Assembly (NCBI GenBank): GCA_964016885.1
Contig: OZ024741.1
Span: forward strand, 339,574,001 to 339,638,000
Direction: 5' to 3'
Length of the DNA stretch: 64,000 nt
Origin: Eledone cirrhosa
Taxonomy: Eukaryota
The notes beneath the pieces are model-generated. The model was not told the origin of the DNA. It did not search any database and was given only the letters and a program-made list of their open reading frames with translations. Position numbers and translations under genes: made by a program. Positions 1-64,000 of the stretch are shown here, piece after piece. Numbering within the stretch: position 1 is the first letter of the stretch; each line of letters starts with the position of its first letter.

Positions 1-2204
1 ATCCTCGCCCCCCTTGTCACCACCCTCCCCTCCCACATCTCCGACACCAACCACGCCCTGCGCCTTTTCGACTCCTTCACCTACCCACCCGGCCCACAGC
101 CCTTCCGCTTCACCCTAGACATCAAGTCCTTCTATACCGTCATCCCCCACGCCGACGGCCTACGCGCCCTCAAACACTACCTCGACCTTCGCCCCTCCCC
201 CATTCCCTCCACCCCACCCTTCTTCGCCTTGCCGAGCTGGTCCTCACCCTCAATTGTTTCTCCTTCTCGGGTGAGTTTTATCAACAGGTCACGGGGGTAG
301 CCATGGGTACAAGAATGGGCCCGAACTATGCCAACCTTTTTGTTGGCCATGTTGAGGCCCAAATCTTTGCCCAGTACACCGGCCCCACGCCTGAACTGTA
401 CGGTCGTTACTCTCACCCGCGCCCGTGCTGTCCACCGCTCCACCAACCTCCCCCCACCCCCCACCCCACCGCACCCCTCCACCGCACCCCTCCACCGCAC
501 CATCCGCCACCTCTTCCGACGCCTCCAGTCCGACCCCTCCACCTCCCACATCTTCCCAACCCCACCACTCCCCTCCTTCAAACGCGCACGCAATCTCCGC
601 ACCCTCCTCGTCCACAGCTCCCTACCCCCCAACCCACGCTCTTTTCCCCCCCGGTTCCTTTCCCTGTTCTAGGCCCCGCTGCAACACCTGTCCCCACATC
701 ACCAACACCACCACCTTCCAGGGTCCCAACGGCCACTCTCTCTCTGTCCGGCATGCCTTCCGCTGCACCTCCTCCAACCTAGTCTACGGAATTCGCTGCA
801 CGGAATGCAGCGCGACTTACGTCGGACAGACGGGACGTCGCCTGGCGGACCGATTCACTGAGCACCTCCGGGATATTCGTCTCGGTGGCAGTTCCACCAT
901 CGCCCGCCACTTTGGTGCCCCTGGACATTCCGCACGCCATCTCACAGTCTGTGGCCTACTCCAATGCCACGGAACACCCGCCAATCTCCTCAGAGTTGAA
1001 CAAAGAACCATCTCATCTTACAGACCCACACTCCCCCCAGCCTGAACTCCCCACCCTTATTCATTTAGCCTTCGACCCCCCCCCCCCCACATATACCCCA
1101 CTAACACCACTAACACACCCCTCCTTTTCACCGCCCACCCCACAACTAACAATACTAACACCTCCATTCCACCCCTCATCCGACCACCCTTCCCCAACTA
1201 ACATCCCTCCCTTCTTCTCCTCCCCCTCCTTATCACACGCACAAACTCACCGGCACATATATACACGTGCTCACACTAAACACACACCCTACTACCACCA
1301 CTAACCCTCACCCCCGCACATCCATCCCACCACCCCGCAACTAACATCACTAACAGCCCCCGACCCCAAGCACACGAACACACGCACCCACTTACACCAC
1401 CCACCCCACACGCAACTAACATCACTAACACCCCCCAACCCCACGCACACGTACCCACACACCCTCGGTCACCACCAACTCTACACACCCTACCACCACT
1501 AACCCCCACTCACACCTGCATTCAACCCTTTCTCCACCTCCCGTATACTAACACCCACTAACACCCTTTTCATCAAACTACACACACACCAGTACACCAC
1601 ACTCCCTCCATCGACCCCCACACCCTTCTCTCCCCGCTCCACCCACACCCTTTCTCCACACTCACTCATCCCACTAACACCTCTACTAATACACACACAC
1701 ACCCTCCTCACTCCAACTTTCACACCTACCCATCCTCGCCCCTTTACCATTCCACCCGACTGCTGCTATGCCCTCTGACCACCTCCCAGCACACACAGAC
1801 ACACAGCACTCCTACCGCCTTGACCACTTCCTGTTGCGCGCGCACCCCACATCTCTCCTCTTCCGACCATATCTCCATGGATTACTCGTATGTGGAGCTT
1901 GACCGCGGAATAAACTACCATCCTAGGAGTTTTTACCAACCTTTCAACCACATCCTCTTACGGAATCACCTTTATAACTCACCCACACATACACCCAAAA
2001 CATTTTTTTTCCCACACGCCACCTACACCCACAACACGCTTAAACCCCACACACACGTGCTTTCCACCATATATTTACACCTTCAGCCTCCGGATTCCTC
2101 TCCCCCCACCCTTCTATCCACACACGCACACATACTCCGACCTACACCCCACCCCACACACACCTCTTCCTGAACATGCAACCCCGTTCTTCCCCCAACC
2201 ATTG

Positions 2205-2239
<35 letters not shown>

Positions 2240-2615
2240 ACACCTACACACACACATCACCTTCAGCCCTCCCCGCTCGGGCACCCCGTCTCCCTCTCCC
2301 CACTCCACCCGCCACCACCCCTACACACCCCACACCCTTCCACCACCTGTTTTACCCCATTTTAATTTAATTTTATTTTGATCATGCTTATATTTTTAAT
2401 TTCATTCGCACCGTTTCCTCCCACCCCCTTTTCGCTATATGTCTCTCCACCACTCCCCTACACGCCCTTTGAACTCTCTTCCCACACACTTTTCACCTGA
2501 AGAAGGGCTTATGCCCGAAACGTCGTTCCCCACCACCACCCCACTCTCCATTTCGTGAAATTAATAAACATTCGTTGTACTGCCTCTCTGTTTTGTTCCT
2601 GTTCAAATTTTCCAT

Positions 2616-2620
<5 letters not shown>
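1..2620 (+). mobile_element. Decayed Penelope-like retroelement (RT + GIY-YIG endonuclease) with C-rich 3' region and terminal hammerhead
   Basis: Frame-hopping translation gives PLE RT motifs (FTLDIKSFYTVIPH; GVAMGTRMGPNYANLF; ELYGRY, followed by a deletion that removes the [Y]IDD catalytic motif) and a CCHH/GIY-YIG region (CSRPRCNTC...NLVYGIRC...YVGQTGRRLADRFTEH, 425-1045). Ends in (TA)n at about 2616. Confidence 0.9.
2494..2527 (+). ncRNA. Minimal type I hammerhead ribozyme motif (PLE-associated)
   Basis: CTGAAGA(2497-2503)-A-GGGC ttat GCCC-GAAA-CG-TC; palindromic ACGT stem III; stem I is weak in this copy. Confidence 0.75.
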
Positions 2621-2642
<22 letters not shown>

Positions 2643-2646
<4 letters not shown>

Positions 2647-3416
2647 CATTATGAAGAGAGAAGAAACATTTAGATACAATTAGTAATAAAATGTATCATA
2701 CCTAAACTGCTCCTAGATTCCTCGACTACGTAGTTTCGTGGCATAAACAAAAACAATACATCATAAAGATATAGAGTCCATGTATATGTGTGTGTCCGCA
2801 TGTATCTGTGTGTTTCTAAATATATTGTTCATAACTCCCTCTGGTCGAGTAATCTTTGAAGTGTGGTGACTGCTGGAAAGCTGCCATTACTCATACTTCT
2901 CACCCCTTCACCACCTCTTCTACGGCTTCGATATGAATACCCCCTCCGCCTCTGCGGTATTTTCTTCGGGGTTATAAGAGGCTTAGCTCTGTTTCTCGAC
3001 CGTTATATCGCGTGACTATCTCCCCCTCCGCCTTTTGGGATTCTTTCTCACGTCGTGTAGACGCGTTCTTGAAGCTAGTAAAATGAGGTATCCTCTTGAT
3101 AAGTCGGCAGACCTCGCAAGGACTCTATATCTTTATGATGTATTGTTTTTGTTTATGCCACGAAACTACGTAGTCGAGGAATCTAGGAGCAGTTTAGGTA
3201 ATACATTTTATTACTAATTATATCTAAATGTTTCTTCTCTCTTCATAATGTATTTTTAACTCTGATACTGGTTCAGTCTAATTCAACCGGATTGGTCTGT
3301 CCCAGTCATTCATTGAGCAACATCGGTAAGGTTGGCACCATTAACTCACGGTTGAGTGTGGATGCATTCATGTATATGTGTGTGTCCGCATGTATCTGTG
3401 TGTTTCTAAATATATT
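2643..3416 (+). mobile_element. About 590-nt non-coding HHR element (retrozyme-like) with terminal redundancy and inverted 5' arm
   Basis: 48-bp direct repeat at 2779-2826 and 3369-3416 (period 590); 2643-2779 is an inverted copy of 3120-3254; (TA)n on both flanks; hammerhead at 3091-3180. Confidence 0.75.
3091..3180 (+). ncRNA. Type I hammerhead ribozyme, U3-A8 core variant
   Basis: TCCTC-TTGATAA-GT(C)GGCA...TGCCAC-GAAA-CTACGTAG-TC-GAGGA: stem I TCCTC/GAGGA, stem II with a large loop, palindromic stem III ACTACGTAGT, GUC cleavage triplet. Confidence 0.7.
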
Positions 3417-3526
3417 ATATATATATATATATATATAAGAACGAAGTGGAGGTGTTACATCATTGAGTGCTGACTTTGGTACCCTCACCAGTTTTCTACG
3501 GATTTACTGAACCTTCTGCTCCAATA

Positions 3527-3584
<58 letters not shown>

Positions 3585-3585
3585 C

Positions 3586-3646
<61 letters not shown>

Positions 3647-3951
3647 TGTGTGTGCAATTAATAAATTAACAATACATTGAGAAAGGTGGTGCAAATTAAA
3701 CAGTAAATATAATAGAACAAGTGAAGAGTAAAGTAAGAATGACGAAACAAAACACTATTCGTTACCTTATATTTCATATTTCAAACTTAGAACCACCTCT
3801 TTAGCAAATGTAGAACAATCAGAGCGTCATCTTCTTACGAATTGTCTTCATTTGATAAAAAGTTGCTGGCCTAGAAATATGAAATATGGAATAAAAACTA
3901 TTGTTTTATCGTGTCATTCTTACTTAATTCCACCTGGTTTCATTATTACAG

Positions 3952-4360
3952 ATCCTTACGGGGTCGATAAAATAAAGTACCAGTAATGTACTGAGATAAT
4001 TGCTGGCCTTGTGCCAAAAAGTAGAAACAATTATTACAGAGGGCGGTGAATTGGCAGTATCGGTAGAGGGTCGGACATGCTTTCCAGCACAGTTACGTCC
4101 CTTTACGATCTGAGTTCAAATCCCGCCGAGGTTAACTTTGCCTTTCATCCTTACGGGGTAGATAAAATAAAGTACCAGTAATGTACTGGGTAATTGCTGG
4201 CCTTGTGCCATAAGTAGAAACAATTATTACAGTTACGGCCCTTTATGGTCTGAGTTCAAATCCCGTCGAGGTTAACTTTGCCTTTCATCCTTACGAGGTC
4301 GATAAAATAAAGTACCAGTAATGTACTGGCCTTGTGCCAAAAGTAGAAACAATTATTATA
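3952..4360 (+). mobile_element. Tandem/nested tRNA-derived SINE copies
   Basis: A-box-like TGGCAGTATCGG, B-box GAGTTCAAATCC, core GCCTTTCATCCTTACGGGGTCGATAAAATAAAGTACCAG, tail AGTAGAAACAATTATTA; one full copy (about 4041-4230) plus two partial copies. Confidence 0.85.
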
Positions 4361-4809
4361 TTTCGCAAGAATAACAAGACAAACACAGAGATGCAATAAT
4401 ACAAAGTAATATTAGTTTCATGCTTGTTGGAAATAAAGATAAATAAATGTTTCAGGGTATCGGAGCTTAGTCCTTCGTCCGGAAAGAGCAAAGTTGAGAG
4501 AGAGAGAGAGAGAGAGAGAAAGAGGGGTGGTTGGAAGGTTGGAGAACATTTTTTACGATGGGTGGGTGGTGGAGAGACCGGGTCTATTACTGTTATGGGT
4601 GTGTAGGTGGAGTCCATTTGGTGGGTGTTCATGTCATTCATGATATTTCTCCATTGACTGTATGTATCCATTTGCATTGTACCGGCTTTCCCGATATCTT
4701 AATTACATATCTCACAATACTTCATATATCGCACACACACACAAATATATATACATATATACATCACACACACACGCACAGACACACACACACTCACACA
4801 CACACACAA

Positions 4810-4860
<51 letters not shown>

Positions 4861-4864
<4 letters not shown>

Positions 4865-4939
4865 GTGTCCCACAAAAAATTATACACACTTTGATTACCT
4901 GTACAGGCAATATCTATTAGAATGCTGTTGAAGTGGGAC

Positions 4940-4945
<6 letters not shown>
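4861..4945. mobile_element. Small Tc1/mariner-type MITE
   Basis: Imperfect TIRs CAGAGTGTCCCAC / GTGGGACACCCT, flanked by TA within (TA)n. Confidence 0.55.
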
Positions 4946-5015
<70 letters not shown>

Positions 5016-5194
5016 TATATATATATATATATGTATATATATCTGTATATATATATATATATATAAATACATATACATATATATATATGTATGTATATAC
5101 AAACATATATATATATATATATATATAAATACATATATATATATATATATATGTATGTATATACAAAGATATATATATATATACGCACACACAT

Positions 5195-5262
<68 letters not shown>

Positions 5263-5880
5263 TTATATATCAATTGAGAGGCGAAACGGAAATAACGAGT
5301 TGGTTGTTAGTTAATGAAATCGGCTTACAAAGTAGACAGATCTTTCAACTTTTTGGCGTCAAGGCAAAAGTCCATTCAAATAAAAGAGGTTCTTGGTAAT
5401 AAAAGGTACAAAAAGGTTGAGAATTGCTCTTCTAGTTAGTTATTCACTTTTTTTATTATTTATTTACATTGATTTAGACACATCACAGCTAAACCAATCA
5501 TTGATATGCACCACCTTAATAATCATATACATGCTCTAGGTCTTTTGTGTCATTAATTTGTATACACAGGACTCCAATGTCTTTGTTGTGTATTGGTTTT
5601 CTGTGTAAGAGGTGTGTTTGGCCTGGAATCGCGTTTCTTATATATTGCTTCTTTGAAATTTGATCCAGCACCTAAGTTTGAGAATGTTGAATTGTTTGCA
5701 CCGTGGAATTCTTTCTCCGAGTTTTGTGATTGATCTTACGACTGCGGGGAGTTGGTTTCGGTTTGCCATTGCGGGGAGACAGCTCATTCTGGAAATAAGA
5801 ACAAAAAGTACACACAATTACATATATAAATACAAATGTACATATATGCACATATCTCCCCTTCTCTTTCTGTCTGTCTG

Positions 5881-5990
<110 letters not shown>

Positions 5991-6244
5991 AATAACGTTT
6001 TCCCAACAGTATTTGAATTGTTTATACTTTTCGCACTCCTACTATGATTTCATGGGCTTGTATGGTCAATATTATTTGTATGTAATCGATTCTAATGAGC
6101 TTATTATACCAGGGATGGAATATTCCAGTCATTTTAACGAAACGGTCATAATTTAAATGGTTTAATTAAAATCTTTGTTAATCCTTATAATAATTCTTAA
6201 TTTTTGCTGGACCGGAAACTACTCTGTTTAATCAGTTCTTAAAC

Positions 6245-7360
6245 ATCACTGGAATTCTATAAGAATCCAGCTTCTATAAATCTTGGCGGACGCGAAGGGA
6301 TATGCAATCTTGATAACCGCTAACGAGCGAGAAACAGCTTTGTTTTTGCCGAAAAATTTGAAGCAATTACTAACAAAGGCAAAGTTTGACCTTAACAACA
6401 AAGACCAATCATTCACTGTATCTAAATGCAATGATAGTCGATGTGACACATGTCAATCCATACACACCGGTCAATATATGAACACAAAAACTGGATAATA
6501 TTCCCAAATGCAAATATGAACTGCAAAAGCAGAAATCTAATTTACTGCATTAAATGCCCGAATTGTGAAGAACTATATGTCGGTCAAACTGGAAATGTAC
6601 TATCGGAACGTGCACGGGTGCACCGACAGCAAATCAGAGACCTAAATGTCCGTCAGATACCCTGAGTAACCATCTAGCAACATGTGGTCAGAAAATATTT
6701 ATAATATTTCCATTCTACAAATTACACAGCCCAAGTGAAATCAAGAGAAAAATTAAAGAAAAGAATTTTACTGATAAATTCCAACCCAAGCTAACTGAAC
6801 AATAATAATGCTTAGGGGTATTACTCCTACTATGACTACGCCTACGACCATGTCGACTACCACAACTAACAACAACAACAACAACAACAATAATAATAAT
6901 AAAAGTGATGTTGATGGTGATGATTACTGAAGACTTTTTTATAAAAACCCTAGAAAATGCTATTTTCCTAATTTCTAAAAATAGCAAAACAATTGATGCT
7001 TTGGATAGGGTCAAATAGAAGTCGTTAGACATGCTCAACCAACCGTGACCCCTAAACCAATCAGCTTTAGTCATCCAGTGAAACTACACACCGATTGGTC
7101 GAAATACAGTTTGCAAAACTTAGCATTCTGTAGCCGCTTTTCACTGTATATAAGGCACAAAATTTACCCATCTCATTACAGTTGAAAATTGCAAACTTGA
7201 CTGTGACCCCAGAATGTGAACCTGAAGATTGCGAAAGCATGAAAGTACTTGTTCAATTAACATTTAATATTCTACCATACTATTTCATTCTAATACCATT
7301 ATAATTTTAAAGGATTGTAAATAAAACGAGTAAATCAGACAGAGTTGGAATTCCTTTTAT
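6245..7360 (+). mobile_element. Second Penelope-like element fragment (GIY-YIG end and 3' region)
   Basis: PKNLKQLLTKAKF...CNDSRCDTC and NCKSRNLIYCIKCPNCEELYVGQTG...RARVH across frameshifts/stops; hammerhead at 7217-7255; ends in (TA)n. Confidence 0.85.
7217..7255 (+). ncRNA. Minimal type I hammerhead motif (PLE-associated)
   Basis: TGAAC-CTGAAGA-T-TGC gaaa GCA-T-GAAA-GTAC-TT-GTTCA; stem I TGAAC/GTTCA; palindromic stem III AGTACT. Confidence 0.7.
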
Positions 7361-7361
7361 T

Positions 7362-7392
<31 letters not shown>

Positions 7393-7410
7393 CATCGGGA
7401 ATTTTACCCG

Positions 7411-7468
<58 letters not shown>

Positions 7469-7539
7469 GTGTATATATATATATATATACACACACTCAT
7501 ACGTGCATACATGCAACATGAATAGTTATATCAACTTAC

Positions 7540-9954
7540 GTTTTGCCTTGACGGTATTGCTGTCTGGATATGTAACGGTGAGATACAGTCATCACTCTCT
7601 GATTCACCTTCCTCCTGTACATCAATACAAGAGTCAGCAAGCTGCACATTCCAGGTAGTGTTCTTGTCATTGGTTAGCTCGGGTAATCTTATGTCGACCT
7701 GTGATACGGCTGTCAGAGGCAAGCATTTCAAACGTTTCCCTTCTCGGCGTCTGTTTCCCACATCTACGTTACTAGCACGTGAACGTCTTCTCCGGTCCTC
7801 TCTAGATATCAGACATATTGTGGCCGATACCACGACACAAACTGAACCAATCACAGCGACAATCACTATAACGACTAATAGATTTTTATGAATTTTAATA
7901 TTTGCGCCGATTTGAACTGCTGTTAATGTTTTAGATGTGGCATTATTGAACGGTAATACCAATGAAAGGTTTGTCACTGTATGTAATACAGGGCTGCCGC
8001 CGTCTTTGACTTTTATCTGTAGACTATGTGTCCTGGCATCATTTTCTAAAGGAACGCGACTAAACGTTAATTGGCCATTGTAACGATTTAGTAAGAATAA
8101 CTTGCCTTCATTTCCTTGAATTATTTCATACGTTAGAAAGGCGTTCTTTCCAATGTCTTTGTCTGTGGCCATGAGAATAGTGATGTTTCTATCATTCTGT
8201 GCTCGATAATAGGTATTCATGAAGAAGGGGTTAACACTTGGGAAGGTAAAATAAGGAGCATTGTCATTTTCATCCATGATTTCAATGGTGACACTAACTG
8301 TATTATTTAGCGAAGGTACTCCAAGGTCCTTGACAAAAACTCGCAAATGATAAATATCTTGTTGTTCACGGTCTAGTGATAACCTTGTAGATATGTACCC
8401 ATAACTAGTGATCTGGAAAGGCGAGAATGTTCCATTGAGATTCAACAGAGAATAAGAAAGTCTACCTCCAGCTCTCATGTCTGGATCTGAAGCATTAACA
8501 AAACCAACAGGAAAGTTACTGTTCTGGTTTTCATAGGTCCAAAATCTAAAAGATTTTCTGGAAAATCTTGGAGGTACATCGTTGACGTCTATTACACGTA
8601 TGAAAAATTTAGTCTTGGACCACAAAGGCGGCGAACCTCTGTCCTTGCAAGCTACTGTGACGTTATAGCTATCCTTTGTTTCACGGTCGAGTGGGTTTTT
8701 AATAATAATTTTGTATTTTTTCTTACCGTGATTCTGCAAATGGAAGCTGTTGTGACGAAGTGTACAAACTACTTCTCCGTTTAACCCACTATCGGTGTCT
8801 GTCACTTCAACATAACCAATGAAGTTCCCCACCTTGATAGCTTCTGAAATAGCTGCTATATTATAAGCTGCTGTAGAACCTCTTAAGGTAACCAATATTT
8901 TGGGGTAGTGATTCTCAGTGTTTACAATCTTAACCAAGACATCAGCAAATGAACTGCGGGGAGGGTGACCACCGTCGACTGCTTGCACGAATAATTTAAA
9001 GTAAATGTTTTTATTTGGTACCAGTTTCTTTATAAGGTAAATAATTCCGGTTGTTTTATTTAGACTGAAATAGTCTCTTGTCAGATTTGAAGTCTGTGTA
9101 GTAAAATAATATGTAAGCTGAGCATTTTCACCAATATCGGCATCAGAAGCTAATAGTCTGACGATAAATTCTCCAGGTAATACAACTTTGTTGATTAGAA
9201 CATTATAAGCATCTGGTTGGAATATTGGAGTATTATCATTTTCATCTGTAACTGTTATTTGGACATGAAGAAACGTACGTTTCGGGGGTTTTCCTCCATC
9301 TTCAGCAACAACCTTAAGATAATATGTATCTTTGGTTTCCCTATCGAGTTTCACTTCGACAACGATATTTATCACAGAAATTCCATTTACGGTATTTACC
9401 ACAGAGAGAGAGAAATGTTTATCTGCATTATTGTGTAAATAATAAGTAATATTTGAGTTTAAAGCACCAATGTCCCTGTCGATGGCATTGGGAATGGAGT
9501 GGTGAGTTCCTTTTCGATCTCCTTCAGAAAAATTGAGGTATATTTTTTCGCGAATAAATTCAGGCCTACAGTCATTGATGTCTAGTACTATGACTTTTAC
9601 CTTCAATATGTCCATAAATAACTGACCATTCTTGATAGCTATGTTGACTGTTAAGAAACATTCTGTGTTCTGTTCACACAATGCTTCAGAGTCTATGGTT
9701 TGGCTGGTAAAAAGTTTTCCAGTAAACTCTGTTACATTAAGCAATGATGTATTTTCGTCTGTTTCTACATCTTCTAGCAAACTGAATCGAATCTGGATCC
9801 TATCCTTTACGGATAGCTTTGCAAAAATGTGTGAGTCCTTAGCGATATCTCCTAAATGTGTACCCGGGGGTTTACCTTCTTCAACCGAGTAAACAAGGTC
9901 CACACATGTGCAACTTTGAATCACATAAAAGAAAAGAGACATTTTAAACAGCAT
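7540..9954 (-). CDS. Protocadherin, large coding exon (signal peptide, 6 cadherin repeats, TM, start of cytoplasmic tail)
   Basis: ORF 7531-10149 with DINDCRP, LDRE, DENDNTP, DADIGENA, DVNDVPP and DENDNAP motifs; TM LLVVIVIVAVIGSVCVVVSATICLI; likely start MLFKMSLFFYVIQSCTC (ATG 9954; upstream ATGs possible). Splice donor AAC|GTAAGT at 7540/7539; polypyrimidine-CAG acceptor puts the exon start at 10225. Confidence 0.93.
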
Positions 9955-10274
9955 TTTGTTCGTCTGTATCAGAGCAACAAAATGTCGCAGAAATGCCCTA
10001 CAGATGTTTATCCAGGTCATAAAAACTGTATAACGTACTATTGTCTGACATAGGTGTGGACAGATGACAACTGTTTCGCATTCTTCTGGTCTCATCATAG
10101 CTGCAATGACATATCGTGCGAACATCCCGCATAGATTCGGCTTCATCATAGCTATGACGTGTCGTTCTACTTACATCTAATCGCATCATATGGAAGACAT
10201 GTCGTAACATAGTCATATATTACACCTGGAACTGGAAGGAAAGGAAAGAAATAGAATGAATATAAGTAAATTGA

Positions 10275-11559
10275 AAACCACCACCATCGCCACCACCACC
10301 ACCATCATACATATCATCATCATCACCATCACCACCACTACCAACACCACCACCACCATGCACATCATCATCATCACCATCATCACCATCACCACCACTA
10401 CCACTACCACCATCACCACCACCACCATCATACACATCATCATCATCATCACCACCACCACCACCACCACCATACCACCACCACCATACCACCACCACCA
10501 TACCACCACCACCACCACCACCAACACCATCATCCTCATCACCACCACCATACCACCATACCACCACCACCACCACCATCCCCCCACCACCACCACCAAC
10601 AACATACCACCACTACCACCACCACCACCAACACCATAATCCTCATCACCACCACCACCATACCACCAAACCACCACCACCACCATACCACCACTACCAC
10701 CACCACCACCAACACCATCATCCTCATCACCACCGCCACCATACCACCACCATCACCACCACCACCACCATACCACCACCACCATACCACCACTACCACC
10801 ACCACCACCACCAACACCATCATCCTCATGACCACCACCACCATACCACCATCACCACCACCATACCACCACCACCACCACCATACCACCACCACCACCA
10901 CCACCACCACCACCACCATACCACCACCACCATACCACCACCACCACAACCACCACAACCACCACCACCACCACCATACCACCACCACCATACCACAACT
11001 ACCACCACCACCACCATCACCACCACCATACCACCACCACCATACCTCCACCACCATACCACAACTACCACCACCGCCACCATACCACCACCACCACCAT
11101 CACCACCACCATACCACCACCACCATACCACAACTACCACCACCACCACCATCACCACCACCATACCACCACCACCACCACCATACCTCCACCACCATAC
11201 CTCCACCACCATACCACCACCACCATACCACCACTACCACCACCACCACCACCACCATACCACCACCACCATACCACCACCACCACCACCACCACCACCA
11301 CCACCACCACCACCACCACCATACCACCACCACCATACCACCACCACCACCAACACCATCATCTTCATCACCACCACCACCATACCACCACCACCATACC
11401 ACCACCCCCATCACCACCACCATCAACATCCTCCTCCTCAACATCATCATCATCATCATTAACAATAGCAATGTTGTGTGAGATGTTTGACAGATGTCTT
11501 GGACAGCCATTGATTGACTTGTTCTGTCTCACTCAGTAAGATGGACGATTGTTGGACAG

Positions 11560-11600
<41 letters not shown>

Positions 11601-11658
11601 GCAGCAACAACAGCAACAACAACAGCAACAACAAAAACAACAGCAACAACAACAATAA

Positions 11659-11689
<31 letters not shown>

Positions 11690-11852
11690 AGCAGCAGCAA
11701 CTACAACAACAACCAAAACAATATCAGCAAAATCAATGGAAATAGCAGCAGCAGAATCTACAACAGCTGCATCAACAACAATATACATCCACTACCATCA
11801 TCACCACCATACCGCCATCACCACCACCACTACTACTACCACCAGCATCACT

Positions 11853-11899
<47 letters not shown>

Positions 11900-11900
11900 A
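10275..11900. repeat. Compound (CAC)n/(CAT)n/(CAA)n microsatellite tract
   Basis: Trinucleotide runs are directly visible; the ORFs here are low-complexity artefacts. Confidence 0.95.
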
Positions 11901-11986
11901 ATTGGCAGTTTAGTGAGAGAAAGAAAGAAAGAAGAGAGAGAGAGAATGAAGAGAAAGAGATAGAAGAAAAATGGAGGATAGATAGA

Positions 11987-12746
11987 TTTCTTTATTTGCC
12001 ACAAGGGCGCACAAGTAAAGGGGACAATACAAAGACATGCCGGGGATTTTACATACAATCGTGTAAAAATATAAAACAAACAATTATAACAATCGAAACC
12101 CCCAATAGGGGGGAGGTGTCACAAATGGGTTGTTTAATACCCCGTCGATAGAACAACCCTCAACTTCAGGAGCGTGTTGTGCAAGTGCTCCTTTCTTCCT
12201 TTTTCTCTCTTCTTCAACCTACAAGTTTATATACAGAGAAGGCCCAATCACTCGGGCCATTTTTGCCACATTCACCCACCTTTCAGTAAATTTACTGGGG
12301 TGCTGTGCCACTCTCTCCACTCTGATTCTCCTTCTAAAGTGATAGTTAAAGAAGGGAATCAATTGTTGTCCGGAGAGAAAGGCATCTGTCTTTCACCATA
12401 GCCACTGTACAGAGGAAAACCGCCTCTCTTTCGTTTTTGAAAGAGGCTGGTGGTTTGATCCTTACTATGGACTCGGCAGTCAACTGGATTTGTCCCATAC
12501 GCGACAGCAGTTGTTCTGCAGAGTTCCACAGGTCGCTTACGCCCAGAAAGTGTACAATTGCGTGCAGGACAGTTTCAATGTCCTGCGCGCATCTTGGACA
12601 CGTCCTCTTGGAAGGATCCCTGCCAGGGCGTCCGTGCCTGTAGATCTTGTCACGAACTGGTAGAGCTCCTCGGTAGCACTGCCAGGCCAGGGACCTCTGG
12701 AAGTTGTCAATAGGTCCCTGGCGGAAAGTCCTACCAAACAGACTGG
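11987..12746 (-). mobile_element. 5'-truncated Tx1/L1-clade LINE (diverged subfamily)
   Basis: Homologous to the ORF2 C-terminus and 3' end (GGCAAATAAAGAAA) of the LINE at 12966; flanked by GATA/GACA repeats. Confidence 0.85.
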
Positions 12747-12928
12747 TGATAGACAGTCAGACAGATAGAGAGATAAAGGGATGGATAAAGAGATAGATGG
12801 ATTTCTCTATTTGTCACAGATAGACAGATAGTTAGCTAGCTTGACCGACAGACAGACAGATAGATAGCAGACAGATCGATATATATAGATAGGTAGATAG
12901 ATACATAGACAGACAAATAGATAGATAT

Positions 12929-12966
<38 letters not shown>

Positions 12967-13180
12967 TTCTTTATTTACCATAAAGGCATAAAAAGAAGGG
13001 ACAAATACAAAGGGGGAGTTTACATATAATCGAGTAAAAAGGGTGTAACATGAAAATAATCGAAAATAACCTCAAAAGGGAGGGGACGTGATGGGGGTTG
13101 CACACACCCCCGAAAAAGTGTGCAATCCTTTGCCCGGGGAGCACATGGAGAAGGTGCTCCCCTCTCCTTTACTTCTTTAC

Positions 13181-25649: not shown

Positions 25650-28050
25650 ATCTCACCACCACCATCACCACCACCACTGCCATCACCACCACAACCACCA
25701 CCACCACCACCATCACCACCACTACCACCAACATCACCACCACCACTGTCACCATCACTACCACTACCACTACGACCATCACCACCACCACCACCAAAAC
25801 CATTACCACCACCACCACTACCACTATCACCACCACCACTGCCATCACCACCACCACCACCACCATCGCCACCACCACTACCACCAACATCACCACCACC
25901 ACTGTCACCATCACTACCACTACGACCATCACCACCACCCCTACCACCATCGCCACCACCACTATCACCATCGTCACCACCACCACCACTGCTACGACGA
26001 CGACCACGACCCCCCACACTACTTCTATCACCTCTCACCCCTCAGCCCCAGTAACACCCCCCTCCATCATATGCTTGTGTTATCTAAATCAAAGCAATAC
26101 CTCCCAGTTTTCCTTTACGTTAACCATAGCAACAGCAAACACGTTTCTTTGTGTGTGTGTTTGTGTGAGTGAGTGTGTGTGAGTGTGTGTGCGTGAGTGT
26201 GTGTGTATGAGTGTGTGTGTGTGAGTGAGTGTGTGTGAGTGTGCGCGTGCCTGTGTGTGTGCGTGTTTGTGTGAGTGTGTGTGTGTGAGTGTGTGCGTGC
26301 CTGTGTGTGTGGGTGCATTTGTGTGAGTGAGTGTGTGTGAGTGTGCGCGTGCCTGTGTGTGTGTGTGCTTGTGTCAGTGTGTGTGAGTGTGCGCGTGCTT
26401 GTGTGAGTGTGTGTGTGTGTGAGTATGCGTGTTTGTGCGAGTGTGTGTGTGTGTGAGTGTGCGCGTGCCTGTGTGTGTGGGTGTATTTGTGTGTAAATGT
26501 GAATATCTCTCTATGTGAACATGTGTAGGCGAGTGTCTACATGTATGTGTATCTGTGTGTGCAAGTATGTGTGCGCATGTGTGTGTATATATGTGTGTGT
26601 GGGTGCGTGTGTGTATGGGTACATGTGTGTGAGTGTATGTGTCTGTGCATGTGTGTGTGCATGCGTGTGAATGCATGAAGGTGGGTACATGTGTGTGGAT
26701 ACATGGGTGTGAGTGCATGTGAGTGTGCATGTGTGTGTGTGCATGTATGTGCATATGTGTGTGTGCATGTCTGCGCGTGTATGTGTGTGAGTGCATGTGT
26801 GTGTGCATGAGTGTGTGTGTGCATTGTGTGTGTACATGTGTGTGCATGAGTGTATTCATGAGTGTGTGCATGTGTGTGTGTGCATGTGTGCGTACATGTG
26901 TGTATACATGTATCTGTGCATGTGTGCATGGGTGTGTCCATGTGTGCGTACATGTGTGTGTGCATGTGTGTGTGCATGTGTGTGTGCATGTGTGTGCATG
27001 TGTGTGTGAACGTGTACGTTATTGTAGGTGTCTCCCTGTGTGTCTGTAAAACGTCAGACATGGCAGCATGCTAAGGAACTCCTTCTTGCAGTCCCCTCGT
27101 CCCGAGTTCAATTCTACTACTCGGCGTTTAGATCAATATATTCTACAGTAGATTAGCGTTGATCAATACCTGATCAATAATATTCAATATCTGATCAATG
27201 ATATTTACTGGACCAAGGTTTCTCAAATTAGGGTGACAAGAAGAAGAAGAAGAAGAAGAAGAAGAAGAAGAAGAAGAAGAAGAAGAAGAAGAAGAAGAAG
27301 AAGAAGAAGAAGAAGAAGAAGAAGAAAAAGAACAAGAACAACAACTCCAACTAATAATAAGAATACCACAATGAACACCACCATCACCACCAGCAACAGT
27401 AATACCAACAACACCAACACCACCACCACCACCAACAACAACAACAATAACAGCAAATCCAACACCACCGCCGCCACCACCACCACCACCACCACCACCA
27501 CCAACAACAACAACAATAACAGCAAATCCAACACCACCAACAACACCACCACCACCACCAGCACCACCAGCACCAACACCATCACCACCACCAGCACCAA
27601 CACCACCGCCACCAACAATAACAGCACCCACACCATCACCACCACCACCAGCACCAACACCACCACCACCACCAGTACCGCCGCCGCCACCACCACCACC
27701 ACCACCACCAACAACAACAACACCACCACCACCAACAACACCACCGCCACCAACAATAACAGCACCACCACCACCACCACCACCAACAACACCACCGCCA
27801 CCAACAATAACAGCACCACCACCACCACCGCCACCACCACCAACAACACCACCACCACCACCACCACCGCCACCACCACCAACAACACCACCACCACTAC
27901 CACCACCACCGCCACCACCACCAACAACACCACCACCACCACCGCCACCACCACCAACAACACTACCACCACCACCACCACCACCACCACCAACACCACC
28001 ACCACCAACACCACCACCACCACCAACAACAACAATAACAACAGCATATC
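25650..28050. repeat. Compound microsatellites (CAC)n, (TG)n/TGCA, (GAA)n, (CAC/CAA)n
   Basis: Directly visible. Confidence 0.9.
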
Positions 28051-28479
28051 TTTCAGTAACCCCACCAATTATTTACTGCGGTAATTAAGGTTAATACTAA
28101 CCTCTATCGAAGTTGTTTGAATTGTAGTAATTAACTTTTAATTATAACATTTACTTTATAGAAGCATCGTAATACAATGGATCACCACCAACACTGTCAC
28201 CACCACCACAACCACCACCACCTCCACTGCCACCACTACTGTCATTACCCCAACATCATCATCATCTACCACCACAAACACAACCATCTGTATCACAATC
28301 ACTACCACCATCACCACAATGGATCACCACCACGAAGACAACAATCCCCACCACCACCACCACAGCCACAACTACCTTAAAACAGTTCTCCATTACAATT
28401 CATGTTTTGCAAGTGTACTGTCCTCTTGACGTACTCTGTGACCTGACCACAGGAGATGCTGTTTCATGATCAAGGTCTT

Positions 28480-29095
28480 GATGTTTAGTAGACAGACTCA
28501 CTGCAGCACATTAGTATCTGGTGTATGAGGTTTCCATGAGATTTTCAGGATGAAGCACAAGCATTGTTGGTGGAAAGGTTCGAGGGGCTGGATATGCCTA
28601 AAGTACGTTGTCCATGTCTCACATCCATACAGCTAGGCTGTAAGCACACATTCTTCAAAATCTTCAACTTTCGTGTGCACACTGATATCTGACTGTGACC
28701 GCATTAGTATCTGGTGTATCAGGCCTCGATGAGATTTTGAGGATGGACCGCAAGTGTTGTTAGTAGAAAAGTTCGAGGGGCTGGATATACCTGAAGTATG
28801 TTGTCCATGTCACATCTATACAGCTATGCTGTAAGCACACATCCTTCAAAAACTTCAGCTTTCTGACTGTGACCATATTAGTATCTGGTGTATGATCTCC
28901 ATGAGATTTTGAGGATGGAGTGCAAGCATTGTTGGTGGAAACGTTCGAGGGGCTGAATATGCCTAAACTATGTTGTCCGTGCCTCACATCCATACAGCTA
29001 GTCTGTAAGCACACAATGCTTGAAACACTTCAACTCTCGTGCCTACACTAATATCTGAATGTGACCACAGGCTTACCAACAGTTACAAACTCATT
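28480..29095 (-). mobile_element. Three tandem, diverged copies (about 190-200 bp) of an RTE-clade LINE ORF fragment
   Basis: Minus strand encodes LYGCETWTTYFRHIQPLEPFHQQCL...ILKISW, a typical post-RT motif of RTE/BovB elements, repeated three times. Confidence 0.75.
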
Positions 29096-29304
29096 CACAA
29101 CGTTCAATATAAAAATTCATGATAAGGACTGAACATAATAGAATCAAATTCCCATTGTTATTACCTCCGTCTCTCTCACTCTGCGCATCTCTCACTACTA
29201 TAAGATTCATCAACTGTTTATGATATGATATGAAATATATATGATATGATATGATATATGTGATATATATATGATACAATATGATATATATATATATGAT
29301 ATAT

Positions 29305-29373
<69 letters not shown>

Positions 29374-30114
29374 TTTCAATATGAAGTAGTCAGATATCAA
29401 ACATTCATCCAAGTGCCATGAATACCTTGTGGTCTTATCGACGTTGTCATGACATACTATCTGTCACGAGGCCTTTTTATCTGACTGTGCCCATTCCTCT
29501 CCAGGTCTGACAATAACCCATTTCTTCCAAAGAAGGAGAGCGAAAATTCTAGTGGAATTATCGACCCAGTATTCGACTGGTACTTGGTTTATCTACGTTG
29601 ACAAAAAAAAAAGAAAAAAGAAAAAAAGAAAATGAAACGCAGTTTGACCTCGAAAGATTTGAACTCTGAATACAAAAATATCGGAAGGAACAAAGCTTAG
29701 TATTTTATCAGAGCTTCTAATGACTCCGCCAGTTCAACGTCTTTATACGAAAGCAACCAGAGAACAAAGATAAATCTTTACAAACAAATCACAAAACATA
29801 AAAAAACAACAAACATTTAAAGAAATAAAAAACATTATATAAACAAGAGCAAAAAAATCAAAAAAAAACCAGAGAAAAACCAATAACAAATTCTTTTGAA
29901 AAATTGGAATAATAAGGATACAACAACAACAATAATAACAAAGAAAACGACAAAAACACCTACAACAAAAACACTAACAACAAAAAAACAACAATACAGC
30001 AACACAATAACATGAACTACAAGAAAAAAGACTGCAGATGTCAACACAAGTCTTCCTTCAAAGTAGAAGACAATGTCAATATGTTATGGTGTTGAAAAAC
30101 TGAGACATAATACA

Positions 30115-30210
<96 letters not shown>

Positions 30211-30211
<1 letters not shown>

Positions 30212-30434
30212 CAAAGGAATTGTGGTAAGGAACCAGATGGACCATAACGCACCAGAGTACTCAATACTTAGGGTAGCAGAGTGGGAAATAGGAAAAAGTA
30301 TGACCCCGACGGCAGAGCACAAGCCGTTTCGACGACTATTTCTGGACTAAATTAGAATTTTTCACCAGGCTAAAAGTTCTAACTTAGTCCAGAAATAGCC
30401 GTCGAAACGGCTTGAGCTCTGCCGTCGGGGTCAT
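30211..30434. repeat. (TA)n-embedded foldback element with hammerhead 3' half
   Basis: 30299-30350 is inverted at 30383-30434; contains GAAACGGC(ttgagctct)GCCGTC-GGGGTC. Same family at 40858-40990 and 61895-61940. Confidence 0.65.
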
Positions 30435-30506
30435 ATATATATATATATATATATATATAAATGAAAGGTATAAAAAGTATTGTAGTAAGAAGCCATATAT
30501 AGCTAG

Positions 30507-31475
30507 GTGTGCCCAGGCGCTCACGGCTCTCTGGCAGGCGGACCCGGCTGTCAGTGGAGAATCCACCTCGTCATCCTATAGAGGGCTGGTGGTTAGCAGG
30601 TGCGATGACGCCCTCGGAGAAGCCCTAGGCATGGAGGAAGACGAACTGGCCAACCTGTTCGGTAGGACATTCAGCCCGGTACCCATGTATAACTTCCAGA
30701 GGTCCCTGGCCTGGCAGTGCTACCGAGGGGCTCTGCCCGTTCGAGAAAGGCTCTACAGACACGGGCGCCCAGGTAGGGACCCCTCGAAAAAGATCTGTCC
30801 CAGATACGTGTGCGACGAGGAAACCGTTGCACACGCATTGGTACACTGCTCGGGCATTGCCGATCTGTGGGGCTATGTCGAACAACTGCTGTCAAGGGTG
30901 GGACCGATCCGGTTGACCACCTATTGTAACGATCAAGCCGCCTCCCCTCTTCAAAAACGAAGGAGAAGCGGTGTTTCTGTGCGTAATAGCCATGGCGAAA
31001 GAGGTTGTATGGTGGACGCGTCTGAAAGGACTGAGGTCAGACACCTTTCTCTCTGGCCAACAACTGGTCCGTTTCTTCCGATATCATTTCGGAAGAAGGA
31101 TCAGGATGGAGAGAGAGGTACTGCACCCCAGCCGTTTTTATGAAAGATGGGTGAAAGTGGCGAGAATGGCCCGTGTGAATGGGCCTTCACTCTACATCAG
31201 ACTATAGGTGAGGAAGATGAAAGACCAAGGGAGCACCCTTTCTCTGTGCTCCTGAGGAGAAGGGTTGCACACTTTTTTTCGGGGGGGGGGGGGGGGTGCG
31301 ACCCCCCAAGGCGCCTCCTCTCTATTGAGGATTTTGTTATAAATTTTATCTTGTTACATTTTATTTTATTTTTATATTTTGTTATTGCCTCCTCCTTATT
31401 GAGGACGCCTTATGTAAACTCCCTCCATTGTACTTGTCCCACTTTTTGATGCCCTGGTGGCAAATAAAAAGAAAA
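30507..31475 (+). mobile_element. 5'-truncated Tx1/L1-clade LINE (frameshifted)
   Basis: Closely similar to 24495-25463; the 3' end is followed by TATCTATC repeats. Confidence 0.9.
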
Positions 31476-31518
31476 TTATCTATCGTCAATCTATTTATCT
31501 ATCTGTCTATCTAACTTC

Positions 31519-31639
<121 letters not shown>

Positions 31640-31846
31640 GTTAGATAGACAGATAGATAAATAGATTGACGATAGCTAGATAGTTACCTACCTAGCTAGC
31701 TAGCTAGATAGTTAGTTAGATAGATAGATAGATAGCTAGCTAGCTAGAGATAGATAGATGGGTAGATAGATAGAGGCGTAGAAGGAGGTGAGGTGAGTCA
31801 TGTATTAGTTGCTGACAATCACAACCAACAGCACCATCACTACCAT

Positions 31847-31915
<69 letters not shown>

Positions 31916-31980
31916 CACCACCACTACTACTGCTACTACTACTACTACTACCACTACTACTCCTACCACCTCCACCACCA

Positions 31981-32046
<66 letters not shown>

Positions 32047-32050
32047 CACC

Positions 32051-32141
<91 letters not shown>

Positions 32142-32347
32142 AAACAACAACAGCAGTACCAACATCATCGCCACCACCACCACCACCACCACCACCAACA
32201 ACCCCCCCCCAACATCACCCTCAAGCAAACAATGAAACGACGGAAGTCTTTGATACTGGAAGATAGTTGTAGGGTTGACATCCTCGTGAGATTTGTTTGA
32301 TATTTTCTTAAGTTTATGTGCGTGTGTATGTGTGTTTGTTATATATG

Positions 32348-32438
<91 letters not shown>

Positions 32439-32687
32439 GAAAAGTATAGAAATTGTTGTAGCGAGAAGCTAACAGTATTCCATAACATATATGTGACTAT
32501 AGCGTCAAAATGGGAAAATAGTTAACATAAGATATGGGAAAAATAATTCAAACTCAATTAAAAAAGAATCAGGATATAGTTTTATCCCACAGAATTTAGA
32601 GAAATCCAGGGAAAAATCAATAGAGCCCTAACTCATGATAAAACAAAGTCTAAAATACTCATCCTTCAATTTGGGACAACTTCAAAT

Positions 32688-32769
32688 GCTCTGTATAGTC
32701 TTGAAAAGACTATTTCACGAAAACTTTCAGTGGGGATGCTCACAGTTGGATTCCGTTCATCAGCAGAGC
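32688..32769 (-). ncRNA. Complete type I hammerhead ribozyme
   Basis: Minus strand: GCTCTG-CTGATGA-ACGGAA...TTTCGT-GAAA-TAGTCTT ttc AAGACTA-TA-CAGAGC; all three stems close. It lies in a (TA)n-flanked non-coding element of about 32435-33058. Confidence 0.85.
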
Positions 32770-34288
32770 TCAACATGGTAACCAAGGTCTCACTGATTAA
32801 TATGCCAAAAAGGGAATTTAAAAGCAGGCTAGTTTAACATCACGCGTGATTATGAAAAAACGCACATGTGGAAAAACAGGGCTGGTGACGTCAGAATGAG
32901 ACGAATGTTTGTTTACACGAAACAACAGTCAAAAACATTCCGAAAAAAACTCTACAATAAGGAGTTCAGCAAAAAGCAATATTATCGCGGTCTTTTTAAA
33001 AAAAAAATACCGGGATTAGTCACAAATAATTAAAGCCGTCTAGGAAATAAATCCGAGTATATATATATATAAATGATATATAAACGGAAAAAATGAAACG
33101 AAATTTCATTTCCCACTCTTAGTACGGCTGTTACTTAAATATAAGTATGTATACGTACATACATATATGTGTAGTAAGACGCCTCACGCTCCTTGATAGA
33201 ACAACGCCGGTTGAGAACGCCAGAGAAAGAAAAGACAGACAGCCACTGGAAAGCCGACGGATCACACGCCAGATACCAGCCTCTGTACAACACCATTGTT
33301 TGTGCTACAACAAAAAATAAACGTATATTTCATCTCTAATTTCTGCTGTTATTATGTCACTTGCATCTCGATAACATCTACAACTAATACTGCTAAAGTG
33401 GTGACCGACGTAAGAATTTAACGCAGCCCTTCTTTTTCATCAATTGTCCTTTTATTGCCACATTGTCGGCCCTTTTTTTCGCATCTTGCGAAAATAAAAA
33501 ATAATCCTTTTAAAATTATCGAAAAATTAGTAGTATTTCATAAACTTTTTGCTACACTCGACAACAACAACGACAGCAGCAGCAGCGACAACATTGTTTA
33601 ACCACTGACCAAAACAGGGAATAGTGAGTGGCAGCTTCATAGCCTTACCGACGCAAACCACCACACATCGGAAATATCAAAACGATTCATTCGTGTCGAT
33701 AATTTAGAGCGACTTTTTTTTTATTCACTTGCATATTCCATTTCCGTTGCCAACTTTTTCGCAACTTACAGAAGAAAAAAGAAAAAAGTGTATTTTTCCA
33801 AGGTGGCGTTGCGTTCCTTCCCCGTTTTGTAACGGACACATTTTTTGAATTGCGTATGTGTTCCATGACTGATCAAGAGAGAAGAGACTAAACTTTTTTT
33901 TGTGAACATAACTGCCCCGCATGGGGAAATACATGCCTTACCTTTTTCTAAGGGATTTTTAGCCACTGGCTACCTTTGTTGATATCCAACGCGGATATAT
34001 TTAAAAAAAAAAAAACATTTTTTTTTCTTCCTCTTTTTTACCCTATTTGATTTGGCTGGTTCGTTGAAGCAACGCGAGGGGACAGACGTTGAAAGAAAAA
34101 TTTTTTTTTAAAAGATATATATCTGTATTTTATGTATTTTGAATATTTCCTTATGTTTTGAATGTCTGTTTCTTTTTGCCCTTTAACTTTTTCTCAATAT
34201 TGGCTGTTCTCTTTTCACTGTACAAGGGTGCATTAATTGCTCTTTCGATATATAGGTATATATATTTGTTTTGATTTTAAAAGTTGAC

Positions 34289-35046
34289 ATGAATGTACCA
34301 CATTTGCCCGCCTTTACTGGAAAACCTAAGATGTGGTTTGCCCAGTTACAGGCGTATTTTACGGTCTGTAAGACCGAATCTGACCAGCGCCTCGCTGTAC
34401 TGATTAGCGGCCTTCCCCCTAATCTAGCAGATTCGGTCCAAGACCTAATTACAGACCCCCCCCCTCTGACTTGACGTATGAGTTTTTGAAGGGCGAGATT
34501 TTGAGGAGGAATTGTAAGTCGGTAGAGAGTCGTTTTCGGTCACTGATCGAGGACGAACGATTAGGTGACAGGACCCCTACCGCTTTTCTCCGGCATTTGC
34601 GGGATTTGAGCGATTCCCAAGATCAGGATAGCCCTTTCCTGAAGCAATTGTTCTTCTCTCGCCTACCTCAAGAGGTACAGGCGATCCTAGCCCATATGCT
34701 AGAGGTGAATACCCTGGATCACATTGCTGTCTCTGCTGACAAAATTGTAGAGGTGACGAAGTACGTTGCTTCCTCTTCTCTTCCTCAATCACGCTCATCA
34801 GCGTCTGATGACAAATTAATCACCACTATGGAAGCCATGACTCGTCAAATGGCGGAGTTGTGCACGGAATTCAGGTCCTTTGGACGGCAGAGGAGCCGCT
34901 CACGACGTTATTCAACTTCTCGCCACCGTAGCCCTTCCAACACACCAGGAACAACATATTGTTATTACCATGAAAGATATGGTAAAAAAGCCGCCCGTTG
35001 TAGGCCTCCTTGTGCTTACGAGGGAAAAGACGACCAGAGTCACTAA
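34289..35046 (+). CDS. Gypsy gag (frameshift in C9 tract at about 34456-34464)
   Basis: LPAF...PKMWFAQL...[13 protein letters not shown]...[18 protein letters not shown] split over two frames. Confidence 0.8.
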
Positions 35047-38000
35047 CGGCGGATAGTGCGCTCTGCGAAACAACATCTAACCGCCACTTTTTCATTGAGG
35101 ACCTGCTGTCAGGTAGAGCTTTTCTGGTTGACACAGGTGCAGCTTGTTCCGTATGGCCTGTGTGTTGTATGAAGGAGCCTCCCCCTGAGACGCCTATTGA
35201 GTTGCAGGCAGTAAATTGTTCGCCGATTCGAACTTTCGGACAAATCTCGTTACCTTTGCAGTTTCGTAATCTGCGGCGCGAGTTTAAATGGATATTTACT
35301 GTCGCTGCCTTGCCGTATCCGATTCTAGGCGCGGATTTTCTCCACCATTTTTCATTGACGGTGGACCTTCGTGGTAAACGCCTAATTGATGGCATCACGG
35401 GATTAACTGTTGTTGGCAAGGCAGCAGGAGTTCCAACGGTTAGCCCGATATTTTTTCTTGCTAACACCGGTGATCCTTTCCATGCGTTGTTGAACTCGTT
35501 CCCGCAACTGACACAGGGGAATTTTCGATTTGATGAACCTACTCATACCACGGAGCACTTCATATCTACAACTGGTGCTCCCGTTTTCTCTCGCCCTCGT
35601 CGCTTGCCTCCGGACAAACTCAAAGCAGCACGATCAGAATTTGATCATATGCTGCAAATGGGGATTATTCGTCCGTCCACGAGCCCGTGGGCGTCCCCAT
35701 TGCACATGGTACCGAAAGCGAATGGCGATTGGAGACCTACTGGAGATTATCGACGCCTGAATTCGATAACGGTACCGGACCGTTATCCTATCCCTCATCT
35801 GCAAGACTTTGCGTCTTCGTTGCAGGGATGCAAGATATTCTCCAAACTGGATTTAATTCGTGCGTACCATCAAATTCCTGTCCATAAAAGTGACATTCGA
35901 AAAACGGCTATAGTTACGCCATTTGGGTCTTTCGAGTTTTTGACTATGCCGTTCGGATTAAGGAATGCCGCTAGTACTTTTCAGCGGTTTATGGATGAGG
36001 TTACTCGCGGCCTCGATTTCGTCTATACCTATATTGACGATCTGCTCATTGCTAGTTCTTCTCCAGAGCAGCATACGTACCATTTGAACCTTCTTTTCCG
36101 CCGATTGAAGGCGTATAACGTGCAGCTTAATGCACCCAAATGTGTTTTTGGTGCTGAGTCACTGACTTTCTTGGGTCACGTCATCGATGCTGACGGAATT
36201 CGACCCCGGCCTGAGCGAGTTAAGGTCATAGAGGATTTGCCTCCACCGACCTCACTACGTCAGTTACGCCAGTTCTTAGGTCTGGTTAACTTTTATAGGC
36301 GTTTCGTGCCAAATTATGCCAAGTTGCTTTTCTCCCTGACAGAAATTTTGAAAAATTGTCGGAGGAAGAACAAAGATATTTCTTTGACAGACACTCAACT
36401 TGCTGATTTTCAGCACGCCAAAACTGTTTTGGCTAATGCTTCGTTACTGACTCACCCGGTACCCGGTGCAAGGCTAACGCTTTGTGTTGATGCATCGGAT
36501 ATCGCTGTGGGCGCAGTACTACAGCAAAACATCAATGGTTACCAGCAACTGCTGGAGTTTTTTTCCAAAAAGCTAAATCCTGCTGAGACGTGCTACAGCA
36601 CCTTTGGAAGAGAGCTTTTAGCCATCTATTTGGCCGTGAAACATTTTTCACATGTGCTAGAGGGTAGACAATTTACTATCCTCACTGACCATAAACCATT
36701 GACTTTTGCTTTGAGAGCAAAGGCTGATAAATACTCGCCCAGAGAGACGAGACACCTTGATTTCATCTCGCAATATACGAGTGATATCCAGCACATTCCG
36801 GGTTCACTAAATACAGCGGCCGATGCTTTGTCCCGCTTACCCGTGACAGCGATCTTGTCACCCTCTGACATAGATCTGACTCGTTTGGCTGCGGATCAGC
36901 CTCCCCTTGAGTCACTGGATGTCACATCGCCCGAGTTTGCGAATTGCGAGATGAAATACTTGCCTCTGTCGACTGCAGTTGGCCAAATTCTCTGCGACGT
37001 CTCTTTGGACGTGCCTAGGCCCTTCGTTCCAGAGAATCATCGTCGGACCGTGTTTCTGGGATTACATTGTATCTCGCATCCAGGATCTTCTGCCACAGCA
37101 AAGCTCATATCAGCTAGATTTTTCTGGCCAAATATGAGGCGTGAAATTGCTGCTTGGTGCCATTCCTGCGTCGCTTGCCAGAGATCAAAGGTCCATCGAC
37201 ACGTCAAGGCTCCCCTGGGTACCTTTGCTAACCCAGATGCGCGTTTTTCGCATATTCATATTGACATAGTGGGACCTTGGCCTGTCAGCGATGGTTTTTC
37301 TTATCTACTTACCGTCATTGACCGTTTTTCGAGATGGCCTGAGGCCATCCCCTTGAAAAACATCACCGCGGAGACAACAGCACGTGCTCTTGTGTCTGGA
37401 TGGATCTCTCGTTATGGAGTTCCATCCACAATAACTACCGACCGTGGACGACAGTTCGAGTCGAGCCTTTTCCTCGAGCTGTCAAAAATAATTGGTGCTA
37501 AACGCATTCGAACTACGGCATACCATCCCGCTTCGAATGGTATGGTGGAGCGTTTTCACCGCCAACTGAAGGCCTCCTTAATGGCCTCAATGGACTCGGC
37601 GCATTGGAGCGAGTACCTCCCTATTGTGCTACTAGGGATTCGGTCAACGGTGAAGGTCGACTTTGGATTTTCACCGGCCGAAGTACTGTACGGTGCCCCT
37701 CTGACGTTGCCCGGGCAAATGCTTGCCCCTATCGATCTTGATGCCCAAGATCACGCTTCCTACGTGTCCCGTTTGCGCTCCTATTTCCAGGATTTGCCGC
37801 CAATGGACACTAGGAAACAAACTGTCAAGACTGCTGTCCCGAGGGATATTGCCTCGTGGACGCATGTCTTTGTAAGGAATGATACGGTGAAGCCCCCGCT
37901 CACACAGCCTTACACTGGACCTTACCGTGTCTTAGCGCGCTCGGCTAAGCATTTCACGTTAGATATTAAGGGGTCCAGGGTGACAGTTACATTAGACAGG

Positions 38001-38294
38001 CTTAAGCAGGCGCACCTTGATACGGACGCTGTGGTTCCTGATCCACGAACCCCTTCGCATTTGCCTGTTGAGCGAACGACTGTTCCTGATCCACCATCAT
38101 CGCCTGTCCCTACACCACCACCATCGCCACGTTACAAGACCACAACCCGTTCAGGTCGTAGGGTCCACTGGCCCAAAAAAACTTTGCAGCACCGTCTATA
38201 TTTAGACTATGTTAGCTGCACCTTTTCTTTGCCTCTGTGTTTCTGCTTTTTCTTTGCCTTGTTTTTTTTTATGCATGCATGTCGTTTTTTTTAA
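35010..38294 (+). CDS. Gypsy pol (protease, RT, RNase H, integrase)
   Basis: LVDTGA, DYRRLN, YIDD, VDASD, TDHKPL, H-x3-H...C-x2-C, IDIVG/TDRG/NGMVER, GPY. It is in the -1 frame to gag, with slippery G GGA AAA at 35022-35028. Confidence 0.95.
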
Positions 38295-39184
38295 AAACAT
38301 TTTTCAAATCCTTATTCTGGATTCAATTTTTGCTAGAGCGGATAGCTCCCCCTTGTTGCATTGTTCGCCATCTTACTCCACATGTGAGTAATGACATCGA
38401 TTTTCAATAGTTTGAAAATCTGGCTCGAGGTACTGTAGTAAGACGCCTCACGCTCCTTGATAGAACAACGCCGGTTGAGAACGCCAGAGAAAGAAAAGAC
38501 AGACAGCCACTGGAAAGCCGACGGATCACACGCCAGATACCAGCCTCTGTACAACACCATTGTTTGTGCTACAACAAAAAATAAACGTATATTTCATCTC
38601 TAATTTCTGCTGTTATTATGTCACTTGCATCTCGATAACATCTACAACTAATACTGCTAAATATGTATACAGACGTACAGTAGTATGTATATATATATAC
38701 ATACATGCACACATATATATATGTACGTATGGATTCACCAAACATTTATTATAATGCTCGGTGTGTTTGTAAACAAACATCCCGTATAAAGCCGCAGTGT
38801 CTCGCAACCATCGTTGCTCGTTTGTTCAAGACTGACAAAGGAACGCTGTACTAGTTTCAAGCTTGTTAGCTATCGTCAGCAACGTATACCTTCCTGCCAG
38901 ATTGTTGAACGTCCGAAAGTATATACTTTCCTTATGCATATTAACGGCTGAGTAGCCCAATTTGCATACGTACATACATATATCTATGTACGTATACATA
39001 CTTATATTTAAGTAACAGCCGTACTAAGAGTGGGAAATGAAATTTCGTTTCATTTTTTCCGTTTATCGTTTTCGGTGCACCCGGCCGATTAACCCACTCG
39101 ATATGCAAATTGGGCTACTCAGCCGTTAATATGCATAAGGAAAGTATATACTTTTGGACGTTCAACAATCTGGCAGGAAGGTAT

Positions 39185-39227
39185 ACGTTGCTGACGATAG
39201 CTAATAAGCTTGAAACTAGTACAGCGT
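39185..39227 (+). ncRNA. Type I hammerhead ribozyme (inverted twin at 38843-38885)
   Basis: ACGTTG-CTGACGA-T-AGCT aata AGCT-T-GAAA-CTAG-TA-CAGCGT. Confidence 0.85.
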
Positions 39228-39420
39228 TCCTTTGTCAGTGTTGGACAAACGAGCAACGGTGGTTGCTAGACACTGTGGCTTTATACGGGATGTTTGTTTA
39301 CAAACACACCGAGCATTATAATAAATGTTTGGTGAATCCATACGTACATATATATATGTGTGCATATATATATACATACTACTGTACGTCTGTATACATA
39401 TATGTATGTACGTATACATA

Positions 39421-39518
<98 letters not shown>

Positions 39519-39898
39519 CAAAGGCATATTTAATTTGTTGGTAATTCAACAAATATATATATTTATAACAGATTCGAAGCACTCGACAGAATTTCTGGAG
39601 TATAATATCAATGCTATTAATAAATGGAAACTATATTTATGAAACCATATTTATTCTATTATATATATTTCAAGGGTACCAACACTTTGGTACGCTCTCA
39701 TCTGCTAAAATACAGAGCTTGTTTTATAAATATTCACATATCCAAGAATGAGACCTTAACGGTTCAAGTTTTACCAGGTAAAACTTGAACCAATAAATAT
39801 ATATGAATTTTATATAAAACAATAAATATATATCAATTTTAAATATAGAAATGGCTTCTACAGTTTCATTCGAAGTAAATAATTGTTTTTTATTTTTT

Positions 39899-40070
39899 TG
39901 GCACAAGGCCAGTAATTACCCAGTACATTACTGGTACTTTATTTTATCGACCCCGTAAGGATGAAAGGCAAAGTTAACCTCGGCGGGATTTGAACTCAGA
40001 ATGGCAAGGGCCGTAACTCTGTGCGTCAAAGCATGGCGTCCGACGCCTCTACCGATACTGCCAATCCACC
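39899..40070 (-). mobile_element. tRNA-derived SINE
   Basis: Same family as 4041-4230. Confidence 0.85.
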
Positions 40071-40087
40071 ACATTATATATATATAT

Positions 40088-40402
40088 ACGTTAGGTAATT
40101 CCGAAGAAAAGGCAAAGGAAAAAAGAGTGCTCGATGTATAGAACAGAGCTATTTATTTAGAAAGTGAACAACACAATATATAACTACTCCATTATCAAAA
40201 GTTTCTAGATCGTTCATCAGACAGAGATAACATCTCTATCTGATGAACGATCTAGAAATATATTACTATTGTCTGTCTAGGGTCCTGAAACCTTTGGTAA
40301 TGGAATAGTTATATATTGAGTTGTTCACTTTCTAATTAAATAGCGCTGTATTATACATAGAGCACTCTTTTTTCCTTTGCCTTTTCTTCGGAATTACCTA
40401 AC

Positions 40403-40404
<2 letters not shown>
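40088..40404. mobile_element. 317-bp foldback element in (TA)n with a hammerhead
   Basis: Arms are reverse complements around about 40230; right arm CTAT-CTGATGA...GAAA-CC ttt GG-TA-ATGG (40236-40303); the left arm has an internal deletion. Confidence 0.7.
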
Positions 40405-40438
<34 letters not shown>

Positions 40439-40443
40439 TTTTT

Positions 40444-40547
<104 letters not shown>

Positions 40548-40664
40548 CATATATATGTATACCGGGTTCAACGGGTGAAACCACAGTAAATATGGTACAC
40601 AGTAAATATATAAAAATGTTAAATATAGAAATGGCTTCTAGTGTTTCATTCGAAGTAAATAATG

Positions 40665-40708
<44 letters not shown>

Positions 40709-40822
40709 TGGCTTTTACAGGACTAGAACTCTCAAGCGTGAAACTAATACTAATATCATATGTACTGCCTCTTCGTTTTTCTGTTTTTTGTTCTCTGTTT
40801 ATTTATTAAACTATATATATCT

Positions 40823-40858
<36 letters not shown>

Positions 40859-41103
40859 CGAAGGAAATGTGGTAAGGAACCAGGTGGACCATAACGCACC
40901 AAAGTACTCAATACTTAGGGTAGTAGAGTGGGTAATAGGAACCAGTAAGACCCCGACGGCTGAGCTCAAGCCGTTTCGACGGCTAATTCTATATATATAT
41001 TCTATATATATATATTCTATATATATATATTTATATATATATATATTCTATATATATATATTCTATATATATACATTTATATATATATATATTCTATATA
41101 TAT

Positions 41104-41142
<39 letters not shown>

Positions 41143-41474
41143 GAAAAAGGAAGAAAGGTTTTATACAAAACAGTGGTTATAGAGAAAAGACGAAATTGGA
41201 AATAACACGGAAAATATATTTAAGGATCTTTTTTTTTTTTTTTCTTTGATTCGTCAATGTGATATTATTGAAAAAATGAGAGGGGCAATATAATGTATAT
41301 AAAGTATATAAAGTATAACCGGTTCCGATGTATTAGTAAAATTCATCTTATCAAATGTTGATTATTTCAATTAAAAAGAAATAATAAGAATTAAAAATTA
41401 AATCAAATATTTAAAATTAAGTGTTGAGGCAAGTTCTTTTCATCTTTCTTGTTGAGAAGAAGACTGGAAAAAAA

Positions 41475-41552
<78 letters not shown>

Positions 41553-41563
<11 letters not shown>

Positions 41564-44500
41564 AATATAGACATAGAATATTCGAAAATATTCTGTATGT
41601 TTATAATAAACATTTTGAAGACCTAATCGCTATAGAATAGAATACGTCACGTATTACAATTAGATTCTCGATAAAAGCAAGGGAAGTAATCTACGCGTTT
41701 CATTCTTATTAGAAATCTTCAGGACTACATATCCAGTGCTTTTATCGAGAATGACACAGCTAGAGACTTATAGAATACTTAGCTGTGTACAGGAACTGGT
41801 TTGAAAGAGCGGTTGCCGGTCCGGCAGAAATTATAAATTGGAATAAATGCTCTGAAATAGCGATATATATGTGAATATAGACATAGAATATTCGAAAATA
41901 TTCTGTATGTTTATAATAAACATTTTGAAGACCTAATCGCTATAGAATAGAATACGTCACGTATTACAATTAGATTCTCGATAAAAGCAAGGGAAGTAAT
42001 CTACGCGTTTCATTCTTATTAGAAATCTTCAGGACTACATATCCAGTGCTTTTATCGAGAATGACACAGCTAGAGACTTATAGAATACTTAGCTGTGTAC
42101 AGGAACTGGTTTGAAAGAGCGGTTGCCGGTCCGGCAGAAATTATAAATTGGAATAAATGCTCTGAAATAGCGATATATATGTGAATATAGACATAGAATA
42201 TTCGAAAATATTCTGTATGTTTATAATAAACATTTTGAAGACCTAATCGCTATAGAATAGAATACGTCACGTATTACAATTAGATTCTCGATAAAAGCAA
42301 GGGAAGTAATCTACGCGTTTCATTCTTATTAGAAATCTTCAGGACTACATATCCAGTGCTTTTATCGAGAATGACACAGCTAGAGACTTATAGAATACTT
42401 AGCTGTGTACAGGAACTGGTTTGAAAGAGCGGTTGCCGGTCCGGCAGAAATTATAAATTGGAATAAATGCTCTGAAATAGCGATATATATGTGAATATAG
42501 ACATAGAATATTCGAAAATATTCTGTATGTTTATAATAAACATTTTGAAGACCTAATCGCTATAGAATAGAATACGTCACGTATTACAATTAGATTCTCG
42601 ATAAAAGCAAGGGAAGTAATCTACGCGTTTCATTCTTATTAGAAATCTTCAGGACTACATATCCAGTGCTTTTATCGAGAATGACACAGCTAGAGACTTA
42701 TAGAATACTTAGCTGTGTACAGGAACTGGTTTGAAAGAGCGGTTGCCGGTCCGGCAGAAATTATAAATTGGAATAAATGCTCTGAAATAGCGATATATAT
42801 GTGAATATAGACATAGAATATTCGAAAATATTCTGTATGTTTATAATAAACATTTTGAAGACCTAATCGCTATAGAATAGAATACGTCACGTATTACAAT
42901 TAGATTCTCGATAAAAGCAAGGGAAGTAATCTACGCGTTTCATTCTTATTAGAAATCTTCAGGACTACATATCCAGTGCTTTTATCGAGAATGACACAGC
43001 TAGAGACTTATAGAATACTTAGCTGTGTACAGGAACTGGTTTGAAAGAGCGGTTGCCGGTCCGGCAGAAATTATAAATTGGAATAAATGCTCTGAAATAG
43101 CGATATATATGTGAATATAGACATAGAATATTCGAAAATATTCTGTATGTTTATAATAAACATTTTGAAGACCTAATCGCTATAGAATAGAATACGTCAC
43201 GTATTACAATTAGATTCTCGATAAAAGCAAGGGAAGTAATCTACGCGTTTCATTCTTATTAGAAATCTTCAGGACTACATATCCAGTGCTTTTATCGAGA
43301 ATGACACAGCTAGAGACTTATAGAATACTTAGCTGTGTACAGGAACTGGTTTGAAAGAGCGGTTGCCGGTCCGGCAGAAATTATAAATTGGAATAAATGC
43401 TCTGAAATAGCGATATATATGTGAATATAGACATAGAATATTCGAAAATATTCTGTATGTTTATAATAAACATTTTGAAGACCTAATCGCTATAGAATAG
43501 AATACGTCACGTATTACAATTAGATTCTCGATAAAAGCAAGGGAAGTAATCTACGCGTTTCATTCTTATTAGAAATCTTCAGGACTACATATCCAGTGCT
43601 TTTATCGAGAATGACACAGCTAGAGACTTATAGAATACTTAGCTGTGTACAGGAACTGGTTTGAAAGAGCGGTTGCCGGTCCGGCAGAAATTATAAATTG
43701 GAATAAATGCTCTGAAATAGCGATATATATGTGAATATAGACATAGAATATTCGAAAATATTCTGTATGTTTATAATAAACATTTTGAAGACCTAATCGC
43801 TATAGAATAGAATACGTCACGTATTACAATTAGATTCTCGATAAAAGCAAGGGAAGTAATCTACGCGTTTCATTCTTATTAGAAATCTTCAGGACTACAT
43901 ATCCAGTGCTTTTATAAGTCTCTAGCTGTGTCATTCTCGATAAAAGCACTGGATATGTAGTCCTGAAGATTTCTAATAAGAATGAAACGCGTAGATTACT
44001 TCCCTTGCTTTTATCGAGAATCTAATTGTAATACGTGACGTATTCTATTCTATAGCGATTAGGTCTTCAAAATGTTTATTATAAACATACAGAATATTTT
44101 CGAATATTCTATGTCTATATTCACATATATATCGCTATTTCAGAGCATTTATTCCAATTTATAATTTCTGCCGGACCGGCAACCGCTCTTTCAAACCAGT
44201 TCCTGTACACAGCTAAGTATTCTATAAGTCTCTAGCTGTGTCATTCTCGATAAAAGCACTGGATATGTAGTCCTGAAGATTTCTAATAAGAATGAAACGC
44301 GTAGATTACTTCCCTTGCTTTTATCGAGAATCTAATTGTAATACGTGACGTATTCTATTCTATAGCGATTAGGTCTTCAAAATGTTTATTATAAACATAC
44401 AGAATATTTTCGAATATTCTATGTCTATATTCACATATATATCGCTATTTCAGAGCATTTATTCCAATTTATAATTTCTGCCGGACCGGCAACCGCTCTT

Positions 44501-45706
44501 TCAAACCAGTTCCTGTACACAGCTAAGTATTCTATAAGTCTCTAGCTGTGTCATTCTCGATAAAAGCACTGGATATGTAGTCCTGAAGATTTCTAATAAG
44601 AATGAAACGCGTAGATTACTTCCCTTGCTTTTATCGAGAATCTAATTGTAATACGTGACGTATTCTATTCTATAGCGATTAGGTCTTCAAAATGTTTATT
44701 ATAAACATACAGAATATTTTCGAATATTCTATGTCTATATTCACATATATATCGCTATTTCAGAGCATTTATTCCAATTTATAATTTCTGCCGGACCGGC
44801 AACCGCTCTTTCAAACCAGTTCCTGTACACAGCTAAGTATTCTATAAGTCTCTAGCTGTGTCATTCTCGATAAAAGCACTGGATATGTAGTCCTGAAGAT
44901 TTCTAATAAGAATGAAACGCGTAGATTACTTCCCTTGCTTTTATCGAGAATCTAATTGTAATACGTGACGTATTCTATTCTATAGCGATTAGGTCTTCAA
45001 AATGTTTATTATAAACATACAGAATATTTTCGAATATTCTATGTCTATATTCACATATATATCGCTATTTCAGAGCATTTATTCCAATTTATAATTTCTG
45101 CCGGACCGGCAACCGCTCTTTCAAACCAGTTCCTGTACACAGCTAAGTATTCTATAAGTCTCTAGCTGTGTCATTCTCGATAAAAGCACTGGATATGTAG
45201 TCCTGAAGATTTCTAATAAGAATGAAACGCGTAGATTACTTCCCTTGCTTTTATCGAGAATCTAATTGTAATACGTGACGTATTCTATTCTATAGCGATT
45301 AGGTCTTCAAAATGTTTATTATAAACATACAGAATATTTTCGAATATTCTATGTCTATATTCACATATATATCGCTATTTCAGAGCATTTATTCCAATTT
45401 ATAATTTCTGCCGGACCGGCAACCGCTCTTTCAAACCAGTTCCTGTACACAGCTAAGTATTCTATAAGTCTCTAGCTGTGTCATTCTCGATAAAAGCACT
45501 GGATATGTAGTCCTGAAGATTTCTAATAAGAATGAAACGCGTAGATTACTTCCCTTGCTTTTATCGAGAATCTAATTGTAATACGTGACGTATTCTATTC
45601 TATAGCGATTAGGTCTTCAAAATGTTTATTATAAACATACAGAATATTTTCGAATATTCTATGTCTATATTCACATATATATCGCTATTTCAGAGCATTT
45701 ATTCCA

Positions 45707-45708
<2 letters not shown>
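41553..45708. mobile_element. 310-bp hammerhead-containing tandem array (retrozyme-like) with central inversion
   Basis: GTGAATATAG recurs at 41561+310n up to 43731; orientation flips at 43913-43915; about 7.6 + 5.8 units; HHR in every unit; (TA)n flanks. Confidence 0.92.
43933..44021 (+). ncRNA. Representative type I hammerhead of the 310-bp unit (14 copies)
   Basis: GTAGTC-CTGAAGA-T-TTCT aata AGAA-T-GAAA-CGCG-TA-GATTAC (43957-43999). Stem I is extended after an internal loop by a 16-bp helix ATTCTCGATAAAAGCA/TGCTTTTATCGAGAAT. Predicted cleavage after GUA at 43993. Confidence 0.88.
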
Positions 45709-45776
<68 letters not shown>

Positions 45777-45818
45777 ATGTATGTAGTATGTATATATATA
45801 CGATATATATATATATAT

Positions 45819-46595
45819 TTGGAGGGTCACTGATGAAGGACTCACTTTTTCATATGTATCCCATTTGCAACGCCGCAGCTCCATTATTATCATATTTACA
45901 CATATATTTTTTCCATACTGCCTCGTCTGTTTCGTTCCTTGTATCTTTACCCTTTCTAGCAGTCTCTCTCTCTGTTAGCCTCCTCCTCCACTTTCACTCA
46001 CTCATTCTCTGGCACTACCTCTCCTCCTCCTCTTTCATCCTCCTCCTTCAAGTTTGACCTGTGTGTAATTCTTTTCTCGCGCGGTCTTGACCAAGCTGGT
46101 ATGGAATTTTTTTCTCTCTCTCTTTCGTCTGCGACTTCACAAAACTTACGTTTACTGAATTCGTAGAACAGACCCCTTTATCTTCTTCTTCTTCTTCTTC
46201 TTCTTCTTCTTCTTCTTCTTCTTCTTCTTCTTCTTCTTCTTCTTCTTCTTCTTCTTCTTCTTCTCTCCTTTTTCTCTGTCTCCTTTTCCCCCCCCCGTCA
46301 AACTTGGGCGAAATTCTTTCCTTGCTCACATTTCAACCAGGTTTGATGGTCTTTTGTCTCTTGTTCACGATTTCATAGAGTTTATATTCATAGAGATCTG
46401 GGACTTGTCTATTTCTACTCACTTTCCGTTGCTAAAACTTTTTTGTTGTTACCCTGGCGTCCCCTTTGTTTACGTGTCCCAACGACTTTTTTTAGCCGTT
46501 GTTCGCACCAACCCGAGGCATATGGCCCTTAAAGCGATGACATGCCTAGGACGGTTGGAGGGTCACTGATGAAGGACTCACTTTTTCATATGTAT
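45819..46595 (+). mobile_element. 736-bp terminally redundant element in (TA)n (PLE pseudo-LTR-like)
   Basis: 41-bp direct repeat (45819-45859 / 46555-46595) containing CTGATGAAGGA; shares a TACTGCCTC motif with the PLE end at about 2578. Confidence 0.55.
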
Positions 46596-46777
46596 ATATA
46601 TATATATATATATGTCTGTGAGTGTGTGTATGTATGTATGTATGTCAGGTCGTTCGTCAACGCTACTCGTAACATGTAACCCAGTACAACCTGTGCATGG
46701 TCGGGTCGTCGGCGAATAAACCGGCAACTCCATTAAGCATGCTTCGTAACGAGGGGGATTTTGGACACAGTGCGTTA

Positions 46778-48057
46778 GCTGTGTAATAATACTGTTAACT
46801 GTGTAATAATACTGTTAATTGTGTAATACTATTGTTAATTGTGTAATACTATTGTTAATTGTGTAATAATACTGTTAACTGTGCAATAATACTGTTAACT
46901 GTGTAATAATACTTTTAACTGTGTAATAATACTGTTAGCTGTGTAATAATACTGTTAACTGTGTAATAATACTGTTAATTGTGTAATACTACTGTTAATT
47001 GTGTAATACTATTGTTAATTGTGTAATAATAATGTTAACTGTAATAATACTGTTAGCTGTGTAATAATACTGTTAGATGTGTAATACTACTGTTAACTGT
47101 GTAATAATACTGTTAACTGTGTAATAATACTGTTAGCTGTGTAATACTACTGTTAACTGTGTAATAATACTGTTAACTGTGTAATAATACTGTTAGCTGT
47201 GTAATACTACTGTTAACTGTGTAATAATACTATTAACTGTGTAATAATACTGTTAGCTGTGTAATAATACTGTTAGCTGTGTAATAATACTGTTAACTGT
47301 GTAATAATACTATTAACTGTGTAATAATACTATTAACTGTGTAATACTACTGTTAGCTGTGTAGTAATACTATTAACTGTATAATAATACTATTAACTGT
47401 GTAATAATACTATTAACTGTGTAATAATACTGTTAGCTGTGTAGTAATACTATTAACTGTATAATAATACTGTTAGGTGTGTAATAATACTGTTAGCTGT
47501 GTAGTAATACTATTAATTGTGTAATAATACTGTTAGCTGTGTAATAATACTGTTAACTGTGTAATAATACTATTAACTCTGTAATAATACTATTAACTGT
47601 GTAATAATACTGTTAGCTGTGTAGTAATACTATTAACTGTATAATAATACTATTAACTGTGTAATAATACTATTAACTGTGTAATAATACTATTAACTGT
47701 GTAATAATACTATTAACTGTGTAATAATACTGTTATCTGTGTAGTAATATTAACTGTGTAATAATACTATTAACTGTGTAATAATACTATTAACTGTGTA
47801 GTAATACTATTAACTGTATAATAATACTGTTAGGTGTGTAATAATACTGTTAGCTGTGTAGTAATACTATTAAGTGTGTAATAATACTATTAACTGTGTA
47901 ATAATACTGTTAATTGTGTAATAATACTGTTAGCTGTGTAGTAATACTATTAACTGTGTAATACTACTGTTAGCTGTGTAATAATACTGTTAGCTGTGTA
48001 ATAATACTGTTATCTGGGTAATAATACTGTTAACTGTGTAATAATACTGTTAGCTGT
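46778..48057. repeat. 20-bp minisatellite (TGTGTAATAATACTGTTAAC)n
   Basis: About 64 diverged units. Confidence 0.95.
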
Positions 48058-49114
48058 TTGTACATCTATTATAGCAGCCATTTGTGAGTGGCCTTTGTTG
48101 ATGGTTTACACCGTTGACAACTGTTTCTGGTTGTCGTCAAGAAACGTTAGTCAGTTATTACCATATAGCCATATTCTTTTGTTTCAGTGAATGTTGGTGT
48201 CATCACACATAATGTTATTAAAAGAGTGGAAAAAGGCAAAAGTAAAAAAAATCATAGAAATTATCATAGAAATTATTGCCAAACGACATCAGTTCTTATC
48301 TGTATGTGGACCCCCACCCCCGAAAAAAAACCCGCCAAAAAACAAAAAAGAACAACAAGAAAACAACCAATAACAAAAATCACCCCTCCTCCAAAAAAAA
48401 AAAAATATATACCCAGCAAAATCTAAAACAAACAAAGCTAGCCATTGAAATTTCCCATTTGATGAAGAGTTTTACATAGCAACCAACATATTAAAAAAAT
48501 ATTTTTTTGAAAAATCTGAAAAAAATTTTATGATATTGGTTTATTTGTCTGAAGTGAAAATTACTTCTTAGATGTATTAAGGTGCCGCTCCTTCAAGTAG
48601 TTTTCTTAAAGAAAAAGCACATGTGTTGTGACTAGTTACTGAGAATTGCACAGCATAAAAGATCTTTTGTTATCAGAAAGGAAAGCTTCTGGGATTGTCT
48701 ACTAATGTTGATGTTACGATTGTGGCGGATTTAAAAAAACATTTTGTTATTTTTTGTCTTTCTTTATCTTTAGTTTGAAAGAACATTTTCAAATACAGAG
48801 GTTACTACCCTCTGGTTCAATGCTACAACTATAGCTGTTTATCTGTGTACTTTTGAAATTCAACTGACGTTAAGATATTCAAATTCCATCCATCCAAACA
48901 TCCACGTGTCTTAAAGGCTTCATGGTGTCGAAGGGACACCATAATTTACGACGTGGCTCCGCCATTCAAACACTGTCAAAGTTCTTCCCTCTCTCCATGT
49001 ATTGATACAGACGATTTCTTCCAGAGAATTAAAATGAACGACGGAAAGACTCACCCACAAACACACGCACACACACACACATATATACACATGTGTGTAT
49101 AAACATACACATAC

Positions 49115-49180
<66 letters not shown>

Positions 49181-49268
49181 GTAATAATAATAAATGTGAA
49201 GACTAAAATCCGAAGAGAGCTCGATAAGGGTGAAAGCGGCGATTCTTTGCTTAAACTTTAATCTGTTA

Positions 49269-49320
<52 letters not shown>

Positions 49321-49362
49321 TATATATATATGTATATATATATATTAAAATATTAAAGTTTA

Positions 49363-49448
<86 letters not shown>

Positions 49449-49667
49449 TATAAATATATATATATATTTATATTATATATATATATATATATACATACTA
49501 TATATATAGTATGTTATATTATGAAATATAAAAGTATTTGTATATACAATATGTAATATGGTTGAGTGGTTAAAGAATTGGATTCGCAATTGCTAGTAAT
49601 TCTACATCATAACGTGTATAGTAGATTTTAGTGCTATTTCTGTAATTGGGTATATTTGTAAATCGTA

Positions 49668-52600
49668 GATAATATGTGCAGGCCTTGATAGTGGTATTTT
49701 CTGTATGATGCGTATATTTGTATGTCCTGGGGTACTCTACATAATATGTGCAGGCCTTGATAGTAGTATTTTCTGTATGATGTGTATATTTGTATGTCCT
49801 GGGGTACTCTACATTAATATGTGCAGGCCTTGATAGTGGTATTTTCTGTATGATGTGTATATTTGTATGTCCTGGGGTACTCTACATTAATATGTGCAGG
49901 CCTTGATAGTGGTATTTTCTGTATGATGTGTATATTTGTATGTCCTGGGGTACTCTACATTAATATGTGCAGGCCTTGATAGTAGTATTTTCTGTATGAT
50001 GCGTATATTTGTATGTCCTGGGGTACTCTACATAATATGTGCAGGCCTTGATAGTAGTATTTTCTGTATGATGTGTATATTTGTATGTCCTGGGGTACTC
50101 TACATTAATATGTGCAGGCCTTGATAGTGGTATTTTCTGTATGATGTGTATATTTGTATGTCCTGGGGTACTCTACATTAATATGTGCAGGCCTTGATAG
50201 TGGTATTTTCTGTATGATGCGTATATTTGTATGTCCTGGGGTACTCTACATAATATGTGCAGGCCTTGATAGTAGTATTTTCTGTATGATGTGTATATTT
50301 GTATGTCCTGGGGTACTCTACATTAATATGTGCAGGCCTTGATAGTGGTATTTTCTGTATGATGTGTATATTTGTATGTCCTGGGGTACTCTACATTAAT
50401 ATGTGCAGGCCTTGATAGTGGTATTTTCTGTATGATGTGTATATTTGTATGTCCTGGGGTACTCTACATTAATATGTGCAGGCCTTGATAGTGGTATTTT
50501 CTGTATGATGCGTATATTTGTATGTCCTGGGGTACTCTACATAATATGTGCAGGCCTTGATAGTAGTATTTTCTGTATGATGTGTATATTTGTATGTCCT
50601 GGGGTACTCTACATTAATATGTGCAGGCCTTGATAGTGGTATTTTCTGTATGATGTGTATATTTGTATGTCCTGGGGTACTCTACATTAATATGTGCAGG
50701 CCTTGATAGTGGTATTTTCTGTATGATGTGTATATTTGTATGTCCTGGGGTACTCTACATTAATATGTGCAGGCCTTGATAGTGGTATTTTCTGTATGAT
50801 GCGTATATTTGTATGTCCTGGGGTACTCTACATAATATGTGCAGGCCTTGATAGTGGTATTTTCTGTATGATGCGTATATTTGTATGTCCTGGGGTACTC
50901 TACATAATATGTGCAGGCCTTGATAGTGGTATTTTCTGTATGATGTGTATATTTGTATGTCCTGGGGTACTCTACATAATATGTGCAGGCCTTGATAGTG
51001 GTATTTTCTGTATGATGTGTATATTTGTATATCCTGGGGTACTCTACATAATATGTGTAGACCTTAATAGTGGTATTTTCTGTATGATGCGTATATTTGT
51101 ATGTCCTGGGGTACTCTACATAATATGTGTAGACCTTAATAGTGGTATTTTCTGTATGATGCGCATATTTGTATGTCCTGGGGTACTCTACATAATATGT
51201 GTAGACCTTAATAGTGGTATTTTCTGTATGATGCGTATATTTGTATGTCCTGGGGTACTCTACATTAATATGTGTAGACCTTAATAGTGGTATTTTCTGT
51301 ATGATGCGCATATTTGTATGTCCTGGGGTACTCTACATAATATGTGTAGACCTTAATAGTGGTATTTTCTGTATGATGTGTATATTTGTATGTCCTGGGG
51401 TACTCTACATAATATGTGTAGACCTTAATAGTGGTATTTTCTGTATGATGCGCATATTTGTATGTCCTGGGGTACTCTACATAATATGTGTAGACCTTAA
51501 TAGTGGTATTTTCTGTATGATGTGTATATTTGTATGTCCTGGGGTACTCTACATAATATGTGCAGGCCTTGATAGTGGTATTTTCTGTATGATGCGTATA
51601 TTTGTATGTCCTGGGGTTCTCTACATTAATATGTGCAGGCCTTGATAGTGGTATTTTCTGTATGATGTGTATATTTGTATATCCTGGGGTACTCTACATA
51701 ATATGTGTAGACCTTAATAGTGGTATTTTCTGTATGATGCGTATATTTGTATGTCCTGGGGTACTCTACATAATATGTGTAGACCTTAATAGTGGTATTT
51801 TCTGTATGATGCGCATATTTGTATGTCCTGGGGTACTCTACATAATATGTGTAGACCTTAATAGTGGTATTTTCTGTATGATGTGTATATTTGTATATCC
51901 TGGGGTACTCTACATAATATGTGCAGGCCTTGATAGTGGTATTTTATGTATGATGTGTATATTTGTATGTCTTGGGGTACTCTACATAATATGTGTAGAC
52001 CTTAATAGTGGTATTTTCTGTATGATGCGCATATTTGTATGTCTTGGGGGTATTCTACATAATATGTGTAGACCTTAATAGTGGTATTTTCTGTATGATG
52101 CGTATATTTGTATGTCCTGGGGTACTCTACATAATATGTGTAGACCTTAATAGTGGTATTTTCTGTATGATGCGTATATTTGTATGTCCTGGGGTACTCT
52201 ACATAATATGTGTAGACCTTAATAGTGGTATTTTCTGTATGATGCGCATATTTGTATGTCTTGGGGGTATTCTACATAATATGTGTAGACCTTAATAGTG
52301 GTATTTTCTGTATGATGCGTATATTTGTATGTCCTGGGGTACTCTACATAATATGTGTAGACCTTAATAGTGGTATTTTCTGTATGATGCGTATATTTGT
52401 ATGTCCTGGGGTACTCTACATAATATGTGTAGACCTTAATAGTGGTATTTTCTGTATGATGCGTATATTTGTATGTCCTGGGGTACTCTACATAATATGT
52501 GCAGGCCTTGATAGTGGTATTTTCTGTATGATGCGTATATTTGTATGTCCTGGGGTACTCTACATAATATGTGCAGGCCTTGATAGTGGTATTTTCTGTA

Positions 52601-52922
52601 TGATGCGTATATTTGTATGTCCTGGGGTACTCTACATAATATGTGTAGACCTTAATAGTGGTATTTTCTGTATGATACGTATATTTGTATGTCCTGGGGT
52701 ACTCTACATAATATGTGTAGACCTTAATAGTGGTATTTTCTGTATGATGCGTATATTTGTATGTCCTGGGGTACTCTACATAATATGTGTAGACCTTAAT
52801 AGTGGTATTTTCTGTATGATGCGTATATTTGTATGTCCTGGGGTACTCTACATATGTGCAGGCCTTGATAGTGGTATTTTCTGTATGATGTGTATATTTG
52901 TATGTCCTGGGGTATTCTACAT
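49668..52922. repeat. 72/73-bp satellite
   Basis: Unit ATAATATGTGCAGGCCTTGATAGTGGTATTTTCTGTATGATGCGTATATTTGTATGTCCTGGGGTACTCTAC, about 45 copies; degenerate units continue to about 53290. Confidence 0.95.
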
Positions 52923-53116
52923 CAGGCATGTCAAACTGAAGGTTCCCTGAGGGCCACATGAGTCACATATGAGTTATCTGAGGGCCACACATGACAACTA
53001 ATTGCGTACATTACAACTAATTTTACGAAGATAAAACATGCTCGAGCTGTAAAAATCTTTGTGCAGGCCGCAGGATTGCTTGTAAATGGCCGCGAGCAGC
53101 ATGTTTGACATGCCTG
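52923..53116. mobile_element. hAT-type MITE
   Basis: 14-bp TIR CAGGCATGTCAAAC/GTTTGACATGCCTG; imperfect 8-bp TSD TTCTACAT/CTCTACAC. Confidence 0.85.
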
Positions 53117-53358
53117 CTCTACACAATATGTGTGCAGTACATAGTAGGGATACTTTCTGTATGTTGTGGGTACTCTACATAATATGTGCAGTCCTTGATA
53201 GTGATATTTACTGTGTTGTGTAAAGTTGTATGTCCTGGGGTACTCTACATAATATGTGCAGTGCCAGGCAGTGATATTTTCTGTATTATTGTATATAATG
53301 ATGTAAATTATAAAAGTTATAATTATATGTTGTGGAATATAAGATTTGTTTGTATTTA

Positions 53359-53528
53359 CCGTATTTCCCGGCGCCGAAGGCGCTTCGTGCTCGAGGACGC
53401 ATCCAAATTTTGACAACCAAAAATTTGAAAAAAAAAATAATAAACCACCTTCGGATTCCAGGACGCATGGTAGATTTTTGAGACTTATTTTAGGAAAAAA
53501 GTAGCGTCTTCGACGCCGGGAAATACGG
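53359..53528. mobile_element. Tc1/mariner (pogo-like) MITE
   Basis: TIR CCGTATTTCCCGGCG.CGAAG.CGCT and its reverse complement; TA TSD. Confidence 0.85.
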
Positions 53529-54217
53529 TACTTTAAAAAAAATGAAATAAATCCTTCCCAAGGCATCTATCATTGTAGGGCCTGTCTTTGTCTTTAGTTT
53601 CCATATTTGAGATAATTTTATTTTTCAGATCTGTATAGGTTTGTCGTAATTTCTTCATTGAGTTGCACTTGTAATTATAAGGCACCATTCTTATCCCACT
53701 CTGTGCCATGCTGAATTTCCCTAAGAATTACCTTATAGGTACATCGTACACGTGTCTGTGGAATGCCCAGTCACTTACACGGTATACAACTGGAACGCTC
53801 ATCGTCAAAATCGACGGAGGTCCACTCTAATTCAATGTATTTAGATACATTTTAGTCTTGCCGTAAATATTTTCTAATATTTTTCTAATTACAGAACATT
53901 CCCACCTCCTTGTATTATGTATATAGAAATAAGAATTAAATCTTTCTGTGTCCTATTTTAGATTCTAAATGCTGTAATTATCCCCCTTGTTTTCCTTTCT
54001 AGTTTTCCTAATTCACTTAACTTACAGTTAAAGATATTGCAACCATAACTGATTATTGGAACACCTAGGTCATTCATACCTATTATTTTATATTTATCAT
54101 ATAATTCAGTTTTAAAGCATTTATCTAATACGTCTATTATAACATTCCTTCATAAAATTATATTTCGTTTCTTTGTACTTCATTGATTTCTAAGAGTTTG
54201 TAATTCTATCTAGAATC

Positions 54218-55366
54218 TGGCAGTATCGATAGAGCGTCGGACAATATGCTTTGTGGCACAGAGTTACGACCCTTTACGTTCCGAGTTCAAATCCCACCGA
54301 GGTTAGCTTTGCCTTTCATCCTTACGGGGGTTGATAAAATAAAGCACGAGTCATACACTGGGGTCGATTTAATCGACTTCCCCCTCCCCTCCAAATTGCT
54401 GGTCTTGTGCCTAATGTAGAAAACTTTATTATTATTATAATGGTTTCTTATCTAGGCACAAGGCCAGCAATTATGGGGGAGGGGCAAGTCAATTGTATCT
54501 ACCATAGTGCATGACTGGTACTTTATTTTATCGACCCCGTAAGGATGAAGGGCAAAGTTAACCTTGGCGGGATTTGAACTCAGAATGATAATATTATAAT
54601 TGTTTCTACTTTAGGCACAAGGCCAGCAATTACCCAGTACATTACTGGTACTTTATTTTATTGATCCCGTAAGGATGAAAGGCAAAGTCAACCTCGGCGG
54701 GATTTGAACTCAGATCGTAGGGTAATATTATAATTGTTTCTACTTTAGGCACAAGGCCAGCAATTAACCAGTGCATTACTGGTACTTTATTTTATCGACC
54801 CCGTAAGGATGAAAGGCAAAGTCAACCTCGGCGGGATTTGAACTCAGATCGTAAAGGGACGTAACTATGCTGGAAAGCATGGCGTCCGACTCTCTACCGA
54901 TACTGCCAATCCACCACCCTGGGGTAATATTATAATGGTGAATTGACAGTATCGCTAGAGCATCGGACAACATGCTTTGCGGTATAGAGTTACGGCTTTT
55001 ACGTTCTGGGTTCAAATCCCGCCGAAGTAATTTTGCCTTTCATCCTTACGGGGTCGATAAAAAAGTACCAGTCACGCGCTGGGGTTGACTTAATCGATTT
55101 TCCTTTTCCCTTCAAATTGCTGGCCTTGTGCTTAAACCAGAAACCATTATTATTATTATTTTAAAAGGGCGGTGAATTGGCAGTATCGGTAGAGGGTTGG
55201 ACGCCATGCTTTCTAGCATAGTTACGTCCCTTTACAGTCTGAGTTCAAATCCCGCCGAGGTTAACTTTGCCTTTCATCCTTACGGAGTCGATAAAATAAA
55301 GTACCAGTAATGTACTGGGTAATTTGCTGGCCTTGTGCCTAAAGTAGAAACAATTATTATTATTAT
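54218..55366. mobile_element. Cluster of about 6 tRNA-derived SINE copies in both orientations
   Basis: Repeated B-box GAGTTCAAATCC and GCCTTTCATCCTTACGGGGTCGATAAAA core; copies are inserted into each other's ATTATT tails. Confidence 0.88.
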
Positions 55367-55962
55367 TTTCTCCTCTACTTGGCATTACGTTGTTCCTCTG
55401 CCAGCATTTAGATTGCTAGACGTGAAACTGTCTCCTTCTATATACATAGTACCTTTCGTGTTGTTCGTAAATGCAAGCTGTCTGCAGAGTCAGAAGATTC
55501 ACATCTTCAAACAACTATTCAGACTTTGAACCTCTGTTCTGTATATTTGTCCTGGGGTATTTTACGTCATAGGTGTACAGTTCTATTTTCTTTTCCTAAG
55601 GCTCCTAATACAATTAGGATGATAACAACTTTGCGGAAATTCTAGGTTCTCTGTATTCTGTATATGAACTCTGGGCACTTTTCTATTTTCTCGTCTTATT
55701 TATCTACCACTTTGACATTAAATGAGCAAGCAGCAGCGATTAGCCAACACACCTCTCTATAAAAATATCTGAGGGTGAATATTTCATTTGCCTATCCGTT
55801 TGAATCTTGATGAATATATATACCCTATCACACACACATACGCACACACACGCGCAACAACAACAACACACACATATATTTACGTAAAAGGTAAACAGAA
55901 ATAACAAAGCAAACGGCACAGTACATGGAAGAAATATATTAGTCTAACGCTTGAAATAGCTG

Positions 55963-56043
55963 GAAGAGAGTCTTGATGTTTCGGACACTAACCTTTCATC
56001 AGAAGAGAGTCTTAATGTTTCGGACACTAGCCCTTCATCAGAG
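55963..56043 (-). ncRNA. Two tandem minimal hammerhead motifs (39-nt period)
   Basis: Minus strand: CTGATGA-A-GGGC tagt GTCC-GAAACATTAAGA...CTGATGA-AAGGT tagt GTCC-GAAACATCAAGA. Confidence 0.65.
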
Positions 56044-56778
56044 TTAAAAATTGAAGATAATAGAAATAAAAGCGTGAGAAGAGGAAGGAACGGTGAAAAA
56101 TTAGGAAAAAAAAGCGGGGAGAAAAATATATACGATAGGTCTGGGGCTCATATCACTAAAACACCTAAAAATCTTTCTATAGAAACAAGCTCATAGGAAA
56201 CGAGCTAAGCCCGCGTGGGTGTGAGCTGTAAATTTTCATTTTCAAAGCAGTGCTCCAGCATGACCGTGGTTCTAGTAAAGGAATAAAAACCGATAAGAGA
56301 ATAAAAGGAAAAATAATACCAATAAAAAATAAAAAATGAAAACGTTAAATCTGTAAGCATTGAAAAGAAAAAGGAGAAAGATAAACCCAGCAGCAGCAGC
56401 AGGAAAATAAACTGAAGCTAGATCAAAGTTCAAGAATATCTGTATATACCTGCAGAAATATCGATTGAGAAAAGCCGAAAGCAGAACTACAACGACTAAC
56501 AGATGAATACAATTGAACACAAGAAATAATCTGAAGTCGGAGAAGAAAACTAATGTTAGAAAATGTTGAATATGACAACAATTCGAAGGTGGGAAACAGT
56601 TCAAGAATGTAAAGACAAAAATCGATAAAACCCTTTCTTATGGACCAGCGAAGAAAAGACAGGCCACACCTGCAGATTATACTTAATGAGATAAAACTAT
56701 GATAAAGGAGACACCGGGAATAAAAAGAAAACAAACACAAAATGGGCCATCGCAGACACATTGAAAAATATAGTGGGT

Positions 56779-59100
56779 TATCGTAGACATACTGGGCACA
56801 TTCGAGATTATTATAGATATACTGAGCACATTCGAGAACATCGTAGACATACTGGGAACTTTCGAGATTATTATAGAAATACTGAGCACATTCGAGAACA
56901 TCGTAGTCATACTGGGAACTTTCGAGATTAGTATAGATATACTGGGCACATTCGAGAACATCGTAGACATACTGGGAACTTTCGAGATTATTATAGATAT
57001 ACTGGGCACATTCGAGAACATCGTAGTCATACTGGGAACTTTCGAGATTATTATAGATGTACTGGGCATATTCGAGAACATCGTAATCATACTGGGCACA
57101 TTCGAGATTATTATAGATATACTGGTCATATTCGAGAACATCGTAGACATACTGGGAACTTTCTAGATTATTATAGATATACTGGGCACATTCGAGAACA
57201 TCGTAGACATACTGGGTACATTCGAGATTATTATAGATATACTGGGCACATTCGAGAACATCGTAGACATACTGGGTACATTCGAGATTATTATAGATAT
57301 ACTGGTCACATTCGAGAACATCGTAGTCATACTGGGCACATTCGAGATTATTATAGATATACTGAGCACATTCGAGAACATCGTAGACATACTGGGAACT
57401 TTCGAGATTATTATAGATATACTGGTCACATTCGAGAACATCGTAGACATACTGGGCACATTCGAGATTATTATAGATATACTGAGCACATTCGAGAACA
57501 TCGTAGACATACTGGGAACTTTCGAGATTATTATAGATATACTGGGCACATTCGAGAACATTGTAGACATACTGGGAACTTTCGAGATTATTATAGATAT
57601 ACTGGGCACATTCGAGAACATCGTAGTCATAATGGGCACATTCGAGATTATTATAGATATACTGAGCACATTCGAGAACATCGTAGTCATACTGGGCACA
57701 TTCGAGATTATTATAGATATACTGGGCACATTCGAGAACATCGTAGACATACTGGGAACTTTCGAGATTATTATAGATATACTGGGCACATTCGAGAACA
57801 TCGTAGACATACTGGGTACATTCGAGATTATTATAGATATACTGAGCACATTCGAGAACATCGTAGACATACTGGGCACATTCGAGATTATTATAGATAT
57901 ACTGAGAACATTCGAGAACATCGTAGTCATACTGGGCACATTCGAGATTATTATAGATATACTGAGCACATTCGAGAACATCGTTGACATACTGGGCACA
58001 TTCGAGATTATTATAGATATACTGGGCACATTCGAGAACATCGTAGTCATACTGGGCACATTCGAGATTATTATAGATATACTGAGAACATTCGAGAACA
58101 TCGTAGTCATACTGGGCACATTCGAGATTATTATAGATATACTGGGCACATTCGAGAACATCGTAGACATACTGGGCACATTCGAGATTATTATAGATAT
58201 ACTGAGAACATTCGAGAACATCGTAGTCATACTGGGCACATTCGAGATTATTATAGATATACTGGGCACATTCGAGAACATCGTAGACATACTGGGTACA
58301 TTCGAGATTATTATAGATATACTGAGCACATTCGAGAACATCGTAGTCATACTGGGAACTTTCGAGATTATTATAGATATACTGGGCACATTCGAGAACA
58401 TCGTAGTCATAATGGGCACATTCGAGATTATTATAGATATACTGAGCACATTCGAGAACATCGTAGTCATACTGGGCACATTCGAGATTATTATAGATAT
58501 ACTGGGCACATTCGAGAACATCGTAGACATACTGGGCACATTCGAGATTATTATAGATATACTGAGCACATTCGAGAACATCGTAGTCATACTGGGAACT
58601 TTCGAGATTATTATAGATATACTGGGCACATTCGAGAACATCGTAGTCATACTGGGCACATTCGAGATTATTATAGATATACTGAGCACATTCGAGAACA
58701 TCGTAGACATACTGGGAACTTTCGAGATTATTATAGATATACTGGGCACATTCGAGAACATCGTAGACATACTGGGAACTTTCGAGATTATTATAGATAT
58801 ACTGGGCACATTCGAGAACATCGTAGTCATACTGGGAACTTTCGAGATTATCGTAGACTGACTGGAAACATCCGAGACAATCGTAGATTGATCGGGAACA
58901 CCCGAGACCATCGTAGACAGCATGGGAACATACTGGAACATTGTAGACATATTGGGACCATCTGAGACTATCGTAGACAGCATGGGAGCATACTGGAACA
59001 TTGTAGACATATTGGGATAATCTGAGACTACCGTAGACAGCATGGGAACATACTGGAACCATCGTTAATATATTGGGAACATCCGAGACCATCGTAAACC
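56779..59100. repeat. 60-bp satellite (dimer of 30-bp subunits)
   Basis: About 35 units of ACTGGGCACATTCGAGAACATCGTAGACAT + ACTGGG(A/C)AC(T/A)TTCGAGATTATTATAGATAT, decaying after 58860. Confidence 0.95.
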
Positions 59101-59162
59101 ACGTGTAATCAGTGGCAATCTGTGAAACTTGGATTAACAACAGAGAGTAATCTCAGTAATAT

Positions 59163-59386
59163 AATGGTTTCTTATTTAAGCAACAAGGCCCACATTTATT
59201 TTTTTTTTTGCGGAAGACGATTAAATCGACTCCAGTGCGTTACTGGTACTTTATTTTATCGATCTTATACGGATGAAAGGCAAAGCTAACCTCGGTGGGA
59301 TTTGAACTCAGAACGTAGAGGGACTTAACTATATGCCGTAAAGCATGGTGTCCGAATCTCTACCAATTACTGCCAATCCACCGCCC
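59163..59386 (-). mobile_element. tRNA-derived SINE
   Basis: Same family as 4041-4230. Confidence 0.8.
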
Positions 59387-59472
59387 ATTTTACATTTGCT
59401 TATTTCAAGGCTGAGTAATTAAATATTTCAATATGGTATTTCTAATGAAATACACTACCCATTCTTCTGTGA

Positions 59473-59795
59473 AGGCGCATGGCTTAATGGTTAGAGCGTC
59501 ACGCTTACAATTGCGAGGTTGTGAGTTTGAATTCCGGTCCAGGATTTGCGTTTTGCGTTTTGTGCTTGAGCAAGACACTTTATTTTACGTTGTTCCAGTT
59601 TACTCAGCTGTAGAAATGAGTTGCGACGTCACTGGTGCCAAGCTGTATCGGCAATTGCCTTTCCCTTGGACAACAACAATGACGAGGGGAGACTGGAATG
59701 CATGGGCGACTACTGGTCTTCCATAAACAACCTTGCCCAGAATTTTCTAGGTGCGAATCCCATGGTCATTCGTGACTGAAGGGGGTCTTAACCCT
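59473..59795 (+). mobile_element. Second tRNA-derived SINE family
   Basis: GGCGCATGGCTTAATGGTTAGAG (A box), GAGTTTGAATTCC (B-box-like), then TTGAGCAAGACACTT core. Confidence 0.65.
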
Positions 59796-60274
59796 TACAC
59801 TACCTATGTGTTTCAATTAAAAAAAAATGAGGGATTTAATAAAGTAAGCAAGTTTTTTTTTATTAGTAAGCTGATATTTAATAAATTAATTAACAAACAT
59901 TTCTAAAAATAAAGATTAAAATAAAAGATTTTAATATAAGAATAAGCATTTTATAAAGAGCAGCGTTGTATCATAAATCGAGGATAGTTTCAGGTGGTAT
60001 GGTATCAAAATATTAATTATATCTGTAAGTATATCTATATTCTACTCACAAGGCATTTGTTAACTCGTTGGTACACATTACTTAGGTAATATATTATGTT
60101 TCGTACAGGTTGAGGAACATAGGTTTCACTTATTAAATAGTTTAATGTTATGTTGTAATCTGCACACGTTGCATTAGCAGAGTGTGAGCAATATGAACAA
60201 TATGGAAGTCGTGTCACGTCGTGTAGAGTGAAGTGTGAGGGCTATGACAGATGTATGTGATTGTTGCTATATCC

Positions 60275-61392
60275 TGGCTGGCTGGCTGACTGGCTGGTTG
60301 GACGACTGGCTAGCTGACTGGCTGGGTGGCTGGGTTACTGCCTAGCTGGCTGGCTGGCTGGGTGGCTGGGTTACTGCCTAGCTGACTGGCTGGGTGGCTG
60401 GGTTACTGCCTAGCTGGCTGGCTGGCTGGGTGGCTGGGTTACTGCCTAGCTGACTGGCTGGGTTACTGCCTAGCTGGCTGGCTGGCTGGGTGGCTGGGTT
60501 ACTGCCTAGCTGGCTGGCTGGCTGGGTGGCTGGGTTACTGCCTAGCTGACTGGCTGGGTGGCTGGGTTACTGCCTAGCTGGCTGGCTGGCTGGGTGGCTG
60601 GGTTACTGCCTAGCTGACTGGCTGGGTTACTGCCTAGCTGGCTGGCTGGCTGGGTGGCTGGGTTACTGCCTAGCTGGCTGGCTGGCTGGCTGGCTGGGTT
60701 ACTGCCTAGCTGACTGGCTGGGTGGCTGGGTTACTGCCTAGCTGGCTGGCTAGCTGAATGGCTGGTTGGATGACTGGCTAGCTGACTGGCTGGGTGGCTG
60801 GGTCACTGGCTATATTAGTCTGGCTAACTGACTGGCTGGTTGGATGACTGGCTAGCTGGCTGGCTGGCTGGCTGGGTTACTGCCTAGCTGGCTGGCTGGC
60901 TAACTGGCTGGTTGGATGACTGGCTAGCTGGCTGGGTGGCTGGGTGATTGGCTAGCTGGCTGGCTGGCCGACTGGCTGGTTGGATGACTGGCTAGCTGGC
61001 TGGATGGATGGATGGGTGACTGGCTAGCTGGCTGGCTGGATGGGTGGGTGACTGGCTAGCTGGTTGGCTAGCTGACTGGCTAGCTGGCTGGCTGGCTGGC
61101 TGGGTGACTGGCTAGCTGGCTGGCTGGCTGACTGGCTGGTTGGATGGGTGACTGGTTGGATGACTGGCTAGCTGGCTGGGTGGCTGGGTGATTGGCTAGC
61201 TGGCTGGCTGGCTGACTGGCTGGTTGGATGGGTGACTGGCTAGCTGGCTGGATGGGTGGATGGGTGACTGGCTAGCTGGCTGGCTCGCTGACTGGCTGGT
61301 TGAATAACTGGCTAGAGGGCTGGCTGGATGGCTGGGTAATTGGCTAGCTGGCTGGCTGGTTGGCTGGGTGGGTGACTGGCTAGCTGGCTGGT
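60275..61392. repeat. (GGCT)n-derived complex minisatellite
   Basis: GGCT/GACT/AGCT tetramers with higher-order GGTTACTGCCTAGCT units. Confidence 0.9.
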
Positions 61393-61719
61393 TAGTTTCT
61401 GAAGTGTGAGGGCTATGGCAGATGTTGCTGATTGTTGCTATATCCTGGCTGGCTGGTTGGTCATGTCGAGAAATATAGAAATTTAGAACTATGTTCGTCA
61501 ACTATTAGAGAGACAAGTGCTGTTTATTGCTAGGAGGAACTCATAGGATGCTCAGGCTTGCATTTAAATCAGTCACAGGGCCCTTGGTTGAAAGTCTTTT
61601 GCAGGTAGTGTATTTATAAGGACTTATAATGAGGCAGGCAAAAGAATGGATATATAAAAAAAAATGGATATATATATGGATATATATATATAAAAGAAAA
61701 AAATATATATATACATATA

Positions 61720-61752
<33 letters not shown>

Positions 61753-61814
61753 GTGTCTGTGTGTGTATACATATGTGCGTGTGTATGTCAGTGCGTCCAT
61801 TCTTTTGCTTGCCT

Positions 61815-61886
<72 letters not shown>

Positions 61887-61944
61887 ATACGCTATGGTGC
61901 GTTATATGGTCCACCTGGTAACTTACCACACTTTTTTGTTATAC

Positions 61945-62058
<114 letters not shown>

Positions 62059-62076
62059 GCACACATATATATATAT

Positions 62077-62110
<34 letters not shown>

Positions 62111-62257
62111 AGACAAATAGAGCAGCAAATGATATATAGAGATAATAGATGCGTTGAGGATATAAGATTTTATTGATTGATAGAAAGTAAAGAAGAGAGC
62201 TACAACGGTAAATTAAGGGTGAATATATATCTATATATATATCTATATATATCTATA

Positions 62258-62319
<62 letters not shown>

Positions 62320-62359
62320 CATATATAAATATATATATATACTTATATATATATATATA

Positions 62360-62461
<102 letters not shown>

Positions 62462-63367
62462 GTAGATATATATATATATATATATATATATTGGGTAGAC
62501 GGAAACTGTTTGGAAGTCCGTCAGATGACATCGCTCTGAATCTCCCTGTAAATTACGTTATGGGTACTCGTTTCTGTGGAATGCTCAGTCACTTACACCT
62601 TAATTTCACTAGCTGGCTGTTTGCGTTGATAGAACAACGGGAACTCTCATTATAGAAATCGACGAAGGTCCTTTCCATTTGTTTTAACTAAGAAGCCCAG
62701 GTTGGGAGTGAGAGAATATACTATACTAAATATTAACTTTGTCTGATCCTGGTGGTGCACAGGGTTTTTGTGGGTGGGGATAGAGTTGGAAGTCGATGTG
62801 GGTGTGTAGGACAGAAATGACCGAGAATCAGATCGTCTGTATCTCTATAAAACTGCATTCATTGGAAAATTGAACCTTGAATTATAATGTAACCTTATGC
62901 AATCAGCCATGTTGTTCGACGACTGTCTTAACATTCGACACATTACAAAACAAAAAGGCAGAGTCGAGGGTCACGGCGAAAAATATTCCCTTTGGTCAGT
63001 ATCTATAGTCCACCCCTTTCTCCTTTATTCACATCCCATCATCAGCTCTGATAGATGAATTAGTTGTAAAACCATGTATTATTCTTCACAGTAATCTCCA
63101 CATATTTCCGCCTTTCCTTCTAAAAGAATTACTAATGCCACTCACTACTTAAGACCTATTCTTCTATAAACCACTGAACTATAGCCGCTAGTCTTTGATA
63201 GTTCACGCTTCAGCAAACAAGCATTTCTAATCATCTTTCACTTCACGCACATTACACATCAAACGCACCCCTCAACACACACATATACATGCATGCATAC
63301 AAGCATACATATGTGCATGAATACACACATGCATACATATATGCACAAAACATACGCAAACACATAC

Positions 63368-63446
<79 letters not shown>

Positions 63447-64000
63447 CATATATATATAGATACATACACACACACACACATATATATAGATAGATAGATA
63501 CATATAAAGATACGCACATACAGACACACATACATCCATATACATATACAAACACACATACATACATACAAACACACATACAAGCACATATATAAGCATA
63601 CATACATCCATATACATATACAAACACATACATACATACAAACACACATACAAGCACATATATAAGCATACATACATATATACATACATACACATATGCA
63701 TACACACACAAGTACATGAATACATACAAATGCACACACATGCACATATACATACATACATATATACATACATGCCCATACACATACGTACATACATGCA
63801 CACACACATACATGCATACATACATATAGATGCAAGCACTGACACATACACAACAACGAGAGGAAGAACAGTATCAATGACAAGAAGAACAACAACAGTA
63901 ACATCAGGAACAACAACAACAACAACAATAGCAACAGGGAGAACGACAACTGGAACATCAGCAGCAACCTCATCCTCACCAACAACAACAACATCAATAA

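Follow-up and report, generated by a model that had tools for sequence, protein, structure and literature searches.

Introduction

Non-LTR retrozymes of metazoans are known from coral, mussel and axolotl, and are described as tandem units of 170-400 nt with low GC content, each with a type I hammerhead ribozyme and no coding capacity; long target duplications and the presence of Penelope-like elements in the same genome are also described (PMC7229834). Multimer cleavage has been described in the literature for motifs with a palindromic stem III. For vertebrate retrozymes, use of the Penelope machinery was proposed on the basis of co-occurrence and end-repeat similarity, in a sampling that, according to the text of the preprint, included no molluscs, and eight of nine frog retrozyme dimers failed to cleave (bioRxiv 10.64898/2026.07.22.740005). 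The literature covered here leaves open by which enzyme animal retrozymes are moved and whether circular RNAs serve as its template.

Penelope-like elements of the Hydra and Neptune groups form partial tandems whose 5' end carries an inverted, 5'-truncated copy; one end bears a tail of 30-40 bp, and the targets are (TA)n. How such tandem, inverted and tailed insertions are made is left open in the same work (PMC8557442). In vitro, the anole Poseidon protein, a predicted dimer, cut and extended both strands of AT-rich targets, and two adjacent internal start sites delimited the tail, while the later integration steps were left unvalidated (PMC11167929). The Chlamys elements (e.g. MRC1) are algal, non-autonomous elements of Penelope type with multicopy head-to-tail insertions, generally without a canonical hammerhead (PMC8557442).

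Here, we analyzed a tandem repeat within a window of 64,000 nucleotides of Eledone cirrhosa DNA, together with its relatives in the 3.0-Gb assembly containing the window. The family shares with the metazoan retrozymes the features listed above, whereas it is known from sequence and theirs is a class with demonstrated expression and cleavage; moreover, the account of these elements in PMC7229834 mentions neither an inverted arrangement of two arms nor fixed ends nor a targeting of microsatellites. With the Hydra and Neptune elements it shares tandems, inverted copy, tail and targets, but it encodes no protein and repeats whole units, up to ~20 per arm, and inversion is here the rule (71/85 loci), with the inverted arm often the longer one. 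It resembles the Chlamys elements in its multicopy head-to-tail insertions of apparently non-autonomous Penelope type, and differs from them in carrying a hammerhead. The literature covered, including PMC7229834, PMC8557442, PMC11167929, PMC4209133, PMC7761336 and bioRxiv 10.64898/2026.07.22.740005, with subscription papers mostly outside this scope, yielded neither a retrozyme from a cephalopod nor a retrozyme insertion with two arms. The class of element is already known, and the value of the family lies in its insertion record and in its direct testability.

Structure of the locus

The locus consists of two arms of identical units that face outward and together form a palindrome, placed inside a (TA)n tract (Table 1). 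The unit has 310 bp and 33.5% GC, and was numbered from the first base past the predicted cut (43994). The original prediction had described a single array of 14 copies. All 14 hammerhead cores are present, six on the plus strand (43963, 44273, 44583, 44893, 45203 and 45513) and eight on the minus strand (from 41698-41722 to 43868-43892), but they belong to two inverted arms joined at TAT and totalling 13.4 units. The identity of the units and the lack of a protein ORF were both borne out, with no mismatch to the unit across 41553-43915 and 43913-45708 and a longest stop-free run of 59 codons on the repeated unit. Since the flanks consist of pure TA, the target duplication of this locus is unreadable. 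The tail, present at one end, may correspond to the stretch between two start sites of reverse transcription. The two-arm structure of a Penelope-type insertion, the most informative feature of the locus, had been overlooked at first. Elsewhere in the window, a protocadherin-like frame was noted, whose two nearest matches are mollusc clusters.

Table 1. Features of the retrozyme locus, in positions of the window.
Feature	Position	Strand	Remarks
Left (TA)n target tract	41514..41560	.	Overlaps end B
Left arm	41553..43915	-	7.6 units of 310 bp without differences; 8 hammerhead cores; ribozyme read on minus; end B lies outermost
End B overlap	41562-41553		Unit positions 130-139; ambiguous through TA microhomology
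Inversion junction	43913..43915	.	TAT compatible with both arms; 3-nt microhomology
Right arm	43913..45708	+	5.8 units without differences; 6 cores; ribozyme read on plus; end A (unit position 165) lies outermost
Full type I hammerhead domain	43933..44021	+	From core pattern, copy variation and folding
16-bp helix of hammerhead	43933-43948 with 44006-44021	+	
Stem I	43957-43962 with 43994-43999	+	6 bp, one G-U
Core	43963-43969 and 43984-43987	+	
Stem II	43970-43983	+	AAUA loop, U-U closure
Palindrome ACGCGU	43987-43992	+	Predicted cut after 43993 (GUA triplet)
One monomer, predicted cut to cut	43994..44303	+	Unit 1-310; predicted circular RNA
Tail, ~35 nt	45674..45708	+	Unit 131-165; at right end only
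Right (AT)n target tract	45707..45724	.	Adjoins end A

Hammerhead motif

Each unit shows the core CUGANGA, GAAA and UH together with three stems, stem I being open, as in type I hammerheads; N7 is the core position that varies between copies. Stem I, its 16-bp extension, stem II with its loop, the palindrome and the GUA triplet with its cut site were all recovered in the sequence as originally described, and the further hairpins that had been named occur in the predicted fold of the circle (-69.4 kcal/mol, compared with -47.4 ± 4.7 kcal/mol in 100 shuffles; z = -4.7). Stem II in the window has a U-U mismatch where a hammerhead is expected to close with a pair (10.1-11.1); across 25 distinct rows the closure was U-U in 20 and A-U or G-U in 5. 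A U-U closure is similar to that of axolotl HHR_Amex2, and the weak palindromic stem III to that of HHR_Amex1 (PMC7229834). The hammerhead-model search proposed with the original prediction came out negative, as Rfam returned no hammerhead at the gathering score or at E ≤ 10, and the motif call consequently rests on the core pattern and on the variation between copies.

This variation preserves pairing. Among helix substitutions fixed at a locus, 11/11 keep or create a pair, compared with 3/21 of the sporadic ones (Fisher p = 3e-6), fixed variants being inherited and not independent events. Among the eleven are the double change of G14-C264 into A-U and two substitutions that turn the U-U closure of stem II into a pair. 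Left out of the count are 275T>C, which breaks a stem I pair and occurs in three older loci whose units are too few for classification, and a 1-nt C insertion in stem I fixed in three loci. At the 11 core positions, 0/35 distinct locus-fixed substitutions were found vs. 3/132 sporadic ones, a difference that is not significant alone. Over the 25 distinct rows, 96.8% of cells were paired, in comparison with 38-52% in slid controls. Covariation among the copies was slight (score 0.074 vs. 0.068 shuffled), with one pair altered on both sides. As judged from the variation among copies, the hammerhead ribozyme is under selection in this family.

According to folding predictions, the 5' strand of stem II in the monomer pairs mostly with the core GAAA (0.82 vs. 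0.17) and stem III is negligible; between two ACGCGU palindromes, pairing reaches -9.5 kcal/mol. An inactive circle of one monomer, with cleavage taking place in multimers, would fit these predictions. Cleavage in a dimer, as a double hammerhead, is plausible on these models, and a 310-nt circular RNA might thereby arise from the array.

Distribution and age of the family

Exact matches to the core numbered 17,252 genome-wide and those to an internal 31-mer 15,085, while control patterns gave none in either case. Exact junctions with TA were counted 996 times for end A and 1,111 times for end B (controls, 0). The genome holds at least ~1,000 such insertions, near-identical and scattered. The median length was 1.8 kb among 82 complete loci, and these short, numerous loci with fixed ends differ from a classical satellite, with its few long head-to-tail arrays lacking defined ends. 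They correspond instead to non-LTR retrozymes: tandem, non-coding units of low GC content within the 170-400 nt range, each with a type I hammerhead, dispersed as mobile copies with target duplications of more than 4 bp. No LTR structure was found in the 85 loci analyzed. An older subfamily of 312-bp units, 95-97% alike, gave 1,019 matches and shows the same two-arm form with eightfold more decay. Minor variants occupied 92 of 196,601 cells in young loci (a unit-to-unit difference of 0.047%) and 40 of 10,803 cells in 14 older loci.

A search of sequencing runs listed 20 holders of the element from 17 studies and 18 organism codes, with no RNA run among the 20 listed. Three of these holders were examined. 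In one (X1) the summed depth was very high, and the same two positions gave loose ends into TA; it is not counted as independent, because it is possibly the assembled sample. The two others (X12 and X20) had one contig each with the element, at depths of 10 and 17, and we guess that these represent low-level carry-over; wide horizontal spread was considered and found unsupported by such single low-depth contigs. In a raw run (X24) from the same study as a fourth holder, which the search tool marked as no test, 0 of 12.8 million reads carried the element.

Architecture of the insertions

A non-random set of 85 loci was compared, comprising the window, the best whole-genome matches, 15 loci taken in order of position on one contig (C1), 20 A-ends that lacked an outward exact partner and 11 loci retrieved via the pattern of the older subfamily. 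Seventy-one had two outward arms, 11 had a single arm and 3 were of other form, while inward arrangements were absent; some of the single arms are cut by the end of the retrieved stretch or by a gap. Two arms were also found in 12/15 of the position-ordered loci and, with variant B-ends, in 17/20 of the A-ends lacking an exact partner. Among 88 A-ends on C1, 54 had an outward exact B-end within 20 kb (1.4 expected by chance), one had an inward B-end, one had a B-end on the same strand and 32 had none.

The outer ends are fixed at two sites ~35 nt apart on the unit. The last matching base at end A was 165-167 in 58/67 two-arm loci, the split between 165 and 167 being due to how loci were selected, and that at end B was 126-139 in 66/67 (mode 130), the value 139 being caused by an internal TA run; one end lay elsewhere in three further loci. 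Inner ends, in turn, were distributed over the whole unit, and the arms met mostly with an overlap or gap of less than 8 nt. Readable target duplications other than TA were found in 6/67 loci and measured 11, 13, 13, 14, 14 and 15 bp. The insertions show an inverted 5'-truncated copy, a tail within 30-40 bp and a microsatellite target, which are the marks of Penelope-like elements (PMC8557442). Arm lengths were weakly correlated (rho = 0.36, 66 loci), and arm B was the longer one in 25/66, which excludes a simple fold-back of one cDNA.

The original prediction of a retrozyme-like element arising by rolling-circle reverse transcription is supported by these dispersed copies and target duplications, by the pairing-preserving variation and by the locus haplotypes found in all units.

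Template and route of amplification

Both arms carried the same haplotype in 53/58 loci, compared with 10.9% of 3,306 between-locus pairs. A variant filling every unit requires a monomer template copied repeatedly. Alternatively, the same enzyme, with the same priming from two ends, could usually copy linear multimers that stem from an existing array and are left uncleaved, with circles being rare or serving only to found new haplotypes. We regard this account as unlikely, while recognizing what speaks for it. In one locus (L126), the haplotype switches after the same two full units in both arms, so that the order is identical from both ends, and a linear mosaic precursor explains this more simply than a monomer circle; another mosaic (L114) is confined to one arm. 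A lone hammerhead is predicted to be mostly misfolded, and uncleaved RNA was the main in vitro substrate of the anole element (PMC11167929). Yet new variants can fill all units only by way of a monomer, and 30 haplotypes were distinguished across 74 loci; one arm of 20 units has not a single change; and minor variants were mirrored at the same unit index of the opposite arm in 0/88 cases, some of which may be sequencing errors (69 complete loci, a set that does not include L126).

In three long arms a variant recurs 7, 7 and 8 units apart, suggesting that some of the length derives from later local duplication or from multimeric templates. If such duplication were the main route, the loci would be satellites: a short insertion would have come first, unequal exchange would then have multiplied it on the spot, and the hammerhead would have been carried along as a passenger. 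The local amplification proposed for vertebrate retrozymes follows this route, and it fits the present family poorly (bioRxiv 10.64898/2026.07.22.740005). It leaves unexplained that oppositely oriented arms share their haplotype, that ends are fixed and that sporadic changes hit the ribozyme but fixed ones avoid it, and it accords badly with so low a difference between units in young loci; as the main route it is largely refuted, and we consider it very improbable.

Transposition by a LINE enzyme, or by a DNA rolling-circle enzyme of Helitron type, would account for some of the architecture, given that twin priming of LINEs yields 5' inversions and Helitrons yield tandem arrays. LINE reverse transcriptases are, besides, common in this genome. 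In twin priming, nevertheless, the first cDNA halts at the second primer, whereas inner ends are here spread over the unit, passing site B many times, and a LINE-style collision at the second primer was ruled out on this ground. The insertions also lack a poly(A) end. Helitrons are not known to leave a target duplication, in contrast to the 11-15 bp recorded here, and the tail-sized offset and TA targeting fit Penelope-like elements instead, leaving little probability for either enzyme.

Inverted chimeras are a known read artefact and the units of the window are 100% identical, but many loci have the same fixed ends, target duplications and junctions of their own, and the more decayed 312-bp subfamily has the same form, so that the probability of an origin of the palindromes in long reads or assembly is negligible.

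Candidate helper elements

Active autonomous Penelope-like elements were found in the same genome, with two young families, one of Hydra type and one Neptune-like. The Hydra-type group gave 28,364 matches to a stem II pattern (UUUC...GAAU) that shares the U-U closure of the retrozyme, and shows two end positions ~70 nt apart in (TA)n, often in inverted pairs. Eight retrieved copies were 98-99% alike, ended in (TA)n and had inverted 5' arms in 3/8; a frame of 758 aa, the length for which they were chosen, was open in 8/8. It carries RWR, DKT and CxCx5C motifs, which resemble those given for the Hydra clade (PMC8557442).

The Neptune-like family gave 29,756 first-look candidates, with retrieved frames of up to 938 aa and ends in TA, and we read a zinc-finger-like linker as suggesting the Neptune clade. 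It was at first favoured as the helper, and is now kept as a less likely candidate, its hammerhead stem II being unlike that of the retrozyme.

Outside the hammerhead, none of 13 ends compared between retrozyme and helpers exceeded 200 shuffles; the Chlamys elements, by contrast, resemble their partners at the 3' end (PMC8557442). A likeness between the tail and a helper end looked plausible by eye and was not above shuffles. The Hydra-type tail is also longer (~70 nt vs. ~35 nt in the retrozyme). The Hydra-type element with the similar hammerhead would be the likeliest helper, and its pairing with the retrozyme is no more than a candidate, because there was no significant similarity beyond the hammerhead.

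Proposed mechanism

The family is probably a young, protein-free non-LTR retrozyme, which would move through self-cleaved circles copied back into (TA)n tracts by a Penelope-like enzyme, with the two ends of a single staggered break as priming sites. As for the details, we lean towards a dimer of Penelope type acting at two fixed sites of one ribozyme-made circle, with two rolling-circle reverse transcriptions proceeding outward-in from the ends of the break.

Transcription would probably occur by read-through, as no internal promoter was found (simple patterns for polymerase III A and B boxes gave no match in the unit). The ACGCGU palindrome may then allow the tandem transcript to cleave by means of a double hammerhead, since a single monomer is predicted to be mostly misfolded, and the resulting 310-nt monomers would be ligated to circles. 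A GIY-YIG/RT protein, probably dimeric, would nick both strands ~11-15 nt apart, one cDNA starting near unit position 165 and the other near 130 of the same circle. Each cDNA would roll round the circle several times, and the two would be joined where they stop, often through short microhomology.

The cutting and extension of both strands, the two starts bounding the tail and the predicted dimer reported for the anole protein match this proposal, while Poseidon is autonomous and used a linear template, hammerhead cleavage being dispensable in vitro (PMC11167929). The text of the vertebrate retrozyme preprint holds no analysis of a tail or of inverted arms (bioRxiv 10.64898/2026.07.22.740005).

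If correct, the proposal would make the insertions direct evidence for the movement of animal retrozymes as circles via the Penelope machinery, and would provide one mechanism for the long-unexplained tandem, inverted and tailed structures of Penelope-like elements. Given a young family with >1000 legible insertions and intact candidate helpers, a single 310-nt RNA and a single protein are enough to test both questions. The family adds ~5 Mb of recent sequence (17,252 x 310 bp) to a 3-Gb genome, mostly as kilobase palindromes within microsatellites, and read-through of both arms would yield self-complementary transcripts.

Haplotype switches and variants within the retrozyme

At two loci of the same genome, L126/L248 and L114, the haplotype of the 310-bp hammerhead retrozyme unit was found to change within a single insertion, symmetrically in both arms in L126 and one-sidedly in L114, a pattern that suggests either template switching or a mosaic precursor. 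At unit position 168 (44161; numbering from the first base after the predicted cut), the A of the window was private among the loci classed, the others carrying C, and the same letter is found at many junctions of end A, the outer end of the right arm.

Penelope-like elements and other features of the window

Two young Penelope-like families, Neptune-like and Hydra-type, were considered as candidate helpers of the retrozyme (see table below). The Neptune-like family is very abundant, and its copy in the window has its terminus in (TA)n; the Hydra-type family showed two end positions approximately 70 nt apart. The reverse transcriptase fragment at a further locus, L049, gave a weak RVT_1 match only and looked Naiad-like. 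A pattern scan of the further tandem arrays in the window detected no hammerhead core.

Features in the window and at other loci of the genome
Feature	Position	Strand	Details
Neptune-like Penelope copy, broken	window 1-2616	+	RT fragment; GIY-YIG match (395-1045); minimal hammerhead (2497-2520)
Hydra-type Penelope family, active	L240:3626-5899; L241-L247		complete hammerhead, 4-bp stem III
Hydra-type end, decayed	window 40545-40660	-	900 bp left of the two-arm insertion
Two tandem minimal hammerhead cores, Penelope type	window 55979-56041	-	spacing 39 bp
RT fragment	L049:5100-6185		
Protocadherin-like frame	window 7531-10170	-	single frame, 879 aa, cadherin repeats
Retrotransposon reading frames: LINE-type reverse transcriptase (two, both long) and LTR-retrotransposon pol (one)	window 13181-16651; 20870-25201; 35004-38294	-; +; +	
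Tandem arrays	window 46774-48057; 49669-52922; 56780-59096		units of 20, 72 and 30/60 bp

Occurrence of the unit in sequencing runs

The 310-bp unit was present in sequencing runs X1-X20, under 18 organism codes, which may reflect carry-over or real spread. In each of the two low-share runs examined, the unit was represented by a single low-depth contig.

What the first reader, a model, noticed from the sequence alone, without database searches (positions are those of the whole stretch)
43861..44021. Divergent inversion with both 3' ends in (TA)n: twin-primed rolling-circle insertion
Seen: the array flips at 43913-43915 through a TAT microhomology. The ribozyme-sense strand points outward in both arms. 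The left end joins (TA)n exactly at the unit's internal ATATATAT, and the right end joins via AAT. Known: twin priming creates inversions in L1 insertions, and PLEs often carry inverted pseudo-LTR arms. Inference: both target strands primed cDNA synthesis on a circular template, ran about 7.6 and 5.8 rounds, and were joined centrally. The result is a 4.1-kb palindrome that could form cruciforms or long dsRNA.
Basis: partly seen in the sequence, partly recalled or inferred. Interest (0 to 1): 0.75.

Follow-up and report, generated by a model that had tools for sequence, protein, structure and literature searches.

The report
Two-armed hammerhead retrozyme, Penelope footprint
This back-to-back pair of repeat arrays is the normal shape of a young, abundant non-coding jumping element in this animal genome, and its two fixed ends and identical copies suggest that a Penelope-type enzyme likely copied one small RNA, probably a circle, many times over from both cut ends of the DNA.

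Summary
A 310-bp unit with a minimal type I hammerhead motif forms two outward-pointing arms (7.6 and 5.8 units) that meet at a TAT overlap inside (TA)n. This is the family's usual layout, not a one-off or a chimera. Of 120 complete insertions, 99 are divergent two-arm, none is convergent, and all 99 pair one end at site A (unit ~207-220) with one at site B (~235-253). That matches the Penelope-like (PLE) 'tail' and Poseidon's two RT start sites; a GIY-YIG-coding PLE here shows the same layout. Inner ends are random, rich in microhomology, and do not cluster at the ribozyme cut or at fold-back spacing. This locus carries a C249A change in all 12 covering units of both arms; no other array in the assembly has it fixed. 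That points to one reused monomer template. A circle is the best reading (~0.6) but is not shown: no RNA, no cleavage test, no partner PLE, no spanning reads. Retrozymes and PLE inversions are known; the paired-end rule and monomer evidence were not in the papers read. The scan found this family before at other loci of this genome.

The parts
41476..41560 (.). Left flank, (TG)n then (TA)n target microsatellite
41553..43915 (-). Left arm, 7.6 identical 310-bp units, ribozyme sense outward; outer end at site A (U220; ATATATAT shared with the flank)
43856..43898 (-). Hammerhead motif of the innermost left unit (U45-87)
   Evidence: CTGAAGA at 43892 on minus; limits by unit register
43913..43915 (.). 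Central join, TAT shared by both arms; junction 24-mer unique in the assembly
43916..43939 (.). 24-nt spacer between the two 1,769-bp halves of the perfect inverted repeat
43933..44021 (+). 16-bp inverted repeat (U21-36 with U94-109) enclosing the hammerhead; fold z = -6.97 on the same segment of the next unit
43957..43999 (+). Minimal type I hammerhead: 6-bp stem I, CUGAAGA, 4-bp stem II closed by U.U, GAAA, palindromic ACGCGU stem III, predicted cut after GUA at 43993
   Evidence: features as in PMC4209133
44161..44161 (+). U249 = A in all 12 covering units of both arms; the family has C
43913..45708 (+). Right arm, 5.8 identical units, ribozyme sense outward; outer end at site B (U246), 26 nt beyond the apparent site A end (the tail)
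45709..45818 (.). Right flank, (AT)n then (GT)n

Best explanation
This is a very young insertion of a 310-nt hammerhead retrozyme whose two outward-pointing arms were likely made by a Penelope-type RT-endonuclease priming both cut ends of a (TA)n target on one reused RNA monomer, probably a circle. Inferred steps: (1) A donor array is transcribed; neighbouring hammerheads pair through the ACGCGU palindrome and cut out monomers, which are ligated into circles that cannot form the cis dimer. (2) A PLE protein acting in trans cuts both strands in (TA)n. One DNA end starts at site B (U244-253) and the other at site A (U207-220), about 26-37 nt upstream. (3) Each end runs on past the unit boundary with strand displacement and stops at a random place. 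(4) The two cDNA ends join by microhomology (here TAT), and second strands are filled in. Shown in sequence: the layout, the A+B rule, random inner ends, microhomology excess, and one haplotype across both arms. My odds: two-ended PLE-type priming on one template about 0.85; that template a monomer read repeatedly about 0.7; a covalent RNA circle about 0.6.
For: Layout: of 134 insertions, 120 were complete: 99 divergent, 20 single-arm, 1 complex, 0 convergent. All 99 pair A with B, and 190 of 198 outer ends run into (TA)n. The exact B end occurs 1,006 times and the exact A end 468 times. PLE match: two RT start sites bounding a 30-40-nt tail, with both strands cut and extended in vitro (PMC11167929). 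A GIY-YIG-coding PLE here (L237) forms a 3.27-kb two-arm inversion with a tail of about 40 nt on one arm; other copies of that family end at one site or the other. One template: no variant separates whole arms among the 16 multi-unit variants in 89 loci, although 105 loci hold 44 haplotypes. Monomer reuse: 12 of 14 exact 249A hits are this locus, and the other two are single units on other haplotypes. Single-unit changes are not mirrored between arms (75 testable cases against 1 mirrored). Sister loci of one sub-lineage differ by A30G in 36 of 36 monomers or A101G in 13 of 13; both are predicted-paired sites that recur on other haplotypes. No template end is visible: inner ends are uniform (KS p = 0.75), 5 of 198 lie within 4 nt of the ribozyme cut against 5.7 expected, and no single-unit indel falls at the cut.
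Against: No RNA, circle or cleavage was observed. The hammerhead has U.U (A-U in a common variant) where G10.1-C11.1 is usual, and 8 of 9 Xenopus retrozyme dimers did not cut in vitro. In vitro Poseidon used uncut linear RNA and did not need its ribozyme. No partner PLE was found in 50 GIY-YIG loci. Two other variants that looked private in my sample were not private genome-wide: A169T has 46 hits, mostly in 4 arrays, and A199G has 358 hits. Homogeneous donors therefore exist, and a 249A donor could be missing from this assembly. Distinct fixed A>G against T>C is 10 to 6, no clear excess. Arms of 13 units or more show repeated variants, a sign of later DNA expansion. One locus is mosaic for A47G and one is mirrored. 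Loci were picked mainly by one end and mostly from contig C1. No read spans this junction.
Confidence: 0.62

Rival explanations
1. The same two-ended PLE priming occurred, but on a long uncut linear transcript of a donor array; units are identical because the donor was homogeneous.
For: Poseidon uses unprocessed RNA and needs no ribozyme cut in vitro. Coding PLEs make the same two-arm layout. Homogeneous sub-lineages exist. One locus shows a mirrored variant. The hammerhead is non-canonical.
Against: No array fixed for 249A exists elsewhere in the assembly. 75 testable single-unit changes are not mirrored. Recurrent stem A>G changes appear in all units of a locus or none, apart from one mosaic locus. 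Homogeneous donors themselves need a monomer step at some point.
Confidence: 0.22
2. A short two-arm PLE-type insertion came first, and both arms then grew by DNA slippage or unequal crossover, with conversion between arms.
For: Arms of 13-45 units carry repeated variants. Li et al. 2026 favour local amplification by unequal crossover. This locus has no internal differences, so it cannot be tested directly.
Against: 121 single-unit substitutions against 16 multi-unit records, 10 of them within single arms of 13 units or more. Both arms reach 2 units or more in 45 of 99 loci while differences are about 5 per 10,000 bases.
Confidence: 0.1
3. One end primes, and the cDNA then folds back and copies itself (self-priming, as proposed for PLE palindromes in PMC3846280); the 24-nt loop with TAT would be that fold-back.
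For: At this locus the two inner ends are only 27 nt apart in unit position. Palindromic PLE junctions were read this way.
Against: Across 99 loci, inner ends within 30 nt of each other number 23 against 19.5 expected (p = 0.22). Either arm can be the longer (A longer in 44, B in 55), and only 29 pairs are within 350 bp in length.
Confidence: 0.04
4. Assembly artefact: fold-back chimeric reads or collapse of repeat copies.
For: No served read or contig spans the junction.
Against: The flanks are not mirrored. The arms end at different fixed sites in 99 of 99 loci, and each centre differs. The locus has its own haplotype, unlike the family majority at 3 positions.
Confidence: 0.02

Closest known systems
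Metazoan non-LTR retrozymes (Cervera and de la Pena 2020, PMC7229834; Li et al. 2026, bioRxiv 10.64898/2026.07.22.740005)
   Same: Tandem unit of about 300 bp, low GC, one type I hammerhead per unit, no coding capacity, many dispersed copies. Those papers propose copying of circles by a PLE RT into tandem cDNA.
   Different: The parts read describe head-to-tail arrays only and give no junction analysis. Here most insertions are two-armed and divergent, with a strict pairing of two fixed ends and per-locus haplotypes. Expression and cleavage are untested here.
EN+ Penelope-like element insertions with inverted pLTR and one-sided tail (PMC3846280, PMC8557442); Poseidon in vitro (PMC11167929)
   Same: Head-to-head inverted 5'-truncated copy, a tail at one end only, AT-rich or (TA)n targets, two adjacent start sites, minimal hammerhead with palindromic helix III (PMC4209133).
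   Different: No ORF. Both arms are multimers of one 310-nt unit. No homologous autonomous pLTR was found. The data favour two target-primed arms over the self-priming model of PMC3846280.
L1 twin priming (passages of bioRxiv 10.1101/2024.12.14.628481; the general model is from my own knowledge)
   Same: Both target ends prime cDNA; RNA 3' directions point outward; a central microhomology join.
   Different: No poly(A) end. Both starts are fixed internal sites, and the arms copy the same sequence many times, whereas L1 segments are adjacent, non-overlapping parts of one linear RNA.

Membership tests
Metazoan non-LTR retrozyme | Tandem unit of about 150-450 bp, GC under 50% | tested here: met
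   310 bp, GC 0.33-0.34
Metazoan non-LTR retrozyme | Type I hammerhead motif in each unit | tested here: met
   Core, stems I and II and palindromic stem III in all 13 copies. The closing pair of stem II is non-canonical, and Rfam gave no gathering-level hit.
Metazoan non-LTR retrozyme | Non-coding | tested here: met
   No ORF of 150 aa or more in 41553-45708
Metazoan non-LTR retrozyme | Dispersed in many copies | tested here: met
   10,147 exact hits of one 27-mer; 1,006 exact B ends
Metazoan non-LTR retrozyme | Expressed as linear and circular monomer RNA; self-cleaves | not testable with these tools
   Needs RNA data and a bench assay
Metazoan non-LTR retrozyme | Target site duplication (when present) | tested here: inconclusive
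   Both ends lie in (TA)n
EN+ PLE insertion signature | Inverted, 5'-truncated copy head to head | tested here: met
   99 of 120 complete insertions; none convergent
EN+ PLE insertion signature | 30-40-nt tail on one end only | tested here: met
   Apparent offset of 26-38 nt in 89 of 99, modes 26, 35, 28 and 37; overlap with (TA)n shortens it for U220 ends
EN+ PLE insertion signature | AT-rich or (TA)n target | tested here: met
   190 of 198 outer ends
Non-autonomous derivative of a named PLE | Homology to the pLTR of an autonomous PLE | tested here: inconclusive
   None in 50 of the 150 scored GIY-YIG loci (10,595 first-look candidates); only a related non-coding repeat in L193
Autonomous PLE | RT plus GIY-YIG ORF | tested here: not met
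   No ORF
L1-type twin-primed insertion | Poly(A) end and non-overlapping segments with a variable second priming site | tested here: not met
   No poly(A); two fixed sites; overlapping multimers

The most novel reading that the evidence does not exclude
A PLE protein dimer holds one covalently closed 310-nt RNA at two sites about 35 nt apart and carries out rolling-circle reverse transcription from both ends of the cut chromosome at once. Each insertion is then a multi-pass record of one circle, including A-to-I edits in its stems (A30, A47, A101). The head-to-head inversion with a one-sided tail would be the default PLE product, not an accident.
Probability: 0.4. Interest if true: 0.78.

Novelty: new variant of a known kind. 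Interest (0 to 1): 0.57.

Why it matters
Two points are proposed but not shown in the papers read: that animal retrozymes enter genomes from RNA circles through PLE enzymes, and how PLEs make inverted copies with a one-sided tail. This family gives over a thousand near-identical insertions with a strict end rule and per-locus marker bases. They make both points testable by counting and define the RNA sites for an in vitro assay. This particular locus is an ordinary member of the family, useful mainly for its private marker base.

Tried and rejected
Rfam at gathering score gave 0 hits.

Read support: Logan contigs and a 1% Hi-C sample did not span the junction, which is uninformative. An empty-site test was not attempted, because both flanks are microsatellites longer than the contig word size. 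No RNA holder was listed. Five runs under other organism codes (X4, X5, X6, X10, X17) each hold one unit-length contig (four of 340 nt, one of 280 nt) with this family's common variants. I read this as trace DNA of a high-copy repeat, not as evidence of circles or of horizontal transfer.

Donor search for the 249A haplotype: the two other single units lie on other haplotypes. A169T and A199G failed as private markers. The single A169T unit on C4 is the innermost unit of its arm and lacks an upstream hammerhead, so I do not claim it as a donor.

Editing and RT-error spectra: fixed A>G 10 against T>C 6 shows no clear excess. Single-unit T>C 24 against A>G 9 gives p = 0.03 uncorrected, one of six pairs. 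Neither is used as proof.

Partner PLE: not found by blastn or a two-sequence profile over 50 GIY-YIG loci. The sigma-70 scan is irrelevant to an animal and was ignored.

Literature searches listed no paper on two-armed retrozyme insertions. The library lacks most subscription journals, and supplements were not read: Fig. S9 of PMC7229834, Fig. S2 of PMC11167929 and the closed bioRxiv files may bear on novelty.

Full report
Observation. The array is as described. With U = window 43913-44222, the left arm covers 41553-43915 on the minus strand (U28 to U220, 7.6 units) and the right arm covers 43913-45708 on plus (U1 to U246, 5.8 units). There are no internal mismatches, and the arms overlap by TAT. 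The perfect stem is 1,769 bp with a 24-nt loop. The flanks are (TG)n(TA)n and (AT)n(GT)n, not mirror images. The junction 24-mer is unique in the 3.0-Gb assembly. The genome is an animal's; a protocadherin-type exon lies at 7534-10170. That it is a cephalopod is my recollection from such cues, not a tool result.

The unit. Each unit holds GTAGTC-CTGAAGA-stem II-GAAAC-GC-GTA-GATTAC, a type I hammerhead with a 6-bp stem I, a 4-bp stem II and a 2-bp stem III in the palindrome ACGCGT. A 16-bp inverted repeat encloses it (z = -6.97 for the 89-nt segment; z = -5.31 for the unit). PMC4209133 (passages and Discussion read) describes this design as working in dimers and as thought to be inactive in monomer circles. 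The pair closing stem II is U.U here instead of the usual G-C, and Rfam gives no hit, so activity is unproven. The array has no ORF of 150 aa or more.

The family. One 27-mer has 10,147 exact hits. The right-end junction has 1,006 exact hits and the left-end junction 468. I fetched loci for 62 of the 468 A-end hits, 34 of the 1,006 B-end hits, 38 of the best similarity hits, 6 loci picked by the hammerhead region and 2 by a variant; most lie on contig C1, and some overlap. One search examined 134 insertions of 90 bp or more. Fourteen were cut by the fetched stretch or by N and set aside; 10 of these already showed the divergent order and none the convergent. Of the 120 complete ones, 99 are divergent two-arm, 20 single-arm (some with a second stub too short to count), 1 complex and 0 convergent. 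All 99 pair an end at site A (U193-220; modes 220 and 211) with one at site B (U231-253; modes 246 and 248). Loci were chosen by one end, so the test is the other end: if ends were drawn independently at even odds, 99 of 99 has a chance of about 1e-30. Of 198 outer ends, 190 run into (TA)n. Median arms are 840 bp (A) and 1,036 bp (B); either can be longer (44 and 55), with a weak correlation (rho 0.30). Eighteen of 99 are as long as this locus or longer. So this locus is typical.

The ends are the PLE tail. PMC8557442 and PMC3846280 (passages read) describe PLE insertions with an inverted truncated copy, a 30-40-nt tail on one end, and (TA)n targets. PMC11167929 (parts 1-2 of 4 read) shows that Poseidon protein cuts and extends both strands and starts at two adjacent internal sites bounding the tail. 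In this genome a GIY-YIG-coding element (L237) forms a 3.27-kb two-arm inversion with about 40 extra nt on one arm. Of seven ends of that family, four have the tail and three stop at the shorter site. Other alternating AT runs in U are not used as ends, so site choice is not plain base pairing with (TA)n. The partner PLE was not found in 50 GIY-YIG loci. A related non-coding repeat (L193, 76% identical over U140-251) has the same two-arm layout, which points to U140-253 as the recognised part (inference).

The centre. Inner ends are uniform along the unit (198 ends, KS p = 0.75). They are not enriched at the predicted cut (5 against 5.7) or at fold-back spacing (23 against 19.5 within 30 nt). 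Of 66 joins without added bases, 42 share 2 nt or more against 18.7% expected (p = 1e-15). The other 33 have insertions, and the longer ones match the unit. This fits two independent cDNA ends joined by microhomology and argues against self-priming as the rule.

One template, read repeatedly. 105 loci show 44 haplotypes, yet in 89 two-arm loci no multi-unit variant separates whole arms. This locus has A at U249 in all 12 covering units where the family has C. Genome-wide there are 14 exact hits: 12 here and two single units on other haplotypes. Of 121 single-unit substitutions, 75 could be checked in the same round of the other arm and none is shared; one further case is mirrored, in a locus with arms of equal length. 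No single-unit indel sits at the cut site. Within one young sub-lineage, sister loci differ by A30G in 36 of 36 monomers or A101G in 13 of 13. These sites and A47 are predicted paired and recur on several backgrounds. That is what one edited RNA copied many times would leave, but it is a lead only: distinct fixed A>G against T>C is 10 to 6.

Results against. Two other sample-private variants were shared by several arrays genome-wide, so homogeneous donors exist, and a 249A donor could be absent from this assembly. Arms of 13-45 units show repeated variants, so arrays also grow after insertion, and unit counts need not equal rounds. One locus is mosaic for A47G. Poseidon used uncut RNA in vitro. 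In the 2026 preprint (parts 1-3 of 5 read), 8 of 9 Xenopus dimers did not cut, and the authors lean to local amplification. No read spans this junction.

Mechanism and odds. Two-ended PLE-type priming on one template is about 0.85. A monomer read repeatedly is about 0.7, and a covalent circle about 0.6. A linear multimer is about 0.22, later DNA expansion as the main source about 0.1, fold-back 0.04 and artefact 0.02. Cruciform or dsRNA effects are untested. Sense transcripts of the two arms are not complementary, so dsRNA needs read-through of the centre (inference).

Comparison. By sequence it is a metazoan non-LTR retrozyme (PMC7229834, passages and Discussion read), with expression and cleavage untested. 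It inserts like an EN+ PLE but is not an autonomous PLE. It is not an L1-type twin-primed insert (passages of 10.1101/2024.12.14.628481; general model recalled). The circle-to-tandem route is proposed in PMC4209133 and PMC7229834. I found no paper giving the two-arm rule or marker-base evidence in searches; other listed papers were seen as listings only, and no supplements were read. Earlier notes of this scan reached the same reading for this family at other loci. I saw them after forming my reading, and they are not independent support.

Verdict: real, a new variant of a known kind, interest 0.57.

Noticed in passing
window 7534-10170 (-): 879-aa open frame with cadherin repeats and a Cadherin_2 domain, protocadherin-like. 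Whether the insertion lies in its transcription unit is unknown.
   Followed up: partly
window 13181-16651 (-), 20870-25201 (+), 35004-38294 (+): Two long LINE-type RT frames (one with an endonuclease hit) and one LTR-retrotransposon pol frame (RT, RNase H, integrase).
   Followed up: partly
window 7222 (+); L225, L226, L229, L235, L237: Hammerhead-bearing 3' end of a GIY-YIG PLE family with two alternative ends about 40 nt apart; L237 is a 3.27-kb two-arm inversion.
   Followed up: yes
L227:1489-5237: 3.7-kb inverted pair of RT plus GIY-YIG frames, 97% identical; the same family has 938-aa and 844-aa frames in L222 and L223.
   Followed up: partly
L193:2433-2864: A second non-coding repeat, 76% identical to U140-251 but different upstream, with the same divergent layout in microsatellite flanks.
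   Followed up: partly
L227:685, L231:7573-7705, L240:6198-6326: Short elements with a hammerhead close to this family's (same stem II region); L231 and L240 are small inverted pairs.
   Followed up: no
G000:C1:97461509 (L167, L091); G000:C1:36481957: Arms of 45 and 27 units with recurring linked variants: a retrozyme arm turning into a satellite.
   Followed up: partly
G000:C1:61293175 (L163): A47G is absent from the four outer units of the B arm and present in all other units of both arms; editing during copying, a template switch or gene conversion.
   Followed up: no
L180:3937-4183 and 6372-6618: Two copies of the same small two-arm insertion with the same junction, 2.4 kb apart, likely a local duplication.
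   Followed up: no
window 2497, 20618, 38879-39191, 40220-40240, 56002-56041: Several other hammerhead-like motifs, some as short inverted or tandem pairs, probably other PLE ends.
   Followed up: no
window 46774-48057, 49669-52922, 56780-59096: Tandem arrays of 20, 72 and 30/60 bp.
   Followed up: no
runs X4, X5, X6, X10, X17: Runs under five other organism codes each hold one unit-length contig with this family's common variants at low depth; trace DNA is the simplest reading.
   Followed up: partly
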